64,000 nt of DNA from Bugula neritina. Lineage: Eukaryota; Animalia; Bryozoa. Shown here piece by piece: positions 1 to 64,000 of this stretch; positions within the stretch are counted from its first letter, which is position 1; every line of letters begins with the position of its first letter. Made by a program: the position numbers and the translations under genes. Where the stretch lies: NCBI GenBank assembly GCA_964035545.1, contig OZ037769.1, positions 11,128,633 through 11,192,632 on the forward strand. The letters are read 5' to 3'. The notes under the pieces are model-generated. The model saw only the letters and a program-made list of their open reading frames with translations. It was not told where the DNA came from and did not search any database.

Positions 1-558
1 CATGTGTTTTACAATTATAATCAGCTAGATTCTTCTGCTATCATGAAAATCAAATCACCTACATGCAAACACACACACTATAAAGCACATCAACACACAG
101 CAAAACACACCAAAGCACACCAAAGCACAGTAATAACATAAAAACCCACAGCATTGTGTATGACAGTCATTAGAAAACCTAAGCTATAAAAAAACTTGTC
201 AGGTAAATATAAACCATGCATTTGTGTTTTATATATTTGTAATAATATTTATGCATCTTCCATGTTTGATGCGATTAAATATGAGAGAACGTGTCTTTTT
301 TATTCAGCTTTTTCTAAACCAGATTTAAACTCCAAATAGTCTTATACATCTACATTAAACATCAAGCAGCTATCTGATTGGCTATTGGCTTTTACAGAAG
401 AATTCTATTGGTTGTATAACTTTGTAATTAATTAATTCTCTACAAAATTCTATATCTTCCAGATGATCAGCTGAAAAACAGTGAGCTGTGATATGGAGTT
501 GTCTACCAATGGTAACAAATGACTAGAATACTAATCATATAGTCTTCTAGATTCTGAC

Positions 559-3500
559 CTTCCTAAGCCAAGTTGGAACTCTGTTAGTTCTGTCTCCTCT
601 GAAGTAAAGGTGGATCACTATCACTGCCAGGAAGGTTGAGAGAGTAATCATAATCATGTTGAGACAGTAGTATGCACCTAGAAGTACATTATAGCAATCT
701 AAACATATGCATAATATAATCATATGCTAATAGTATGTACCGAAACTTATAGAATCAAAGAAAATACGAATCCAGTTCGTGCAATTGTATGAAAAAAACT
801 TATGCTAAAAATATTGAAAAAAGCGTTGAAATCCCAAAACCAAAGTCAGATTAAATCTGATCAACTCAATGTACCAAGAGCTAAATAATCAGTTTCAAAT
901 CATGTAACCATCACTGTTTGGGCCCAGGTCTACAGCTTGCCTTATAAAAACCCTTATCAAGACCTTTTACAAGCATCATGACCACCATTGCAAGTGCTGA
1001 TATATTGTCAATAATATTGTGTAATAATATATTACAAACTTTGTTACGTAATAAGTAGTATATGAGAGTATACAAATAGCTTTTGTTACCTATGAGTGGT
1101 ATGGAAGAAGCTGCGGGTGGTGTATTTTCAGTTAGAAGTAATAGTAATAGGAAAAACGCCACAAATATATTCATTCCTAAAATAAACAAATCATAAAATA
1201 TTATAAGTTCACAAAAAGATTACGATCAGGACTAGATTACAAATTCCCCAGTGCAGAAAATTACTTTCCATATGACACTTTTCAACAACCTAATTTTGTG
1301 CATTTTATAAAAGACTGTACATCACAACTTACATGCTTGCCCTATAACTGCTTCAAGTTATTTATTCAAAAATTAGCCTTACTCCTGTTTTTTTCTTTAG
1401 TCTATGCAGGCCATACACATATTTCCTTTTTTTTTCTACACATGAACTTTTTCCACAAGTTGTTTAAGCAAACTTATCATAATATACTCAGATTTACGTA
1501 CATTTACCTTTGCCGAAACTACTATTAGCAGCTAGTTGACAAAACTAGCTAGTTGCACAATACAACCAATGGGTGGTATATTTATCTCCAATATTATGTA
1601 CAGCATTAGTTAAATAGGTAGACATTGACTAACCTAGCTGCATCTTAGCAGGGGACTCTGGAGGTAGCCAGAAGAGCACCATTGTAAGGAGAGATAGCAG
1701 GACACACGGTAATACTAATATGTAACTGTAGAAAGCCACCTACAAACCAGCAACAGCTCATTAACTGAATTTGTCACGTGGAATTCTCACATGTACAGAC
1801 AACTCCTACACAGTTATTGGGTGAGTCAGAATTGAGTTATGCCAGCAGACGGACCTGGTAGAAAGTAGAACTCATTGTCATCATCTATTACGTATACAAA
1901 ATTGAGCTCGTGGAGTAAATATGGTGTAGTTAGTTAGCTTAACCACCAGTAAGTGCGATAAATATATAGTGTATTCAGTTAACTTAAACACCATTGAGCT
2001 AAACTTACTTGTCTCCGGACAACCAAGGTGAAGGTCAAGTCAGGGTATGGCTCCTGGCAACACGGATAGTGAATCACATTTTTCCTTGCTGGATGTCCAA
2101 TCACATCCCATTCGTTACTCGCCACGTAATTGGTTAAATCTATAGCTGGAAGATCCTAAATTAGAACATGTCAGTGAAAGCTTACAGTAAGAGTTGCCTG
2201 TCCTTATGTCTGTGCAAATAAATATTGAGTATAAAAGTAACCTATTGTCAAATTGATGAAGCAATAAGACCTAATTAAAAACTATAAATAAAAGACAGTG
2301 TATATCAGCATACATTTTGAGTTGGATGTGATATAAGCCAGTTGTTGTTATGAACATCATTACCATGCCTGTTCTTTTTTAATGTAATCATAATTGGCAA
2401 TAGGCAATTGTAGAATTACGAGTACTAACTTCATAAAAATCCAAGTCAATTTTGTTCCCATCCGAAGTCCACACTCCAAACTTCAGATGGCAGATCTGGG
2501 AGTCAAAGGGGAAGTTGGTAATGTCAATAGAGCAGGAGCTTTTGAATATGGCTGGAGGTATCCACAGGACCAGTCCATCACTCTGTATCACAGCCATAGC
2601 ATTCCTTTTCTCATCTAGTCTGTCATCGGCACTGAAAAAGGTCCAATACATTCTAAAGGGTAGCATTACATTATGTGTAGGCCTACTAGTATATTATGTT
2701 GAGTAGATTACATTGCGAACCTGTATTTTGAAATCATGGAGGATATATAGTGGTGCCCGAAGCAACATCAGAAACTTAGACTGAGAACAGCTCAAGAACT
2801 TAGCTTATTATTCCATTTTACTGTAGCACATACTATTACAACAGTAGAATCTGTGCTTAGAGCACAGAAAGAGGGAGGTGGAGTAAGGAAAGATGGGGTA
2901 AGAAATGGTGGGGTAATGGGAAGATGTGGTAAGGAAAGATGGGGTAAAAGGATTTGAGAAGGTTTGACTTGCAACATTGTATTACATTCGTAGTTTATTT
3001 ACTACTTGTTATTGTACGCCTGGTGGATGAGCTAAGATTTTGGAAACAATGACCATATAACATATTGTTGTTCCTAATGAAAGAGGAAAATGTGAAGAAA
3101 ATTGAAAGTTATGCAGCAAGCATCTGGCACTAGAATTGACCCATGGGGGAAACCTTTATCAAACATTGTCTCTTTCGTGGTGATTAGACTTTTTGAATTT
3201 GTACAGATTGTACAGATAAAAGTTTGTAATAATTCGATAAAATAGCTCAGGTAAGGTTAGTTGACATCTTGAAGAAAAGTCCTATCCACAAAACTAGCAA
3301 AACTAGCTGTGACACAAGTCACATAGTTAACCAATCAATCAATCAATAATCTGTTATAAACAAATATATCTATAAAAGGTCGATAATTAGAAGTATCTAC
3401 ATACAAACAATTGAGTCAGCTGGTCGAGTCAATTAGAGAACTAAAATGCAGAACTTGTCATGCTCTTACTTCGACAACAGACAGTATATTTTCTTGCAAT

Positions 3501-6500
3501 AGAAAAAAAATATTGGTGATGGGAAGGCTCCCATAACATTTGCTGCTGTACCCCAAACACCCTGTCCTTAGCTCACTCAAGAGACCTTTGCCATCAGGGG
3601 TTCTCACAGGGATGGAGCTATACTCTAAACACACTAAGGTTTTTATTCAGTGTGAGCCCACTGATTAATACAAAGTACTAAATCGATCCTTAACTGTTTT
3701 GCATAATGTATTTTATATGAACTTTGAAGTAGCTTTCAATAAAATAGCAGAAAAAGACAATTCATTATTATTAGTTTAGTTTAAAACTTGGCAGCTAGCT
3801 GATCTCAATATCAAACTATCACTGCTCTCCCTTAATAGACCCTACGCTGTTTGCATTAACTTAGGGTTGTAGTTTCCTTGGATTAACACTGTCCCGTACA
3901 TCAAATGAACAACATATTATTCTCATGTAATTCGGAACATAGTGGATCTAACAAAAAAAGGATTTATAGTCTAGAGTCTTAACTCTAGACTCTATATTCT
4001 ATAGTAATTGGTAATGTCAACTAGGGAGAGCAAGCTGCTATCTGTTCCCCACTAAATATGTGCTGTGGTAGTAAATGGACTTAAAGAAGCTAGCAGGATA
4101 GTGAAACTAAAGACAGTATACATTTTACACTAATAAGAAGATTTTCTTTACGACTAAAATATGTGGTAGGAATAATTATAGCTGGAAATATTGCCCGAGG
4201 CATTTTGGGCAGCTCTAATCAATTCTCACTCTAGTTAGAGAGCATAGCCTTGCGTCACAGCGTAACGGCTCAATAGATCATAAATTCTATCCCAACTAAT
4301 CTAACTAAAAATAAATTAACTAAATGCTTAGAAAATGGAGGCTAGCAGATGGTGGAGACGCACTGTCACTTACTAGTTATATAATACAATGTCTGGTAAC
4401 CATATTTCCTTAGCTGGTACAGCTACAGCCTTCACTCCATCATATTCTGACTCATTCCATGTTAGTAGGTAGTCATGCCACAGCTGCAATGTATTAGCAT
4501 TAGCAGTACATTAACACGTACCTAGTAGCGAAATTTCTCAATTTTTTATGTTTGTTTAAGCTGAAGACCTAAAATTTTGGATTTAAGGTAATATATAAGC
4601 TAAAACAATATATTTTCGTAAACCTTCACTTTGCCATTTTACGGCTTAGGTGTATACTTGCTCTGTCAAGCTGTAAATTTGATTTCAATTTTACAATCAA
4701 AGTGAACTAAATAATGTGATATAACTTATAGCAAAGAAAACTAACTTTGGCCTATATTTATACGTAGACTTTGCACTTTTAAACAAGAAATTAAAAAGTG
4801 ACAGATGAGAATGCATAGACTGACAGCAATTTCTTTCCTCAGAATTTCTTCTAAAAAAAGCTATTGCAATTTAAGACTCCACTATAAGTATATGTATGCT
4901 GGTAAATATATACAAATTTTATTGTCAACCGCCATGCTGTTCGTTGGTTTTATCAATTTTCAAAGAAGTTTTTTTATATTGGTTTAACTAAATAAAAATA
5001 ATAATGTTACTGAAATATGATCAACCTACTAGACTTTACAGTAAAGTATACAAGCTTTATTTTTTATAATTTCTCTAGCTCTGTTATAGTAGCAGCAACC
5101 AAAATTGAGATGTTAATCTTTGTTTCAGGTTTATTACTCATGCACAAATTTATGTCTTACTTCGGCTGGCTCTTCAGGGTGTTCCCAACTGTGCTTCACA
5201 ATATATTATGGTAATAGCTTGTAATACTATAGTTCAAGTGTTAAGTAAACTCTTAAATTGTTATTGCAATATCAGCAGTCATCAAAATTTTTAATAGATT
5301 TAGGTTTAGAGTGCAAATTGCATTCTTATATAATTCATCTAATTTTCTCACAATTTAATATGGTTATCAGAATAGATGCAAGACGTAGACAAATCAATAG
5401 AAAAGTTGAGTACAAGTGATTGTTGACCAGGTTTAACTTCTATTTTCATCATATAATAACTCTAATGTTACTATTTATTAAAATTAGCATGAAGAAAATA
5501 ACTGCTGATCTGTTATAATTACTTATATGCCTCACTATATAACCAAGACTGCCTGTATAACAATATAAATGATTATATGCTTGCACTTGCATATAATATT
5601 CTGAGGGTAAATTTAAATGCACTTACAATTTGGAACTGAGAGTGTATATACAGTATATTTACATAATATTATTATTGCAGATGTATTATATACTTACTTA
5701 CATCACAATTGTGTAACATAATATTATTATACAGATGTATATGTACTTACATAATTTAAGTGTGTAACCTACAAATGCTATATGTAACAAGTTATATAAC
5801 AAGTATGTAAAGTACAGATGTATGTATACATACAACGTATACATATACACATGTATGTACTTACATAACGAGACCAGGTACTGATTGTCAACACTTGGTT
5901 CTTCTCGTCCAACTTCATAATCTGGATCAGTGCCAGACCAAAGTCCACTATCACCGGCTGTGAAATATTCTTAACCGGTCGGCCAACCACTCCGGCCAGT
6001 CTGTAGGTATCTATAAGGTCTTTGATTAATCTCTTCTCAGCTGACAAAGCTAAGGAACCTACCAACATTGTATTGTATTTCATTACATTGAAATAGAACG
6101 AATATTATGTAATTGCAACTAAAAATTTACATTTTTCCGTAATTATTCTAAGAAATTTTTAATTTTCTGTGGTAATGAATATTAGAAAATAAATTACAAT
6201 GAGTTGAAAGGTTTGCAGTTATGGTGATCAATAGCTCTGGTAACGGAGGACTGCATAATGTGTTGTGTAAATAAGATAATGAATGATTGAGACTTTTCCT
6301 CGGGCTTGAGCACTGCATTCACTAGCAACTCAACATAATATCTCGACACAATAACAAATAGCCACAAGAAAATAAGATGAAAAAGAATTGCATAGGGATT
6401 ATACTTATTCCTATGCATATTATTGTGATTGCTTTCCAAAACCTATAAGTGTATTATTTGTGCTACATATACAGCTGTCTATATGCTAATTCGCCATCGA

Positions 6501-9500
6501 AGAGTTTTCTTTCTTTTTTAGTTTACTTCTTTGGTCATTTAAAAGAACTGAAATTCCCCCTACACAAGCTAAAGTTGACTGAAAATCGTGAAGGTATAAA
6601 GGCAACTTAAGGCTACTATCGTACTGCTGAGAGCTTTTGCCTAATTAGATTCTTTAGAAATGAATAATATAACATAATTGGAATTGTAAAGAGGTAAAGA
6701 GGTTACTGACTTGCTGCCTCAATAGTTTGATGTAAGTACACGTTGAGTCTTTATCATCACAATAATGACTTGTTTCAGAAGTTAAATAACTAATTACGCA
6801 ATGCAACTAGTTTTGTCATTAATGTGAACTGTAAATTACACGGTGTGAAGAATACTGAATCCTGGATGATTAGGTAATCTTCAGCAGTTATCCTACTCAC
6901 AGGACAAGATCCAGAGTTTTTATAAAACTTACTTTAAGGTTATATAGAGTATAACAATATGGTAATTTTTTGTTTTGTTAGCAAGTGCAAGAAGCGTAGA
7001 AATATTACGATATGCTACTGGAAGTTAAGAGCATTGAATCTAGTCCTCTTAGTAAGAATATATTCATTTTCTTATAGCCTATATTGAGTAGTTTTAAGCA
7101 GCATTTTAAATATAAAGTCACCAGATTTTCCTTCTTATCAATTCTACAATGCTAAATGTATAGTGCAAATATTTTTTAACTTTCAGCAACAGGGCTTTTC
7201 TTCTAGAGAATGAGGATGCATAGTGCGAGACTGTAAATATTGCAAAGCAAGAGAATTCAAGGAAAATCAATGACAATCGAGTTAAAAGAACAACTACTGC
7301 ATATCAGTAGTAGACTCAAACACACATCTATGAATTCTCTAGCTTATAATAAAGTTAGTGAAAATCAATGTTAAACTTTGCTTAAATTCAAATTGATAAC
7401 CTTGAAAAATGACAGTTGAGTGGTTCTGGTTTCGAGGTGGCCCCGGCGTAACTACTGCATGCTACAAGTGACTACCACCACCAATAAACTATAATCGCTC
7501 CTGCTACGAGTGACTCATAAACTACAGTTTAATATTTGTATAGCTTTCTGCATAAATCTAGTAATTTTCAAAATCACATCAGCTCACTAAAACAAGAAAT
7601 ATAGGTCATCTAGCGTGGGTGGAGATTATAGGATATATATTTAGCATATGATTGGATTTAGAGTGCATGTATTACCACTAATCCATGTTTTCAGGAGTAT
7701 TAGTTTTTCACCTGCATATAATCAATGACCATCATTGTCATTAGAGGCTTAAACACACTCATGTCAACAGCTTGTATTCTTGTGATGGAATTGCCTGAAC
7801 AATAGTTTTGCTATGACACTGATAAAATGACATCAAGTGTATTACACAATAGATCAATTCTTCAAGTGTAGTCTGCATTTTCTTCTACTCGTCAAGCTGA
7901 AAAACTTTGAAACCTTGATTTATTTTTCCAATACTGAAAACAGTTATTTGAGAAAGTTACTGATACACTTTTTAGTAGTGACAACTTGTAATAAAAAGCT
8001 GATTGGATTAATTTGATTAGTGTGTTGATGTCAGATGTAGGATTTCAACGCTTAATTAGCAATCGCCAATGAGTACCTCAGCACCTCATCAAATGACAAA
8101 GTCATTGTGCTTTCAAGTATTTAATGTTAGACTTCTCCTTTGACAACAAAAACAAAAATGCATAAATAAGAGATCACAAAAAATATGCAGAGCTTTGAGC
8201 TGTTAGGAAGCACAGCTCACTATTATCATGTTTTACTCAATAAATAAATACTAATTAATGCAAAACTGGTTTTGTTAAAAATAACCAATTAATTTTGACA
8301 GCTAGCTAGTTATTATTTTAGTAAACCTTATATAAAGTATCACTAACCTGTTAGTAACAAGAAATACAATTTTACGTATTGCCATATGAAACAGTTCTTC
8401 ATTTTACTAAGTTATTCCCTACAATATTGTAGCTAAATTGAGAAATTGCTAGAGCTGTGAAGAAGTGCTAGTGCTGTCAAGTAAAAAGAAGCAGCTTCTG
8501 CTGCTCAGTATCAAGAACAAGTCAGTTGTAGGTAAATTTTTTACGATCAACGACTCTCAAGTGGCTAATCAATCTAATATACAGTAATTGAGTAAGATTA
8601 TAGGCAGCAAATGATTATTTGTCTATACAAGTATAAGTGCTGCTTTAGACATTGGTTTAAAAAATCTGATGTTTACTCTGACTCTAGTGTATATTTGTGT
8701 AGTATCTCTGTACCTGTACCTGATACCTGTATTGCATCTACCTGTATTTTGTATTGCATCTCAAACTTAATACTTGCAACAACTCAAAATGGGTGAGTAA
8801 ATCGAATGAAATAAGTATTTTGGTTTGTCTACAGAACAATTATATTTCAGGGTGTTTTGCCCACTTCAACAAATAAAATAGAAAGTTTGAAAATTTAGTT
8901 TGAGTCTATGATTATTATAGTAAATGCCTAATTCCCAAAGGCTAAATGCTACCCTAAGACCTGTTAGATACGGGATTATATCTCATCCCCACCGAGACTG
9001 GTGCCTGCGGGCAGACGACCAGTATCACTTAGAGAGGGAAAGTTTTTTGTTTACTATTGACTGTATGCATAAAGTTAATTTATCACCACCATCACCATAG
9101 CGTGCTGCAGTGAAATATACTCTCGATACTTCAAACTATATGGTTAGATGCACGTAAATGACTGGAGTTGCAGTTTCCAAAAGCTAATCACTTCAAAATA
9201 TATAGAAACTCTTCCTTGTTTCTATTAAGCATGCTTAGAAATATAAAAAAACATTTACAGAACTGCATCATGTATAAACTTTTCATAAGCAGAATGTTTA
9301 ACCGCCCTTCAAAGTGTGGGTGTATATATTCATTCAGCAGATAATATTAGGCATTTCCAGTTAAACTGGAGGCGTTTGATCATATTTCAAGTCTACATTG
9401 TTAGATTCAGCTTGTTTACTCAAATATTTAACACTTAGTGTACATATCAAAGTGGGTCAGCTTGCTGTTTCACAAAAATCCATAACGGCAGCATTTTGGA

Positions 9501-10127
9501 TTAAGTTTAGGAAGAGGCTAGGTGGGCAGCATTTGTCTGAAGTCACATAACATAATATATATTACATAACGTATATACTAATATATAATATACAGTAATA
9601 TATGATATGTAATAATATATTAAATACTACTATATAATATATACAACATATAATAATATAATAAGATATAATCTATAACAGCAACTAAAATTTATTTCTG
9701 GTCACTTAAGGTTTTTAAATTTTACAGTTTGGCTGTTGCAACTGAATTGGTGCATGCAAAGTTTAAAATCTAGTTCATTTGAAAAAAAATTAAATGTAAA
9801 AAGAGTCATTTAAAATTTGTATTAAGCTGAAATTTTAAACTCTAATATCAAATGTTATGCATTTTTCAGAGATATTACTAGCCAATGGAAAGCCAAGATT
9901 ATTTAAATAAGTTTCAAGTAGTTTAAGAGAAGTTTCTTTTGTATTACACGTTCTCAGTTACTTAGAAGTTGTTTACTTTCCAGATTTAGTTTATGAGCTT
10001 ACTCACCTATATCTGGGGCAGGTGCTGCCGAACTACCAATAAATGAGATAAACAACAGCAGCATAAATGCAGATGCTACTGGCCCCATTCTGAGGCAGCA
10101 TAAGCCACAGACCACCCTACTCTGCAT
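559..10127 (-). CDS. Nicotinic acetylcholine receptor alpha-type subunit (Cys-loop ligand-gated ion channel), predicted anion-selective; 3' end (M3-M4 loop, M4) lies beyond the left edge
   Basis: Phase-consistent GT-AG exons: 10127-10007 (signal peptide MQSRVVCG...MLLLFISFIGSSA), 6058-5865 (SAEKRLIKDL..GRPVKN..DEKNQVL), 4483-4374 (110 bp, WHDYLLTWN..IWLPDIVLYN), 2631-2430 (Cys-loop CSIDITNFPFDSQIC), 2155-2009 (loop C YPCCQEPY, vicinal cysteines = alpha subunit), 1739-1634 (M1, FWLPPESPAK), 1176-1090 (87 bp, M2), 677-559 (M3). Confidence 0.95.
8348..8402 (-). CDS. Candidate alternative first (signal-peptide) exon of the nAChR gene
   Basis: ATG...MKNCFIWQYVKLYFLLLT-G ending in the phase-1 donor CAG|gttagt, compatible with the phase-1 acceptor at 6058. 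Confidence 0.45.
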
Positions 10128-13100
10128 CTCCCAATCTGCTCCTCATAATTAAATAAAAACTCTTTTGCAAGTCTTACAGATTCAACTTTAAGCAATTATA
10201 GGCGACAAATTAAGGAGCACCTTCTACTTGAATGCAGCACATGTGTATAGTGCTCAATGCTGTGTGTGTGTGTCCAGTGACTGTCTTTGCTATAATAGCT
10301 TAGTGGATATACCACATATACTATCATTGATTTTGTAGCTAAATAGTTGTATCAGTTATCCAATTCTGTACATAAAGATGTTATCTAGAAAGAAGGCACA
10401 CAAGGCTAGCTTATTTAGTGCCTAGGAAGAAGGTGTAAATAAAGAATTACTAGTTCAAAGCCTATAAATAGACTTGATAGAGAAATTGTATGACAACTTT
10501 TATTGACAAAGTGGCCATCGCTATCCCAGCATTGATTATTAGCGCCAAAACTGCAAAGGCATAAAATTATAATTTCCTAAAGCTTCTTTATTACTTCATC
10601 TGATATGCAAATACAGCAGTAGATATGTCAACTCTATCTGTTTGACAAATATTTAAAAAAACACACAAGCCGTAATCTTATTAAACTGCATTATATGCTC
10701 TGTTACTTGTTCCCATCTACTTGTAGTGTATGCAAACTGCTATTTCATTAAATTACTGTAAACAGTTTAGCTGACTGCTATATAATGTCAGTGTGAAACA
10801 AAAGTCACTGGTCTAATTGCTTCATATGGAAGCTTCTAGAAAATATTACTCAGATGAGGCAGTAATTGTGCTTCCTCAAAAATTAATTTAGAATATTTTA
10901 CATTTATAGCTGCATTTGTTATACTTAACTCTATTTACTATGTTTAACTCAATTTGTTATATCTATGATCTGTATTTGAAATTATTAGATCATTAGTCAA
11001 TTACTTTTGTATAGTAGTTTTAACCACAAAGATTAGAAATGAAGCCTTGAAAATAAAATGAACAATTATGCTATGCATGATGGAAAATGGCTTGTTTGTT
11101 ATTATATATTGGTCTCTATGGTAACACAAACTATACACATTTTATAAATATATTTCTTACAACAATTTGTAAAAAATTAGCCAACACAAATGCGTCAAAT
11201 AAATTTTATTAATAATGTTTTTTGAACCAAATCTGATTGTAGCAACGGATTTTACTATTTACATCCAGCAATAATTGAAGAAAATTATTTTAAATTACTG
11301 ATATATAGAAGGTGTATAAACTTGACAAAAATGTATTAATGTGAATTGACAATACAAACTTTTGTAATATTTTTATAGCTCCTAATAATTTTATCTTATA
11401 ATAATTTTAGTAGCTTAAGTCTCCACTGGCACTTCTTAACCACTGAAAGGTTTGCCAATCAAGATTTACAGCTAGGAAAGGCAAATCTAAAGAACTGAGA
11501 ATATAAATTATCTCCGTAACTACTTGAAACTTATTTAAATAAAATGAAGCGGTACTATTTACTGAGCATAACCAGTGTGAGCCAATGCTCTTGGATGCAT
11601 GCAGGTAAAATCTACTTTTTTTTGCATTTGGTTTTATTAATCTTGAGTGAGAAACAAAATTTATAGCTACAATACCTATACAGTTTTTGAATGTTGCACT
11701 CACATTATGCTGTAGAGGCTAGTTAGCTTATAGACATGGGGCCTATAAAACATGAACGAATCTTTTCATAGAATATAGGCCGATTGTAGAAAGAGAATTA
11801 CCTGTCCCAACCTACTGCCAAATTTTAATAAATATTTATCACTTAAACAAAACCTAGACCCATAAAATATATTACCATTGAACATTGAATGAAATATAAC
11901 TATTTAGTATTGTTTCAATAAAGACTTAAACACACTGTACATCTTTAATCTTAGCAGATTAACTCACAAGTGTTACAAACTAAATATTATTATGTCGCCA
12001 ACACAACGATTAGAGCAGAAAGAAATCTAAAGAGAAGATAACTTCACACAATAAACAACTAAAATGGTTTTTGTACATCTGTGAAGTGCTAACACAAAGC
12101 AGTAGCAACAAAATTTTGAAATAAATGCTTTTTAATGAGATCCATGCAATTTAAAATTATATGAAAGAGAATCGGGCAGGAACAAAAATATGTTTTTGTA
12201 AAGTAAAGATATTTAAATAGATAAAACTGTTGCCAGCAATGTTTTCACTATTTTCATTGCAAGCCACGAATGTTAAAATTAGCATTCAACCCTTTTTTAT
12301 AGTTGTTGGCATTAATTTAAACAATAAAATATTACATCAGCATATTTACATTATAATGCATTACTACAGTAAATTAAATTGCAGTAGTGAGCAATAAACA
12401 TTGTGTTAATCTTGCTAATGGTTAGCAACATAAAATTATATACATGTTTGTAAATTACTACAGTATAGAAGCAATGGGAGCTTAGTGAGCAATAAACATT
12501 GTGTTTCACAATTATATTTTACTTACCAAAGTGTGTTATCTTGTGCCATATATATCCAACCAGAACACCAGTACAAGTATACATGCAACAAATATATATA
12601 ACGATAATGAAATATCTATATATACTCTAATATAATATATATGTACCATAATATTATATATATATATATATATATAGGTATATATATATATATATGTACT
12701 AAAATATATATGTACTAAAACATATGTGTATTATATAATATATATGTACTATAATATATATTATGTACTATAACATATGTGTATTATATAATATATGTGT
12801 ACTATAATATATATTTACTGCTTAATTATAAGCTTTCTGTTCTAAACAGAAAATCACATGTTAGTTATAACTAAGCGTTGATGTTGCAGTGTCAATATTT
12901 TATGTCCGAACTAAGATGGTGTAGCTTGATGATCCTCACAGGAATGATTCCAAAGGCTTTAATGTAATCAAACATTTGAAAATAACCTGACACGCTGTAT
13001 ACAGTTAAGAAGTTGTAGTTCAAATTTACAATCCAAATTATTGTACAACTTGCGAATAAAAATACGCAACTAGAGTTGATAGCAAAATATAAATAGTCAA

Positions 13101-13631
13101 ATATGTATATTTCCTCTAAGAGATGCCAATAGACAGAGTTTCCTCATATTTTTGTCATATAGGTTTGGGCTATATAAGAAACCAACCAAACTATTCTACT
13201 AATAGACAAAATTACTGAAAACTTTACACTATAAGATCTCAGACTTGGAGCGCCAGAATTGCTATGGGATGGAATCCGGTATATCAAATCTAGCATTTTT
13301 CAGCATAGTACGCAGTAGTATACATCACGGTTACTTAATACTGTGTATTTTTATGTAAGCTATGAAGTTTAGCTCCTCTCTAATTGTTTGGTGCCGAGAC
13401 TTGGAGTTTTGAAATAATATGTTTTAGTTTGAAGTTTGGACTGACAACTTCTCATGCCAATAGTATTTCCTAGGAGTAGCTAAACTATAAGTTAAAAAAC
13501 TACGCCTACCTGAGTTTCTAGTAACTGTTTTATTTTTATACGTATTTTCACGATGAATTGGGAAAAGAGCCATTGAATTGTTAGCATGCTGGATCATAGT
13601 GTTTGATGTATAACACTGTACTGCTGATGTT

Positions 13632-13730
13632 CACTCACTCACTCACTCACTCACTCTTTCACTCACTCTTTCACTCACTCACTCACTCACTCACTCACTC
13701 ACTCACTCACTTACTCACACACACACACAC
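13632..13730. repeat. (ACTC)n / (AC)n microsatellite
   Basis: Direct reading of tandem units. Confidence 0.9.
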
Positions 13731-13956
13731 ATACTAAAATTAATGTCTATTATTAAGGCATTACTGTTTTTACCCTACACAAATCCGTGAAAAGTGAGCT
13801 ATTATTCCAGATAATTCATAGTAGATATTATAGCTACTATAAGCATGTTAACTATTTAGCAATCAAAATAAAAAATAGTGTCTAACTGGGAAGCCTCTAT
13901 CTGGGTACTTTAGAGTCGAGAACAGACTTTAGCACGTGATATTGTACCACATGTTG

Positions 13957-14339
13957 TACAGTAGCGCACACTACAGTAGCGCACACTACAGTAGCGCACA
14001 CTACAGTAGCGCACACTACAGTAGCGCACACTACAGTAGCGCACACTACAGTAGCGCACACTACAGTAGCGCACACTACAGTAGCGCACACTACAGTAGC
14101 GCACACTACAGTAGCGCACACTACAGTAGCGCACACTACAGTAGCGCACACTACAGTAGCGCACACTACAGTAGCGCACACTACAGTAGCGCACACTACA
14201 GTAGCGCACACTACAGTAGCGCACACTACAGTAGCGCACACTACAGTAGCGCACACTACAGTAGCGCACACTACAGTAGCACACACTACAGTAGCACACA
14301 CTACAGTAGCACACACTACAGTAGCACACACTACAGTAG
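13957..14339. repeat. 15-bp minisatellite (TACAGTAGCGCACAC) x ~25.5
   Basis: Near-perfect tandem array; the last ~4 units carry a G>A variant (GCACACA). Confidence 0.97.
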
Positions 14340-14375
14340 TACAATTTACTGTAAAGCATTCAGTAGCAACTGTAC

Positions 14376-14472
14376 CTTTATTACGGAGGGAGACGCTAGA
14401 AGTGTGTGAGGTTATTACTGTCAGGAAGTAATAGCAAGTAACAACCAGCAAGCACCTGATCAAGTGCTTCAT
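14376..14472 (-). CDS. Candidate alternative first (signal-peptide) exon of the nAChR gene
   Basis: MKHLIRCLLVVTCYYFLTVITSHTSSVSLRNK-G has a basic n-region and a hydrophobic h-region; phase-1 donor AAG|gtacag. Confidence 0.5.
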
Positions 14473-15727
14473 CTTTCATCAAGGTGCTCTTAGTCAGCTC
14501 TAAAAGTTATATATAGATTGTACACTAATACTATCACTGTCTCCTTATCTAAAGTATTATATGAATGACACACTAAAGTCTTTACGTCTCAAATCAGCTT
14601 TTAATCTTAATTATTAACAAGGCCTTATACAATACTATGATGCAATATGCATGAAGTTCTTTATTGCTAGATGAGGTAGAATTATGTATGAGTGTTCAAC
14701 ATCAAAGCTCAAAAAGCAAGCATTGTACCTATAATATACATTGCAATGCTTAATACGATACAATACAATTCTATTCAATTCAATGCATTGCTATATAATA
14801 TGATGTAATATAACACAATACAAGTTAACATGATATAATTTATCATAATACATTATAAGATGACATAATATAATATATTATAATATAATAATTATATAAT
14901 AATATATAATTATATTATAATATATAATAGATTCCAGCTGCAGTCAATTAACTGTATAGTCACGCTTTCAAAAGTTGTAGAAACTTTGCATAAGTTGTCA
15001 AACAAACATGTATTTTTGAGTTGAATATTGTAATATTAAGTGAATAAGCTTTATTTAGCATAGAATATGTTACTAGGTTGAGTCACAAAAAAGAGTGACA
15101 AAGAGTACGTCCATAAAGCATTAGCTTTTTCATCTGAAAGCTTTAAGTAGCTTTTTCTCTTAAAGCCTGCATAACAACCAAACTATAATAAAATATATAA
15201 ATATGCCTACAGCAAATATTTTATTCACAATTATGTTTTACAAATTCACAATTTACAAACAAAATCATTAAAATGATAATCCTACCAAAAAAGGAAATCT
15301 ATCTATATTATTCCTAAATATAGGTATACTTTTTTGAATTTCGCAAATAACAAGGTAGTTCTAAATAATATTTGTAGCTTGAAAGATCTACATAAATATA
15401 TGAAATAAAATTTGTTAGAAGAAAAGACCAATTCTTCATACAGATATCAGTAGCTTCATCGTTGATTTAAAGAATATTAATGTCTATATAAAAATAATTT
15501 AAACCTACTTTGTTCTCAAATATATTATGTTCTTTTTATATTATTTTTAGATAAATTTAATATAGTCAAAGTTTTTATTTTTGCTGTCAACTCAAACTTA
15601 ATTTGCTAGTCATATGCAGAAATGAATTATTAAAAAATATCTCTAATTTAGAAATAAAAAAGTATTAATTGACTTTTGTAGATGATGAGACCACTGTGAT
15701 CTAAATCTAGCTACATCTACATATATG

Positions 15728-15880
15728 ACCATCTATACTTACATGTTCTACAATCTATACTTACACGTTCAACAATCTATACTTACATGTTCTACAATCT
15801 ATACTTACATGCTTAGATATCTACACCCACATGTTTTACAATCTAAACTTGGGCATGTGGCAATCTATACTCACATGCAT
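15728..15880. repeat. Degenerate 22-bp minisatellite (ACAATCTATACTTACATGTTCT)
   Basis: About 7 diverging units. Confidence 0.8.
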
Positions 15881-18821
15881 GACTATAATATACATATTAC
15901 CTACATTGGTAGCAAGAGAATGCAGTATGTAATGAAACATAACTCTATAATAAATAATAATTACAACTAATTATCATTAAAATCACCAGTTTTTGTTTTA
16001 ATGAAATATAATTTTACTATACAGCATCATCGTAATATAGTTTGATAATCTTATTGGCACATTGACACAGACAAGTGCATATATAAATTGATTATTCCAC
16101 CTGTCTAATACTGGCGGCTGAGACAGGTGCTTTCAGGTGTCATCACCTCTAGAGTGGCTGACTGACTACCGCTACTAGCAACTGGGCATATGAAAAGCTT
16201 ATTAGTATTATTTCCTGTATAAACTTATTAAATCTGTCTTTGATAGTTCACTCTTGCTATTTATACATTACTTTGTATACCTTATATTAAGAATAATATT
16301 GGAAAATTCAGTGCTATATTTTGTTCATTAATCAAAAGGTTTCGGGTGTAAATTGCAATAAATTTATTTATCTTTTCAACAAACCTGCTATACCTTCTGT
16401 TTCAGCTGGTGAAAATGCTTATTTTATAAAATTTTTAGACAACTGAGATTGCTTTTATGTAGTGAAATGTTATTTGTACCAATAAAATACCGTGAAAAAT
16501 ATCACGCCTTCTGTAGTAAGCTAGAATAACAATGCACAACAGTTTAGACACATATACATAATATGTTTATGACTGGGATGACTGGCACAAGTAGACTTTA
16601 CCGAGTATTCATATTGTATTTAGAATCAGGATAACTATCATAACCAAGAATTGCCTTCTCCTGTTAGTTTATTTTGTGAGAGTAAAGCACAGTTTAGTCC
16701 TAAAAACTCTATGCTATGAGAGTCAGTTATTTATGCAAGATTATGTTACTATAATAATGTTATATATTATTGTATGATTTTATTATCATATTACGTTATT
16801 ATTATATTACTTTATTATTGTATTGTTATATTACTAAATGCTGCAGTAATTCTCCATGTGAAAGTTGGCTAATCAAATGTAACATGATATTATTTTGCTG
16901 CCAACATGAGAGTTAGATTTGATTCCCATGAATTATATTTATCAGATGAAAAATATCTGGTTTGAAATTTAGCTTAAAACATTGTTATAATATTTTTGTG
17001 TAATATTTCAGCAAATACTTCAACTATAAGGCAATATCCACTTTGCCAATACAATTCATATCTAAATAAGCCAATCCAAATGTACATATTATTTATTGTC
17101 AATAGCTTTGTAGCCCCAATGTTTACTGCACATGAACTTTTCTAAGAGGTTGTTGGTAGTTGGGAGCTCAACTTGTCACCACTTAATACTGTCTGCACTC
17201 TATTATACCCATAGAAGCTGATTAAAATAAGTAATTTTAAAAACATGCTAGTGAAATAATACATACGTTCTCTCATTATTAGCACATCAAATCTTAAATC
17301 AAGCAACTAGTTTTACTTAGTGCTTTGCTTTTGTAAAAATAAAAAAAAATGCTGATGAACTTTTGAATTTTCAACTCAACCAGATAATACGCCAATTTGT
17401 GTTTTTGCAAAAATAAAAAGCCATGAGTTGCTGTTGAAACTTTGGAGTTGAGTTATATTTCAAGTGCTCAGAAAATAAGTCTCTAAAAGCATGCCTTCCT
17501 TTAGTTTTATACCCAGAGGTTAGAATTGATAGCGTTTTTACTTCATAATTCTTATCATATCTCTGATGCCAAGACAGATATGGTAGCATTGATGCAAACC
17601 TCCAACTAAATAATAGATATTTAAAAGATAAATATTTTTAAAATAGATGCATGTAGCTTTTTACGTGAAAATATATTATCAAAAGTGCACTCAGACAGAT
17701 TTATATGAATTTAATACCTGGTAGATAATTATTGGTACAAAAACAATAAATGTTACATACTTCAGTAAACTTTCTTTAAACTTTTATCAGTATGAAGCAG
17801 TCAGTATGTATAATAAATAAAAACTGGAGCATAACAAATTTATTTTTTTCTCAAAATAGAAATTACGTAAGCGTCTGGCTAACTTAGACCAATGGGGAAG
17901 GGGAAGGGAGAGGCAGGAAAACATGACAAGAGCAACTTTTGCATTCCATTTAGTGCTTCAGAACTCAAGCTATTTAATAACATGTGTAAATATAATTGAA
18001 TGAGAAAGTAATTAATCAGTGATAAAAGCTTGTTGATATTAATTAGTTGAAAACTCAGTTACTGCTATATAGCCAGTATAACTGTATAACTGTGAAACCT
18101 GATGGTGGGTAATGAGTATTACCAGGTGTTATATATAAACACTGGTGTATTACTATATCCATTGTGGAACATTATATAACATCTCTGGTCAGCTTAACTA
18201 ATTTAGGCAAAAAACATGTAGATCATTATAAGCTGTTCACCACGATGTAATGTGTTAGTATCTATAGTATAATATTATAATAAACTATGTTTTCACATTT
18301 AGCAAAACACGGTTGACTGCATATTTTAGCTTCAATTTCATTCAGCTTCTCAGACGATTACCCGTTAGCTAAGTGGAAAATAGTTCAAAACTTGACTCCT
18401 TTGAGTATAAAAACCATTTCTTTCTTTTTTGATAATTAGCAAATTATATGTATGACAATGAATTATTTTAAACCTTATATATATGCTATATACAGATTAC
18501 CAATATTTCCAAATACTTGTAGCATTGTGTGTCTCATAATTTTATAATCATGGTTATACATGATCATTATATCGAAATAAAAACTATGTATTATAATATA
18601 ATTACTGACTATACAGCTGCCTTCAATAATTGAAACAAGCTAGGCTACACATTTGTTACAATATTTTACAGTTTTTATTTCACATAGAGCATAGACATTA
18701 GCGAAATGTTATATTTATCTTAGCATTTTAAGAAGTTGTTCTATTTGTGCTGTAAAATTTTATGAAATTCCGTTATTCACAATTTACAAAACATGTCTAC
18801 ATCCAAAAGTGCGCTAAATAC

Positions 18822-19388
18822 TGTAGTAAACTGTGGGTTCTGAATGCAACTAGTGCCTACATGCTCTAGAAAGAATAAGCCAAGTATTTGAGTACAAATG
18901 AGGATAACCTTTATTGTATCAGATACAGCTCATGTGGTCCTACTACCAGCGAGCTCCAGTAGTAGTCTGAAGCTACACTGGAAACTCGCCTGCTTTTATA
19001 CACAAGAATTCACATCTAGAATGTTCCAACAGACAAAAGAAAGTTAAGCTTGACAGTAACAAAAGAAAAATAGACAAAGGAGAATGAATAATTCAATAGG
19101 CCAAGAATTTAGCTATAATAACAACCTATTGAAGGCATTCATAAAAGCTACACAAATTTCCAGTATCAGTATTAATGCAAAACGATGAAATAGCAAAAAG
19201 GGAAAATAACTCTGGAAATGCGTATTTAATGAAAATTACATTATACTGAAAGCTTAATCACAATAATAAGGCATTAGAAAGCTAGTGCAACTTAGCTACA
19301 ATTACAGCATTCAAAATATACGCAACAGTAATTATAATACTGACACACGCAGTTACTTGAGAACAGTAGAGGATGAGAATCTATCACA
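18822..19388 (-). repeat. 3' LTR of Gypsy element 1
   Basis: 567-bp direct repeat of 25511-26077; TATAAAA (~18995-19000) and AATAAA (18910-18915) on the minus strand. Confidence 0.97.
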
Positions 19389-19574
19389 TTCTCCCCCCAT
19401 CGAAAAGCATCCCTTTTCGATAACAAAACAATGATTCCACACAAAAAAAATGAAACACAAACGTAGAAAAATATGCGGTTAACAGGAAGGTATTATGATT
19501 AATCACACGTAACACGAGAACATTTACAGCTCAGTTGGCTATTGCCAGCGGCCCCTGGTTGTCCGGTTTTATCA

Positions 19575-22500
19575 TTAGAGGTGGTGCACCAGGCTTTCTA
19601 TCTCTTCTGTACTTGGATCGAGGATATGGGACCAGGCCTCGATTGCGCTATCCAGGACGCACTCTCGGTAAGGAAGTGCCATACTCTGCCCGTGACGGGG
19701 CAATTGTGGGTGGGTTGGCTGAGTCTGTTCTTCTATCTGGTTGCCTGGTGCTCCAGATATCCAATACTGGCGGGCGACCAGGGCCCGAGGCATTGCCAGT
19801 ATTGGAGAGTCCTCTTCGTCTCTGCCTGCGAGGTGGTCGCCGTATAGAGTGCCCTGCTCCTCCCCAGCTATGAGCTGGAGCTCAACCGGTTCGGGGTCAG
19901 GGCCACTAACGCTGGCGGAACACACCTCGGAAGAGGGGGTGTCGTACTGCTGGCTGCGGGGAGCCGAAACAGGAGCTGGTGGGGGAGGGGAGTCGGATCG
20001 ACTGGCCTCCTCGGTATCCTTACGCTCCTCTGTTTGGGTATCTGGCGAGGTAACTCCCATAGCTGATGCTAGTGTCTGAATAACAGTGTTTAAATTATAC
20101 TTAGGGGTATCAGGATTAGAATTCAACTTGAGCTGTAACTCACGTGCTAGCTGTGTGAAATCTTCTTCTTGGTGGAATTCTCCAGGGTGATGGAGGGAAT
20201 TTCCAGCCAAGATGGGGTGGTCGTCCGTACTGGGTGGGTTGTCTTCATGAGGGGGCCACTCCAGGTGCCCTACAGCATAGTCTGCCAGATACCTGGGGGG
20301 TCTTCTTGACCGCTGGCTCCTCTCAATTGGAACAGGCACCTGTGGTGTTGGTGGCTCCTGGGCTACCCTAGTAGGGGGGTCCCCGCCTTCACCCAACACG
20401 GGGGTGGGGGTGTCCTCCCCCAGGGAGGGTGGTGGTCCTAGGGCTTCCCGCTGTTCCTGTTCCCGCTCTTCTCTCTGCTGTCGCTCCAGCTGCTCTATCA
20501 AGGCGGCCTGCTCCTGGTCCGACTCTCTGGGAACCACAATTTCCACCTCTGGGGGCTGGGTGGCCCGTCCTCGACGGTTGGGCTGGCGGTGGGGCTCCAG
20601 GAGGGGTGGAGCCTCACCCACTGCGTCTGGGCTGGCATGGTAAGGCTTCAGGCGCTGCTCGCTCTGGACCGAGACCTGTCCAGAGCGCTCCACACGGTAT
20701 GTGTGGTTGGGCAGCACCTCCACTACACAGTAGGGACCGACGAACTTGGGCTGAAGTTTAGCCGACTGTCCGCGTCGCCTACGGTAGCTCACCATCCAGA
20801 CCCAGTCTCCCACTTGGTACAACGGGGGCTCTTCCGAGTCCTCTGTGTGGGTCTGCCACTGCTGGGTACGCAGTGCATCATGAGCTTTGCCCATGATGTC
20901 TATCAGACCCTCCACATATTCGTGTACCGGTGACTCGGGGGCAGGAACATGGTATGTCAGGTGTTCCGGAACCCGCGTCTCTCGGCCTAGCATCAGGAAG
21001 TTTGGGGTCTCCTGCGTGGCGGAGTGTGGTGTGCTGCGGTAAGCCCGCATGATTTGCGGCAGCACCACGTCCCATTCTTCCTGACCTCGACCAAGGAGCA
21101 GGCTCCTGAGGGTGTCACCCAACATCCTGTTGTTCCGCTCGACGACTCCGTTCCCTTGCGGGTGATATGGGGTGGTCCGACTCTGGTTCACCCCCCATAT
21201 CCGGCAGAGGTCTCCCATGAGCTGGGACTGGAACTGGGCACCCTGGTCCGTATGTATCTGCTCGGGTAAACCGAGGTAACAGAACACATGTTGGTCCAGG
21301 GTCCGGGCCACCGTGGGGGCTGTTGCGTCTGGAATAGCCAGAGCATCTGCCCACCGGGTAAAGTGGTCCGTGAGCACCAGTATCCAGGTGTTCCCTCTGG
21401 CGGATAACGGCATAGGCCCGACGAGGTCTACCGCCACTACTTGCCACGGTCGACCAGCGTATAGCCGGCGTCGACCAGTGGTTTCCGTGGGGCGGCCATG
21501 CTTGCTAGCTTGGCAGACCTCGCATTGCCGTACCCGCAGTCGTACGTCCCGAGTCATTCCGGGCCAATACCAACGCAGCCGCAGACACCTGATGACCCGA
21601 CTGACTCCAGAATGAGCCTGCTTATGGGTGTCCCAGATCAGTTCCCGTCGGAGGGCGCGTGGACAGACGACGCGGTCCCTCTCTTGCTGACGGTTGTCTG
21701 CTGCTAACGTTATCATCAGGAGGCCATCAGGACTGACCTTGAGGGCATCCCAGCGACGACAGAGGAGTTGGAACTCAACGTCTCCCTGCCGCTGCTGTTC
21801 CTCGCTAGGTCGTCGGCCCTCCTTCTTGGCCCGGAAAATGTCCGCTACCGCGCCGGGTAGCGTCTCCTGGAGTCGGCACAGCTCCTTGACATTCTGGTAC
21901 AGAGTGGGGTTGGCGTGGAGCGCCTGGACGTCGTCTGAGTGGGTTTCGGTCCGAAGATGGCCGTGCTCCCACCGATAGACGGCGCCCTCCCCTAACTCTG
22001 TTTCCACGTCAAGGCGAGCGGGTCCCCCGTCCCGCTTCTCAATGTGCAGGCACTGCTTACAGTCTCCTACCGGCCGGCGGCTCATGCCGTCAGCGTTCCC
22101 GTGCTTCCGGCCAGCACGGTGTTCTATCCGGTAAGAGAACTCGGCAAGAATCTCTAGCCAACGAGCCACCTGGCTCGAGGGCTCTGCACGTTTACACAGC
22201 CATATCAGTGATGCATGGTCTGTTCGCAAACGGAACGTTCTCCCATACAGATATGGCCGAAAGTGCTTGACCGCCTTGACTACTGCTAGGAGTTCCTTCC
22301 TAGTGGTGCAGTAGTTCTTCTCGGCGGCCGCGAGAGTCTTGCTGTAGTAAGCTACGACCACCTCACTTCCACCCTGAACTTGAGACAGGACAGCTCCCAC
22401 GCTGTGGTCGCTGGCGTCAGTGTCCAGGATGTACTCTTGGGCTGGGTCAGGATACGCCAGAATTGGCGCCTCCATTAGCCGCTGCTTGAGGTGGTCAAAT

Positions 22501-24675
22501 GCCTGCTGCTCCTCCTGTGTCCACTGCCACCGGACCCCCTTTGCAGTCAGCCGATTTAACGGCTGAGCCACTCCTGCGAAGCCAGGTATGTACTGCCGGT
22601 AGTACCCTACTAGGCCCAGGAACGCGCGCAACTCAGGGAGGTCACGGGGGACAGTCCACTCCTTCACAGCCTGTACCTTCTCCGGGTCGGTAGCGACCCC
22701 GTCACGGCCAACCACATGGCCAAGGTACGTGACTTCCGGCTGCAGGAGTGCACACTTGGAGGGCTTTAGCTTCAGTCCAGCTGCCCGGAGACGGTCAAAG
22801 ACCTCCCGCAGACGACTGACATGGGTCGAGAAGTCTGGGGAGATGACAATGACATCGTCCAGATAGATGAGGAGGGTCTTCCAGTGTAACCCACTGAGGA
22901 CCTGCTCCATGAGCCGTTGGAAAGTTGCCGGGGCGGACGTTAATCCAAATGGCAGTACTTTCCACTTCCAGAGCCCGTCGCGGGTGATGAATGCTGCTTT
23001 ATCCTGGGCATCAGGACTGAGGGGTACTTGCCAGTACCCGCTAAGCAGATCCAAAGTACTGAAGTACTTGCTACCCGCGAGGGCATCTAGAGACTCATCT
23101 ATCCGTGGGAGAGGGTAGGCGTCCTGGATGGTAACACTGTTGAGTCTGCGGTAGTCCTTTGCAGAATCTCCAGCTACCATCCTTCTTCTTGACCAGGACT
23201 ACTGGAGAGCTCCACGCACCGTGGGCAGGCTCAATCAGATCCCGGTCGAGAAGATCCTGTACCTGTCGGCTCACCTCCTTCTCCTTCTCCGGGCCTAGAC
23301 GCCGGGTAGGCTGCCTGATGGGAGTGGTGCCGGCTGCCAGGGGTATCTCGTGGGAGATGACCTTGGTCAGCCCCATGTCTCCATCGCCACGACTGAAGAC
23401 ATCACTGTACTCCGCAAGTAGTTGAGCCAGTACTTGGCGTTCAGTACTACTTGTACAGTTTCCACACGCTCCATCATATAGGTCAGCCATATGCTCTGGG
23501 ACTGCTCCTCGTCTGGTGTGAGGGGGGTTCCCCTGGGTGTCGGCCACTGTCTCCAGTGCCGGACCCACATCCGCTTTCTGGATGGAGTGGTACTTCCCCA
23601 CCAGCGCTCCAGCCGATAATCGGACAGGTTCCGTGAAGGGGTTGATGCACTGCACGAGGAGCTCCTGCCGACAATCTAGCCGATTCAGGCTGTTTGCTAG
23701 TCGGATCGCTCCGTGCGTTCCCTCAACCACCCCCAGGCCGGCGATCCCCTTGCAGTTGACTCTGCAGCGAAGAGTCGCCTGGGATCTCCCCGGAACCGTG
23801 CAGTCCCGCACTACCTGGACTCCGCCCACCAAGGGCCTTCCGAACTTGTCGACGCAGACAAGCTCCTTCCCAGCCATCACCACCACTGACTTCTGGAAAT
23901 CCATGTGACACTGGTGTTTCTCCAGAAACGGCATTCCCAGGATGGCGTCCTCCTTCAGCTGGCTGACTATGAACGTCTCGTGAATTGCTTGATCACGGAC
24001 GCGTCCAGGTAGTGAAATGACGCCGTAGAAAGGAATGCATGATCCGTCCGCCAACGTACCATGCGCACCTTCATACGGCTCGAGGCTCGCCCGCTCTCGT
24101 GCACCAAGAGTGTCAAAGAGACGCCTACTCAGCAGGTTGGTAGTGCACCCAGTATCCAGTAGGAATGTGGCAGCTTTACCCGAAATCTTTCCGGGCAGGA
24201 AGTAGCTGCTTCCATACGGCTGGGTGCTCCTGGAGCGGTCAGTCTCTGGGGGAGACACAACTTGGGTCCGCACAGCGGGCCTCCTCTTCGTCTTAGAGAC
24301 AACGGGGGTTTTCTGAGGTCGGGAGGGTAGCTTGGGGTACTCTTGCGAGTAAGCTGAAACCTCCTCCACAACCTCCTCGGGCAACCCCGCGAACCGGTTC
24401 TGGAGTGGCTAGGCCGGAGGATCGGGCAGACCTTGCGGTCTCCGAGATCTCCGAGGTGCCTGCCATCCTGCTTCTTCTAGCTGCATCCGGGTCTCGAGTG
24501 ACACGGCCGGAGGATCGGGTAGACCTTGCGGTCTCCGAGGTCTCCGTGGCCTCTGCCACTCGGTATCGGCAGACCCTGTGGAGGTCTCTTCTTCTCCTCT
24601 TCGAGTCCTATCCCGGATGGGATTGGCGTGAGGCCCACGGTTGGCGGAAGTTACCGTGAGCCTTGGGTGTTTAAA
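19575..24675 (-). pseudogene. pol: Gypsy pol (protease, RT, RNase H, integrase), with one in-frame TAG and one frameshift
   Basis: PR LLDTGC; RT LDLLSGYWQ, PFGL, YLDD; RH TDASD; IN HKQAH..CEVC, DLVG, TDQG, VER. TAG at 24409-24411; frameshift at WRFC/DYRRLN (~23158). Confidence 0.93.
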
Positions 24676-25460
24676 GGCCCTTGGCCTCTAGGGCAGTGCC
24701 TCCTCACGTGCCCTTGCGCCCCGCACCCCCAACAGGTTAGCAGAGATGGGCGGACAGGGTTGTCCCGTGAACGGGGAGCCCGCCTATCCGCCTGTTCGTT
24801 CTGCAACTTCGTCACCGTAGCCTGCAGGCCTTTCATCATGTCCATTAACATGGTGAGCTGCGTCTGCTCGGGTGATTTAGTTGCAGCTGCTGCTACCTGT
24901 GGAGTTGGAAGTGGGGTGGTCTCCTCATGCTCCTCATACTGTTGACCTTGGCGGCCAGCCAGTGTCGCTGCAGGTCCGGGTGATTCACGCTCCGGAAGAA
25001 CGCGTTATAAACGAGGCGCTTTCGGTCGTCGCCAGTGGCATGACCGAAAGCAGCCTGAGCCAGGCGCTCTACCTCGTTAGCGTGATCTTCCAGAGGAGTC
25101 TTCCGGTCTCTCCTCATTATCTGCAAACGATCAGCTGCTTCTTCGGCTGATAGGCCGAACCGGGCTCTGAGAGCCCGCATGATGTGCTCTTCATCAGGCC
25201 CAAGAGCAAAGCTCTTGGCCCGGCCTGTCAGACAGGCCCGGAGTTGGAGGATGCCATTCAGCGATGGTGGCCACATCCTGGAACTCCCTGATAAATTGCT
25301 CTACGTCTCCTTCTCCTCCGAAATTCGGGGGCTGGAGGCGATACCTGTCACCAGGTGATGCCTGTCCTTGACCCCGCAATCCCTGGAGGGCTGTGACCAG
25401 CGCCTCAACCGTGAGGGCTGGTGGTGTTGCTGCCTCAGGGGCTGAGTCCCCTGGGGCCAT
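24651..25460 (-). pseudogene. gag: Gypsy gag, disrupted by two frame-shifting lesions
   Basis: Capsid-like NFGGEGDVEQFIREF..W / ILQLRACLTGRA segments and the zinc knuckle CWGCGAQGHVRRHC lie in alternating frames, with breaks at ~25253 and ~24935. Confidence 0.85.
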
Positions 25461-25490
25461 TGCGCGCCGCTCGGCAACTAGTTATTCGAA

Positions 25491-25509
25491 AATCCCACCG
25501 CTGCCACCA
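25491..25509 (-). other. Primer-binding site, tRNA-Leu
   Basis: TGGTGGCAGCGGTGGGATT is the complement of the eukaryotic tRNA-Leu(AAG/TAG) 3' end AATCCCACCGCTGCCA-CCA, 1 nt from the 5' LTR. Confidence 0.9.
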
Positions 25510-25510
25510 A

Positions 25511-26077
25511 TGTAGTAAACTGTGGGTTCTGAATGCAACTAGTGCCTACATGCTCTAGAAAGAATAAGCCAAGTATTTGAGTACAAATGAGGATAACCTT
25601 TATTGTATCAGATACAGCTCATGTGGTCCTACTACCAGCGAGCTCCAGTAGTAGTCTGAAGCTACACTGGAAACTCGCCTGCTTTTATACACAAGAATTC
25701 ACATCTAGAATGTTCCAACAGACAAAAGAAAGTTAAGCTTGACAGTAACAAAAGAAAAATAGACAAAGGAGAATGAATAATTCAATAGGCCAAGAATTTA
25801 GCTATAATAACAACCTATTGAAGGCATTCATAAAAGCTACACAAATTTCCAGTATCAGTATTAATGCAAAACGATGAAATAGCAAAAAGGGAAAATAACT
25901 CTGGAAATGCGTATTTAATGAAAATTACATTATACTGAAAGCTTAATCACAATAATAAGGCATTAGAAAGCTAGTGCAACTTAGCTACAATTACAGCATT
26001 CAAAATATACGCAACAGTAATTATAATACTGACACACGCAGTTACTTGAGAACAGTAGAGGATGAGAATCTATCACA
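25511..26077 (-). repeat. 5' LTR of Gypsy element 1
   Basis: 567-bp direct repeat of 18822-19388. Confidence 0.97.
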
Positions 26078-26949
26078 ATACATGCATGGATTACTTGGAC
26101 TTCTAAAACGTTATCTCACCTATGAAAAGATTGGTCTCTGACTTGTCACCTATAAGTCAAATGATTTACAGGGTAGCGATATCATAACAAATATAGGCTT
26201 CATCTTAATAATTTACTAAATAGCACTATAAATAAAGTATTAAGGCATGACCTACATTTTCGCTTACACTCAATGCTTTCTCAGTCACATTGAAAGTTTA
26301 TAAAATTTATAGCTTTGTTTCTATATATAATAATTATGAATAGTTAGGATGCAGGATATTCCGGAAATCAAGTTGCAATTATTTTTATAGTTCAAAGAGC
26401 CCTTGAGTAGCAATTGTTAACTAAGTTGAAGCTGACATTAAAATGAAAACTGCGAAGTTGAAAAGAAGAAATCTATAGCAAATATTTTTCAAAGTTAACA
26501 AATTACAAGTAAAGGTGATTGATCAGCTAGCAGAAATAATATGCAATTAGTATATGCAAAATATATAAATAAATATAATTATAAGCTCAATGTCTATAGA
26601 TACAATAATAACTATAATAGTAATAATTGCCATTGTCATTCATCTATATATAATATGCGCACTGAGTAACAGTGGTAGCTCTTAATTTTATGTTTTACCA
26701 AAAAAGTTGAAATACTCACTGAATGGTCTTAACATAAAAATATTATAATATAGAAGGCCAGGGTAGAGTTCCCAGAGTAATCAATGTGTGGGGGGGGGGG
26801 CTTGAAACGTTTATCATTTTTCTGTTGATAAAAACTAACCAGCGAAACTATTCAACAGTAGAGATCATTGATGTAAAATTGAGAGATCAAAATCTTAAAG
26901 TATTTCTTAGTATAAGTTCCTTTATAAAATTACGAAAAATGTATCTTAC

Positions 26950-27010
26950 CTTTGCATGACAACAAGTATGCTAGAATAATCCAACTCAGGTGAAAGATTT
27001 AACTCTTCAT
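26950..27010 (-). pseudogene. Distal signal-peptide-like first exon with an in-frame TAA (candidate disabled nAChR exon 1)
   Basis: ATG AAG AGT TAA ATC TTT... = MKS*IFHLSWIILAYLLSCK-G with a strong phase-1 donor AAAG|gtaaga; promoter-like motifs lie ~180-250 bp upstream. Confidence 0.4.
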
Positions 27011-27190
27011 TTTAAAATTGTCAATTGAACTCCATTAATATTTAATTGCAACGATGTTTTGAATGGCCAAAGAAACACACCAACTATAGACAGTACAAGT
27101 TTATCAAGTGCTAGTCATGTACCTAAACGCCCACTAATTACTTATGAAGTGCGCTATTAATACCACTATTAAATACGAATCAACAGGCGT

Positions 27191-27265
27191 TGATCACGTG
27201 ATCAGCAGACTATTAATTAATTAGAAACCGCCAAACAACAATATTCAGCATCTAGTAGCCAATCA
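27191..27265. promoter_or_regulatory. Promoter-like motif cluster (E-box palindrome, TAAT palindrome, CCAAT)
   Basis: Perfect 14-bp palindrome TGATCACGTGATCA (27191-27204), then TAATTAATTA and AGCCAATCA within 75 bp. Confidence 0.35.
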
Positions 27266-27848
27266 CCAGCTTGCATCTTGCGGCTGTAGCAATTATATTA
27301 GTTAATATACAAACACGTAGAGCCGTGTACCTTTGATCGCACTATCTGTTAATTGTTTACTTGTTACAAAAACAAAATGTGTCTACTGAACTAAAGATTA
27401 TTTGTTTAATTAAGATATTAGCTACATATAATTATTAACGTGTTATGCTTTAGGCAATAGGCAGCATTTTGGCAAATTGCATTTAAAAGCGTCTATAATA
27501 CTAAAAGTAAATATTAGTACTAATTATTAATATTCTTTAAACTTTGTATATAGTATGAAAATTTTTTCAACTTTTTCAAAAGAATATCATCAAGTAAAAA
27601 CTATTAGCCCAAAAATAAATTCTTATAATCGTCATTTTGAAAACTTCATCTTTGAAAACTCTACATAGACTGCAGTATTCCAGTAGTACTAACAACTCAA
27701 TATTTATATAGAGTGTATTTCTGATGTTATACATTTCATGTTATGTATAATTTAGTATCTAGTGCATATACGTATATGCACATCTTGTGTTAAATACCTC
27801 ATGTTTATATACCTCATGCTATATATATAACTTTATATTATATGATGT

Positions 27849-28145
<297 letters not shown>

Positions 28146-31100
28146 GTATAATGTTATATAGTGCAATATCTAGTACATAGACGATTCCAGTTGCTAAACT
28201 ATAATACACCTATTGACTCCCAGTGTAATACAATACAACAAATATACGAACAACAAATATTCGAATGTAATCATAATGTAATAATTTAGACTTGAGAAAA
28301 AACTACATTTGATTATATTTGGTAGCTGTGTACACCCTTTTACCTACAGCACGCTTTTCAAACAAGTCTTAAATCTGAATCATGATTTGAGTTGAAATAG
28401 CAAAAAATGAAATTTACTCAAATCAGTTCTTTAGTCTTTTTAATTTAAATTTTACCTCTCTTGATGTAAGGTGTTGTTATCTTTAGCCTTTAATGCAAAC
28501 TTCAAAATAAGCCAAGATAAAACGCCATCAACTAACCTGAAGGAACTCTCTCTAACTTTCTGAGCAATGGCTTTACGTAGGCAGGAATATAACTGCATGC
28601 AGCAGACTTGTGATGGACTGTATTAATAGCACACAAAACAGAAGATTCTTCAAAGTGTTTCCAGCAGAAACATGTAAATATCCATAACCTGTAATAGCAG
28701 CTGTGAAGCAGAAGTTTATTAACGCTTTCAGTATGCTAATGTATGTGCTGCGTAGCACTAATATCTGACAGCCAAAGTGCTCCCTAGAGAATTGGGTCAC
28801 AAAATATCTTGTGACAATAAGTATACATTGGTGCCTGAACAATGCCACAGGGCAGAATTCTTTCTAATCTTAAGGGATGCAAGTCCTATTTCTTCTAAAA
28901 CTTTTATAAAAATATTTGCCTTTGAGAACATCAAAGAATATATTTCTATATGGTGTTTACCAAAGCGCTTTACATCGAAATTTGCCTTCTTTTATTTTGC
29001 CAATGGCTTTTTTTAAAAAGTTACAATTTTTTTGATGTGTTGAAAGGTTTCGTTTATAACTCTAAATTAGCAATTTAGCAAATATAGCTTGTCTGTACAT
29101 CACAATGAGTCACTTGCACTAGTAGCAATGCTACTTTCAACCAAATGTTTCCCATTATCATAATACCAATGTAACGGTATGAATAAACTGGAACATAATA
29201 ACATTGCTTCAACAACCACAACGTGCAACTCTTGTGTTGGCGGCAGTCCCAAGAGGTGAAAAGCAATAATTACCATTAGCAGAGATACTTTTAGTGAATA
29301 AATTTACAAAATTCCTAGTCGACTGGCTATTAATGTACACATTATGTAACCAACTTTATTAGTTCTGCACTACTCAAGTAAATAACTGGTTCCAATTTAA
29401 TAATTATGTGTGAAAAATGTTTTGGCCCAGTTTTAAACTAAAGATGATGAAGCTAAAAATTGTTGCTTAGGTCAGAAAAACCGCAGGGCAGCAATTATGG
29501 CTAAAAACTTGTATCATAATTATGCCCTTACGATCAATACAGCATTCTATAGGTGTTGCAGTTGATTACCTCATAAGCAGTGGCAGCATAGAAGGTACTT
29601 GCCAGCAATTATCAAACAAACTCACTGAAGCTTGTTATGTAGAAGTAAAAGCTGCAATATAAAAGCAAAATCTAAAGCTTTTACTAAAAATTAAAATATG
29701 TTTAGTGTTTGTACATAATAATGTTTGTCTCTACTATACCAGTTCCAATCTTTAAGATTCCAATTTTTAAATGAATGATTTTTATGTGTCAAGTTGAGAC
29801 AACATGACCGAATCATAACCTCCTTGGAGAAACTCTTGTTCAGTCACTGAATAATGCACACAAATGTGCAGTAGCTGCTTTGAAAACATTGGACAAAAGG
29901 ACCTCCGATTAGTGAGTTATGCACTGTGTTCCCATACATGGAATAGATCCGTACAGATGCTCACAAGGATGGGTTTGTGGCTTCATTAGATTGACCTGTC
30001 TCCAAGAATCGAATGAAAAATTAATTCGCATAACTTGAAGCATTGGAACGTAGTGATGTAAGGAGCTGGTGTATTACTAGACTGTGACTCTATTTGCTGC
30101 ATTAGCAGATAGAACTCAAGTTGCTGCGGAGCAGTTTACTTCTGGCACCATAACACAATAATCATCATCCTGCAGTTTCCAACATGCGTTGTTACAAGAC
30201 CAAACAGTAACTTGCATCATGCAGTTTTGCATCATAACTGTCACAAATTGGTAGATTCTATAATGACTTTATGATTTAAGCCTTTATCTTGATGTTGATT
30301 GATTGATTGATTGATTACATATCACAAACATGACAACACGTTGCAAAATTCAGTGTAAATACTGGCTATAATAAGTAGGAATGAACAAAAATAAGAGAAA
30401 AAATCAAAACTCTGTTGGATTATTTAAAATAAAAGCTCATTTAAAGGGATGCTAAATAGTAGCTTATAAAATACATATGGCAGTTGACAATATTCAGGCT
30501 ATAACCGGCATGGTTAAAGTCATACAAACATTGCTGGCAGATTCTCAATACAAGTTCTAAAAGTATTATCAAACATGTCAGTATAACTTTCTATCTACGC
30601 AGCACAAAAGAGCATTACTGCTTGTGAAAGCCAGCTATACTGTTCAACAAGAGTTATAAAAGTTTGACAACTCCAAATTTCTAGACCAATATTTTATGAC
30701 CTTCATTATAAAGTACCAACCATTAGCGCACAAGAGGTAGGTGCAGTAATGGAGAAATTTCGAAAAGCCTGTGTTCTAGATTAGAAATGAAGCAAAAAAG
30801 TTATGTTCTCGAACAAATTTAAACTCGAGCCCCAAAACAAAATTTATAAATTTAAATAACTTAATCTATCTCAATGTCTCCACTGCTGCTCCTAAATGGC
30901 ACACAATTCAATATTTTAATTTGTTGGGAGTAGGATAGCGGAAACTGTGCTTCTCCTAAAGAGAGCAAACAACTATTAAAACGACGGTAAGCATTTGAGT
31001 TGAATTTACAGCTGCATTATGGTACTGTACGAAGAGTTATTATGTGCATATCATATGACATCACAAGCAACAGAAAAATTAACCGATTAGCACTGAGAGT

Positions 31101-31531
31101 TATAAAAAGCATGGGCTGATCTAGTTAATGAAATAACAAAGGTTATAAATGCTGGCAGTTTGTAAGCCATGCAATTATTATATTACATTATCTATATTGT
31201 AGACACAGCTATGAGCAAATCAAATTAATGAGATTACATCCGTAGAAAGTGTGAAATTACAACTGATTCAACAACAAGTGTTTGAAATTCAATTTATTAG
31301 TTAAAAAAATTAACCTAATACCAAAGCAAACGTAACTACTGATTGCTATTAATGTAACAAAAGATATTTGTAACACGAAACAGTCACCTATCACATCTGA
31401 AATAACATAGATATATTAGCCTAAAGAATTTCACTGGCAAAATAAATGTGGCACCGAGAGAGAGTCTAGATTTGTCTTTTCTTTATCTGTGTATCAGCTG
31501 CAGTGGCGGAGCTAGTAGAAACTAGGGGGAG

Positions 31532-34149
31532 CTACGAATCCTTCACCTGCCCCCTGTTCAGAGAATGACCCCCTGCAGTATTAGGAGTTACACCCTCGAT
31601 CTTAGATGCCTGAGTTTCTAGACTGGTAGCTTCTTCTTTATGTAAATCCTATTAAGGGAGAAACATAAAACACATCAGTAGAAAAGTAGCTTTAGGAATT
31701 AAAAACTTGAAGTTCTTTCAACTTCTTACTCCGTGAAGCAATATTCATTGCTATGCTATTATATATTTACTGGTTCACTTTGGCTATTCAAAAAATGGTT
31801 AAATTTGCTTTGCTGTGGAAAGTTGTTTTCGGTTAAGCTGATATCAATGCACAAAGAAAAACAATACAATTGTATACTGAGATTTTTTGGTATTCAACTA
31901 CTATAATAGAATTGTATGCTTTAACAACACCAATGCATTCATAAAATAAACTGTTATACTTTTAGTGCTTTGTAAATCATACAAGGCTAAGACACAGTTT
32001 GAACAACTTTTGGTGAAATAATATCCAATTCATTCTCACTTCTGAACCAATACACTAAAAAGGCAGGAGATTTGTTTAATTTGTTCAAACAAATACTTTC
32101 TAGATTTAAATCCTAATTAAAAAAAAAGTTTATATGTGTAAAAATGAAAGATATTGGCAGCCAAATGTAATCTAATTTATTGCTATACTGAGTAGATGCA
32201 TGTTAGATAATTCACAAGTAGTATAGCAAATAGCACACCTTCATCTTGTAGTAGCACAGAAATATGCTCCACACAAAGTCACCACATGCAACTGCAACTG
32301 GCTGGTAGGTCACTGGAACCTTCTTGAATATGGCGAGCATGACAAATGGCCAGTACACCGTATTACACTAAAACAATACAATCCATAGAGGCTTGGCACT
32401 AACTACATACAGTACGGTAGTCAAATTGATATCTCAATCTCAATAACTAACGTGGCATACATTGCATTGTATATAACAATCAGGGTGCACTGTGTAATAT
32501 TTAGTGTGGGGCCACACTAGGTGGATTTCCCGCATTGACCACTACGGAAATTCTGCAAAGGCAAAATAAACAATTTGTCTTGTGAATTTTATGCGTTCAA
32601 AATGCTGCACAGCCAGTTTTCAAAGATGTGCTCTAATAGCCCACTCTTCGTCTACGGTTTCACTTTTAGCGATTTAGCTTTTCCACTTTCGCAACAGTAT
32701 AATTCTCTTAACAAATATTGCATCTGGTTTCTCATGTGGGAATTCCATCTAATATGGCTCACGCATAGCCTTACATGTAAACAACACTACACTAACACCT
32801 AGCACACTCCTGTAGCATTGGAAAGCAGTTACCAGTACAGATAACCTGCAACATACTCTGAGCTGTAATCAAAGGGTCTTTAATCAGGCTAAGGACTTAT
32901 TCAGATGTGACACAGGAGCAATTATGACTGAATGCTCTTCCTAACATCATCAATGGCCTTTACTGAAAAATGAACCCATGACTAAGGTCAGTGCTTTAAC
33001 CCCTAGACCACGGCTGCTAACTGAAAGTATATAATAGCTGTGTCACTCACCACATATGCAGTTGGAGCTTTTTCTATACACTCGGTTAATATGTTCTCTT
33101 TCTTCTCTAATATACTCATTGCTACAAAGTGGTGTAACATGTTTAACACAGCATACATTTATACTCACATCTCAAAGTTAAATAATCAAAACCATAGTAC
33201 TCCTTGAATAGTCCATAAAATGAATGACTGAATACTTGTGAAGAGATAGGAAAGCTGGTGGTAATTCTATCTAGAAAACTCTAAAACATTCCAGACAATC
33301 CAAAGGGCTAGTAAAAATTCCAAAGAGTTTGAACAAATTATCTAGAAGGGTGAATAACTACTGGTGATCATTTAAAGGTTTGAAGCAGTTCCCTTATTCA
33401 CAGTGGGGATTCTTTTATAGAACTAGAAAAATGGCAGAGTTAATGGGCTGATAATAACAGAGACTACAGTACCGATAAAGAAGATGCAAGTTCCAAACAT
33501 TCCAGCAGCAATCTGATCTAAAGCTATTTTCTTTATAAGAGATCTGCCAGTTGTCCCCGGCACTCTCTTATCCAGGAAGTTATACCACAATATATACAAG
33601 GGAGATAATACCAGACCTGCAATTTTTAGTGACATTATCAAAAGACAATTTTATTTGCTAAGCAGAAAAAAGCTGTTAACAGTTAATAACTGCGAATCAG
33701 TAGAATAACGGAATAAGTCACAAATGAGTTACCACTAAAAGTCATAATTGAGAAATTCATAATAGTACAGTCTTTTGAACAACAATTTGTAGATTACTCG
33801 ATTGCTTGCTGAAACAATAGGTACTCTAGGTATGTCCCAAATAATATGATGTTGAATAGTTAATGATAAAATGAACATATGCAACCCTTAATGAAGACTT
33901 GTGGAAATTGGCTGTTAAAACACCATATTGTAAAACTTATTAAGAATACTAAACACATCATGTGCTCTCAATCAGCTCTAACTTACTCACCCCCAACTAT
34001 CATCACATTCTTTGTACTCTCGTAGTTATGTTTATCTACTTTAGTAATAAATTTCTGCTGTGTGTAGTCACCAACAGCATAGATGCCGGCAATTTGTACA
34101 GAGTTTTTGATGAAGGGCCGAGCATAGCTGAGCCATCGTTGAATCAACA
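31532..34149 (-). CDS. Mpv17/PMP22 family membrane protein (MPV17L-like), ~206 aa
   Basis: Phase-consistent exons: 34149-33991 (RPFIKNSVQIAGIYAVGDYTQQ), 33616-33473 (WYNFLDKRVPG..KKIALDQ), 33121-33051 (MSILEKK), 32367-32239 (YWPFVM..VP..FVWSIFLCY), 31648-31532 (C-terminal tail, TAG). The start codon needs one base from an upstream exon (donor at 40520 or 35306). Confidence 0.88.
32866..33018 (-). mobile_element. tRNA-derived SINE copy
   Basis: Head AGCAGCCGTGGTCTAGGGGTTA (A box) and shared body GATGTTAGGAAGAGCATTCAGTCATAATTGCTCCTGTG; related copies at 51361-51520, 45325-45472, 59665-59748 and ~3575-3630. Confidence 0.75.
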
Positions 34150-35761
34150 CTGTAAATCATTTGAAGAGATGGTAATTAACATGATCAGCTAGAAACAGCC
34201 TGTAAGTATCAAATATGTTTAAAATTAAATTTACAAAAAATGAAATATATTGATTGAAAAACCAAGCTTTTGACAGTAAAATAACATGGCAATCTTCAAA
34301 CTCAAGATATAGCTTTGAAAAAGGTAGTTTTATGAGATTTGACTCAGTTTTGTGACAAAAGCTCAGCTTTTATAACAAAATTTTCAACATGCTTCTTCAG
34401 CTAATTTCAGTGTAAAATTTTCAATCTGGTAAATATATTTAAATACCACCTAACCATTTTTCATATCATTAAAATTCTTGACATACATTTAGACTACATG
34501 TATGCTACACATGTAAAATACATGTATAGCATACATGTATTTCACATGTAGCCTGCAAAAGTTGCAGGCAATAAACCAGAGTTAACTAAAAACATGGAAG
34601 TAGTATAATACGGTGCCTTCCATTAAAATAGAGCTTGCAGAATCTGTAGTTTCAAATTTGTGGAAAAAGTTGTTTTTGATTTGTAAATTAAATGAGAAAA
34701 TAAACCCAGCATTGTGCAGGTGGCAGAAGAAGTAGGCATAAATTTATCTTTTCAAATAATTTGTTTTATGCCGACATTGGACAATAATAATATAGCGTAT
34801 GTTAAACAGTTGAATTTTTTAATTTAAAATTTATCCACTGAGTTTAGTATATCTTTAAATAATTAATATATATATATATAATTTTATGGGGATGTTAGTA
34901 AAGCACAAAAATAGAGTTAAGCTAACAATGTAATAGAAATCAGAAAAATTGGTCAGTAATTAAAAACCTATATTGCATTTCCTCATGTTTTAGTCTAAGT
35001 CAGAAATTACTATACTTAACAACAGAAACAACAAAAACGTAACAGATGCGATTTAATAGCAGTATATGATTACTATTTATTAGCATGCACCATGACAGCA
35101 TGCAATTTATTTCAACAACAAATGATTGTGACTACGTACTGCAGTTTACCCATGCATAGAACAGTTCAGTAGCACAGCATATTTAAATGCAGCTGTCAGA
35201 AGAAACAAATTCCATGGATAGATTGGCTCACCTGTTTGTTGCTCTAATGGAAACCTAGTAAACAGCAATTAAAACAGTAGTTAATGTGATAACACTTATA
35301 CTTACTTAGTCAGTTGATGTTGTCGCAGCACCAACCATGAATTTTCATTAAATTTAATAAGTTGTTGATTACTCCAACATAAAATCAACTGGGAGGTTTG
35401 TAGTTTCCGCTAAAAAGTCAATACCAGAACTCAAGACGAACTCAAAAAGGGTGAAAATCTTAGCCTGAAGGTGAATACTAAATATAAATTTATGCAAATT
35501 AAAATACAGTCACAATGTTAGCTGTACATAAATCTCTGTATTTACTCGTTAATAAATACTACATTAGTATGGCTGATGGAACTAAATTTTTTAGTAACAA
35601 ACTGCAAAACTGAAAGTAAGTGTTATTAGTAAAAGTATTATTGTACTTTGTAGTGGTGTTCCCTACAGATCCCAGCACTCATACTAAAAACCATTACTAT
35701 AACATTAACTGTATTACAACATACATGTAGTTATAATATATAGATTCATTATTTTAATAAT

Positions 35762-35971
35762 TGTAATGTGCATGACATTGCATCATGCAGTTGTGTAACC
35801 GTTTTGTAAATATTATTATAGCTGTTGTGTGGTTTTCCTTTATGTCCTAAATTCCTTCATCTTTGTGGTTTATATAATATATGTTGTCTGTCTTAGAAAT
35901 GTGTTCGTAGTGATTAGTTGTGCTTTCAAAATAAAGATATTTCAGTGAACTTTAAGTATAATATTATTACA
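35762..35971 (+). repeat. 5' LTR of element 2
   Basis: 210-bp direct repeat; contains TATATAA and AATAAA. Confidence 0.97.
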
Positions 35972-35983
35972 AGCTATTTCGGC
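35972..35983 (+). other. Non-canonical primer-binding site complementary to the 5' end of tRNA-Phe
   Basis: AGCTATTTCGGC is the reverse complement of GCCGAAATAGCT (tRNA-Phe(GAA) nt 1-12, recalled animal sequence) and directly abuts the LTR CA end. Confidence 0.7.
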
Positions 35984-36002
35984 GTTTATCAGTGGTAGAA
36001 AT

Positions 36003-36770
36003 ATGGCAGTCAGGGTGTCGGATCTAGTGAAAAATTATGAGGACAGTTCGGTTAGTGGAGACTTTACTGAGTGGTGTGAGAAGCTGGAGCTAGTAGCAAA
36101 GTTACAGAAAGTAGAAGATCTTGCATCGTTTCTGCCATTATTCTTGGCAGGTCCAGCGTTTGCTGTGTATAAACAGTTTTCAGAGGATGTTAAATCAGAC
36201 TTTCCGAAGTTAAAGGCTGAACTGATGACGTCATTCTGTGAGAGCAGTTACAGTGCTTACGATCAACTTAGATCAAGAAGTCTAAAAGAAGGTGAGGCTG
36301 TAGATGTCTATGTAGCTGACTTGAGAAGGCTAGTAACACTGATAGGTCAGAAAACTCCTGAGCCTTTACTGAAATGTGCATTTATTGCTGGTTTGCCAGT
36401 GGATGTTGCTACACAAATAAAATCTGTCGCTGCTGTTGAAAAGTTGAGCTTAGAAGAGTTAGTTGGTAGAGCTAGGATAATGTTATCAACAGCAACTGTA
36501 GACACTTTGACACCCTGTGCTGCTGGTAGGAATGTTACTAGAAAGTGTTTTAAATGTTTTTCACCACACCATTCAGCTTGGAGCTGTAACACTGAAAAAA
36601 GTCAAAATGGGAACATGAATGCTAATCGGAATGCCAATAATCATCAACAATACAGAAGATGGAACGTTCAGTGCTATACCTGTCAGGCTTGGGGGCATAT
36701 CAGTAGGAATTGCCCACAGGGAAACGGCGCTGGGGCAGTGTCAGCACCGGATGCTCACCCCAACAACTAA
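36003..36770 (+). CDS. gag: Gag polyprotein with two CCHC zinc knuckles (255 aa)
   Basis: CFKCFSPHHSAWSC and CYTCQAWGHISRNC; capsid-like GDFTEWCEKLELVA..LPLFLAGPAF. Confidence 0.92.
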   Translation: MAVRVSDLVKNYEDSSVSGDFTEWCEKLELVAKLQKVEDLASFLPLFLAGPAFAVYKQFSEDVKSDFPKLKAELMTSFCESSYSAYDQLRSRSLKEGEAVDVYVADLRRLVTLIGQKTPEPLLKCAFIAGLPVDVATQIKSVAAVEKLSLEELVGRARIMLSTATVDTLTPCAAGRNVTRKCFKCFSPHHSAWSCNTEKSQNGNMNANRNANNHQQYRRWNVQCYTCQAWGHISRNCPQGNGAGAVSAPDAHPNN

Positions 36771-39763
36771 ATTACAATTCGGTGCTACCACTAATAACTT
36801 TAAATGTAAACGGTGTGAGTATAAAAGCACTAGTAGATAGTGGTTGTGAACAATCAGTAGTTTTAGAAAGATTTTGTAATCAAATAGGTGTTGCACCATG
36901 TGGTCCTGAACGGAGGATTTTAATGCTAAATGGACAAATAACTAAATGTAGGGGTGAAGCTCAATTAGCAGTGCAGGTTAGAAATCGTCGTCTCTCTGTA
37001 AAATGTTTAATAGCTCCAATGTTAGTAGGTGGTTGCTCTTTAATTTTGGGAATGGATGCTATTAGCAAATTAGGTGGTGTGACAATTACTAGGAATAAGC
37101 AAGTGATGTTTCCTGCAGTTGAACCAACAACAGAAGTAGGTAAAGTTAGTGCTGTTAGTGTAGGTGTAGGAGTAGATAGATTTGATAAGACATTAACTAG
37201 TGATAGTAAAGGTGAACTTTTTGTTAGTGACATTGACTTTAATGCTAAATTTGATGGTAAAAAATGGACAGTGAGGTGGAAATGGGAAAATGGTGAGCCG
37301 ATATTACAGAATCAATGTGGTCAGTATGCTGTAAAAGCCAAATTCAAACAGAGTTACCATGAGCAGATTCAGCAATGGATTAATGATGGATGGCTACAAT
37401 TGTATGACAATAAATTGCATGGTACAGTCACTGGAATTGTACCATTGATGGCTGCTGCCCAGCCAAATAAACCAACCCAGGTCCGACCTGTTATGGATTA
37501 TAGTAGAGAACTCAACAAATACATCTACAGTAAGCCCAGTGGTGACACTGCCATTTGTCAGGATAAATTGAGGAAATGGAGGTTACTTGATGACAATGCC
37601 AGTTTGCTAGATCTAAGAAAAGCTTACTTACAACTTCATGTGGATAGTGATTTGCAAAAGTTCCAAGCTGTACGGTATGAGGGTAAGATCTATGTAATGA
37701 CTAGGTTAGGTTTTGGTTTAAATGTGGCGCCTAAAATCATGTCAAAAGTTTTATCTACAGTCCTGGCTCAAGATGACACTATACGCAAAGGTACTGATAG
37801 TTATATAGATGACATTATAGTTGATGAGACTGTTGTTTCGGTAGAAGTAGTTCGAAATCATTTGTTGAAGTTTGGTTTGGTAACTAAAGAACCAGAGAAA
37901 CTGAGTAATGCTAGAGTTTTAGGGCTAAGGGTTAGAGAGGGGTGGAGAGGTGGCATGTCATGTTATAGCTGGCAGCGTGATGGTGAGCTCCCATCTCTTG
38001 AGTCAAATAGCAACATAAGCAAGCGAGAGCTGTTTTCGGTGTGTGGTAAACTGACTGGACATTTTCCTGTAGCAGGGTGGCTTAGGGTAGCATGCAGTTT
38101 TATGAAAAGGTTAACGCAATCAGATATGTGGGATAGTGCTGTGTCTGACCACGTCCAAAAAATGTTGTTAGAGACATTAGATAGAGTTGCAAAATCTGAT
38201 CCTGTGAAAGGAAAGTGGCATGTGGCTAATACTGATACAGGCACCGTATGGTGTGATGCAAGCAGTTTGGCAATAGGGGTGTCTGTGCAAATAGATGGCC
38301 AGATAGTGGAGGATGCTTCATGGATGAGAAAACCCGATGATTGCACCCACATTAATGTAGCAGAGTTAGAAGCTGTGGTAAAAGGCCTAAATCTGGCTTT
38401 AAAATGGAATCTATGCAACATTGTAGTGAAAACCGATTCAATGTCAGTATTCAGGTGGGTCACATCTGTAATCAATGATAGTGTCAGACCAAAAGTTAAT
38501 GGCATGAATGAGATGATTGTGAAACGTAGGTTAGGTGTTATAGCAGAACTGATAGAAGAGTACAAGCTGTCATTAAAAATACATTTAGTGAAATCAGCTG
38601 AGAATTGGGCGGATGCTCTGACACGGGTGAGTTCAGCATGGCTTAGTAAGCGAATAACCTGTGCAAGTGCAGGTGTGACAACTCCTGATGTAGCTGACCT
38701 GAAGGATGAAATAGCCAAGCTGCATGGAATGCATCATTTGGGCATTGAAAGAACATTTTATTTAGCTAAATGTAAATTCGCAGGAGGCATAGACAAGGAG
38801 TTAGTTGAAAGAGTAGTTAAAGAATGTGCTGTGTGTAGGAGCATTGACCCTTCTCCAGTGCAGTGGGAAAGAGGAGTTCTGGAGGTCAATGAGAATTGGT
38901 ATAGGCTGGCAATGGATGTGAGTCATTATAATCGTGTACCATACTTGACTATTATCGACTGTGGCCCAAGTAGATTCGCTGTGTGGATAAAGTTGCAGAA
39001 TGAGACTGCTGACTCTGTGGTAAATCAGCTACTAAAGGTGTTTCAGCAACGTGGTCCACCGACAGAGTTACTGTCAGACAACGGACCATGTTTCAGAAGT
39101 GAAAGTTTGGAACAGCTACTTAGGCAATGGGATGTACAGCACATATTTAGCTGTGCTTATAGAGCATCTGGGAATGGTGTCATAGAGCGCAATCACAGGA
39201 CTATAAAAAGAATGGCAGCTCGAACTAGATCTTCAATAGAAAATATGGTATTTTGGTACAACAACACCCCAAATAGTAACAATGTAGTACCCTCACAAAG
39301 TTTATACAGCTATGATGTAAAGCTGCCTAAAGTATCACCATCAACAATAGGCAAGCCCACAGACATTACAAAAAACCCCTACAATGTAGGAGACAAAGTT
39401 TATGTAAAACCTGTGAATTCTAAATGCACAACTGCATGGCCACAGGGCATGATTACCAGGGTTGTGTCAAACACTGCGGTGATGGTAGATGGTATGACAC
39501 GACATATAAGTGATGTCCGACTGGCTAATGCAGGGAGCAGGGAAAGTGGTGACATTTCATCCAGTACAAAACAGCAATCTCAGGTACATGGAGACATTGA
39601 AATTAACCTGAGCCTAGATAATGCTGATGAGGATGCAGATGCAAATAGAGTTGTGGATGGTGAAAATGTTGAGGAAGGTGAAAGTGTAGACGAAGTGATT
39701 GATCGACCAGTAAGAGATAGACGGCCACCTAGGTGGTTAGCAGACTTTTATGTAGATGACTAA
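36719..39763 (+). CDS. pol: Pol polyprotein (PR, RT, RNase H, integrase), probably expressed by -1 frameshift
   Basis: ALVDSGC; RPVMDY, LDLRKAYLQL, RLGFGL, YIDD; CDAS, HINVAELEAV, TDS, NWADALTR; HGMHH..CAVC, MDV, SDNG, IER. It lies in the -1 frame relative to gag, with G GGA AAC at 36719-36725. Confidence 0.93.
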   Translation, partial: GKRRWGSVSTGCSPQQLNYNSVLPLITLNVNGVSIKALVDSGCEQSVVLERFCNQIGVAPCGPERRILMLNGQITKCRGEAQLAVQVRNRRLSVKCLIAPMLVGGCSLILGMDAISKLGGVTITRNKQVMFPAVEPTTEVGKVSAVSVGVGVDRFDKTLTSDSKGELFVSDIDFNAKFDGKKWTVRWKWENGEPILQNQCGQYAVKAKFKQSYHEQIQQWINDGWLQLYDNKLHGTVTGIVPLMAAAQPNKPTQVRPVMDYSRELNKYIYSKPSGDTAICQDKLRKWRLLDDNASLLDLRKAYLQLHVDSDLQKFQAVRYEGKIYVMTRLGFGLNVAPKIMSKVLSTVLAQDDTIRKGTDSYIDDIIVDETVVSVEVVRNHLLKFGLVTKEPEKLSNARVLGLRVREGWRGGMSCYSWQRDGELPSLESNSNISKRELFSVCGKLTGHFPVAGWLRVACSFMKRLTQSDMWDSAVSDHVQKMLLETLDRVAKSDPVKGKWHVANTDTGTVWCDASSLAIGVSVQIDGQIVEDASWMRKPDDCTHINVAELEAVVKGLNLALKWNLCNIVVKTDSMSVFRWVTSVINDSVRPKVNGMNEMIVKRRLGVIAELIEEYKLSLKIHLVKSAENWADALTRVSSAWLSKRITCASAGVTTPDVADLKDEIAKLHGMHHLGIERTFYLAKCKFAGGIDKELVERVVKECAVCRSIDPSPVQWERGVLEVNENWYRLAMDVSHYNRVPYLTIIDCGPSRFAVWIKLQNETADSVVNQLLKVFQQRGPPTELLSDNGPCFRSESLEQLLRQWDVQHIFSCAYRASGNGVIERNHRTIKRMAARTRSSIENMVFWYNNTPNSNNVVPSQSLYSYDVKLPKVSPSTIGKPTDITKNPYNVGDKVYVKPVNSKCTTAWPQGMITRVVSNTAVMVDGMTRHISDVRLANAGSRESGDISSSTKQQSQVHGDIEINLSLDNADEDADANRVVDGENVEEGESVDEVIDRPVRDRRPPRWLADFYVDD

Positions 39764-39821
39764 ACGTTTTTTCTTTTTGTTTTATTATATATCTGTTTGA
39801 TCTGATAAGATCAGGGGGAAA

Positions 39822-40031
39822 TGTAATGTGCATGACATTGCATCATGCAGTTGTGTAACCGTTTTGTAAATATTATTATAGCTGTTGTGTGGTTTTCCTT
39901 TATGTCCTAAATTCCTTCATCTTTGTGGTTTATATAATATATGTTGTCTGTCTTAGAAATGTGTTCGTAGTGATTAGTTGTGCTTTCAAAATAAAGATAT
40001 TTCAGTGAACTTTAAGTATAATATTATTACA
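39822..40031 (+). repeat. 3' LTR of element 2
   Basis: 210-bp direct repeat, identical by eye to the 5' LTR. Confidence 0.97.
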
Positions 40032-40647
40032 ATAATAACATTCATATAACATCAATTTTAATCATAATCATAATGATTTGCCAATAAGAAATATAATTAT
40101 ACTTCATGTTTATGGTATGTTAATACCTTCATAATGTCTAATTTTATCAAACTACTACAATTAGCAAATTAGTATTCATATTCACTCTAATATTCAGCAT
40201 TGAAAAAATAATGAGCTGCTATTTAATAATTACTATTAGTATTAGTAATTAAAATTAGTATCACTATCAGTATTACTACAACTATTAAAATAGTAATAGT
40301 AACACGAACGGAAATAGTACTACTATTACTGTACTATGTCTACTAGCATTAGAGTTAGTATTACTATTAGTATTACTATTAGTATTAGTATTAGCGTTAC
40401 AAAATCAAAATGAAAATGATTAAACTCCAACTGAAACTGAGTTTCGTAAAACGCTTGTTAATGTTATTAATTATTAGTGAGCTGTTGGGTGCAAATATTA
40501 GTAGTACTAAAGCTCTTACTCGGTTTCTTTCCAGTTATCACAAGCTTAAATATGACAATAATTATAGTAATTTTAGTTTTTGTAACATAAATTAAAATTT
40601 AATGTAAAGTTGCTGTTGAGCACACGCCAGGTTTGAACGAATCAGTC

Positions 40648-40809
40648 TATAAGCAGCTCCGCGTTGGGGGTGATTGAGTGCAACAGTTTAAAATTCTCGC
40701 GTTTGGAGTTGGGGGTTCCAAATCCATGTGCCAACTCGATCCCTAACTTCAAACTCAATAATTCTAAGCTACTGCATTCATTCACACCCCCAACTCGGAG
40801 CTGCCTATA
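40648..40809. mobile_element. MITE-like foldback element (~160 bp)
   Basis: Imperfect inverted arms of ~65 bp, TATAAGCAGCTCCGCGTTGGGGGTG... / ...CACCCCCAACTCGGAGCTGCCTATA, flanked by TA/TATA. Confidence 0.75.
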
Positions 40810-41395
40810 AAACATTTCGTTTTTTGAACGCCTTTTAAAATTAGCTGGAGCTCCAATATGCAGCTTTAGCTATAAGAAATTATAATCGATATATTCCACT
40901 CCATATAGGTTTTCATTTGACTAGACACGTCAGCTAAGTTTTTGACCCACGTGTTCAGCGATTGGTTTAGTTTGTGGCATGAAAAGACAACTCCATGCTT
41001 ATTCACAATGCTTGCAGAACTAGCATTATTATTTATCATTATTTTTAGACTTCAGTAACTCATGTAAGGCAGGCAACGAATAGTTCATCACTTACAATTT
41101 TAACTTTAAGAATACAAACATGGCTGCACATGCTGTATAACTAATACATACATACCACGGTATATTATCATAATTATTCGCCTTCCTAGAAAAATATTGG
41201 ATTGCCTGTTTCCAACCACCAACAGTCAGTTGATGCCATAATTTGGTAAACAAAAGTGTATTATGTTATTAATAATACAATTAAAATCTATTTGCATTCA
41301 TGCATGTTAACATACAATAAAAATAGGCTTATATTATTTTGAGCTGTTGGCCATGATTTCCAAAATCTATGTTGGTTTGGCACATACTGTAAAGC

Positions 41396-41670
41396 AGGGG
41401 TGTCCAATTTTTTGTAGCGAGGGCCACTTAAAAATTGTAAAATTTAGCTTGGGCTGGGGGCCACAGCATTAGCAGTTTTCAAATTATATTATTTCAAATT
41501 CCTAATAATCATTACACAATAAAGTCTCAATAATTACTGCAGGCTGCTTGTTTTTAGCATATATTAAAATAAAACGTTTAAAAGATGGTTTTTCTACTCT
41601 AATTAATATATGTGTGCAAAATAATTTAATCTGTTATGCCTATGAGGGCCAGATAAATATAGGCCGTAGA
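41396..41670. mobile_element. Remnant of a hAT-like non-autonomous DNA transposon
   Basis: Begins CAGGGGTGTCCAA (hAT/Charlie-type terminus) with GGGCCA subterminal motifs; the right TIR was not found. Confidence 0.4.
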
Positions 41671-42702
41671 GTGTGTATGGAAGGTAAAGAAGTTGTTTAC
41701 ATTCAAATACATTAATTATATAGCAACAAAACCAAACTTTAATGTAACCTAGCCATGTGTATTATTTAAATCTAGGATTGTAGGCATGATGCAGCAGCAC
41801 AATACAATATATACCTGTACTACAAAAAGGCTTGCACAAACACAGGAATCTGCACAAAGGTAAACTGCAAACTAATATTTTACTGCAATAAAAGCTGTTT
41901 GTGCTCCATTATATATATAAATACAAAAGACAACAGACAAAAAGGTGGAGGGAAATAAATTTTAAAAAGACCTATTTGAGCATTTTGAAAAGAAGTTGCT
42001 AAATATTAAAAATAGTCTCTATCACACAAGAATAGCAATATAAAAGCTAATAAAAATAGAAACATAGAGTATATACTGTGAGAGCGACAGGAAACAAATA
42101 GCACTACAAAGGTGTAAAACTGGGGAAATATTTTTATAAATAAATAACTTTTTACTCAATACTAACAATTGGTGCACATAATATGAGATAAGTGTACATT
42201 ATTAAAGTATATAAAAAATACACAAGTCATCAGTGGGGGGGGGGGGTTGAACCCTAATGCTTAGCGGTGTGCAGTGAGATTTTATTCACTGTACCACCAG
42301 ATCAAGTAAAAGTTCAGTCTAGCTAGGCAAAGCCTCCCTCGGCTTATAACTTATTAACTTTAACTAACATGAAACAAGATAGCAGTAAAGTTGAAAATAC
42401 AAGCTGCAGAAAGTATAGTGGCGGAGAGCAGCTTCATTATAACCACAACAAACAGTTAGTTTATGATATATCTGGCAGGTTATAACACTAGTCAACTATT
42501 GGGATGGGTTGTGGCTGCATTAGATTTGTCACATTAGTATACATACTACGAATGTCACTAGCCGTATTGTACGTATATATTACTAGCATATTGTAGCTGT
42601 ATTACTAGTGTATATCACTAGTGTATTGTCTATATAATAGAACTACTTCACATGGACTTTACATCATCAGTCCTCAGCTGATTGCTGAACGAATCCTGCA
42701 CT

Positions 42703-45700
42703 TCAGCTATTGTCTACTTCATATCTAATCCTGTCCAGTAATGTCATGTTACCAGACGACAGCTTCCTCTGCATATCGGCGTATGCTTTCTGTTTCGCTT
42801 CTTTTTCCTCCTTGATTCGAGTTTCCTTTCTCAAGTCAGCAACTGAGTCGCTGTCACTCTCATCATCCTCTCTGTGTCTAGACACAGCTCGTCTCTCCTT
42901 ATCATCTACCCATGAAGAATCCTCATCTTTTCTATTAAAACACATGGAGAGTAAATAAATCAAAATTACAACCAGCTTTTTTTATGAAAATCTCATTTTA
43001 ATAATGACCTTTATGATATAATTAAATCTGTATCCAATAATTTTTCTACATATTCAAAAACATCACAACTGTTTTCTGCAGCAAAATGTACATAAGTAAA
43101 TTAGTATTGATGGTGCAATCTTAAAGCAGAGAGGCCCGATTACATATTTATGCAGTATTACAACTTGCAAAACTATCTTGGCTACAACCCAAATACGACA
43201 CCAGAGTTGTCTACCCAATTGAATAGAATATAATACATTCAGTACACACATGTCCAGCTAGTCACTATCAAAGTCATCATGATTAGATACAGAAGTTACC
43301 ATGGCAATTATATAATCAATTTGAATTTGATACTGTGTAGTTAATGATTGTGGGTGACTGTTAGACTGATTCTTGTATTAATTTATAAATTCATACAGCT
43401 GAAACAATATGATATTATATTGATATAACTAGTTCACCAGGTGTCAGAGTTAATCCGAATCTTTATTAAAATATTTGAGTGAATCATTAAGTATCAAAAA
43501 TGATTATTTCGATCTTACATTGTTCAATCTCACAACAAGGAGTAACTTTGATGTTTAATACATGCGACATGGTAGCCTTAATTGTCTTCTCAATTAGCAG
43601 TATGTATAGCATGTGTTCCAAACTTTTAAACTACCTCAGTGATTAATGTGTATTGCAGCAGCTAAGAGCAACATGTAACAGCAGCCATTAGGGTTTTTAT
43701 GTCTAATTATCACTGAGCCAAAAGCAAATTTAGCAGCAGATGTTTCAGAAATAATTTAAAGCATGTCCGCAGAAAATGTGCTATAAAATCAATTTTCTTG
43801 GGAATACAACTCTAGAAAAATATTCATGCTGTAGCTAAAATATTTCTGCAGATTTTAAAAGAACATGAAGTTTATTAGGCAGCCCTAAGTTTAGGCAGCA
43901 TAAATATTCTACAACAGCCATTGCAACCCACCCTCCAATTAGCAAGGATTCTAGGCTAGTTCTTTTGCCTTCTAGATTATTGATACAGGTACGGAGGAAG
44001 TTAGCAATGTCATCGTGTCCATTATTTTCAGCCATGTCTACTGGCGTCCGTCCAAAATCATCCTCAACACTGAGTCGCGCCCGGTTAGCCACCAGCCACC
44101 GGCATGTCTCCATATTACCACTAAAACATCCATATAATAGCACATGTTAATATACATAGTAGCTTCTCCCAAGTTATGTGTAAAACGTCACAGGAGAAAT
44201 AAGCTACCAATAAAAATATAAAATGTGGTCAGCAAAATAATCAACAAGTGAGCTGAATATAAATTATACCTCCAACTGCTAGCAGGTTTTAGCTACCAAA
44301 ACTCACACGATTTACAATTTGAGCATTAGAGTGGGCGCTGACAAGTGTTATCATATATCTATATTATAATTTAAATGATTCCAATTTCCTATTTTTAGCA
44401 AAGGTAACAATTTTAGTCAGGCAAAACTTCGTAAGCAAGGATGAATTAGAGAAAAGTATGCATAAGATGCACACCAGGAAAAATGACAAAACAAAACTAC
44501 ATAAATAAAAATATGTAGGGAATAAGAAGTAAAGGAGCAAAAGGTGCTAATGTATACACAACACGACAATGTATAATAAATAAAAACTAAACTAAATACT
44601 TTTGTGGCCAGAATTGTGCAGAAAAAAATCCCCTCATAATTTAGATGAAGCAGCTAGAGCAAGCGTGACAAGAGCAACACCATAACATCTTTCTAGTCAC
44701 AACACATTTGCTATTACTACTTTGACCCAACTAATCATCATATACCTCATGGCAGCCAGGTGTAGAGGGGTCTTGTTGTCATCAGTCTGACTGTTGATGG
44801 AGGCCCCCATAGCCACCAGCACCATCAAACAGTTCACATGGCCATGCATGGCTGCTCGGTGACACGGCTCGTAACCAGCTTGGTCCCGGATGTCTAGTGC
44901 TGCCCCGGTGGCTGCCAGGAACTGAACTACATCCTTGTTACCATGGTTACTAGCCAAATGCAGCGCAGTGTTCCCTCGATCATCTACGGCACTACAACAC
45001 GCACGTACAATGTAGTACTCCGGTATACAAGTCTTCAAATACAGACGTGGATGCAGTTTATAGGAAACACTGAATATTGGTTAATGAGTTGGTCAGATCT
45101 AGCTGACAATATCCAGTCTATGTTAGAGATAAACATCAGAGATAACGCAGACAAGGGTGTTGTGAATTTATATTCCTATCAATCATATTGTCCAACAGTA
45201 CTTAGGTAAGTGAATTAGTGTAATTTACTCGTAAGCAATCTTTGAAATAAAATTATTAGATTGATAAAACAACACCTTAAATATGCAGTCTATGTTATTC
45301 CTAAAATTTGAATCTAAATTTCTTCACGAAGTCATGGGTTCGAACCCTGACAAAGGCCATTGGTGATGTTAGGAAGAGCATCCAGTCAAAATTGCTCCTG
45401 TGCTACATATGAAAAAGTCCTTAACAAAAACTCTTTCCATTAGGGTTCTCACAGGGATAGCGACTATAAACTTGGGTGAGTTTTTTTATAGTAGATAATT
45501 TTACATCACAAAGCAAGGTGAAAGTCTGGCAAGTTAAACGAATCACTCTCTTATTTTTTACACACACTGTGATACCCAAATACCCATTACCAAGAAGCTT
45601 GAGAAATATTCAATTTATCCAACTCTAAGCAATTACAGTTTCAAAATATGATGCCTGGCAAAAGTGAACAAGACAGTCAAATAGTTTTAAGCAGTTTTCA

Positions 45701-48700
45701 AATATGAAAAATACAATTTAACAATTTTTTACTTAAACATCTTTAAAACTTTTTTTTCTTTTGCATATAACTCTATATATGTAAATTGCAACGCCTCGAG
45801 TGATGTCCAAAAAAAAGATGCCACAATTCATGACTACATGCTATAGTCAATACATACTCTTGCAGTTCTCTGTTGTAATCCAGAAGTTCCTTCACTCTGG
45901 TTATGTTACCAGACTTTGCTGCCTGGTGAATAGTTGGTCCCTTCATGATGTCATTAGTGTGCAACGTCTCTTGCTGTTTAGCTTTATCCTGTTCAAGTCG
46001 CTGTCTCTCCCTCTCTGCCCTTTGCCCTGCCTAAAGACATCAATGTAGGGTACGTAGACGTCAATGCAGTGATCTATCTGTATCATATCGACAGAGTATA
46101 AATATGATATTTTCTCCACATCACATATAGTACATTATGAACATAGAAATAGTATCAAAGACATAAAATAGGCAGTAGAAAGTTATAGAACAGCATAATG
46201 GTGCAATAATCATTAAGATGTCTAGTACTACCTGCTATATTTGAATTTTTAATTTTACTTTTACCACAAAATTATGGTAAAACTAAAATTAAAAATTACC
46301 ATAACATTTTAAAATTAAAGATTCTGAAAACATGAGTAAATTGTGTATTGATCACACTAAATAAGGTCTTGATCATACTGGTTGAGAATACGATACTCGG
46401 AATACAAGAAACATGTGGGTGAGAGTAGGTATACCTTAAACGCTTCCAATCTATCTTGATCAGTAGATGTATTCTGTGAAAGAACTGATTGTTCTTCAAA
46501 TATAGCCGTATGATCCTCACTTCCTGTAAGTGTAGATTCGCTCCTCCTACTTCCTGTAGATCGTTTGGCAGAGTGTAGAGTGACGTCTGATTCAAAGTCC
46601 TCGATGTTACTGGGTGACCGCCGGCCACGAGGCTCTCTCTAAACACAAACAGAAGAGATATTTCCTTGAGATGTGGGAGTTTGCTTCATTTTTAATTTTT
46701 TGCTTCATTTTTCCTTGTTTGCTTTCATTCTTAGCAATAAACTGCTACACCTAAACTACTAGTGCTACTGCAGCACTAAACATATTACCTCTCTGAATAA
46801 CTATCAACGTTGGTAATGTTACTAAGCAGTAAGCCTATTGCTACTACAACCTAATCAACTTCACCACTATTGTGCTATGCTTTGTTCATGCAAGGGCAAA
46901 ACAAACAGCAGTAGACAATTTTCACAAGTTTGATCTCTGTAATTTAGTTTTTAGGAGTTGGCTTCTTTTTCAGGGACCAAAGTATAAAATTATGGTAAAA
47001 GAAAATTAAAAATAATTAAATCATCATATGCCTTTTTAGCTTTAGCACAAACACATTAGTTTCAGTACTGATATATGACTAGTTAAACTAATTGACACGA
47101 ATTCGCTTGTCTAAAGACAAATTCAAAAATGTCAAGGCATTAGTTTGCTTAGTAGAGTGAACAGTGCTATTCTTCCCCGCATTGCCAAATTAAAGGGTGG
47201 GTTCCCAGAATTAAAGGGTGGGGTCCCAGATTGAAGGTTGATGGTGAACCTATTAGGAGCTAGGTGAAAATAAGACAACTTACTGTCTTATCTGATGACT
47301 GAACAGCAAAGGGTTCTTGCTTTCGAACTTGTTTTCGGTCAGAAGCTGGCAAAGACGGGGCAGTTGAAGAATCACTCGGCAGCGAAACACCCGTCTCATT
47401 CCGTGACTCGCTGCTTTGAGTTGTGCCATTCCGTAGATGAGTAGAAGAGACAGTAGAGCTGTGTGAGCCGGAGACTGAAAACAGGAGCCACCCTCGTTGG
47501 TGATTTACAAACTACACTATTTTATACGGATCTAACATGCAGTCTAGAGCATTTTACAACACCATATTAGCTTTATACACATATTTATCTGGTTAGCTAA
47601 AAGTACGTAAAGAGCTAGAAATTTAGAAATATACCTGTAGAATGTCGAGGAGTATTTATTTTTGTAACACTCTCAATAGCCTCAGCATCTTCTCCGTCAT
47701 CAAGTTCTTCCTCTTCCTTTTCATCAACACCATCATCTAAAGTAACAAGTGATACGAATTCTTGACTGGTAAACAGTAGGATAAAGCAGAAGCTAGATTT
47801 AATTCAAAAATTAAATTAATTAAAAAAATTAAAAATAATTAAAAATTCACAAAGTAATATAAAATTATTGTAGTCTGATGAGTTGGTCAAGAAAGTGAGT
47901 GTTTTCAGAATATTCAATAATTGGGTCACTACTTCAACAATAAAGTCACTACTCTAACTAGAAAATGATGTGTAGACTAAAAAAATTTAAATATTGCCAT
48001 TTTCTACAGAGTAAACCCAGAACAGTTACACACCTTTTTCTAATTTCCTGAAAGCTGATACAGAGAGTTCCCTTCGAGTCATCTTATCATCAGACATGAC
48101 AGCCAGCCACTTCTTGCACAGGAATTCATAGACTTCCTCTCTATGCTTATCATATACTGACACACTGTCCAGAAACCATGACTCATCTACACGAATGCAG
48201 ACATTAGCAAATACAATACAGCCACATATTGTAAAACCTTCAAATCTCTATGACCTGCATGTCGCTAAGAACTACCAGAACAAGTTTGCGCTGAAAAAGT
48301 TGAATAGGGAATCAGTAATGAAATGGTGAAAGTCTTATACCTTGCACTTCTGCTGTAAACAAAAACTTTGAAACAAGTTTGATGATTCTAAAAGGCGCAA
48401 CATTTGGCACACTGTAGAGGGATGTTCTATAGCGTGTGGTAAAACTGACATTTCTCAAAATATGTAATATGCTACAACTTATGCGATATGTAATGTAATA
48501 TGTTTATTCTCTCTATCTTGTAATATCCTTCCTCCATCTCGTAATATACTTACTCTCTCCATCATATAATATACTTATTCTTTATATCATATAACATACT
48601 TACTCTATCATATAATATACTTACTCTATCATATAATATACTTACTCTATCATATAATATACTTACTTTCACTATCATGGCCAATCGCCACCTTCTTCAG

Positions 48701-51700
48701 GCTACCCACAAAGCTACAACGCACATGAAATATGTCTGTAGCATTCTGCTGAAATGGCACCTTGTGGTTCTCACACTTCTCCAGTAGGAGCTCAGGTGAC
48801 CGACCTCTGTTACCAAACAGTACCACGTGCACCGGCACCTTAATACTGGCTCCTATAGCACTGCCCGTCTTCACCACAATCTTATAGAGAGCTGACTCAG
48901 TCTCTCCGTCATACAGTACATTCTCAGACTACAAGTAAAATATGACGTTCAGTAAAATATTATGCTGCTGGCATACACTGAAACTATACGAAGAGCTTCC
49001 TGACTAACTGTCTAAACTCCATAAATAAAGGAAGTAGTTTGCCAGAGAATAGAGTTGTCTTCTAATATTGAGAATCTTAGTGTTCAATTACACAAAACTT
49101 AGCAGCTTTAGTTTAAGCAACAGAACTAGTAAGTTACTAAATTATTTTCTTGTTTAAATTGATTTGAAAAGCAAGATATTGTTTACGTAACTTCAACGTA
49201 ATTCATTTATTATATATATTCACAAAATATTTTAAACTGAGAAGTAAAGTAACTTGGCCAAAACCTTCAAGAATCGATATAATACGAAACCCAATCCAAA
49301 GCCCAAGCTTTCGAATTCCAACCCGAAGTTTCACAATACACTTGGAACCTCTTTTTACACTAGATGAACAATTCCTTTACCGGTTATAAAAATTTTCTCA
49401 AAAGTATTACAAGTTTACCTGATCATACTGAACAAACAACTCCCAGCCCGTCTGACAACCTCTATCCTCGTAGTAAGCATCTTCACTCCCCTCCGACCCA
49501 CTCTCATCTATATTCACTTCCTCAAAACTTCCCTCCGACAGAGTGACGTGAGACTCAGCATCTCCGTCCTGACCCGAGTGCTTACCAGCCCTCTTTGCTG
49601 ACTTGGGGCGTAACCGTACGCCTTCCCTTTTAGACACATCTTCTGACCTATAACATAACAACACTAAATCAACAAACGCACAGTTAGAAAATACTAATCC
49701 ATATTATGCTGATTTGCAAATAAGTGCAAGGTTGGTGACATTTATATTACATGCTTTAGCTTGCATATAGTAGTTTAACATGCTTGTACAGGACAGGCAT
49801 ATAGTAGTTTAACATGCTTGTACAGGACAGGCGTATATTATGTGCTAATTTTGAAACCCAAAACAGCAGCTAAAGCATGGCACTTTTAGAACTAGTTATT
49901 GACCAACAGCAGTCAGCTTTTGTAACACTCACCTAGCTGTGTTGGGCTCAGAGATCTCTACAGATCTAACACTCACCTAGCTGTGTTAGGTTCAGAGATC
50001 TCTACAGATATAACACTCACCTAGCTGTGTTAGGTTCAGAGATCTCTACAGATCTAACACTCTGATTGTATGGCATTTTCTTTTCTTGAACATCTTGACG
50101 TCTCATTTGATTTCTAGAAACAGAAAGACTTTTATGACCAAATATATGACTGAATTTGATGAAGGGAATTCGGTAATTAAATATTTAGCTAATGCTGCGC
50201 TACCTTTCAGCTGCAGTTTCACCTTACCTGGCTGTACATTATCAGGTACAGTCATAATAATCATGATTTTAAGTAAAAAGGGTACAGGTAATAATGGCAC
50301 AAATGAAAAAATAGGTAAAAATGGCACACTGATTTTAAATTTGCCCAAAACCCAAACCCTAATATTAAAAAAGCACCATTTTTATCTACTTTTCAATTTT
50401 TCCCATTATCACCAGTGCCATTTTTACCTGTGTCATTTTTACTTGTGCCATTTTTACCTGTGCCAATTTCACCGGACACCGATAATCACAGGCAGCAGCA
50501 ACATTGATAGAAACAATTTCTGAGAAATTAATATCAAACAGAGAAATAGCTAGAGTTTGGGGGGTCTAAGTTCAAACACATTCAATATTTATATGCATAT
50601 ATATTTAATCCAACTACAAGAGCTGAACACCAAAGAAATATTGCCACGTGTGTGTATCCAGTATGCTGTGAAATAAAAAATATTCAAGGTCTATGCAAGA
50701 ATTGGCATAAACAGTACTGGGGGAGATAATTAAGTATAAATAGTAGCAGTGAAAGTCACACACAAATTCAGTATAGAATCTGAGAGTTAAGAAACATGGA
50801 AAGCAGGTCTAACCTAGGAGCAGGAAAGTATAAAACAGTACAGTTGCTCATCATTAGTTTATAAAGACACCAACTAAGACTGAAACAAAGTAGAGTACAT
50901 ATGTACAAATATATCTGTTCATACAATGGGTTGCGACAGTATAGAAAGAACTACTCTAAAATCTGCAGTAGAGTAAGGGGTGGTAAACAGGGACTCAAAC
51001 ATATTTGAACTGAGTTAACAGCCACAGCTAATACTGGGCATCTTTACCTAGCATGTTCTTCGTTGGTCTTCTCTACACCAACCAGCCTAACGGTAAGGCA
51101 AATGCATTGTAACCAATACATCTTAATGAAAACACCGATATGAATTGAAAGAAATTTACTGTAATAAAGTTTGAAACGATACGACACCAAATAGACTAGT
51201 AGTACTTTTTTATTATACCACTGGCTAAATCCTGTAGAGGAATACTGAGTAGCTAGCATGTTAAAAGCTATTCCACACTCTCAGTTATGTACATGTATAT
51301 ATTATACTTCTTTTTTTACTTTTATTTCTTTCTAATAAAAGTAAACTATATTAAAATTCTTTCATCCCTGTGGAAACACCTGAATTTGAGATCTGTTGTA
51401 GTACAGGAGCAATTATGACTGAATGCTTCCTCTAACATCACCACTAGCATTCACTGGGATTCAAACCACTGACCTCATGTTTACTAAACCAGCGCTCTAA
51501 CCCCTAGACCACGGCTGCTCCTTAGCGTTTAAACTCCTATAGCTATCTTAATATACGCTACACCACGCAGCCATTAACACCTACTTCAACCAATCAGGAA
51601 CTTTGCCTTCTTCAGCCTCTGGCCCTTGCCCGGTGAGTTGAGCGCTGTGACGCCTCTCCAAATACTCTTCCTCATTTTTCACTCTATGGGGCACAGGCTT

Positions 51701-54700
51701 CCTCCGACCATCAATATCATAGTATATCTTGCCTTTCTTCAAATTCTCAGACGTTTTCTTTTCTTCATGATCCTGGAATAAGACAACAAAACAAAACTGC
51801 TTTAGTTTAGGCATACATTAATAGTGTATTTCAATCAATTGACAAAATATTAGCTTTGGAGTTGTATTCACATACATCACTACGTCTGGCTACACATGTT
51901 TATATGATTTCAGTCATCTACCACCATAACAGTAAAAGAAACAACCATTGGTCTATAATTTATATATAAGTATAATATTTAATATTAAATTAATAATATC
52001 AGCAAGTTGGTATTAGCACACTAACACGGACAACTTGATCCTTTGCATCATGGTAGCTCAGTTTATATGAGTTGTCCTCTCTCTGTAAGGTGTTGCGGCC
52101 TGACTGAGGTCTGTGTGTTAATCGATACTGACTAGAGCGCGTGGACACACTCACCTTTAAATGGAGAATAAAAACATGTTTCACATTGTTATAATCACTC
52201 AAAGTATAGTTCATAAAATGCATCTGTCTAAGGAAACACTGCAGTTTGACGTTTCTACTTCAACACAGTAACTACTTGGAAATACTTCTAATAGGGTTGT
52301 TCAAATTGGAAGTCTTGAATAATAATGCAGATTGCAGAAGTGTTGGCTAAATGAGTAAAAATATAGCCACACGTAGAGAATCTTCTGCTAAATCATTGTA
52401 TGTACTTGCTAATAGTTCATAGGAGATCCAGCTCACTGTACTTACTTTAAATTCATATGATAAAAAGTTAGAAATATAGTTTACATAATTATGTGCATCT
52501 AATCATCTTATGATGCTAATTTACCAAAACGTTCTAATAACTTTAACAGACTAATGACAGTGTCTATCTTACTGCAGCATATAAAAACATGCAGTTAGCA
52601 GAAAGTTCACCCAATACTCAAACTAGTTCAATTTACTACCAAACTGCATTTCATATATTAACCTAACTAGCTAGTGTAGCTGTCTACTTCAATGTAGGCA
52701 TATTATTTTAAAGAAATAGGCTCAAGCACTGGCTAACACTATGTAAACAATATTTACAACTAATTCACTATGTTAGCTACCATTGAATGTTATGTAAAGT
52801 TGCCCTTTATGGCAGAGTCTGATTAACAAAGGCATACAACTAATTGACTATTGACCTTTTTCCAGCTGATCAACTTTGTATTCAGTGCTGATTTATTGGT
52901 AATATAGTTTCTAGGCCATTATGTCATTTAACTAGAAACTACACAGTGCATTGACAAAAATACAATAGAAAAAAGTGTGTTTACAGAGCAAAGTAACAGA
53001 GTAAACGTCTGTCCACGCTGGGGTGTTTCTGTAAAAAAACAAGGCTATTGAAACCAGCCGTAACAAAATCGGAGACGTGATGAAAATGACACTGAGACAA
53101 TACTAATTTTAGCACAAACCTCTTCGCATGGGCAAAGATTTTCATGTTCAATAAGAATAAAAAGATACTTTGCCCGAGCTTGTGAAATTATGAATTGATA
53201 CTTAATTTCTAAACTATTCAGTCAACCAAAGTAGGCAGGAGTCTTAAAACTGTTTGTTTATATACAAAGGCACCCAAATCTGGACAGCCTGGACATGCAA
53301 CATTCCCAGACCTTACAAGTTCTTCTTTACTCAGCATATATCATAAACTTACAGTGAGAGAGTCTTTTCTATTTGGTGAAGCTGATCTGTTTCTAGCCTC
53401 ATTTCTACGAGAGCTTCTTCTGCTAGATGCGGTGGAGGACTGTGGCCTAGATGACCGACCCTCCTTGAACTCCTAGAAATTCAGATTACAGCAGAAAGAA
53501 TGAGATGAGAATGGCTAGCAACAGCACACAAAGTGTAACCATATATTGATTGTGATACAGAAGGAAACAGCTTAGAAAAAGTATCACCAAAGTTCATAGC
53601 ATGACGTATGCAAATAGATTTGTTATAATCTAGCTTATAGGTAACTGAAAATGAACATATGAAAGGATATGGCTGAAATTTATAAGGAAACTGCCTTAAA
53701 CTCAACATACTGTTTCATTACACATCAAATTGAGATGTAAATCATTCTAAGTCAGTTTCAGTTACTTTGTAGCAGACGTTTATTTAGTAGACAACTCTTA
53801 CTTCACACTGAAACTGTAGACTAAACAGTAGAGTTATGAAAGTATTACTCACATAGGAAGCTAAAATTCTGCTAGCACCATTAACAAGCCTTTTACACTC
53901 TTTGTTATCTATCCAACCAGAAGGGCAAGACCTCCGCATCCTTGGTTTGGCATGAGACGGCTCTGAGAAAGCCCTGCAATAGATGGTAAACAGGTGTTTT
54001 ATTATTTCAATACGAATCTCACAGTGATGGAGGAAAAATAAATTAGGATGAAATAAAAGTTTACTTTTCCATGGTTGGCTCGGGATTTCCATAGCCCTTG
54101 CGTTTGACCTGTCTAGGTTTGGTGGACCATTCACCGAGCGTCCCGGTGATGTACTTGTCGGAGTTCTTAGAATACTTTGTGCTGCCACCCTGAGCTCCGA
54201 CACCCATCCAGGGAGGCTGCAATCAGTCCAACAAATGAAATTAACCAAACAACTAACGGCTAACACCCTATCACTTCCATTAAAGCTGTAAGTTTTTAAT
54301 TGTTATTGTTGTAATGTGAAGCACATTTACAAGATTTACACAAAGACCATCCTATGATATGGAGGCATTGTTTGAACATGGACAGAGATCTTGTTCCAGT
54401 AAATGCAGTGACTCCTTTGTCACATAAATAAACAGTCCTTGATTATCTCTACTTAATTACAGCACAAAATCTATAAATAGCTGAGTCAGCTATTCGAGGC
54501 AATGCAAGCACGTAGCAGCCACGAGGCTGAGTAAATAGCTGCAGTGTTGTTAGGGTACACGTTACAAGCTGACACAAACTTCACAACTTTTATGAATAAA
54601 CAAGACAGTTGAGAATTGCGACAAGCAGTAGCTAATATGAGTGGTTTGGCAGTAAGCACAGTTGGTTACTCAGCTAGTGTCAAGGACACTTTACCTTGTC

Positions 54701-57700
54701 CAGATACACCCTGTCTATGAAATCTAGAAGTGGCACTGGCTGCAGGGAATATTAATAAAAGTGAAAGTCATAATAATGAAAACAACAGAACAGCACATCT
54801 ATCAAAAGCAGCATACCAAATAAAGTAGAGCGAAAATACTGCTAGCACACCTAGTGTAACATAATGATTACTAATTTCTAAATGAAATTCATTTTTGCTG
54901 ACACTTAAAAAGAAAATTATCAAGACTGAAGTAGCACTTGTTATGCCAATTTCTATCCACATTTCTATCTCACAGTCATTGAAAATCTCAGTAGATCTAC
55001 TGTTGTGCAGACAGGAAAAGTGTATTTACACATATTTTAAGAAAATGGCCATACAGACAGAATAGAGAAAGACATCTCACCACATAGGTCACTCTGTCCA
55101 TAGTCTTTTTCATCAGCTTCTGCATTCGTTTAGCTTCAGAAGTTGAAGCTTCTTCCTAGAAGATATTTAGACACAGCTACATTATAAGCACACACTATAT
55201 AATATATACAATATATACAAATGATAGCTAAAAATAGTTCTATGATATCAGCATTCTTGCCTTCATAAAATTACTTTAAAAAATCTATTAAATATCTATA
55301 AAATCAACAAAAAAATTTGAGTAAACGCTCACAGCCGATCAACTTCGTAACAAATCTGTTAGAATTCTAAGAACTGTCCAATACGCATTGACAGAGTTAA
55401 ACTCACAGTGTCCATATGCGTGATCTTCTGTTTGACAGTCGGGTGGCTGTAGAAGTGTTTCACTGATCTGTCATGTAGACCTTCGTACAGCAACATGGGT
55501 CTCTGCAACACACAAACTAAATCAGTCACAAGTAAAACACTTTGTTTTGGGAGGAGCGAAACCAATTCACCAATAAGTCAGTCACTTTTACACTCTTCAC
55601 ACAGTTGAGCCTGTTTCAGTTGCCATATTTGTATTTCTTTAGTTGCCATATTTTTATTTCTTTAGCTGCCATTTTTGTATTTCTTTAGCTGCCATATTTG
55701 TATTGATGAAGCGAAGATTTCTATTAATTGGTTGTCAGGTTGAATTTAATTGAATATAACTACTCATTAAAAAGACTAATCACTGCAATTCAGTAGCTTC
55801 AACTAGTGAATTTATTCAACTACAGCCGCCATCATATTGATTGAAAGTGGAGTCAATGCTCAGTGAATAAGCAAATTAATACACTTAACACACAGTATAT
55901 AACAACTTACACTCTTCAAGCATGGATAATCAGGTCGTGGACATTCAGGCCCACTGAGATCAAACCCATCCTCTTGTCGTCTGATCTCGAAATAGTATTT
56001 CCTGTAACATTATTACCCAAGACTTAAATACTGCCATTCAGTATATTTGGAGGGTTGGGGTCAATTACATATGAATGTAATTAATTACCATTACAATTAC
56101 ATGGCAATGTAATTAATTGCAATTACAATTACTTTTGCTCTCACAACATAGAAATAGAAGTTATATAATCGCACTTCTGGGGTCCAACTATCTGGGGTAA
56201 TTTTGACAGCCAGCGGAGAACCTCCTTTGTTCCCAACAGCGATTAATAGGGTAACATAAAACCACATCTAATTAATCTGAACTTTTTATTAACCATTAGG
56301 CATGGTAGGAAAAGTATGAATTTCAATTTAAAAATGTAAAGTAATTGTTATGTAATTATAAAGTAATTGTAAAAATCAATTACATTGGCTATGTAATTAA
56401 TTACAATTACAATCACATTTTTATACATCAATTACAAAAAGTACATTCAATTACTTGAAAAAATGTAATTAATTACAACCAATTACAATTGCAAATTACA
56501 TTACCACAACCCTGATATTGGAGGTGGTTACATTTATTTAATATGTTACTCAACAAACAGGTGGAGATAAATTATTAGAAAATCAACATTTTCTAATGTG
56601 GAGTGTTCAGCTTAGCAAATGCTACGTTGAATGACATCACAAAAAACTATTTGCTTTATAGATAAATCTCCAACTTTGCTAAGCAACACAAAGTAAACAA
56701 TGCGGGTCCAGTTGATTTTATTTAGTAGAGAAGGTATTGGTAAGAAAATACATAGCATTGTCATATGTAGTTATTGAATAACATACTATCTAGTCCCTTG
56801 ACAAAACAATATTGGAATTATGAAAAAGTTTTTATCCGAACGAAATCCAACTCATAATTAATGTGAGATTTCTTCCGCTGTTGAAATTCACCAGCTCAAT
56901 GCAAAAAAGATGTGTAACACAGACTAAAATTCTTGGGCAAGTTGCAGGTGGAATAGATTTTGTGGTCAAACAAAAATTGATAGAATCAAAGACACTCTAA
57001 GGAAGAATGTCATGAAATAATAAAAGTATTATCAAATTGAAAAATAGTAGAAAAGTTTAAATATGCCTGTTTGTTTGTGATAAAACATCTTATCTTGGAT
57101 TAAATTTATAAAATAAATAGAAAAAATTTGTTATTAACATATTACCAGATTTAACAGCAGACTATCATTGAAATTACATCAATAAGCAAGAAGTGGCAAA
57201 TATTAGATTAAAAATTTAATAATCTAAAACTAATAAATGTGACAGGCAAAACTGCTAAAAAGAAAATTATAAATTATTGATTTTATTCCAGATCCCTTTT
57301 CTTATTTGAAAAGTATATAAGATTCATATCAAGCCACATGAAATACCACATTTATTACAGTAGTTCACTGCGTATCACCAGGAGAAGTCAGAAAGTATGA
57401 CATAATCAAAAATGTGAGACTGCGTTTATAAACATTTTAACTGTTTGTCAGAGTTGAGTTACAATTTGTATATCAATTAATAACCTGGTCAGAAATATTA
57501 AAAGCAAATAACAAATCGAAAAATATCTAAAAATTGAAACTAAAAGCCTGTTGAGGTGTCCTGACAAAATATTGAAAATTTTGGCAAAGAGACTCAAATA
57601 ATTTGCTCTGGATGTGAGCTTAATAAATTCTTTACTGAGAACTTAGAACATCTCGATATACAATAGAGTTTAGTAATGTCTTGCTAGAAGTTATTTAATT

Positions 57701-57921
57701 ACTCAAATTAATACAAATCAAATATTAATTACTAATAACAGAAGAATATTTTCACTTGGCTTTACTTAAAATTGCTTATGAAACCAACCAGAAAACATAT
57801 ATCATTACATAATGCAACTATTTTAAAACTGAAATGAAAAGTCTACTTACAACTGCTTAGAAACTGTTTTCACAAGATCCCGGTGGGAAGGGGGTTTCTT
57901 TGGAGAGCCTTTTTTCACCAT
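42703..57921 (-). CDS. Large multi-exon protein (~1050 aa) with a PLAT/LH2 domain and C-terminal ankyrin repeats
   Basis: 21 phase-consistent exons: 57921-57851, 56001-55911, 55502-55407, 55155-55081, 54739-54695, 54216-54065, 53973-53853, 53472-53353, 52154-52026, 51772-51585, 50113-50021, 49647-49419, 48928-48667, 48186-48034 (these two = PLAT: YKIVVKTG..VHVVLFGNRG..IGHD..WFLDSV..FLCKKWL), 47736-47635, 47474-47284, 46638-46435, 46030-45858, 44991-44746, 44120-43932 (ankyrin: GNTALHLA, KTPLHLAA, GRTPVDMA), 42931-42703 (TGA). Likely 5' UTR exon donor at 58529. Confidence 0.85.
45325..45472 (+). mobile_element. tRNA-derived SINE copy (5'-truncated)
   Basis: B box GGGTTCGAACCC, family body, and tail GGGTTCTCACAGGGAT shared with ~3598-3615. 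Confidence 0.72.
48520..48666. repeat. ~21-bp tandem repeat re-creating GTAAGT donors
   Basis: (ATATACTTACTCTATCATATA)n starting at the exon 48667 donor and degrading distally. Confidence 0.85.
49923..50062. repeat. 44-bp tandem triplication spanning an exon/intron junction
   Basis: Units start at 49923, 49967 and 50011 (partial at 50055); each full unit contains AG|GTGAGT on the minus strand. Confidence 0.92.
50268..50480. mobile_element. MITE-like element with inverted 15-bp subrepeats (GGTAAAAATGGCACA / TGTGCCATTTTTACC)
   Basis: 2-3 forward units on the left and 4-5 reverse-complement units on the right, ending CACCGGACACC. Confidence 0.65.
51361..51520 (-). mobile_element. tRNA-derived SINE copy (most complete head)
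   Basis: GAGCAGCCGTGGTCTAGGGGTTAGAGCGCTGG...GGTTTGAATCCC (A and B boxes) followed by the family body. Confidence 0.78.
55612..55703. repeat. ~23-bp minisatellite x4 (AGTTGCCATATTTGTATTTCTTT)
   Basis: Direct reading. Confidence 0.85.
56051..56514. mobile_element. Non-autonomous DNA transposon (hAT-like) with AATTAC/GTAATT subterminal arrays
   Basis: Termini AGGGTTGGGGT... / ...ACCACAACCCTG; many AATTAC repeats at both ends; near-duplicated flanks ATATTTGG / ATATTGG. Confidence 0.7.
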
Positions 57922-58528
57922 ACTGCAGCCTAAGCAATGACATTAAAGCTACAAAATAGAACATACTTTAGTAGTTTGTCAGTTACAAGCTGATATTAAC
58001 TGCTACTAACTGCATTGCAGTTGAACAAATTCAAAGAGATACTGAAAAATATTTCCAACAACCTGCATAGTGCATATCATGTAATTGTAGTGCCTAAATC
58101 TGTTTTGTACAATAATATTGGCCATAGATGCTTTAGAGATGGTGAGCTTGTAAAACTAGTAGCCTATGGGACCAGTTATTGTAACATTAACATGGCAAAA
58201 ATGTCAACAGAGTGGCTTTTTGTACAAAAATTGTATACCATGGTGAATGGTGCAAGCAAAAATTTCACAATAAATTATAAATTTGGGCAATTAAAAGTTA
58301 ACCACTGCAGTAGCTCAAGTTTAAATAAGTAAAAGTTTAGAAAAAGAAATAAGGATAGTTTCAAACTTTTAAAATATTAATAACAACACTTATCTTAATT
58401 ACGTGAGCCAATTTAATATTTCCTTTACTAAGCGTTAAGCTTAGGTTTAGTAGATATAATGCAAATTTAATAAAAGAAATTCAGTTTTAATCTTGTTTCA
58501 CTACAGTTACAAACAACTTGCACTTTAC

Positions 58529-59062
58529 CTAAGGTCTACTTCAAGGAAGCAGAGCTGGAAGTTTTCAAATATTCGTATCAGTTAGCGCTGCGATTTCATG
58601 TATAACTGATTTTTAAACTACAACTTAAACTTGAAATTATTGTCAATATAAAGAAGAAATTGAAAATAAATGCCCATTAGGCACTATGACTATCACTATG
58701 AGTATGGCTATCGCAGAGCTACGCTATTGTAAGTGCGTCACTGGAGATCGAGATGAGAAGTTTTGCACTACAGGTCGATCTGTTAAAACTTAAACTTACG
58801 TTGACTTAGTAACTACAAGAGAAAATTATATCCTTATATCGAGTGCCAATCACAGTCACACTGACAAAACGACGCCGTCTCCGAGTGACCGATGATCAAT
58901 CTGATTCTGAATAAGTCAAAGTAAAACTAAATGTCCCGTTTCTTCAACTCACCCTGTCAATCACTATGAGTATCAGTATGAGTATGAGGGTGTGGCTGTT
59001 ACTGTTAATCTGTGAGAACAGTACTCACTGTAGTGGGGTCTTTCGGTAAAAACGTCAACAAC
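58529..59062. promoter_or_regulatory. Probable bidirectional promoter between the PLAT-ankyrin gene (-) and STAT (+)
   Basis: Divergent donors (minus-strand TAG|gtaaag at 58529; plus-strand AAC|gtaagc at 59062), local CpG enrichment and a repeated CACTATGA(G/C)TAT motif. Confidence 0.5.
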
Positions 59063-59664
59063 GTAAGCTAGTGGTTTTTTTAATTAAGAAATAATGTAAG
59101 CTGCTACTAGTGCTTATTCGAAGTTTGGGGGAAACGAGTGTTCACAATCATTATCATTATGATTATACCAATAATTCCTCTTTAAATCCGATCGACATGT
59201 GGTCTCACTGTGCTCGTCGTTTAGACAATGCGCAAATGAAAATAACAAAATACTTGTATGTTAAAACAATAATTTAAAAGTATTACAGTTTTACAAATTT
59301 AAATTTTCTGTATTTATTTTAATTTTATGATGTTTTGTTAACATTATTTGTTTGAAAAAGATTTTATAAAATAATATATTAAAAACTTTTTTAGCGTTAC
59401 AATATCTTATTGTTGCTAAGCTGCTGTAGTCCTCGAAGAATAGTTACAATAGTCAAGAAAAGACAACTAACATTTTTAGACTTGTTCAAAAAATCAGTTG
59501 ACAATTTTGGTAAAATTGAAAATTCGTGAAGCGGTTCAAAGTTAAATATACATGGACAAAAATGTTGTATTTATTTTATAATAACTACTACATGTAAATA
59601 AAGCACATGTGTGTATTTAAAGTCTACATGCTTGATTTTTAAGCAGACTAATGACTTGTTCCTT

Positions 59665-59748
59665 ATTGTGGCAAAGGAACCATTATGAATGAATGCCCTT
59701 CCTAGCATCATCAATGGCCTTTTCAATCACTAGACCACAGCTACTCCC
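59665..59748 (-). mobile_element. Degenerate, internally deleted copy of the same SINE
   Basis: CTAGACCACAGCTACTC head and CATCATCAATGGCCTTT body match the 32866-33018 copy. Confidence 0.6.
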
Positions 59749-60096
59749 CATGCAAAATATCTAAGATATTTTAGCAAGCAAATACTGTTTAGTAGGCAGG
59801 TGAAAAAATGTTTCCATTGTTACATATTATAGAGTTATCGTTTTTAAGTTGATAATTTACATAGTAACATGTATAACTATTGCTACCCTTCTACAAGTTA
59901 CTCAGAGTTATTCTCTCTCTCTAGCTCTTGTCTTACTTTGAAGTCATTCCCAAAGAAAGGTAGAGTGCAGTGTATAATACAACAGGTGCAACATACTACA
60001 ATGAGATCCCCAAGCATGAATCATACATGCAAGAATCATATTTTTATATTTATAAGATGCATGTAATTAACAGAAGCTAAAGATTTTGCAGGTAAT

Positions 60097-60830
60097 ATTT
60101 AATCTTATCACCGGTTACATTCCAAGAAATTGCCTCCATATTCCCTCCACAACTTCTCTTTTATTGGTTCTTTTTAGATCCTGTATGCTCTGCACCTTCA
60201 TAGACAGCCATATTATTATATATAATATTATATATAATAATATATATAATAATATATATAATATTATATATAATATTATATATAATATTATATATAATAA
60301 TATATTTGAAACTTGTGAAATATATGAAACCGTCAAGTTGAAACAAGTGTCCCCATTTAGTTGTAATTGCATTGACTAAACTGAAACGAGTTGAGATATT
60401 TTTGTAATATGGCTTATAAATACATTACCTTGCTTGAATGCTTAACAACTTGTCGGTTTCATATATTTCAAGTTTCAAATATTAGTTTTAGTCTATGGCT
60501 ATTTCATGCCATGGCGTTGCTGTAGCATAATTATGTTGTTAAAGCTGTGAAAGTTCATTTGATAGAAGATTCTAGTCAGTTTCCTTCAACCTGGACATCA
60601 TAAATTCATTATAAATGTAAAAAAGATGGGGGTGACTGTACTTACATATGGCAAGTATGTGGTATTGGGTTGGTCACATGACCTGTCTGGTATATGTATT
60701 ATTATTATATATATGGCTGTCTATAGAGGTGCAGGGCATACAGGATCTAAAAAAAACCAATGAAAAGGAAGTTGTGGGGGGAATATGGAGGCAATTTCTT
60801 GGAACTGTAACCAGTGATAAGATAAAATTA
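60097..60830. repeat. Nested inverted repeats (outer ~120-bp arms, inner ~45-bp arms; MITE-like)
   Basis: 60097-60215 vs 60705-60830 and 60300-60340 vs 60447-60484 are reverse complements with few mismatches. Confidence 0.85.
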
Positions 60831-62673
60831 TAAAACCATACTTAGCTAAAAATACGTTCCCGCTGTTAGTAATGAGGGTGGAAAATTATTTACCTTGTAA
60901 GTACATATCTGTTTATAATTTAGGAAACAAGGCTAACATCTGTTATCTCAACCAGTCTCAGCGAAGTGTACTATATGCAATTCAATTTGGCTACTCCTAC
61001 CTTACACACCATATTATAGTAGACACACCATATAGTAGACTCTATAATATATCTAATTTTTGGATCCGGAAACTGCAGCTCTCCACACAGTATAAACCGT
61101 CTTTTATTATATATCAACACCGAAGCAGCTAACTTGGTAAGTCTAAGATATGATGATTATTAAAACAAGAATTGCTTTGGGTCAATACTTCGTTCATAAA
61201 CAGTGTTTATTCTATGGTCAACCACTTTTTATATATGAATTTGGCTACAAGAATATACTTGTTATATAATTATTGTTATTTTATGCCAGGTTTTACTGCT
61301 AATAACTAATCTACCAATCTAAAAATAGTAACTGCAGATGGTAACAAAGAATAATATGTATGCGAAATGATTGGTTTTCATAAATTTTAACAACTTTTTC
61401 AATAGTAATTTTAGTAATGCTGTTTGGGTAATTGTTTTATTTGCTTTAAATTTAGTTTAGCAAGAATTTTTGCCAAGTTGAAATAAAGTTACACTTTTAT
61501 GTTAAACTTTAATTTATTTTCAAAGTCTTTTTCTGCTATGCAAATTGTCTTGTATAGTAAAATAGTATAAAGTGCTTAGTAAAGTACTATAAAGTATGTA
61601 ATGAAGAGCTATAGAGCTGTAAAGTGATAAAAGGGGGGCTCAATGCTGGTACACAGAGTCGAAAGTCTTGAACAATAATTGACTTCATGATCATTATTTG
61701 TCTTCTCTTTACACACATTTAATTTTATTACTATTTAAAATAATCTACTACTTTATTGCATTTATAAAGTCAAAAAAAATGAAACTAGATCCCTGTATTT
61801 CAGAAAGATCTGATTAGATCAGGTTATGCTATTAAGGATACTTCCTATTTACTGTATATGAAGCTATATTATATAATAAATGTGTCCCCTTCTGGATTAA
61901 GTACTATTTGAGATTGAATTGCTCACATGCTCTTGAAAAGATAAGAAGAAAAAAGTTCCTTCAATCTATTTATAAAATGACATGCGTCACAAAATGTCCT
62001 ACATTTTTATCTGGTGTTGGCTTTAAAGAGCAAACAAAGAGTAGCGTTTCTTGTAAGAAGTGACCTGATGCAGTGTTGAGATGCAGAAAATATTTTTGTA
62101 ATTGGCTGTTTGTCTTTTACCCCAAAACAATATGCTCACATTATTGCAAAGAACCAGTAGCTTTACATAATATGTAGTTTATACAAGTAGTAAAAAAGTT
62201 TACAAGTGGAAAAATATCCCTGCTAGTTTATGATATTTTATAGTTTTTTTTTATCAGTTCATACCTTTTTCCTACTTTAATTTGACCGGCCTAGTTTCAA
62301 CAGCTTCTCTGATTTCATTTCTACATTATATAAAAATGTGTAGCTAGCGTAATTTTATTGTTTGCTATCTACTGATTTAAGTGTTTATCTTTTATGAACA
62401 AGCATACAGTAAAAACTTATGATGAGGACAATATTTAAACAGCAATAACCAGCCGACTATTATGGCTCAGACTGACTATTATATAGGGTGCTTACCGCTA
62501 ATTTTTTTACACACCAGACAGATTTCTTTGACCAATTTTTTCAAACTTCCTGCTCATATAGGTACAGGCTAAATGATATTGCATGCAACTCACCAACTCT
62601 CTGCCAGTTATTACAAAACTATTAAATCTTGCAGATATACTGCCAAAGCGGCAGCAGTGTCAGCCAAGTGACA

Positions 62674-62804
62674 ATGACACTGTGGGCACAGACTCAGCAG
62701 CTCACAGGAAGCCTTCGGCAGCAAGTCAATGACCTTTACACCACGGAGCAGCTGCCGTATGAAGTGCGCCATAGTATCGCCCCCTGGCTTGAGGCTCAAC
62801 CTTG
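62674..62804 (+). CDS. STAT: STAT transcription factor (STAT5-like), first coding exon (N-terminal protein-interaction domain); gene continues beyond the window
   Basis: MTLWAQTQQLTGSLRQQVNDLYTTEQLPYEVRHSIAPWLEAQP(W) resembles the STAT5 N-terminus (MAVWIQAQQL..LY..FPIEVRHYLSQWIESQAW); acceptor ttgcag at 62634 and donor TG|gtaaga splitting the Trp codon. Confidence 0.92.
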
Positions 62805-64000
62805 GTAAGAATTATTTACTGGATAACACGCTCTAAATTGTAGTATACATTTCCCACCTTTCTACAGCTCACCTGGACGACTATAGTCCTGCACAGGTAG
62901 ACGTAAATTGTTATATGATGCTGCGTTCAAATCTTGTGAAATAGTGTACAAAACTGTATGACATTTGTGAATTTATTTTATATAACAGATCATTTATTCA
63001 GTATATCATATGGTGCCAATTAATGAGTGGAGTTGACAAAATCCATGAAGGTTCAGTTATACACACAAGTTTTGCAGCATATTTTGTTATAGTCATTTAA
63101 ATTAACTAGAAGTCTACAAAAAGAACGATAACTTTATAGGCAAAGCAAAGTTCTTGCTTTGTAGTTTTGGCATTTTCAAAGTTAAATTGATGATTCCACT
63201 TTGAATAGTTTGAAAGAGCTCTTATATATTATGAATATTTCATCAAATTATGCATTAATAAAAAGGAGAAACATAAAGTTCTAGTAATAATTCATAATTG
63301 TAAAAAACATATATTATGATACAATCACCTTACTATATAAACTTGGCCAACAGTGCTAACTGCATCATATTATATGGACTAAAGTTTTATCAAGAACTTG
63401 CTAAAAAACCAGAGAACAAAAGCTTTATATAAGCAATAATTTTTTGATGGATTACTTTTTTGTTCAATTTATATTAATGATATTTATTATACTATCATCA
63501 TAGTGTTATAGGTTTTTATAATTCTTGTTTTAAGTTATATATGGATTACATTCTTTCTATTCACTGGGCATTCATTGCATAAAAGATTTAGACATTCGTG
63601 GTTGACTATAAATCAATGATAATCAGTTTAACTCTAAACAATAAATCTTATATTATCTCTAACTTTAGATAATGTTAACATCCCAAACAATAATTAGACA
63701 AATCCACAACATAATATATTGGTGAACTTACAATCATGTGAACAGTAGTATGGCATCTTACACAATAATGAATCGAGGATATTCATAAATTCATCAGCAT
63801 CTTCTTATACAAAGAAAAAAAATAAAATAATGAGAATATTCTTTGTTTTGACTACCTTTGCAAAATAGCCATCTGGATTGCTTTAATTAAATGTAAGGAC
63901 TAATTGGTTCATTCGTTTTTATAAATCCTGTTAAATGCATTATCATGATCAGCTCTAATTGTTCTGCTAAGAATTAGGTGAATAGTACTAAGCAAAATTT

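What the first reader, a model, noticed from the sequence alone, without database searches (positions are those of the whole stretch)
35962..36005. LTR retrotransposon whose primer-binding site matches the 5' end (nt 1-12) of tRNA-Phe
Seen: the 5' LTR boundary is fixed by the identical 3' LTR and the TSD, and the next 12 nt are AGCTATTTCGGC with no TGG. Established: LTR elements normally prime from the CCA 3' end of a tRNA. Known exceptions are Drosophila copia/Ty5 (tRNA-iMet cleaved in the anticodon arm) and Tf1-type self-priming. From memory, animal tRNA-Phe(GAA) begins GCCGAAAUAGCUCAG, whose first 12 nt are the exact complement, and the match stops exactly at tRNA position 1. The LTR contains no complement of this 12-mer, which argues against self-priming. 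Inference: minus-strand synthesis is primed by a ~10-12-nt 5' tRNA-Phe fragment, perhaps cut by the element's own RNase H. I do not know this priming mode to be described. The element is intact with identical LTRs, so it replicated recently with this site.
Basis: partly seen in the sequence, partly recalled or inferred. Interest (0 to 1): 0.9.

Follow-up and report, generated by a model that had tools for sequence, protein, structure and literature searches.

The report
Retrotransposon primer site matching tRNA-Phe 5' end
An intact, recently active LTR retrotransposon, and a whole animal-wide clade of its relatives, carry a primer-binding site that pairs with the first 12 bases of tRNA-Phe instead of a tRNA 3' end, which points to a way of starting reverse transcription that I could not find described.

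Summary
A 4,270-bp LTR retrotransposon lies at 35762-40031. It has identical 210-bp LTRs, a 5-bp target duplication and intact gag and pol. The 12 bases after its 5' LTR (35972-35983) are the exact complement of nt 1-12 of the host's own tRNA-Phe(GAA) genes.

- **Not chance.** The same 12-mer directly follows the LTR end in at least seven LTR families of this genome whose LTR ends and leaders share nothing else. These include a 335-bp miniature element.
- **Conserved across phyla.** Related elements in a second bryozoan, a leafhopper and a cephalopod carry the same 12-mer.
- **Sharp edges.** Conservation starts after the LTR's CA and stops at tRNA position 1.
- **Variants.** Relatives from unidentified hosts carry four 12-nt variants. 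Three differ only at tRNA nt 4-6, in the acceptor stem.
- **Same tRNA, other end.** More distant relatives (a sponge and metagenome contigs) carry the ordinary 18-nt site for the 3' end of tRNA-Phe.
- **Self-priming excluded.**

Best reading: a 12-nt 5' fragment of tRNA-Phe primes minus-strand synthesis. How it is cut is inferred, not shown. I found no description of this in the searchable literature. Other first-stage notes flagged the same site elsewhere in this genome.

The parts
35757..35761 (+). Left copy of the 5-bp target-site duplication (ATAAT)
   Evidence: It is identical to 40032-40036.
35762..35971 (+). 5' LTR, 210 bp, termini TGTAAT...ATTACA. A TATA-like box lies at 35871 and AATAAA at 35930.
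   Evidence: It is 210/210 identical to the 3' LTR. Contigs from probable RNA runs begin at about 35916-35944, and none covers 35700-35846. The promoter and poly(A) signals are read by eye and are inferred.
35972..35983 (+). Primer-binding site AGCTATTTCGGC, the exact complement of tRNA-Phe(GAA) nt 1-12
   Evidence: Host tRNA-Phe genes start with its complement. The same 12-mer follows the LTR end in at least seven host LTR families and in three other animal species. It shows no differences in the four public runs laid on it.
36003..36770 (+). gag ORF, 255 aa, with two CCHC zinc knuckles
   Evidence: Pfam zf-CCHC and Retrotrans_gag. CCHC motifs lie at aa 182 and 224.
36710..39763 (+). pol ORF, 1,017 aa, in the -1 frame relative to gag, domain order protease, RT, RNase H, integrase
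   Evidence: Pfam protease 30-119, RVT_1 297-371 (weak), DUF7047 438-495, RNase_H/RVT_3 512-600 and rve 735-818. YIDD lies at aa 365 and HHCC at aa 672. An AlphaFold model (pLDDT 90.5) shows RT followed by one RNase H.
39813..39821 (+). Polypurine tract AGGGGGAAA, abutting the 3' LTR
   Evidence: Read from the sequence. Its function is inferred from its position.
39822..40031 (+). 3' LTR, 210 bp
   Evidence: Identical to the 5' LTR.
40032..40036 (+). Right copy of the target-site duplication (ATAAT)

Best explanation
The 12 bases after the 5' LTR are a working primer-binding site that pairs with nt 1-12 of cytoplasmic tRNA-Phe(GAA).

Proposed course of events:
1. The 5' strand of the tRNA's acceptor stem, plus U8, A9 and the first three bases of the D stem, anneals to the genomic RNA.
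2. The tRNA is cut between U12 and C13.
3. The resulting 12-nt RNA, with a 3'-OH at U12, primes minus-strand strong-stop DNA, so U5 ends right at the CA.
4. Plus-strand strong-stop synthesis later copies the primer and runs off at its 5' end (G1). This rewrites exactly 12 nt of primer site in every cycle.

The run-off would explain why the conserved block is exactly 12 nt long, stays perfect across very diverged families, and stops at tRNA position 1.

Shown here: the complementarity, its position, its conservation, its specificity for tRNA-Phe, and the use of the same tRNA's 3' end by sister lineages.

Inferred: that the fragment is the primer (about 0.7). The cut might be made on the RNA:RNA duplex by the element's own RNase H, as in Tf1 (about 0.4), or the primer might be a pre-made host 5' tRNA fragment (about 0.25).
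For: Position and match:
- The LTR edge is fixed by the identical 3' LTR and the target duplication, and the 12-mer starts at the next base.
- The match to the host tRNA-Phe 5' end is exact.

Conservation within this genome:
- Five autonomous or unclassified families, with pol only 39-47% identical where a pol is present, carry the identical 12-mer after CA. So does a 335-bp miniature element that keeps little more than LTRs, this site and a polypurine tract (two internal types).
- The bases just before and after the block are unrelated between families, and all four bases occur at position +1.

Conservation in other hosts:
- The 12-mer is identical in Watersipora subatra (L031 4038-4049), Macrosteles quadrilineatus (L032 4986-4997) and Argonauta hians (L033 3976-3987).
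- Six further relatives from unidentified hosts have 12-nt sites right after the LTR's CA: AGCTATCGCGGC twice, AGCTATCACGGC twice, AGCTATCTAGGC once and AGCTATTTCGCA once. The first three variants differ only at tRNA nt 4-6; the fourth differs at nt 1-2.

Specificity for tRNA-Phe:
- Other host tRNA-like genes share nt 7-15, with 5' ends GCCCGGA, GCCGCCA, GCCTCTA and GCCAACA. Their complements are not enriched after CA.

Same tRNA in sister lineages:
- Relatives at 35-37% pol identity carry the ordinary 18-nt site for the tRNA-Phe 3' end. These are Sycon ciliatum (L108 3997-4014) and L100 (2971-2988).
- Together with L101, they form one clade with 100/98 support.

Activity and controls:
- About ten copies are 97-100% identical across the LTR, primer site and gag start.
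- Seventeen sites differ only by C-to-T at the CpG, which I read as decayed old copies.
- The classical Ty3/gypsy element in the same window has an ordinary 3'-end site one base after its LTR, so LTR edges in this host do mark primer sites.
- The 12-bp duplex is predicted at -18.7 kcal/mol.

Precedents, from my own knowledge: Tf1 uses an 11-nt primer cut by RNase H on an RNA duplex (Levin 1995, 1996). Copia uses a cleaved 5' fragment of tRNA-iMet (Kikuchi et al. 1986).
Against: - No cDNA intermediate, primer-tagged read or small-RNA library was available. The public runs were held only as contigs.
- The hosts of the variant sites are unknown, so co-variation with host tRNA-Phe is suggested by the pattern but not shown.
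- A cut in the D stem at U12/C13 has no known enzyme.
- The Argonauta copy has CAAG, not CA, before the 12-mer.
- The direction of the 3'-to-5' switch is unrooted, and one long-branch 5'-type row (L103) sits next to the 3'-type clade.
- tRNA-Phe of Watersipora, Macrosteles and Argonauta was not read here. Identity of nt 1-12 in human and Drosophila is taken from primer and probe sequences in PMC10505166 and PMC7038984.
Confidence: 0.7

Rival explanations
1. The site pairs with the tRNA-Phe 5' end, but the primer is a 5' tRNA fragment made beforehand by a host nuclease and then packaged. It is not cut on the template by the element's RNase H.
For: Short 5' tRNA fragments cut in the D loop or arm are common in animals (reviews listed). 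Nothing in the sequence data separates this from cleavage on the template.
Against: The described 5' fragments are mostly 14 nt or longer. An overhanging 3' end would not prime. The exact 12-nt register in every family and host fits a cut measured on the duplex (inference).
Confidence: 0.25
2. The 12-mer is a relic or a non-priming cis signal. It could be the far end of an old read-through copy of the whole tRNA-Phe primer, kept as a packaging or annealing anchor, while something else primes.
For: Complete read-through of a 3'-annealed tRNA-Phe would place exactly this 12-mer at the distal end of the insert (my own reasoning). Sister lineages do use the tRNA-Phe 3' end.
Against: - No other candidate site abuts the LTR.
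- The leader between the 12-mer and the gag ATG is only 0-21 nt and is unrelated between families.
- A relic would not stay perfect across pol divergence of 35-47%, or be kept by miniature elements.
Confidence: 0.07
3. Tf1-type self-priming: the 5' end of the element's own transcript folds back on the site.
For: The primer length resembles Tf1's 11 nt.
Against: - The LTR has no sense-strand complement of the site at up to 3 mismatches.
- The U5 to gag region does not fold better than shuffles, z = -0.66.
- Families with unrelated LTRs share the same site, which equals a host tRNA end.
Confidence: 0.02
4. Priming occurs from the iMet-like TGGTAGAAATATGG about 21 nt downstream, or from some other RNA.
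For: The motif starts with TGGTAG, like sites for the tRNA-iMet 3' end.
Against: - It occurs only in the window's own family. Sister families have other leaders, some only 0-4 nt long.
- A primer there would place the U5 edge downstream of where the 3' LTR and the target duplication put it.
Confidence: 0.01

Closest known systems
Tf1/sushi-type self-priming (Schizosaccharomyces pombe Tf1)
   Same: The primer is a short (11-12 nt) 5'-terminal RNA paired to a site that abuts U5. Its 3'-OH must be made by an endonucleolytic cut at the end of an RNA:RNA duplex. Plus-strand copying runs off at the primer's 5' end.
   Different: In Tf1 the primer is the element's own transcript. Here the paired RNA is a host tRNA acting in trans, and no complement exists in the LTR. 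No chromodomain was found.
Hemivirus-type priming (Drosophila copia, yeast Ty5): a cleaved 5' fragment of tRNA-iMet
   Same: A host tRNA is used through something other than its CCA end, and it must be cleaved to give the priming 3'-OH.
   Different: Copia pairs with the anticodon-arm region (up to about nt 39) of tRNA-iMet, and its pol order is integrase before RT. Here nt 1-12 of tRNA-Phe are paired, the cut would lie in the D stem, and the pol order is protease, RT, RNase H, integrase.
Canonical priming from the tRNA-Phe 3' end
   Same: The same tRNA species is used. The nearest sister lineages of this clade carry the standard 18-nt site TGGTGCCGAAACCCGGGA (L108 from Sycon, and L100).
   Different: The opposite strand of the acceptor stem is paired. 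The site is 12 nt, not 18, has no TGG, and has no spacer after CA.
Ty3/gypsy (Metaviridae) LTR retrotransposons
   Same: Gag with CCHC knuckles, pol order protease, RT, RNase H, integrase, TG...CA LTRs, and a 5-bp target duplication.
   Different: - Pfam signature: weak RVT_1, no RT_RNaseH families, and PF23088 (DUF7047) plus cellular-type RNase_H/RVT_3 hits.
- The classical Ty3/gypsy element in the same window gives the standard set.
- No RT in the PDB, Ty3 included, is found by sequence.
- The element is compact, about 4.3 kb.
Odin retrotransposons (Wang and Han 2022, PMC9040795)
   Same: Compact gag-pol elements of invertebrates, with an integrase close to retroviral ones.
   Different: - Odin has a tether plus a second RNase H. 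The model here shows RT followed directly by one RNase H.
- That screen of 3,624 animal genomes reported Odin only in sea anemones, whereas this clade is in bryozoans, an insect, a cephalopod and a sponge.
- The paper does not mention primer sites.

Membership tests
LTR retrotransposon (order Ortervirales), autonomous | Two LTRs with TG...CA ends, a target-site duplication, a polypurine tract, and gag and pol | tested here: met
Ty3/gypsy (Metaviridae) | Pol domain order protease, RT, RNase H, integrase | tested here: met
   Pfam positions and structure model.
Ty3/gypsy (Metaviridae) | RT/RNase H groups with Ty3/gypsy in a phylogeny or by family models | tested here: inconclusive
   - RVT_1 scores below its cut-off and there is no RT_RNaseH or RT_RNaseH_2 hit.
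- The neighbouring classical element scores 108-130 bits on these models.
- Foldseek gives only generic retroviral and caulimoviral RTs.
- No reference set was available for a tree.
Canonical tRNA 3'-end priming | A site starting TGG within 0-3 nt of the LTR, complementary to the last 8-18 nt of a tRNA including CCA | tested here: not met
   The sequence after the LTR is AGCTATTTCGGC. The canonical Phe site occurs once, partially, in the genome.
Tf1/sushi self-priming | The site is complementary to the first 11 nt or so of the element's own transcript (R region of the LTR) | tested here: not met
   No sense-strand match in the LTR at up to 3 mismatches.
Hemivirus-type half-tRNA priming | The site is complementary to an internal (anticodon-arm) stretch of tRNA-iMet | tested here: not met
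   The match is to nt 1-12 of tRNA-Phe.
Hemivirus-type half-tRNA priming | Ty1/copia pol order (integrase before RT) | tested here: not met
   Integrase is last.
Odin / retrovirus-like dual RNase H elements | A tether (degenerate RNase H) between RT and a second RNase H | tested here: not met
   In the model the thumb helices (residues 289-346 of the modelled part) are followed directly by the RNase H fold.
Proposed kind: priming from the tRNA 5' end | A 12-nt site abutting the LTR that equals the complement of nt 1-12 of a host tRNA | tested here: met
Proposed kind: priming from the tRNA 5' end | The site co-varies with the 5' end of the host's tRNA-Phe | tested here: inconclusive
   Four variants were found. 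Three are confined to acceptor-stem positions nt 4-6, and one (L102) differs at nt 1-2. Their hosts are unidentified.
Proposed kind: priming from the tRNA 5' end | Strong-stop cDNA is covalently joined to a 12-nt tRNA-Phe 5' fragment | not testable with these tools
   Only contig-level public runs were on hand.

The most novel reading that the evidence does not exclude
A large, animal-wide clade of compact LTR retrotransposons starts reverse transcription from a 12-nt fragment cut from the extreme 5' end of tRNA-Phe. The clade evolved this from ordinary priming by the 3' end of the same tRNA. The cut is made on the RNA:RNA duplex by the element's RNase H, and run-off copying of the primer resets the site in each cycle. 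This would be a third tRNA-dependent priming mode, beside the 3'-CCA and copia-type modes. Current annotation tools miss it, because they search only for tRNA 3' ends.
Probability: 0.55. Interest if true: 0.85.

Novelty: new variant of a known kind. Interest (0 to 1): 0.8.

Why it matters
- **A new route to a primer.** Primer choice is a defining step of retroelement replication. Only three routes are established: the tRNA 3' end, an internally cleaved tRNA-iMet, and self-priming. A clade that pairs with the tRNA 5' end would add a fourth.
- **A model for primer-site change.** Sister lineages use the two strands of one acceptor stem, which gives a natural system for studying how a primer site changes.
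- **Annotation.** Programs that score primer sites against tRNA 3' ends will report these elements, and the abundant miniature elements that depend on them, as lacking a site.
- **Small-RNA biology.** tRNA-fragment defences aimed at primer sites would here involve the other end of the tRNA.

Tried and rejected
- **Self-priming:** no complement of the site in the LTR, and no significant fold of the U5 to gag region.
- **Downstream iMet-like motif:** not conserved outside the family.
- **Odin membership:** the architecture and host range do not fit.
- **BEL/Pao and Ty1/copia:** no Peptidase_A17 or RVT_2 hits, and the domain order is wrong for copia.
- **Troyka:** described with unique termini and target duplications (PMC12440569). 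Here the ends are TG...CA with a 5-bp duplication.
- **Naming the clade:** attempts through PDB sequence search, the protein atlas and Foldseek gave only generic RT and integrase matches.
- **Hosts of the variant sites:** cluster look-up and a second homologue search returned only unnamed metagenome and Logan contigs.
- **Literature:**
  - Sequence-word searches for the variant 12-mers found nothing useful.
  - Searches for the 12-mer itself found no retrotransposon context.
  - Nor did searches for primer-site terms with tRNA-Phe, half-tRNA, Mag, SURL, tRNA fragments or '5 end of tRNA'.
  - The library holds open-access papers only.
- **Public runs:** held only as contigs. They show that a 95-96% identical relative is present in probable RNA runs from within the LTR onward, but they give no ends, strand or cDNA intermediates.
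- **Variant GCCGCGATAGCT in this genome:** three stray sites, none after an LTR.
- **Duplex folding:** folding the whole tRNA against the leader gave an uninterpretable global pairing.

Full report
**1. The observation**

A direct repeat of 210 bp brackets 35762-40031. The two LTRs are identical over all 210 bases. They begin TGTAAT and end ATTACA, and they are flanked by ATAAT on both sides. A polypurine run, AGGGGGAAA, abuts the 3' LTR.

Between the LTRs lie two ORFs.
- gag (36003-36770) has two CCHC knuckles.
- pol (36710-39763) is in the -1 frame, with the order protease, RT, RNase H, integrase.

The 12 bases after the 5' LTR (35972-35983) read AGCTATTTCGGC, and no TGG follows the LTR.

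**2. The host tRNA**

The window's genome (216 Mb) was searched for the complement, GCCGAAATAGCT. There were 126 hits, against 0-3 for the reversed control. ARAGORN calls tRNA-Phe(GAA) genes at five of the fetched places, and each gene starts exactly at the 12-mer.

Primer and probe sequences in two papers show the same first 12 nt in human and Drosophila tRNA-Phe (PMC10505166 and PMC7038984).

**3. Other elements in the same genome**

Among 84 distinct contexts of the 12-mer, 5 are tRNA-Phe genes, 72 follow a CA (or TA) dinucleotide as at an LTR end, and 7 are stray. The LTR-type contexts fall into at least seven families whose LTR ends and leaders are otherwise unrelated.
- Three further autonomous families have pol 47%, 40% and 39% identical to the window's (L098, L094, L095).
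- Two families have no detectable pol (L096, L097).
- A very abundant miniature element consists of two 107-bp LTRs and a 121-bp internal part. That part begins with the same 12-mer and ends in a purine run, and the element is bounded by 5-bp duplications (L027 AAGTG, L062 CATTT).

The base after the 12-mer is a, c, g or t in different families. Information content drops to near zero on both sides of 'ACA plus 12-mer'.

Specificity was tested with a degenerate search for CA + AGCTAT + NNN + GGC.
- It gave 181 sites against 8 for the control.
- Of the first 100 listed, 55 are the exact Phe type.
- Another 17 differ only by C-to-T at the CpG, which I read as decay of dead copies.
- The remaining 28 scatter over many triplets.
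- Other host tRNA-like genes share nt 7-15 (5' ends GCCCGGA, GCCGCCA, GCCTCTA, GCCAACA). Their complements are not enriched.

The site is therefore specific for tRNA-Phe.

**4. An internal control**

The window holds a second intact LTR element on the minus strand at 18822-26077, with identical 567-bp LTRs. It gives the classical Ty3/gypsy Pfam set. One base after its 5' LTR it has an ordinary TGG-initiated site for a tRNA 3' end. In this host, then, the base after the LTR does mark the primer site in the usual way.

**5. Relatives elsewhere**

Pol has hundreds of homologues, all carrying Pfam PF23088. Most sit on contigs of about 4 kb from metagenomes and public runs. The named ones come from the bryozoan Watersipora subatra, the leafhopper Macrosteles quadrilineatus, the cephalopod Argonauta hians and the sponge Sycon ciliatum.

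I fetched the DNA around fourteen of them.
- **Identical 12-mer.** Watersipora (L031 4038-4049), Macrosteles (L032 4986-4997) and Argonauta (L033 3976-3987) have it directly after their own, unrelated LTRs.
- **Variants.** Six elements from unidentified hosts have 12-nt sites in the same place after CA:
  - AGCTATCGCGGC in L103 and L104;
  - AGCTATCACGGC in L111 and L112, the latter from a marine metagenome;
  - AGCTATCTAGGC in L109;
  - AGCTATTTCGCA in L102.
- **Where they differ.** The first three variants differ from the standard site only at the positions that pair with tRNA nt 4-6. This is the middle of the acceptor stem, where tRNA-Phe differs between lineages. The part pairing with nt 7-12 and nt 1-3 is kept. 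L102 differs at nt 1-2 instead.
- **Limit.** The hosts could not be named, so the match to their tRNA-Phe is not verified.

**6. Sister lineages use the other end of the same tRNA**

Three more distant relatives (35-37% pol identity) have a canonical site.
- Sycon carries TGGTGCCGAAACCCGGGA two bases after its LTR (L108 3997-4014).
- L100 carries the same 18-mer (2971-2988).
- L101 carries a related TGGTGACGAAACCCGC.

In a maximum-likelihood tree of 14 pol sequences, these three form one clade with 100/98 support and the 5'-type rows lie on the other side. One long-branch 5'-type row (L103) sits next to them, and the root is unknown. The canonical Phe site is practically absent from the window's genome: one partial site.

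The lineage as a whole is therefore tied to tRNA-Phe, and part of it pairs with the opposite strand of the acceptor stem.

**7. Alternatives**

- **Self-priming.** It is excluded. The LTR has no sense-strand complement of the site at up to 3 mismatches, and the region does not fold better than shuffles. Families with unrelated LTRs could not share one self-complementary site that also happens to equal a tRNA end.
- **The iMet-like motif 21 nt downstream.** It is private to the window's family. Some relatives have only 0-4 nt between the site and the gag ATG.
- **A relic of a read-through tRNA copy.** This could explain the origin of the 12-mer. It does not explain perfect conservation across 35-47% pol identity, or retention by miniature elements.

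**8. Mechanism**

By the standard logic of LTR replication, the primer's 3' end pairs with the first base after U5. The priming 3'-OH must therefore be on U12 of tRNA-Phe.

An intact tRNA has no end there, so a cut between U12 and C13 is required. It could be made on the 12-bp RNA:RNA duplex (predicted -18.7 kcal/mol) by the element's RNase H, as shown for the 11-nt primer of Tf1. Or it could be made beforehand by a host nuclease. Both options are inferences.

Plus-strand strong-stop synthesis would then copy the 12-nt primer and run off at G1. This accounts for the sharp edge of conservation at tRNA position 1 and for the constancy of the site.

**9. Activity**

About ten loci are 97-100% identical to the window's LTR, primer site and gag start, and LTR-only hits lie about 4 kb from several of them.

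Contigs from probable RNA runs cover a 95-96% identical relative from about 35916-35944 through the site into gag and pol. They do not cover the upstream part of the LTR. That fits a transcript starting inside the LTR, but contigs prove neither ends nor expression. The 12-mer showed no difference in any run.

**10. Classification**

The element has the Ty3/gypsy gene order, but not its usual family-model signature (compared).

An AlphaFold model of the RT-RNase H part (pLDDT 90.5) shows fingers, palm and thumb followed by a single RNase H with no tether. Foldseek returns only generic retroviral and caulimoviral RTs. It is therefore not an Odin element. I leave the clade unnamed.

The host is probably a bryozoan. 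The nearest named homologues are from Watersipora, and runs labelled 'symbiont metagenome' hold the element. This is an inference.

**11. Novelty**

Ten full-text searches, including searches for the 12-mer itself, found no paper that links this sequence or a tRNA 5' end to a retrotransposon primer site. Subscription literature was not searchable, so an older description cannot be excluded.

Three other first-stage notes flag the same site elsewhere in this genome. One of them lies at the copy I read as L072.

Noticed in passing
L027 (G000:C2:17738906-17741917) and L062 (G000:C4:21831156-21831967); dozens more, for example L024, L019, L012: A 335-bp miniature LTR element: two 107-bp LTRs (TGTAGTG...TTTTACA) and a 121-bp internal part with the tRNA-Phe 5'-type site and a purine tract. 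It has 5-bp target duplications and often forms 228-bp tandem arrays. ARAGORN calls the core of each LTR a tRNA-Cys(GCA)-like or untyped tRNA. An LTR carrying a possible pol III promoter recalls the plant Cassandra elements, whose LTRs hold 5S genes.
   Followed up: partly
L074, L075 (G000:C5:8190078-8190889 and 8359996-8360807) and L091 (G000:C6:10317497-10318308): Chimeras joined exactly at the 12-mer. In L074 and L075, the LTR of an autonomous family (as in L029 and L098) is followed by the internal part of the miniature element. In L091, a tRNA-like LTR is followed by a gag-like leader. This suggests template switching or recombination at the shared primer site.
   Followed up: no
window 18822-26077, minus strand: A second intact LTR retrotransposon: identical 567-bp LTRs, 4-bp duplication ATAC, and the classical Ty3/gypsy Pfam set. 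A canonical TGG-initiated site for a tRNA 3' end lies one base after the 5' LTR. From memory it matches tRNA-Leu(AAG); I did not check this against host genes.
   Followed up: partly
L033 3970-3987 and 8020-8040 (Argonauta hians): In this copy the LTR ends CAAG rather than CA before the 12-mer. The 5-bp duplication TCAGT fits only if the extra AG is part of the integrated 3' LTR. This may be an unprocessed end or a family-specific U5 end.
   Followed up: no
G000, 17 of the first 100 sites listed: LTR-adjacent sites reading AGCTATTTTGGC, which is the primer site with C-to-T at its only CpG. This is consistent with methylation-driven decay of dead copies.
   Followed up: no
Homologue lists: Hundreds of clade members are assembled as stand-alone contigs of about 4 kb in metagenomes and public runs. 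Several are circularly permuted, with one collapsed LTR (L104, L109). Some are annotated by their source as bacterial 'transposase InsO' or 'ribonuclease HI'.
   Followed up: no
window 13867-14436: A near-perfect 15-bp tandem array of about 38 units overlaps a 191-aa ORF on the minus strand (13897-14472).
   Followed up: no
L032 8489-8628 (Macrosteles): The 3' LTR of the leafhopper copy matches only the first 140 bp of the roughly 210-bp 5' LTR and then diverges. The copy is truncated or rearranged at its 3' end.
   Followed up: no
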